Source: Candidatus Kapaibacterium sp. (GTDB taxonomy: Bacteria; Bacteroidota; Ignavibacteria; Kapaibacteriales; UBA2268). Taken from it: a stretch of DNA of 13,406 nucleotides. Positions 1-13,406 of this stretch are shown piece after piece; position 1 is the first letter of the stretch; every line of letters starts with the position of its first letter. Position numbers and translations under genes: made by a program. The stretch covers positions 1-13,406 of the forward strand of contig JAONBD010000036.1 in the NCBI GenBank assembly GCA_028376765.1, given 5' to 3'. The notes beneath the pieces were generated by a model, which did no database searches, was not told the DNA's origin, and saw only the letters and a list, made by a program, of their open reading frames with translations.

Positions 1-775
1 TATATTTGCCTTCAATAAATGTATCAAATAATTCACGTTTAATGATAGCATCCTTACGCATATCACCTTCTTTACGCATTTCCAAAAGGTCATACTCTAT
101 TCCATGTGTATCTAGCCAAGCAATAGTCTTATCTTTATATGTATCATATCTACCTGAGAAAAGTATAATATTAGTACCCAGTTGCTTATAGGTCTTCAAT
201 AGATTAGCTACTGGCTCATTTAACTTATCCTTATCGCATTCTGATGCAATATATGGGTCTCTGCCATTAAGTAGAGATAGAGTGCCGTCAAGGTCGCATA
301 TAATGGCTTTTGGAAGATTCGTATCTTGCACTCTATACTCAAGTTCTTTCTTATAAAACTTATGAGCTAGCTCTCTAATTCTTTTCTTGCCAACTGGCTT
401 TTCACGCTTTGAATCTCTTTCAACACAGACTTCAACTGGAGTATCAATTTCTACAATCTCAACTTTTACATTTTCTTTACTTTCTTTGATATACTCTTGC
501 ACTAGTTGTGAGATTCGAGCTTCATTTTTAGATGATAAATTCAAATCATCTATGATTACGTGCTTACCTTCTTTAAGAGCCTCGATTAACAGTTCATCTC
601 TTAATTTCTTGACAAACTTTTCATTTCCTTTACTGAAATGCCCATTATCAAGCATAGCCCTCAGCTCATCTCTGTTGATTCGCTTATAAGAGTTTGGTTT
701 TTCGTCTATCAATTTCTTAGCGTAAGTTGATTTACCACTTCCGGGTAACCCACGCATTATTATTACTTTTTTCAT
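1..775 (-). CDS. pnk: Polynucleotide 5'-kinase/3'-phosphatase (T4 Pnk/PseT-like), 3' end truncated by window edge; ATG at 775..773
   Basis: The minus-strand translation begins MKKVIIMRGLPGSGKSTYAKK, an N-terminal P-loop kinase matching T4 Pnk GCPGSGKST. A downstream HAD phosphatase motif I, AIICDLDGTLSLLNGRDPY (DxDGT), is present. About 258 aa are visible, against about 301 aa for T4 Pnk. There is no stop before position 1, which explains its absence from the ORF track. The start lies 1 nt after the stop of the upstream RNA ligase gene. Confidence 0.9.
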   Translation of the reverse strand, partial: MKKVIIMRGLPGSGKSTYAKKLIDEKPNSYKRINRDELRAMLDNGHFSKGNEKFVKKLRDELLIEALKEGKHVIIDDLNLSSKNEARISQLVQEYIKESKENVKVEIVEIDTPVEVCVERDSKREKPVGKKRIRELAHKFYKKELEYRVQDTNLPKAIICDLDGTLSLLNGRDPYIASECDKDKLNEPVANLLKTYKQLGTNIILFSGRYDTYKDKTIAWLDTHGIEYDLLEMRKEGDMRKDAIIKRELFDTFIEGKY

Positions 776-776
776 T

Positions 777-1796
777 TTATTCATCCATATTTGAAAATGG
801 TTTTGAGAAGATTGGTCTTAGCATCTTCCAAATTGTTTCACTGTAATCCCTATCATCTAGCATATTAAATAACACTGATGGATATTTACAGGTTTGGAAG
901 TATAAAGCGGTTTCTTTCCTAGTACCAAGTACCTTATAATCAGCTTTAGACTTATCTTCTATTTGTTTATAATTACTTTCTAATTCGTTCTTAGTTTCAA
1001 GCACCCATTTGTAGAACTCATCTGGTACTCTTTCAATTATTTCATCTAAACTCTGCCCAGTTCTAAGGTATTCCCAAATACTTATATTTGATACATTGGT
1101 AACAATTCTGTGAATCCTTAAATACTCACTGAACTTAATTTTATATCTCAGACCGCTAGAAAACTTTATGACAAATCCTTCACGGTTATCTTCTTCAAGA
1201 GATTTCAACTTGTTAATATCAGATAAACCATTATGCTTTTTTACAATTGGAAATCCAATTTCAGGTAAATCTATTTCATCCCCAGTCTTGTTATTAACTA
1301 GACCAATTAAAATAATATCTTCAAGTCCACCATAGTCAACCACGATTCTATTATCTGGATATATTATCTCAAATAGATAAGTGATACTTTTATCAAGGCT
1401 TTCGATTACATGAGAATATTTACTCTTTAATACTCTTGTCGCTATAACAGATTGCTCACTATCAAATGAACCTCTTGTTGAAATATATGGTTCGTCATTT
1501 ACCCAATATAGTATTCCAAGCGAACCATCTAGCTTCTCGAATACTTCAAATGATTCTTCAGGGATTACTTGATTTACTTTCTCACCAAGATTAAAGAATT
1601 TAGCAAATGGTCTAGCTATAACCCTATTATGTGCATCTAATATAAGACCTCTACAGGCAAGAGTCACTTCATCCCAAAGCGAATCAAATTGCACTTTCTG
1701 AGTATAGTTGTAAATGGAGAGGTCTTCGTTAGGATGAGTTTGCACCCTAACTAGCCCCTCTTCTATATATTTATTTAGTATTTCTTTTGTAAACAT
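777..1796 (-). CDS. rnlA: RNA ligase, T4 Rnl1 (gp63) family
   Basis: The 339-aa product carries nucleotidyltransferase motif I as EKLDGSLGILY (KxDGS; T4 has K99 in KEDGSL). RPFAKFFNLGE matches T4 RPMEKFFNLNE. EGFVIK corresponds to motif IV, and RYKIKFSEYL to the T4 HFKIKSDWY motif V. It sits immediately upstream of pnk with a 1-nt spacer. Confidence 0.85.
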   Translation of the reverse strand: MFTKEILNKYIEEGLVRVQTHPNEDLSIYNYTQKVQFDSLWDEVTLACRGLILDAHNRVIARPFAKFFNLGEKVNQVIPEESFEVFEKLDGSLGILYWVNDEPYISTRGSFDSEQSVIATRVLKSKYSHVIESLDKSITYLFEIIYPDNRIVVDYGGLEDIILIGLVNNKTGDEIDLPEIGFPIVKKHNGLSDINKLKSLEEDNREGFVIKFSSGLRYKIKFSEYLRIHRIVTNVSNISIWEYLRTGQSLDEIIERVPDEFYKWVLETKNELESNYKQIEDKSKADYKVLGTRKETALYFQTCKYPSVLFNMLDDRDYSETIWKMLRPIFSKPFSNMDE

Positions 1797-1798
1797 TA

Positions 1799-2899
1799 TT
1801 ATGCCTCTGGCTCAAATAACTTATTCATTTGAGTAGTAAATTGTACATCAGTACCAAGAGAGATTTTGCCAACTTTCTCTGCGATAGTTTCTATGTATTC
1901 CATCTGCTTTAGCTTGAACAACATTTTGTTATCTCCCATAAGCTTGGCAGTATTTAGTAAATTTCTAGTAGAAGCAGTTTCTTCTCTTCTTTTTATTAAG
2001 TTAGCTTGGGCTTTCTTCTCAGCGATTAGAACTTTATTCATAATCTCTTTGACATCACCCGGAAGAATTATATCCTTTATTCCGCAACTTAATATATCTA
2101 TTCCTAGTTCACTAGCTTTAGATTTCAACGCTTCAAGAATTTCCTTCTCTATGGATAGCTTATTTTCAAGAATTGCATCAAGTGTTTTAGTTCCGATGTA
2201 TTCTCTCAGAGCTAGTTGCATTATCACATAAAGCTGTCTCTCGTAGTCATTGTTCTCAAGAACTGCTTTCAACTCATCAACTATTTTAAATCTACCGATA
2301 AAGTTTAACCTTATATTAGCCTTATCCTTAGTTAAGATTTCCTGACCAGAGAATTCCATTTGTAAAGCTCTAGTATCTATGATTTTCACATTGATAGTTC
2401 TTAAATTTTTCCAGAAATAGTAAACTCCAGCACCAAGTGTTTCAACTAGCTCGCCATCTACGAAAAGTAAGCCTTTTTGGTATTTCTCAACATTGCAGGT
2501 CTGGATATACTGTTTTGTATTTAGGTGAAAAAGGATAGTCTTATTCAGATTTATATCAACTTTCATATCGTTAGTATCAGTTATCTCAACAGAGTAGTCT
2601 TTTGCATTCTTCCAGCAAGCGTACTTGCCGGGTGTTAAGATATTCTTATAGTTCTTGCCTTCATAATATATTCCAATTTCATTGTCTGAGATTTCGATAA
2701 CATCAAGCATTTCAGCCAACTCTTCATCTTTGAGAAGTATCTCTAAATCTGTACTTGGTCTGAATTCTTTTGTCATATCGTAGATGATTACATTTTCAAA
2801 AGGTTTTACAAAATATCTACCTTCTGTAATTACTTTCTGAAAAGCATCTCCTTTGTACACCAACCCAACTGTATATGGGTATATTTTTATTAGTTTCAT
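1799..2899 (-). CDS. SPFH/band-7 (stomatin/HflK/C-like) domain protein with ~140-aa non-hydrophobic N-terminal extension
   Basis: The 366-aa product has a C-terminal two-thirds that aligns to the SPFH core: EILTKDKANIRLNF ~ stomatin ITKDNVTVKVDAV; LALREYIGTKTLDAILENK ~ TTLRSVLGQHTLDELLSER; and LGIDILSCGIKDIILPGDVKEIMNKVLIAEKKAQANLIKRREETAS ~ [43 protein letters not shown]. No N-terminal TM helix is visible. Its stop at 1799-1801 lies 2 nt from the rnl start, so it is the first gene of a three-gene coupled operon. Confidence 0.7.
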   Translation of the reverse strand: MKLIKIYPYTVGLVYKGDAFQKVITEGRYFVKPFENVIIYDMTKEFRPSTDLEILLKDEELAEMLDVIEISDNEIGIYYEGKNYKNILTPGKYACWKNAKDYSVEITDTNDMKVDINLNKTILFHLNTKQYIQTCNVEKYQKGLLFVDGELVETLGAGVYYFWKNLRTINVKIIDTRALQMEFSGQEILTKDKANIRLNFIGRFKIVDELKAVLENNDYERQLYVIMQLALREYIGTKTLDAILENKLSIEKEILEALKSKASELGIDILSCGIKDIILPGDVKEIMNKVLIAEKKAQANLIKRREETASTRNLLNTAKLMGDNKMLFKLKQMEYIETIAEKVGKISLGTDVQFTTQMNKLFEPEA

Positions 2900-3026
2900 T
2901 GTGAAAACCTTAAATTTTAATTAATATTTATATTCATTAATAACCAGAATAACTCATTCTCTTCGAGCGGAATCTGATTTTAGTTAACTCAATTACTTAT
3001 TCCTGATATTCTAAAAAAGTTTCAAT

Positions 3027-3038
3027 CTACAATTGTAG
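3027..3038. promoter_or_regulatory. Perfect 12-bp palindrome CTACAATTGTAG (CTACA/TGTAG half-sites) ~128 bp upstream of the SPFH-rnl-pnk operon start
   Basis: The palindrome is read directly from the sequence. The same half-sites occur in the two 21-bp palindromes upstream of the WYL regulator gene. Confidence 0.4.
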
Positions 3039-3209
3039 TAAATTTGATTTTTTCAGAATAGAAATCCTAATTAATTTCAATAACGGTATCCATCATCATC
3101 TGGCTGAAGAGAATGTGCTTTGTCAGAATAAACTGAAAAAGCTTTGTTACCCTAGAATTTATACCAATTTGGTATTCGACAACCATTTTTAAAAGTGGTT
3201 AGCTTTGAG

Positions 3210-3232
3210 TGCTGAATTAACAATTCAGTGCA
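3210..3232. other. Hairpin: 7-bp stem CTGAATT/AATTCAG with 3-nt loop (possibly extended by G-C/G-U pairs), located just downstream (minus-strand sense) of the tRNA-like fragments
   Basis: gtgCTGAATTaacAATTCAGtgc. No clear U-tract follows on either strand, so terminator function is uncertain. Confidence 0.35.
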
Positions 3233-3247
3233 ATACCAATTATGCGA

Positions 3248-3261
3248 CCATGTTTCCATGG
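3248..3261 (-). other. GNRA-type tetraloop hairpin CCATG-GAAA-CATGG immediately 3' of tRNA-like fragment A
   Basis: The minus-strand sequence is ...GTCCTGT CCATGGAAACATGG TCGC. It forms a perfect 5-bp stem with a GAAA loop. Confidence 0.4.
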
Positions 3262-3321
3262 ACAGGACTCGAACCTGCATTTTAATTGTGGCTATTGCTC
3301 TACCAATTGAGCTACCTTATT
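3255..3321 (-). pseudogene. tRNA-like element A: canonical D-arm and T-arm but truncated anticodon region and non-pairing acceptor ends (degenerate/pseudo-tRNA)
   Basis: Minus strand: AATAAGG-TA-GCTC-AATTGGTA-GAGC (a textbook D-arm) ... GCAGG-TTCGAGT-CCTGT (T-arm with G-U closing pair) -CCATGGA. Only 18 nt separate the D-stem from the T-stem, where about 22-23 are needed. The 5' AATAAGG cannot pair with the 3' CCATGGA, so no cloverleaf forms. Confidence 0.4.
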
Positions 3322-3346
3322 AGATAAGGATAGGACTCGAACCTAC
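3260..3346 (-). repeat. Imperfect 19-nt direct repeat G[C/T]AGGTTCGAGTCCT[G/A]TCC (copies at 3260-3278 and 3328-3346), i.e. duplicated tRNA T-arm/acceptor 3' end
   Basis: The two copies differ at 2 of 19 positions and lie 68 bp apart. Duplicated tRNA 3' ends of this kind are typical att-site scars of tRNA-targeting integrative elements, though they could equally come from a tandem tRNA pseudogene array. Confidence 0.45.
3322..3346 (-). other. tRNA 3'-half fragment B: T-arm GTAGG-TTCGAGT-CCTAT plus acceptor 3' strand CCTTATC and discriminator T, abutting element A
   Basis: Minus strand: GTAGGTTCGAGTCCTATCCTTATCT. No matching 5' acceptor, D-arm or anticodon arm could be folded from the 70 nt upstream. 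CCTTATC is complementary to the (A)ATAAGG that begins element A directly downstream. Confidence 0.4.
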
Positions 3347-3541
3347 AACCCATAGCGTGGTTGGATTTGAACTAATCTTGCTGGATATAATCATAGTAGA
3401 ACTATGTTATACAATGGTGATGTAAGAATCACTCAACTAGGCAATAGATTAGACTTTATCCAATATTTTTAAATTCTATTTGATTTGAAAGAACATTTTC
3501 GATTTGTGTCTCGTTTCTTATAATTCAAAGCTAAAGTTCAT

Positions 3542-3562
3542 CTACGCACCATATATGTGTAG
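3542..3562. promoter_or_regulatory. 21-bp imperfect palindrome CTACGCACCATATATGTGTAG, candidate operator (site 1) ~175 bp upstream of WYL regulator gene
   Basis: The ends are CTAC...GTAG and the left arm carries a GC insertion. The site is related to site 2. Confidence 0.35.
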
Positions 3563-3664
3563 CAGAAATTTTATTATTGATAACATTGAATTAAATCTAA
3601 ACTCATTGTATTATATTGAGGTTAGGTCTGAAATTAAATTTTAAAATAAATAACTCGCTTGAAT

Positions 3665-3685
3665 CTACACATATAGAGTGTGTAG
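3665..3685. promoter_or_regulatory. 21-bp palindrome CTACACA-TATAGAG-TGTGTAG, candidate autoregulatory operator (site 2) ~52 bp upstream of WYL regulator ATG
   Basis: The site has perfect 7-bp inverted arms. WYL/BrxR/CapW-family regulators typically bind inverted repeats in their own promoters. Confidence 0.45.
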
Positions 3686-3736
3686 TTAAGTAAATTTTTA
3701 CTAAATTGGGTTAAATAAATATTCAGGATTGAATAA

Positions 3737-4750
3737 ATGCCAGCAAATAAATCAGCACTAATCAGATATAAAGTAATAGATGAATGCCTTAGAAATATTT
3801 ATAAGAAATGGACACTTGCAGATTTAGTAGATGCAGTCTCTGATGCCTTATATGAATATGAAGGCATTCAAGATGGCGTGAGTTACCGCACAATCCAGCA
3901 GGATATTCAAACCATGCGGTCTGATAAGCTGGGTTATAATGCTCCTATTGTTGTATTTGAGCGAAAATATTATAAGTATGAAGACAAGGATTATAGTATT
4001 ACTAATTTACCAATCTCATCTATTGACTTGGATAAGATGAATGAAGCTGTTGGTATTCTGAAGCAGTTTAAAGGGTTTAGTTATTTCTCAGAGCTAACTG
4101 AAATGATTACAAAGCTTGAAAGTAAAGTATATTCTACTAAAAGCGATGGAGCAAGCTTCATACAATTTGAAAAAAATGATTTACTAAAGGGATTGAATTT
4201 CATCAACCCAATACACAAATCAATCATCGAGAGAAAAGCAACCTTAGTTGAATACAAATCTTTCAAAGCTGATAAATCACAGCAGATAATCTTTATACCG
4301 TATTTATTAAAAGAATATAGAAACAGGTGGTTTGTGTTGGGAGTAAATAAAAAAAGCCCTAAAAACTATTACATTCTTGCTCTTGATAGAATATCACAAG
4401 TAGAACCTTTATCTACTGAATTATATATTCATGCAGATGAAGACTTTATCTTAAATTATTTTGATGATGTATTAGGAGTATCAAAAACACCGAGACAAAG
4501 AGCCAGTACAATCGTACTGAAAATTAATAAGTCTAACTATCCATATATTGTTACTAAGCCTTTACATCCAAGTCAGAAGGTACTAAAAGAGATGGATGAT
4601 GGTGTGATATTTGAGATTCAAGTGATTTGGAATTTCGAGCTTGAGCGTGAGATATTAGGTTTTGGTGAAGGAGTGAAAGTGCTTTCTCCTCAACGCTTAC
4701 AGAAGAAAATTAAGCATAGGTTGATAGAATCTTCAAAGCATTATGAATAA
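3737..4750 (+). CDS. WYL-domain transcriptional regulator (N-terminal wHTH, central WYL, C-terminal WCX; BrxR/CapW-like)
   Basis: The 337-aa product has an N-terminal winged-HTH-like region (SALIRYKVIDECLRNIYKKWTLADLVDAV). Its WYL-domain signature is IIFIPYLLKEYRNRWFVLGVNKKSPKNYYILALDRISQVEPL (the LDRI motif). The C-terminal WCX-like segment is IQVIWNFELEREILGFGEGVKVLSPQRLQKKIKHRL. Confidence 0.75.
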   Translation: MPANKSALIRYKVIDECLRNIYKKWTLADLVDAVSDALYEYEGIQDGVSYRTIQQDIQTMRSDKLGYNAPIVVFERKYYKYEDKDYSITNLPISSIDLDKMNEAVGILKQFKGFSYFSELTEMITKLESKVYSTKSDGASFIQFEKNDLLKGLNFINPIHKSIIERKATLVEYKSFKADKSQQIIFIPYLLKEYRNRWFVLGVNKKSPKNYYILALDRISQVEPLSTELYIHADEDFILNYFDDVLGVSKTPRQRASTIVLKINKSNYPYIVTKPLHPSQKVLKEMDDGVIFEIQVIWNFELEREILGFGEGVKVLSPQRLQKKIKHRLIESSKHYE

Positions 4751-4829
4751 TATATTGAAACATTAAATTATTAACCACCGTAAATTAAGCAACTCATTTA
4801 TTTGATTTAACAAAAATTCCTATGTATAT

Positions 4830-7328
4830 ATGCTAAATATAGATTCAAGCCAGAAGAAAAGCATGAAAGTTGGCTATGCTTTATCAATCATATTAACGAT
4901 TATGATGTTCATTACAAGGAGAGGAGTTCTCGAAGCTCAAGATGCTAATATACTAGTCTTCTTTGTAGGGTTGGCAATAACTATAGTTTATATACTAGGC
5001 ATCCAAGCTGACAAAAAGCTGAAGTTTAGATTCTGGAAAACTGATAAAGTCTTCCTGACCATATCATTATCCCATTTCCTGTTACTCTGCTTTATATTAA
5101 ATAATACTATAGAAATATTTGGCTATTTCCCTACATGGGTAATGGTATATTTAGTTTACTTCATTGCATCTTTTCAAGCATTTGGTTTAATTGATAAGCT
5201 CAGTCCAAACCTCAAAAACTTAACTTATTTCTCAATTGGAGCTGGTTTTGTATTCATACTATATTTCGCTATCTATCTTATCCCAACTTATGGAATTGGT
5301 CTAATTGGTTTAATCTTTTTAGGGCTTACATTCAACTTGTTTGTACCACTTATTATAGTGGTTTCTATAATTTCCATTATGGTTAAACTTGAGAAATCTA
5401 AAAAAGAGATGATGTACTTCCTCGCAGGTTTAATTGCACCATTATTTATTACATCATTATTCTTGACCAAATGGAATTCACTTCATACTGATATACATAA
5501 AGCTCATTCATCAATAATTCTGAGACCTGATAATACTCTGCCAACATGGGTATTGTTAAGCCAAGATATTTCAACTGACTCATTTACTTCTGACATTATC
5601 AAAGGTAGATATATCTTTGATACATTTGGTAGAATGTGGGGTGGCAATGGAATGAATAGGAATTTTGATGAACGCAGAACCCATGACCCACTGGTAAATA
5701 TTGGAATCTCTTTATTTGGCGAGCTAAACTTAGATATTGATACCAGAATCAAACTCTTAAAATCTAACTTTAATGCAAGGCATCAGAGCCATAGGAGATT
5801 GTGGTCAGGTAGAGATTTATCAACTATAGATGTACTAAACAATATCAAAGTTTATCCAGATTATAGATTAGCATATACTGAAAAGATAATCACTATTAAA
5901 AATAGTGCTTCATGGGAGAGTAATCAACAAGAATCTGTATATACATTTCATTTACCTGAAGGCTCAGTTGCTACTTCATTATCACTATGGATAGAAGGTA
6001 AGGAAGAAAAATCAAGGTTGACAACCAAGTCAAAAGCTGATAGTGCTTACGTGAGTATTGTTGGTATAGAGCGTAGAGACCCAGCATTAATGCACTGGCA
6101 GGAAGGCAATAGACTCTCAGTTACAGTATTCCCATGTACGCCCAAGGAGAATAGAATCTTTAAAGTTGGGATAACTTCACCACTTGAAAAAGAAGGTGAT
6201 AAACTAACTCTAAACAGTATATACTTTGAAGGACCATTCCTAAAGAATACACTTGAGACTTCTGTGATTGATATAGTATCAGATAATTCCGTTGAAGTTC
6301 TTAATATGCCGAGAGGATTTAATAAAGAAATCGATTCTAAATATATTTATACAGGTGAATACAGAAATGACTGGGAATTATCGCTTAAAGCGACTCCTCT
6401 CTCTTCATCACACTTCTCATTTGGTGAATATAGTTATCATATGGTTGAGCAAAAGTTAGAGTGGGTATCAGAAGATATTCAAAATATTTATTTAGATATG
6501 AATAAGAGCTGGAATGAGTCAGAATTTAATAAAGTAATCCAGCAAGCTAGAGGTAAGAATATCTATGTACATTATGATAAAATGATAAAAGTAGATAACA
6601 CAAATAGCGAGGAAGTATTTGATAAACTAAGCCAAAGAAATTTCAGCCTGTTTCCATTTAATGAAATCCCTAACCCAGATAACTCACTTCTGATTACTAA
6701 GTCTGAAGAGCTTTCACCAAACATCTCTGATATTGAAGATACTAAGTTTTATAAGAACTTAACTTCAGGCTTGCAAAAGCACGAAAGTAAAATCAATATT
6801 TTACAACTGGGTCAGATAAGCTCACCGTATCTAAAGACATTAAAAGAATATGACTTATTTAACTTCTATTCTGGAAGCTCTAGTGATATTACTAAAATAT
6901 TAACTGAAAATATATTCCCTAAAGATGTACTAGATTCAAATAGAATCGATATTGAGATGGCAGATATTAGCATCTTGCGTGATACTAATATTGTTCAATC
7001 TAAAGCACCTGACCATCTACTTCGACTATTTGCTTACTCAAACCTTATGAATAAGTACGGTAATGATTATTTCAATAGTGAAAATAAAGAAGTAGAAGAG
7101 CTAGTAAGTATTGCGAATGAAGCATATATCGTTAGTCCAGTCTCATCTTTGATTGTACTCGAAACTATTAAAGACTATGAGAGATTTGGTATTGATGAGA
7201 ATAAAAATAGCCTAAAAAATGCTTCGATGAAATCATCTGGAGCAGTTCCAGAGCCACATGAATGGGTGATGATTGGGATATTTGGATTATTATTGATAGT
7301 GGTTTATAAGAAGAGGTTCATGGCTTGA
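4830..7328 (+). CDS. Polytopic membrane protein: N-terminal ~7-TM domain (aa ~14-213), central VIT (vault/inter-alpha-trypsin) domain (aa ~340-460), C-terminal PEP-CTERM-like sorting signal; putative exosortase substrate (XrtN-system VIT protein-like)
   Basis: The protein is 832 aa, with hydrophobic helices between roughly residues 14 and 213. The VIT-like segment YTFHLPEGSVATSLSLWIEGKEEKSRLTTKSKADSAYVSIVGIERRDPALMHWQEGNRLSVTVFPCTPKENRIFKVGITSPL matches the pattern F.LP..A.V.....I.G...........A...Y..A..........L.......F...V.N.PP......V...Y...L. The C-terminus GAVPEPHEWVMIGIFGLLLIVVYKKRFMA (nt 7245-7325) combines a PEP motif, a hydrophobic helix and a basic cluster. M12 at 4863 is an alternative start. 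Confidence 0.6.
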   Translation: MLNIDSSQKKSMKVGYALSIILTIMMFITRRGVLEAQDANILVFFVGLAITIVYILGIQADKKLKFRFWKTDKVFLTISLSHFLLLCFILNNTIEIFGYFPTWVMVYLVYFIASFQAFGLIDKLSPNLKNLTYFSIGAGFVFILYFAIYLIPTYGIGLIGLIFLGLTFNLFVPLIIVVSIISIMVKLEKSKKEMMYFLAGLIAPLFITSLFLTKWNSLHTDIHKAHSSIILRPDNTLPTWVLLSQDISTDSFTSDIIKGRYIFDTFGRMWGGNGMNRNFDERRTHDPLVNIGISLFGELNLDIDTRIKLLKSNFNARHQSHRRLWSGRDLSTIDVLNNIKVYPDYRLAYTEKIITIKNSASWESNQQESVYTFHLPEGSVATSLSLWIEGKEEKSRLTTKSKADSAYVSIVGIERRDPALMHWQEGNRLSVTVFPCTPKENRIFKVGITSPLEKEGDKLTLNSIYFEGPFLKNTLETSVIDIVSDNSVEVLNMPRGFNKEIDSKYIYTGEYRNDWELSLKATPLSSSHFSFGEYSYHMVEQKLEWVSEDIQNIYLDMNKSWNESEFNKVIQQARGKNIYVHYDKMIKVDNTNSEEVFDKLSQRNFSLFPFNEIPNPDNSLLITKSEELSPNISDIEDTKFYKNLTSGLQKHESKINILQLGQISSPYLKTLKEYDLFNFYSGSSSDITKILTENIFPKDVLDSNRIDIEMADISILRDTNIVQSKAPDHLLRLFAYSNLMNKYGNDYFNSENKEVEELVSIANEAYIVSPVSSLIVLETIKDYERFGIDENKNSLKNASMKSSGAVPEPHEWVMIGIFGLLLIVVYKKRFMA

Positions 7329-13406: not shown

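Follow-up and report, generated by a model that had tools for sequence, protein, structure and literature searches.

Gene content of the locus

The window, that is, the whole analysed stretch of 13,406 nucleotides, belongs to a bacterial contig of Candidatus Kapabacteria. The open reading frame list and translations placed three genes on the minus strand, at 1799–2899 (366 aa), 777–1796 (339 aa) and 1–775 (258 aa), the last of which runs off the window start, which is also the contig end. Re-reading of the sequence gave the junctions GCA-TAA-TA-ATG (1801–1794) and GAA-TAA-A-ATG (779–773), i.e., the gaps of 2 nt and 1 nt from which the original prediction deduced a single operon, and such an operon is very likely. 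Neither a promoter nor a terminator could be called at the locus.

The first gene (1799–2899, minus strand) encodes a soluble SPFH/Band-7 (slipin-like) protein, as judged from Pfam, hydropathy, repeats and an AF2 model. The Pfam Band_7 match covers residues 137–307 (E 9e-30), and the NCBI label is "slipin family protein." Two beta modules (residues 1–64 and 65–130) are followed by the SPFH domain and a long C-terminal helix (281–344). The beta module with which the SPFH domain begins is present in two further copies in residues 1–130 (pairwise BLAST E of 2e-5 and 7e-6), and homologues contain two to four copies, giving forms of 366, 433, and 501 aa. No transmembrane segment serving as a membrane anchor was found in the protein, the top 19-aa Kyte-Doolittle mean being 1.19 with no segment above 1.6; hydropathy and the module repeats thus agree with the earlier description of an anchorless protein with a soluble N-domain. 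More than 6,900 homologues were found at E ≤ 1e-5, with query coverage of 87%–100% among the 120 matches listed. The single-chain AF2 model was of moderate confidence (pLDDT 73, pTM 0.48), and the nearest solved structures were stomatin, HflK/C, prohibitin, and QmcA. An NfeD partner was not detected by Pfam among the neighbours of the gene.

The second gene (777–1796, minus strand) encodes an RNA ligase that is ATP-dependent and belongs to the Rnl1 (PF09511) family. The match to RNA_lig_T4_1 in Pfam scored 62.9 bits (E 5e-17) against a cut-off of 28.3, the T4 Rnl1 structures 2c5u, 5tt6, and 9do4 all matched with E about 1e-16 (2c5u being the closest, E 2e-16), and K88-x-D-G, E206-G, and K219/K221 were invariant across 20 homologues. 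A score of 69 bits lies below the 242-bit NCBIfam equivalog cut-off for T4 RnlA. The third gene (1–775, minus strand) encodes a T4-type polynucleotide kinase-phosphatase (Pnkp), with an N-terminal kinase (P-loop GLPGSGKST; AAA_33, E 5e-20) and a C-terminal HAD phosphatase (motif DLDGTL; HAD_PNKP, E 6e-30); about 30–40 C-terminal residues are missing at the contig end. The proposed Rnl1-type and Pnkp-type identities hold on the basis of Pfam and, for the ligase, the T4 Rnl1 structures.

Structured RNA upstream of the SPFH gene

Upstream of the SPFH gene, the sequence at 3434–3181 (minus strand, as are all elements of the RNA) encodes a predicted structured RNA about 255 nt long. It comprises two small 5′ hairpins, two tRNA-like modules, each circularly permuted, and an H-type pseudoknot. 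The original prediction was right about the genes and the protein families and very likely about the operon, but it overlooked this RNA, as well as a WYL regulator gene and two palindromes.

The window copy of the 5′ domain is divergent, and its coordinates (3392–3434) are approximate; the hairpins are GAGUGA-UUCUUAC-AUCAC (3434–3417) and CAUAG-UUCUA-CUAUG (3406–3392). Most loci contain conserved blocks upstream of the part described by our model R1 (module 1), and RNAalifold analysis of 29 sequences gave two hairpins with compensatory change in 10 of 14 pairs.

Module 1 (3291–3356) is a permuted, YrlA-like tRNA module consisting of a closing stem (3356–3352 with 3295–3291), a T-arm (3346–3330), a closed acceptor hairpin (3329–3315), and a D-arm (3312–3297), and has no anticodon loop. 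It matched the Rfam YrlA model at positions 23–85 with 47 bits (E 5e-8), under the gathering threshold of 69 bits, the Ro-binding stem (model positions 1–22 and 86–114) being unmatched; the score against R1 was 91 bits. Among 73 sequences, in an alignment fitted to this model of our own, pairing is seen in 97.3% of cells and compensatory change in 24 of the 25 pairs, a result that none of 500 shuffles equalled. Being de-permuted with an artificial loop, module 1 was called a tRNA in 23 of the 73 loci, versus none in the native order.

Module 2 (3212–3278) is also permuted, its opening lying in the variable loop. It includes a T-arm (3278–3262) that covaries (helix 5), a GAAA-capped acceptor hairpin (3261–3248), a D-like arm (3245–3230), and an anticodon-like arm, CUGAA-UUGUUAA-UUCAG (3228–3212). 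After de-permutation ARAGORN recognised module 2 as a tRNA at 20 of the 74 loci, compared with 3 for shuffled and 0 for reversed sequences; the window copy, with an acceptor hairpin of only 5 bp, gave no call. In several loci the anticodon arm is missing, and of the 3′ part only T-arm 2 and the pseudoknot remain.

The pseudoknot lies at the presumed 3′ end of the RNA (3181–3206), with stems P1, AAAG (3206–3203) with CUUU (3195–3192), and P2, AACCA (3200–3196) with UGGUU (3185–3181), and an A-rich loop, UAAAAA (3191–3186). The motif is present in most loci. Mean P2 complementarity was 4.54 with the locus's own tail versus 3.44 with the tails of other loci, and the observed mean was matched in 0 of 5,000 permutations. 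Perfect P2 pairing was found with 44% of own and 4% of others' tails, and 48 sequences contained 36 distinct P2 strands. Rfam reported no family at E ≤ 1 in the pseudoknot region. The stretch of approximately 280 nt from the pseudoknot to the SPFH start shows no conservation relative to locus L007.

Conservation and presumed regulation of the operon

The SPFH survey covered 80 species-level loci, one per species, all of them on bacterial chromosomal contigs of Bacteroidota and Chlorobiota. The RNA was found in 70 of these loci, on the same strand and 276–893 nt upstream of the SPFH gene, and three of the remaining ten have no upstream DNA. RtcB is encoded in 51 of the 80 loci, in 43 of them on the same strand within 3 kb downstream. 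PrfH, RlaP nucleotidyltransferases, and Pnkp are also recurrent, and half of the loci possess arrays of spare tRNAs that are rich in those for Tyr, Asp, Asn, His, Lys, Gln, and Glu.

The synteny of SPFH, Rnl, and Pnkp extends beyond a single sequence, since 4 of the 44 Rnl loci with enough flank have an SPFH gene upstream of the ligase. The order WYL-RNA-SPFH-Rnl-Pnkp is repeated in L082 and L096, and looser variants of it occur in L101 and L118, all four with the RNA. The version with Rnl1 and Pnkp therefore recurs and can be placed in a known class, with the ligase swapped. In the other 40 Rnl loci the Rnl1-Pnkp pair occurs without SPFH, and therefore the enzymes can do without this protein; among 59 Rnl loci, 20 have a full-length Pnkp homologue immediately after Rnl. 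In the three closest SPFH relatives (L001, L002, and L007), the regulator and the RNA are present, but TrpRS comes next and no ligase adjoins SPFH; SPFH and the RNA can therefore occur without an adjacent ligase.

The presumed transcription regulator of the operon is a divergently encoded WYL-WCX domain protein (3737–4750, plus strand; Pfam WYL E 1e-7 and WCX E 7e-11), which is also matched by PADLOC WYL models. Its close homologues (phmmer E 1e-100 to 1e-133) are divergent and upstream of SPFH in 36–38 of the 80 loci and precede Rnl in 7 of the 44 Rnl loci. Two 21-bp palindromes with the consensus CTACRCA-N7-TGYGTAG were found, the RNA-proximal CTACGCACCATATATGTGTAG (3542–3562), a candidate operator, and the WYL-gene-proximal CTACACATATAGAGTGTGTAG (3665–3685); 0.03 matches to the motif are expected in the window by chance. 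With at most one mismatch, the palindrome occurs in 20 of the 80 SPFH loci, 130–550 nt upstream of the RNA, where it is enriched 11-fold versus the rest of the loci. Locus L083 has it as well, between Rnl and the WYL gene, and in L104 it precedes Rnl. The palindromes could serve as the binding site of the regulator.

Proposed function and relationship to known systems

The operon is of a bacterial RNA-repair kind earlier predicted by comparative genomics, with the Rnl1-type ligase and Pnkp filling the slot where RtcB usually sits. The locus is probably a chromosomal, stress-inducible operon of the Band-7-associated class and may work as follows. In response to an inducing signal, the WYL regulator would act on the promoter region bearing the palindromes. 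A common transcript would yield the structured RNA first, from the 5′ hairpins through the permuted domain whose acceptor end is closed and which lacks an anticodon loop, and the second permuted domain, with its anticodon-like arm, to the terminal pseudoknot, and would then encode SPFH, Rnl, and Pnkp. A ribotoxin could cut tRNA or other RNA, leaving 2′,3′-cyclic phosphate and 5′-OH ends, which Pnkp would convert into 3′-OH and 5′-phosphate ends for resealing by the ligase. Healing by Pnkp and then sealing by Rnl1 is established T4 chemistry; in most relatives RtcB may perform the same task in a single step. The anchorless SPFH protein, like other SPFH proteins, probably builds a soluble ring or cage and could bind RNA, forming an oligomeric scaffold on the tRNA-like RNA. 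Together they would be a scaffold or adaptor recruiting or confining substrates and repair enzymes, comparable to Ro60 with Y RNA.

A rather unlikely alternative is that the tRNA-like RNA acts mainly as a decoy or sentinel, not a scaffold, its tRNA mimicry luring toxins directed at tRNA, such as anticodon nucleases. The WYL regulator would sense cleavage of the RNA or the resulting fragments, SPFH would protect or present it, and Rnl and Pnkp would reset it along with cellular tRNAs. The 7-nt anticodon-like loop of module 2, with an "anticodon" varying between loci, is consistent with this role, and so are the spare arrays, since known anticodon nucleases usually attack these tRNAs. Binding to single-stranded nucleic acids is known from other WYL domains. 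RtcR, the regulator of the analogous Rtc system, is reported to sense tRNA fragments (PMC7790460). However, the best-conserved part of the RNA, module 1, is devoid of any anticodon loop, several loci have no anticodon arm, and no sign of diversifying selection above plain variability was seen.

The original prediction framed the locus as a T4-type phage or prophage counter-defence module, with SPFH possibly having an independent anti-defence function, which now appears very unlikely. Rnl1-type ligases are indeed frequent in phages (2,398 of 50,697 records), a serine recombinase gene is located at the far end of the contig, and a NadV-NadM pair lies close by. But SPFH itself had no relative in the 50,697 phage genomes beyond one weak partial match (23.5% identity, 33% of length), and a pattern-based scan of 2.9 million IMG/VR viral contigs found no relatives. 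The neighbours identified by Pfam are an exosortase, its VIT-domain partner, and NAD salvage genes, with no phage structural or replication genes, the regulator is of a cellular type and conserved across species, and all 80 loci are bacterial chromosomal.

It is also highly improbable that SPFH is an ordinary membrane-scaffold or protease-modulating slipin with incidental RNA-repair neighbours. Its NCBI name and nearest solved structures point to a slipin, but the transmembrane segment and the NfeD partner are missing, only 2 nt separate its stop codon from the ligase start codon, and the linkage with the RNA (70/80 loci) and RtcB (51/80) spans many genera. The idea of a functionless remnant of a decayed tRNA array, suggested by the lack of ARAGORN tRNAs in the window, a weak Rfam tRNA model match, and real tRNA arrays at the same position in other loci, is effectively refuted by covariation in module 1 and the pseudoknot, since the same permuted order is common to 73 sequences and a decaying pseudogene would not stay paired over phylum-level divergence.

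An RNA-repair operon with an SPFH protein has precedents. Burroughs and Aravind (NAR, 2016) reportedly noted that Band-7 proteins adjoin RNA ligases and are associated with tRNA-like RNA. Their prediction of Band-7/b7a-tRNA/RtcB RNA-repair systems, as related in bioRxiv 10.1101/312249, means that the implied novelty of the SPFH partner was overstated. As described there, these systems share with our locus an SPFH/Band-7 gene beside an RNA ligase and a tRNA-like non-coding RNA; the proposed role, a scaffold or cofactor for ligation, accords with the scaffold option of the original prediction, and SPFH may play such a role here. The differences from the systems so described are the ATP-dependent Rnl1-type ligase with a Pnkp healing partner instead of RtcB, and an RNA with tandem permuted tRNA-like modules and a pseudoknot instead of a normal cloverleaf. 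The accessory genes for RlaP and PrfH found in loci related to ours are a further shared feature. In P. aeruginosa, an SPFH gene lies within the rtc locus (PMC13086221).

The Salmonella rsr-yrlBA-rtcBA operon, comprising a Ro60 orthologue, the Y RNA YrlA, RtcB, RtcA, and the regulator RtcR, likewise combines a tRNA-like RNA (T-arm, closed acceptor stem, and D-arm), an RNA ligase, and a dedicated regulator. In our case the partner protein is SPFH, with no Rsr/TROVE gene in the window, and the regulator is a WYL protein rather than a sigma-54 activator. Repair of tRNA-Lys against PrrC in phage T4 relies on homologous Pnkp and Rnl1, encoded by adjacent genes as here, and presumably on the same heal-then-seal chemistry of 2′,3′-cyclic phosphate and 5′-OH ends; unlike T4, our locus is cellular, its ligase is under the T4 RnlA equivalog cut-off, and it includes three elements absent from T4, namely SPFH, the structured RNA, and a regulator of its own. 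The eukaryotic vault particle contains the major vault protein (MVP), vault RNA, and the TROVE protein TEP1. MVP also has N-terminal beta repeats, then an SPFH-like shoulder and a long helix, and is associated with a small non-coding RNA. The longest alignments to the SPFH model were those of MVP chains (395–464 Foldseek columns), although with low TM-scores of 0.40–0.49; there are two extra repeats here and nine in MVP, the Pfam Vault and MVP_shoulder models had no sequence-level match in the SPFH protein, and the core domain is related much more closely to stomatin.

The TrcR regulon of Anabaena brings together the slipin gene alr0740, rtcB, and an array of spare tRNAs, which are co-repressed and, under translational stress, induced, with co-derepression of the slipin gene and rtcB (PMC10272220). 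Unlike here, these genes are dispersed, the repressor is of the ribbon-helix-helix type, and a tRNA-like RNA is unreported there. A functional connection of SPFH proteins with RNA ligases and tRNA is supported experimentally by this regulon (PMC10272220).

Probable operon structure and genomic setting

Three minus-strand genes encode an SPFH (Band-7) protein (1799-2899, 366 aa), a T4 Rnl1-type RNA ligase (Rnl; 777-1796, 339 aa), and a T4-type kinase-phosphatase (Pnkp; 1-775, 258 aa, truncated at the contig end). The ligase start lies 2 nt past the SPFH stop, and the junctions read TAA-TA-ATG (SPFH/ligase) and TAA-A-ATG (ligase/Pnkp). The ligase matched PF09511 (RNA_lig_T4_1) with 62.9 bits against a cut-off of 28.3 and aligned with T4 Rnl1 structures, including 2c5u, at E ~1e-16 over the region spanning KxDGS and EGxV...KxK; the residues of the KxDG, EG, and KxK motifs were invariant in 20 homologues. 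It scored 69.4 bits, under the equivalog cut-off of 242 bits of the NCBIfam model TIGR02308 for T4 RnlA, and its C-terminal domain (aa 262-339) remained unaligned to T4 Rnl1. Pnkp comprises an AAA_33 kinase domain (aa 4-130) with the P-loop GSGKST and a HAD_PNKP phosphatase domain (aa 155-258, Pfam) with the HAD motif DLDGT; its C-terminus is missing at the contig end.

The SPFH protein contains a Band_7 domain at aa 137-307 (Pfam, E 9e-30) followed by a long oligomerisation-type helix, a trait of slipins, stomatins, and HflKC. It has no N-terminal membrane anchor, the hydropathy maximum being 1.19, and no NfeD domain was found among the proteins of the window. Residues 1-130 consist of two copies of a five-stranded beta module that also opens the SPFH domain, and the number of such modules varies from two to four across SPFH homologues. 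In the AlphaFold2 model (pLDDT 73), three successive five-stranded beta modules precede the alpha/beta core of the SPFH domain, after which comes a helix ~60 residues long. The original prediction of tightly spaced genes for Rnl1 and Pnk family enzymes, headed by an SPFH protein with a soluble N-domain in place of a membrane anchor, was right in every particular, since gene calls, junctions, Pfam assignments, hydropathy, and the beta modules all agree. PADLOC contained no defence-system model matching SPFH or Rnl.

The window is an entire contig of 13,406 nt, which NCBI assigned to a Candidatus Kapabacteria bacterium, and the remainder of it carries cellular genes. An 832-aa multi-pass VIT-domain protein and an exosortase-family protein, with overlapping stop and start codons, are encoded on the plus strand at 4830-8644 and are unrelated to the operon. 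The minus-strand genes at 9570-12052 encode a two-gene NAD salvage route, nicotinamide phosphoribosyltransferase NadV and NadM-Nudix; NadV was also observed near the SPFH locus L063 and, in locus L157, immediately upstream of an Rnl1 homologue. On the plus strand at 12202-13404, a frame that runs off the contig end encodes a serine recombinase of the large type, with Resolvase, Recombinase, and zinc-ribbon domains, which may lie at the edge of a mobile element. Genes prrC, rloC, and hsd were not found in the window. The SPFH protein had no credible match in 50,697 phage genomes, and scanning 2.9 million IMG/VR contigs by pattern revealed no relative, while the ligase, unlike SPFH, matched 2,398 phage records. 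The idea of a phage-encoded counter-measure to a host anticodon nuclease does not hold for this bacterial contig with cellular neighbours and an SPFH protein that had no relative in these phage collections.

Predicted tandem tRNA-like RNA upstream of the SPFH gene

The gap upstream of the SPFH gene is 837 nt long and holds a predicted RNA element. Rfam search revealed a YrlA-like tRNA mimic at 3354-3293 (47 bits, E 5e-8, gathering score 69) and a weak tRNA match at 3316-3260; at gathering thresholds, the element matched neither YrlA nor any other Rfam family, and 11 related loci also had no YrlA match at this threshold. ARAGORN found 0 tRNAs in the window; the tRNA-like reading emerged solely from Rfam and comparative alignment. 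Thermodynamic folding alone would have missed the RNA, since the minimum free energy of region 3445-3175 was not significant (z-score -1.58).

When eleven related intergenic regions were aligned to the window, a conserved element with evident compensatory changes emerged. A covariance model, R1, was built from the best-aligned 98 positions. R1 scored 91 bits at 3361-3262 of the window. Of the 80 SPFH loci, 70 have a single strong match of 54-100 bits, which lies on the same strand as SPFH and 276-893 nt before its start; 3 of the 10 loci without a match simply have no upstream sequence. In an alignment of 73 sequences, which was itself fitted to the model, pairing holds in 97.3% of cells and double-sided change was seen for 24 of 25 pairs, a result reached by 0 of 500 shuffles, and pairing drops to 33-52% in slid-partner controls. 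MAFFT alignments of the full RNA and of the pseudoknot were out of register in the length-variable loops.

All elements of the RNA lie on the minus strand. A 5' domain of two hairpins (3434-3392) precedes module 1. The closing stem of module 1 (3356-3352 with 3295-3291) surrounds, in order, a linker resembling a variable loop, a T-arm (3346-3330), a loop-closed acceptor stem (3329-3315) followed by UA, and a D-arm (3312-3297). With this order of helices, module 1 is a tRNA that, like YrlA, has been circularly permuted at its anticodon loop. The likeness to YrlA (Rfam RF02553) covers model positions 23-85, comprising the T-arm, the closed acceptor hairpin, the D-arm, and the closing stem, and all four helices of this domain covary in the window family; the Ro-binding stem of YrlA (model positions 1-22 and 86-114), in contrast, is unmatched in the window. 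A gene for the Ro protein Rsr (TROVE) was found neither in the window nor among the 11 identified recurrent neighbour families. A third T-loop-like sequence, GAUUAGUUCAAAUCC, is located just upstream of module 1 at 3377-3363 (minus strand); no convincing stem accompanies it, and it may be what is left of an additional module.

In module 2, another T-arm (3278-3262) leads into an acceptor hairpin capped by GAAA (3261-3248), followed by a D-like arm (3245-3230) and then by an anticodon-like arm (3228-3212). It is a second tRNA mimic, opened within the variable loop. The "anticodon" in its 7-nt loop varies by locus, being GUU in the window and UUU, UAG, CAU, CAG, or others elsewhere; some loci have two anticodon-like arms and others none. 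De-permutation made both modules recognizable to ARAGORN in part of the loci. With an artificial anticodon loop, module 1 was called as a tRNA in 23 of 73 loci, compared to 0 of 73 in the native order, and module 2 in 20 of 74 loci with diverse anticodons, compared to 3 shuffled and 0 reversed sequences. A tRNA in normal order, running from the D-arm of module 1 to the T-arm of module 2, obtained marginal Rfam tRNA scores of 30-36 bits and was dismissed as a misreading, because the flanking half-stems pair inside their own hairpins with covariation.

The 3' end of the element forms a predicted H-type pseudoknot (3206-3181). Its P1 (AGAAG/CUUCU type) is conserved in sequence, its loop is rich in A, and its P2, which is represented by 36 distinct strands in 48 loci, covaries freely. 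The first rule-based pseudoknot finder passed 32% of shuffled controls and was replaced by a test comparing complementarity to a locus's own tail and to the tails of other loci; the mean was 4.54 for own tails versus 3.44 for those of other loci, and 0 of 5000 permutations reached 4.54. The topology resembles a preQ1-I riboswitch in its 5-bp P1 and A-rich L3, but an L2 with the ligand-pairing C is absent and no Rfam PreQ1 match was found in the window at E <= 1; this reading was rejected. Sequence similarity to the nearest relative ends exactly past the pseudoknot. Two perfect palindromes occur in the following region, which is not conserved with one of the nearest relatives, L007: ATACCAAATTGGTAT at 3175-3161, directly past the pseudoknot, and CTACAATTGTAG at 3038-3027, 128 nt before the SPFH start, with half-sites common to the candidate operator.

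A divergent gene at 3737-4750, on the strand opposite to SPFH, encodes a protein with WYL and WCX domains (Pfam) that is also matched by the WYL models of PADLOC; an N-terminal helix-turn-helix domain was not detected by Pfam at E <= 0.01. Two 21-bp palindromes of the form CTACRCA-N7-TGYGTAG are located between the WYL gene and the RNA, at 3685-3665 and 3562-3542, compared to 0.03 expected by chance. The palindrome (consensus CTACGCAAAAAGACTGCGTAG, with at most 1 mismatch) is present in 20 of the 80 SPFH loci; in every case it lies upstream of the RNA by 130-550 nt, a zone in which it is 11-fold enriched relative to the remainder of these loci. In the SPFH-less locus L083, it lies between the WYL gene and Rnl. 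The window thus displays the domains, the divergent position, and the conserved intergenic palindrome of a WYL regulator, and the palindrome is the obvious candidate operator to which this protein would bind. A scan of 2700-3900 for sigma-70 promoters and intrinsic terminators gave no more matches than shuffled sequences and is uninformative for this phylum.

Gene neighbourhoods of the SPFH and ligase families

With over 6,900 homologues at E <= 1e-5, the SPFH family is large; those listed, 120 in number, span 87-100% of the query. Genomes of Bacteroidota and Chlorobiota supplied 80 SPFH loci, each from a different species, whose neighbouring proteins we clustered; the clusters were identified with Pfam. 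The SPFH homologues are 46-58% identical over the full length. The RNA ligase RtcB was found in 51 of these loci, within 3 kb downstream on the same strand in 43 and as the next gene in 27. A WYL regulator, nearly always divergent and upstream, was present in 36 loci and a small TPR protein in 25. Other recurrent neighbours were an RNaseH-like protein of PF04308 (12 loci), an AAA ATPase (11), PrfH (8), RlaP nucleotidyltransferases (6 + 6), and Pnkp (3). This set is the gene vocabulary of bacterial RNA-repair systems. In 41 of the 80 loci, the 3.5 kb upstream of SPFH additionally hold canonical tRNA genes, or arrays of as many as 13, on the SPFH strand; the window has none. Tyr(GTA), Phe, Gln(TTG), Asp, Lys(TTT), Asn, His, and Glu tRNAs dominate in the arrays, and tRNAs for Ala, Gly, Thr, and Val are almost absent. 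They resemble spare copies that sit beside the repair operon.

A ligase of the window type is rare in this setting and occurred only in L045. The survey of 80 metagenomic Rnl loci, of which subsets of 59 and 44 were used for counts, showed Pnkp immediately after Rnl in 20 of 59, a WYL regulator upstream of Rnl in 7 of 44, and SPFH upstream of Rnl on the same strand in 4 of 44. The gene order of the window is exact in two of the latter (L082 and L096) and includes a spacer in the other two (L101 and L118), and the RNA is present in all four. Consequently, SPFH-Rnl synteny is not unique to this sequence and recurs, yet for either partner it is found in a minority of loci. A partial R1 match (44 bits), confined to module 1, was observed in L102 at 2231-2298, directly upstream of an SPFH-less Rnl-Pnkp pair; the tRNA-like module may occasionally accompany the ligase alone.

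The three nearest SPFH relatives (L001, L002, and L007) have kept the WYL gene, the RNA, and SPFH, and carry tryptophanyl-tRNA synthetase after SPFH and no ligase, indicating that the SPFH-RNA pair can stand without an adjoining ligase. Since the RNA accompanies the SPFH clade in most species loci (70 of 80), SPFH and the RNA are the constant pair, and the ligase module is interchangeable. This linkage reverses the original view of SPFH as an add-on to Rnl and Pnkp.

Relation to known systems and proposed function

[quoted passage not shown] The same source describes YrlA as occasionally found beside Band-7 and, as far as its account goes, the existence of b7a-tRNA as lacking experimental validation. 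The window resembles this class, so summarised, in that Band-7 adjoins an RNA ligase, although of the Rnl1 type instead of the usual RtcB. As in that class, the SPFH clade of the window is tied elsewhere to RtcB, PrfH, RlaP, and Pnkp, and its RNA is likened, as a tRNA-like RNA, to YrlA or, by description only, to b7a-tRNA. The window operon is thus a ligase-swapped member of the Band-7-associated RNA-repair class on a bacterial chromosome. The finding is real, yet it is not a new kind of system, and its most informative parts, the RNA and the regulator, lie outside the three-gene stretch to which the original prediction was confined.

Related arrangements have been reported in other bacteria. 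In Anabaena, the trcR mutation and translation-targeting antibiotics each derepress a slipin gene, rtcB, and an array of 26 tRNAs (PMC10272220), and the rtcA/rtcB/rtcR locus of P. aeruginosa contains an SPFH gene (PMC13086221). The literature searched contained no paper linking WYL regulators to such operons or describing a permuted tandem with a pseudoknot, and no experimental test of the role of SPFH/Band-7 and a tRNA-like RNA in RNA repair, predicted since 2016.

By analogy with Ro and Y RNA, we favour a function of SPFH and the RNA as a soluble oligomeric scaffold with an RNA adaptor. The main rival holds that the RNA acts as a decoy or sentinel instead of a scaffold adaptor. A more specific version of the scaffold, which we regard as unlikely, is that SPFH, with its MVP-like beta repeats, SPFH shoulder, and long helix, forms a vault-like cage on the tandem permuted-tRNA RNA. 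The vault (MVP) analogy is a lead and not a result: the Pfam Vault repeat and MVP shoulder had no match even at E <= 5 in 49 SPFH family members, leaving kinship with MVP without sequence-level support. Such a cage would be a bacterial ribonucleoprotein compartment capturing broken tRNAs, which would be resealed by whichever ligase module the genome supplies, and the WYL protein, sensing RNA damage, would switch the system on. If so, neither the RNA architecture (two circularly permuted tRNA mimics and a 3' pseudoknot, in ~90% of loci) nor the WYL regulator nor the operator motif would have been described so far.

The scaffold hypothesis is directly testable in vitro, since the locus is compact, with a regulator, a candidate operator, an RNA of ~255 nt, SPFH, and two enzymes of well-understood T4 biochemistry. 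The spare tRNA arrays in many relatives suggest a broader co-regulated tRNA-damage response in Bacteroidota and Chlorobiota.

Follow-up and report, generated by a model that had tools for sequence, protein, structure and literature searches.

Two genes lie on the forward strand and overlap by a few nucleotides in the window, that is the whole stretch of DNA analysed here, which is 13,406 nucleotides long. The first encodes a protein of 832 amino acids and the second encodes an exosortase. The TTG start codon of the exosortase gene and the stop codon of the upstream gene share 4 nt. The features on which the analysis rests are listed below.

4830..7328, forward strand: gene of the XrtN-system VIT domain protein, an open reading frame of 832 aa (NCBIfam TIGR04477)
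4869..5468, forward strand: predicted N-terminal polytopic membrane domain, aa 14-213 (hydropathy, K/R bias, AlphaFold2)
5871..6167, forward strand: VIT domain, aa 348-446 (Pfam PF08487, E 1.5e-8)
6459..6989, forward strand: vWA-like alpha/beta domain, aa about 544-720 (strands and helices alternate in the model)
7245..7319, forward strand: PEP-CTERM-like sorting signal, aa 806-830 (VPEP, 14-residue hydrophobic helix, KKR)
7325..8644, forward strand: xrtN, exosortase N, 439 aa (NCBIfam TIGR04476; TTG start)
7793..8083, forward strand: catalytic core of XrtN, aa 157-253 (C163-x-G165, N211-x-x-R214, H230-x-x-x-G234)
8222..8641, forward strand: C-terminal non-membrane domain of XrtN, aa about 300-439 (hydropathy, invariant residues)

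The 832-aa protein matched TIGR04477, "XrtN system VIT domain-containing protein", with an E value of 1.5e-259 and a score of 863.5 bits for a cut-off of 250. The alignment extended from end to end (aa 14-828 against profile positions 3-819 of 822). Together with this whole-protein score, the two other marks of the family were found, namely the exosortase N neighbour and the association of a VIT domain with a variant tail. A sequence identical to that of the 832-aa protein already bears the TIGR04477 name at NCBI, and relatives of the protein are encoded in at least 543 GTDB species genomes. Judged by sequence, the protein and its exosortase form a two-gene system that is already catalogued; the observation made in an earlier note on this DNA was correct, but it was not new. 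Because the public databases already name both genes correctly, their annotation is unaffected by the finding.

The 832-residue protein: membrane domain, ectodomain and tail

Hydropathy analysis revealed seven hydrophobic blocks at aa 14-213, and these blocks are kept family-wide in a 60-sequence alignment. The same alignment was used as input for an AlphaFold2 model of the protein (mean pLDDT 84.7), in which helices were placed at positions 6-32, 37-62, 73-93, 102-119, 126-149, 151-163 plus 166-186, and 191-231, those of the membrane domain being modelled at pLDDT about 86-96. The segment 131-185 is uncharged in every member of the alignment and can accommodate at most two passes, which brings the total to seven. 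Hydropathy, alignment and model agree with the earlier note, which had read a polytopic N-terminus in place of a signal peptide. Lysine and arginine are abundant across the family at the N-terminus and in the loops 60-73, 121-130 and 185-194, and they are scarce in the loops 30-40 and 91-100. According to the positive-inside rule, this distribution puts the N-terminus on the inner side and the part that follows TM7 on the outer side. Charge bias, hydropathy and modelled helices are consistent with a protein of seven passes whose ectodomain would be exposed outside, as the earlier note had predicted for the VIT region from an odd number of helices.

The residues G15, N91, F97, G137, L150 and P173 are invariant in the 7-TM domain. 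No Pfam family matched this domain and no relative of it was found among solved structures. When 1.84 billion representatives were searched with a profile, 411 clusters were obtained, of which the best 150 were all members of the TIGR04477 family of about 830 aa, or fragments; the longer ones that were checked also belonged to TIGR04477. Among these best 150 of 411 clusters the 7-TM domain appears to be restricted to the TIGR04477 family, and its similarity to the membrane region of the MSEP-CTERM family TIGR04286 is weak (E 2e-7). Homology between the 7-TM domain and the exosortase itself was considered and rejected (hhalign probability 0.2%).

The ectodomain comprises about 570 aa, VIT domain included. 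This VIT domain, which the earlier note had recognized in the soluble region, gave 35.3 bits against PF08487, above the gathering score of 26.5; it is the best-conserved portion of the family and is all-beta in the AlphaFold2 model. In the vWA-like domain, the sequence D556-x-N558-x-S is found where the canonical metal site reads DxSxS. The residues D556, N558 and W561 are invariant, and D556 would sit at a vWA-type metal site. No vWA domain was matched by Pfam in the 832-aa protein. Foldseek aligned the whole ectodomain with the inter-alpha-inhibitor heavy chain 1 (ITIH1; 6FPZ, 6FPY) over about 598 columns with an E value of 2.7e-14 and a probability of 1.00, with an identity near 10% and a low TM-score (0.30-0.39); no PDB chain was related to the protein at the sequence level at E <=1. 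The model suggests that the ectodomain resembles an inter-alpha-inhibitor heavy chain, with a VIT domain plus a vWA-like fold.

The C-terminus of the protein reads VPEPHEW-VMIGIFGLLLIVVY-KKRFMA, with VPEP at positions 806-809, VMIGIFGLLLIVVY at 813-826, KKR at 827-829 and the last residue at 832. It is preceded in the AlphaFold2 model by a disordered linker (aa 794-807). The tail as written in the earlier note omitted 'VM' and the final 'MA', which leaves its reading unaffected. All 60 sequences of the alignment share the residues P807, E808, P809, E811 and W812. Furthermore, 119 of 120 homologues (the 832-aa protein included) carry PEP, two residues, 15-18 uncharged residues corresponding to W812 plus the hydrophobic helix, and finally a K/R cluster, showing that the layout of the tail does not result from chance. 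The PEP-CTERM signal has been defined by Pro-Glu-Pro, about 14 hydrophobic residues and a basic cluster, all at the very end of the protein (PMC1569441), and the three parts are present here in this order, in line with the PEP-CTERM-like anchor described in the earlier note. PEP-CTERM proteins are also expected to have a signal peptide and no transmembrane segment before the tail; here, seven passes precede it at aa 14-213. Exceptions of this polytopic kind had already been pointed out when the signal was defined in 2006 (PMC1569441).

The earlier note had proposed to compare the tail with PEP-CTERM profiles, and the outcome differs between two groups of models. Five curated PEP-CTERM families (TIGR02921, NF038129, NF038119, NF033947 and NF038118; E 4e-4 to 0.04) aligned with the tail through their own C-termini. 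The generic models TIGR02595 and PF07589, in contrast, were absent from the matches listed for the tail (42 aa) with an E limit of 10, a search in which the HMMER filters may drop short weak matches. Since the generic models did not match, the accurate term for this tail is 'PEP-CTERM-like variant'.

Exosortase N and its gene neighbourhood

The product of the downstream gene was recognized by three models: TIGR04476 (328.4 bits, cut-off 200), Pfam Exosortase_EpsH (PF09721; E 2.9e-14, 53.5 bits against 25.7) and the exosortase/archaeosortase signature TIGR04178 (40.2 bits, cut-off 23). The motifs Cys-x-Gly, Asn-x-x-Arg and His-x-x-x-Gly defined for the EpsH family (PMC1569441) are all carried by its catalytic core, and C163, G165, N211, R214, H230 and G234 are each invariant in 68 XrtN sequences. 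Hydrophobic blocks, about eight in number, are confined to the part of the protein up to aa 294. Its C-terminal domain contains the invariant residues Y332, K334, H344, P346, C349, W350, W386, W387, W401 and R402 and shows a weak, sub-threshold similarity to Pfam DUF3485 (EpsI family; E 0.0079). This domain is possibly EpsI-like; EpsH homologues fused to EpsI-like regions have been described (PMC1569441).

The association of the two genes was evaluated in 80 loci from different species. A homologue of xrtN was found directly downstream and on the same strand in 74 of them, while the remaining six end within 1032 nt downstream; the gene is present in all of the 74 informative loci. No second open reading frame with a PEP-type tail was found within about 7 kb in the 80 loci. 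We presume that the 832-aa protein is the only substrate of the exosortase whose gene follows its own, a one-to-one relation counted within these loci, the window being the entire 13.4-kb contig. These data fit the exosortase substrate postulated in the earlier note, in that the 3' end of its reading frame is overlapped by the gene of an exosortase that retains every catalytic motif; cleavage of this substrate is predicted.

The other genes of the window (RNA ligase, SPFH, WYL regulator, NAMPT and NMNAT/Nudix) are not kept near the pair in the 80 loci, and a functional link between them and the pair was rejected because of this lack of conserved proximity. An upstream membrane protein plus an HTH_34 regulator occur in 45-47 of the 80 related loci and are missing from the pair in the window. 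A role in anti-phage defence was rejected since PADLOC matched neither protein. Scanning of positions 4600-8900 for promoter and terminator consensus sequences gave no excess over shuffles and no terminator, promoters of the Bacteroidota type lying outside the consensus set.

Proposed processing and alternative readings

Taken as a whole, the evidence makes it very probable that the genes at 4830-7328 and 7325-8644 constitute a dedicated two-gene exosortase system, in which the TIGR04477 protein is the substrate and the TIGR04476 protein the processing enzyme. The substrate would enter the inner membrane via its seven N-terminal helices, its N-terminus facing the cytoplasm, and the ITIH-like ectodomain of about 570 residues would then be periplasmic. 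A flexible linker would lead to VPEP, located on the outer side of the membrane, and the 14-residue helix and the cytoplasmic KKR cluster would come next. With seven helices at one end and the C-terminal helix at the other, the ectodomain would be tethered at both ends. By analogy, Cys163 of XrtN, together with Arg214 and His230, would cut at or near the PEP motif and remove the C-terminal helix, and the acyl-enzyme intermediate would be resolved by water or by transfer to some acceptor. As the 7-TM domain stays, the product would not be released from the cell, and processing would most likely mature or modify a protein still resident in the inner membrane. A polytopic anchor retained after cleavage is at odds with the usual 'sorting to the cell surface' model.

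The permanence of the 7-TM anchor makes removal of the C-terminal helix needless for release, and this helix is modelled confidently (pLDDT about 88). Both points would suit a stable membrane complex between XrtN and its substrate formed without cleavage, the PEP helix being a permanent second anchor docked in XrtN and XrtN itself a scaffold or chaperone. We consider such a complex unlikely because all 68 XrtN sequences keep the catalytic Cys, Arg and His motifs unchanged, which would be unexpected for a mere scaffold. In addition, the invariant residues of the tail (PEP.EW) are located at the predicted cleavage zone whereas the helix itself is variable.

The likeness of the ectodomain to ITIH1 suggests another possible outcome of cleavage. 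ITIH1 is ester-linked to a glycan (glycosaminoglycan) through its processed C-terminus. By analogy, the XrtN pair might be a membrane-resident device for covalent coupling, in which the new C-terminus of the ectodomain is transferred onto a glycan or lipid acceptor; the 7-TM domain would either keep the product at the inner membrane or provide that acceptor. Such a device seems improbable to us; if true, bacteria would have a counterpart of heavy-chain transfer, and exosortases a defined acceptor chemistry.

Two further readings concern the membrane domain. The lysines ahead of TM1 resemble an n-region and TM1 is followed by '...LEA/QD', as if the first hydrophobic segment were a cleavable signal peptide and no stable multi-TM domain existed. 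However, six more hydrophobic helices follow TM1 and are kept across the family, and no conserved peptidase site is seen in the loop that comes after TM1. Given that G15, within TM1, is invariant in the 60 sequences and that TM1 is confidently modelled (pLDDT about 90), its removal as a signal peptide is unlikely. An inverted topology, with the VIT domain in the cytoplasm, is opposed by the K/R-rich loops 60-73 and 185-194 and by the C-terminal KKR, all of which put the VIT region outside. In either form, this departure from the seven-pass topology appears very improbable. Finally, hardly any weight is given to the 7-TM domain being an enzyme or a transporter (e.g. a glycan or lipid carrier) that works with the VIT-vWA ectodomain and its processed C-terminus, hence a surface-polymer machine and not a protein-sorting one, even if conserved polar or helix-shaping residues lie in the membrane or at its edge (N91, P173, a consensus His 169, Y54 and Y145), the domain is always joined to the VIT-vWA ectodomain in the clusters inspected, and the eukaryotic fold relative ITIH1 is glycan-linked.

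Comparison with known exosortase systems

The two-gene system of the window is a member of the TIGR04477/TIGR04476 pair, with which it shares gene order, adjacency, VIT domain and tail. To this known family the analysis adds the ITIH-like character of the ectodomain and the orphan 7-TM fold, both of them modest additions, as well as the intact catalytic motifs of XrtN. No experimental work on any XrtN system was found in the literature searched, nor relevant papers on MSEP-CTERM or XrtK.

The canonical PEP-CTERM proteins and their exosortase XrtA/EpsH (Haft et al. 2006, PMC1569441) have the same three-part tail and the same exosortase motifs. In contrast, their substrates carry an N-terminal signal peptide where the XrtN substrate has a 7-TM domain, and they are many and scattered whereas a single putative substrate gene adjoins the gene of XrtN. 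No exopolysaccharide locus is found near the XrtN pair, and the XrtN systems belong to Bacteroidota and Chlorobiota, unlike canonical PEP-CTERM/XrtA. An enzyme with a single presumed substrate encoded beside it, and a product that would stay in the membrane, make the XrtN system a possible experimental model, and the pair is present in the culturable genera Mucilaginibacter, Pedobacter, Pontibacter and Flammeovirga. It would be simpler than the many-substrate systems for learning where an exosortase cuts and to what the new C-terminus is attached, which is the main question for exosortases.

The architecture had been called unusual in the earlier note, and this is true with respect to the canonical PEP-CTERM proteins; it is, however, the defining plan of TIGR04477 and is partly common to TIGR04286 and TIGR02921. 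The MSEP-CTERM proteins of TIGR04286, given by NCBIfam as partners of exosortase K, follow the same plan with a polytopic N-terminus, a VIT domain and a variant PEP-CTERM. Their profile matched aa 42-224 of the 832-aa protein at positions 177-369 (E 2e-7) and aa 333-449 at positions 465-577. TIGR02921, 'PEP_integral', matched the last 150 residues of the protein, tail included (E 4.4e-7). The scores are far under the cut-offs of the two families (80 against 150 for TIGR04286, 28 against 200 for TIGR02921), and both are sister families of TIGR04477 rather than the same family. TIGR04286 has some 100 more profile positions than TIGR04477 (920 against 822), and the extra part lies ahead of the shared membrane region. 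As for ITIH1, it is a secreted eukaryotic protein that lacks a membrane domain, whereas the XrtN substrate joins its ectodomain to seven transmembrane helices.

The VIT domain protein and exosortase N

The window, a complete contig of 13,406 bp, carries the following features (residue numbers refer to the protein encoded at 4830-7328).

2900-3736, ORF-free stretch
3165-3354, minus strand, tRNA-like modules within the ORF-free stretch (Rfam matches)
4830-7328, plus strand, gene of the XrtN-system VIT domain protein, 832 aa (ORF translation)
aa 14-213, seven hydrophobic blocks (hydropathy)
aa 348-446, VIT domain (Pfam)
aa ~544-720, vWA-like region of alternating strands and helices (AlphaFold2 model)
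aa 806-809, VPEP, followed by VMIGIFGLLLIVVY at 813-826 (14 residues) and KKRF (sequence)
aa 812-827, C-terminal hydrophobic block, then KKRF (hydropathy)
7325-8644, plus strand, xrtN, exosortase N (TIGR04476, 328.4 bits; cut-off 200)
9570-12052, minus strand, NAD salvage gene pair (family matches)

The NCBIfam model TIGR04477, 'XrtN system VIT domain-containing protein', matched the 832-aa protein end to end, at 863.5 bits against a cut-off of 250 (E 1.5e-259), and an identical sequence is present in NCBI under this name, with Candidatus Kapabacteria bacterium as source. The VIT gene shares 4 nt with xrtN, whose TTG start lies inside ...GCTTGA and whose product also scores above the thresholds of Pfam Exosortase_EpsH and the TIGR04178 signature. 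The two proteins form a known system with curated models and names for both, which the earlier note had read correctly. No publication on XrtN was found in the literature collection searched, and the function of the system is putative.

The three motifs defining the EpsH/exosortase family, Cys-x-Gly, Asn-x-x-Arg and His-x-x-x-Gly (PMC1569441), were found in XrtN of the window as C163/G165, N211/R214 and H230/G234. None of these six residues varies among 68 XrtN sequences from the loci fetched for relatives of the VIT protein. XrtN has about eight hydrophobic blocks ahead of aa 294. Its C-terminal ~140 residues, a conserved non-membrane domain, weakly resemble the EpsI family (DUF3485, E 0.0079, below threshold). 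EpsI-type fusions have already been described in some EpsH homologues (PMC1569441).

Membrane domain, ectodomain and sorting signal

ORF translation, hydropathy, alignment and AlphaFold2 modeling confirmed the earlier description of the 832-aa sequence. Alignment of 60 homologues (38-77% identity to the window protein) showed that its hydrophobic blocks are kept across the family. Residues 131-185 are charge-free in every member, and since this 55-residue stretch has room for only two passes, seven are counted in total. The N-terminus and loops 60-73, 121-130 and 185-194 are enriched in lysine and arginine; those at 30-40 and 91-100 are acidic or neutral. By the positive-inside rule, this pattern predicts a cytoplasmic N-terminus and an external ectodomain that runs from TM7 to the last helix, in agreement with the odd helix count and external VIT region proposed before. 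The AlphaFold2 model built from the same alignment (mean pLDDT 84.7, pTM 0.75) contains N-terminal helices at 6-32, 37-62, 73-93, 102-119, 126-149, 151-163 plus 166-186, and 191-231, a disordered linker (794-807) and a confident terminal helix (809-831). These helices and the seven conserved blocks bear out the N-terminal domain of about seven passes. Furthermore, G15, inside TM1, is invariant in the 60 sequences, which speaks against removal of TM1 as a signal peptide; together with the conserved blocks, this counters the case of a cleavable signal peptide and no multi-TM domain. A profile of the membrane domain matched 411 clusters among 1.84 billion representative proteins. The best 150 were family members or fragments. 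The one link seen outside the family was a weak NCBIfam match (E 2e-7), to TIGR04286 MSEP-CTERM in its membrane region.

The VIT domain, expected within the soluble region, is the only domain that Pfam finds in the protein. Foldseek aligned the full model with inter-alpha-inhibitor heavy chain 1 (6FPZ, 6FPY) over ~598 columns (E 2.7e-14), with a TM of 0.30-0.39 and an identity of ~10%. No vWA domain was detected by Pfam at aa ~544-720. The motif D556-x-N558-x-S, invariant in the family alignment, stands where vWA domains carry DxSxS and would lie at a putative metal site.

As first defined, PEP-CTERM is a C-terminal signal in which a nearly invariant Pro-Glu-Pro precedes 14 hydrophobic residues and a basic region of five (PMC1569441). 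In the window protein family, P807, E808, P809, E811 and W812 are invariant (60 sequences), and 119 of 120 homologues show PEP followed by two residues, an uncharged run of 15-18 and a K/R cluster. Five curated PEP-CTERM protein families aligned at their C-termini with the tail alone (E 4e-4 to 0.04); the generic models TIGR02595 and PF07589 reported no match to it. The tail is a variant of PEP-CTERM, for which 'PEP-CTERM-like' was a fitting term. The remaining homologue (P0031) has …SSSAVPLSDKGLLIILMIG… in place of the PEP motif and keeps the helix and basic cluster; decay of the signal or an error in sequencing might account for this.

Gene pairing and genomic context

When each GTDB species was represented by a single genome, at least 543 genomes, mostly Bacteroidota and Chlorobiota, proved to encode a relative. 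In 74 of the 80 loci fetched, the VIT gene is followed on its own strand by an xrtN homologue, usually directly adjoining; at the other six the contig ends at most 1032 nt on. No other window gene is conserved near the pair in the 80 loci, and none of these loci has a second PEP-tailed ORF within ~7 kb. Over the ~7 kb covered, this fits the pattern of Haft's dedicated, one-to-one sorting system (PMC3237569; bioRxiv 10.1101/2023.06.07.544157).

Four loci (L022, L026, L063, L064) have ~1.7-2.7 kb between the VIT gene and xrtN, where the gap is usually below ~400 nt, which implies one extra inserted gene. Upstream of the VIT gene, 45-47 of the 80 loci encode on the same strand a ~215-aa multi-TM protein (no Pfam family), then a ~96-aa winged-helix regulator (HTH_34), as at L016:5348-6300. 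In about half of them ~52 nt lie before the VIT gene, in the others as much as several kb. In 18 loci there is an additional ORF, ~160-175 aa in length (158 aa in L016). These three genes, absent from the window and its closest relatives (L001-L004), may belong to the XrtN cassette as an optional module for regulation.

Elsewhere in the window, the Y RNA-like family YrlA (RF02553) matched at 3293-3354 through the tRNA-like part of its model (47 bits, E 1.5e-9; below the gathering score of 69). The tRNA model RF00005 matched at 3260-3316 (30.6 bits, truncated) and 3165-3254 (22 bits), and ARAGORN called no tRNA at 3165-3354. This stretch is flanked on one side by minus-strand genes for an SPFH/Band 7 protein and a T4 RnlA-like RNA ligase, on the other by a plus-strand WYL/WCX regulator gene; no Ro60/Rsr gene was seen within the window. 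It could encode a Y-RNA-like non-coding RNA linked to an RNA-repair-type cassette. At 9570-12052, a nicotinamide/nicotinate phosphoribosyltransferase with a NAMPT-type N-domain (NF006629, 619 bits) adjoins an NMN adenylyltransferase/Nudix fusion-like protein; they are a two-step NAD salvage pair, not conserved beside the XrtN pair in other loci. ORFs 8731-9552 (minus strand, 273 aa) and 387-689 (plus strand, 100 aa) had no match in Pfam, NCBIfam or PADLOC.

Proposed processing and related families

Beyond the architecture, motifs and gene pairing established here, we propose that insertion of the substrate would place its ectodomain in the periplasm, tethered at both ends. XrtN would recognize the PEP.EW motif at the outer membrane face and cut there through Cys163, removing the terminal helix, and the intermediate would be hydrolyzed or handed to an acceptor. 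Because the 7-TM domain stays, the protein would probably be matured or modified while resident in the inner membrane, and not be exported. A stable uncleaved complex of the VIT protein and XrtN, the main alternative, is improbable given the invariance of the catalytic residues of XrtN.

The architecture of the window protein has known counterparts. Besides the membrane region, TIGR04286 has a VIT region that the window protein also matches, and TIGR02921 'PEP_integral' weakly matches its last 150 residues. These matches indicate that, as judged from the models, a polytopic N-terminus, a VIT domain and a variant PEP-CTERM are common to at least three curated families.
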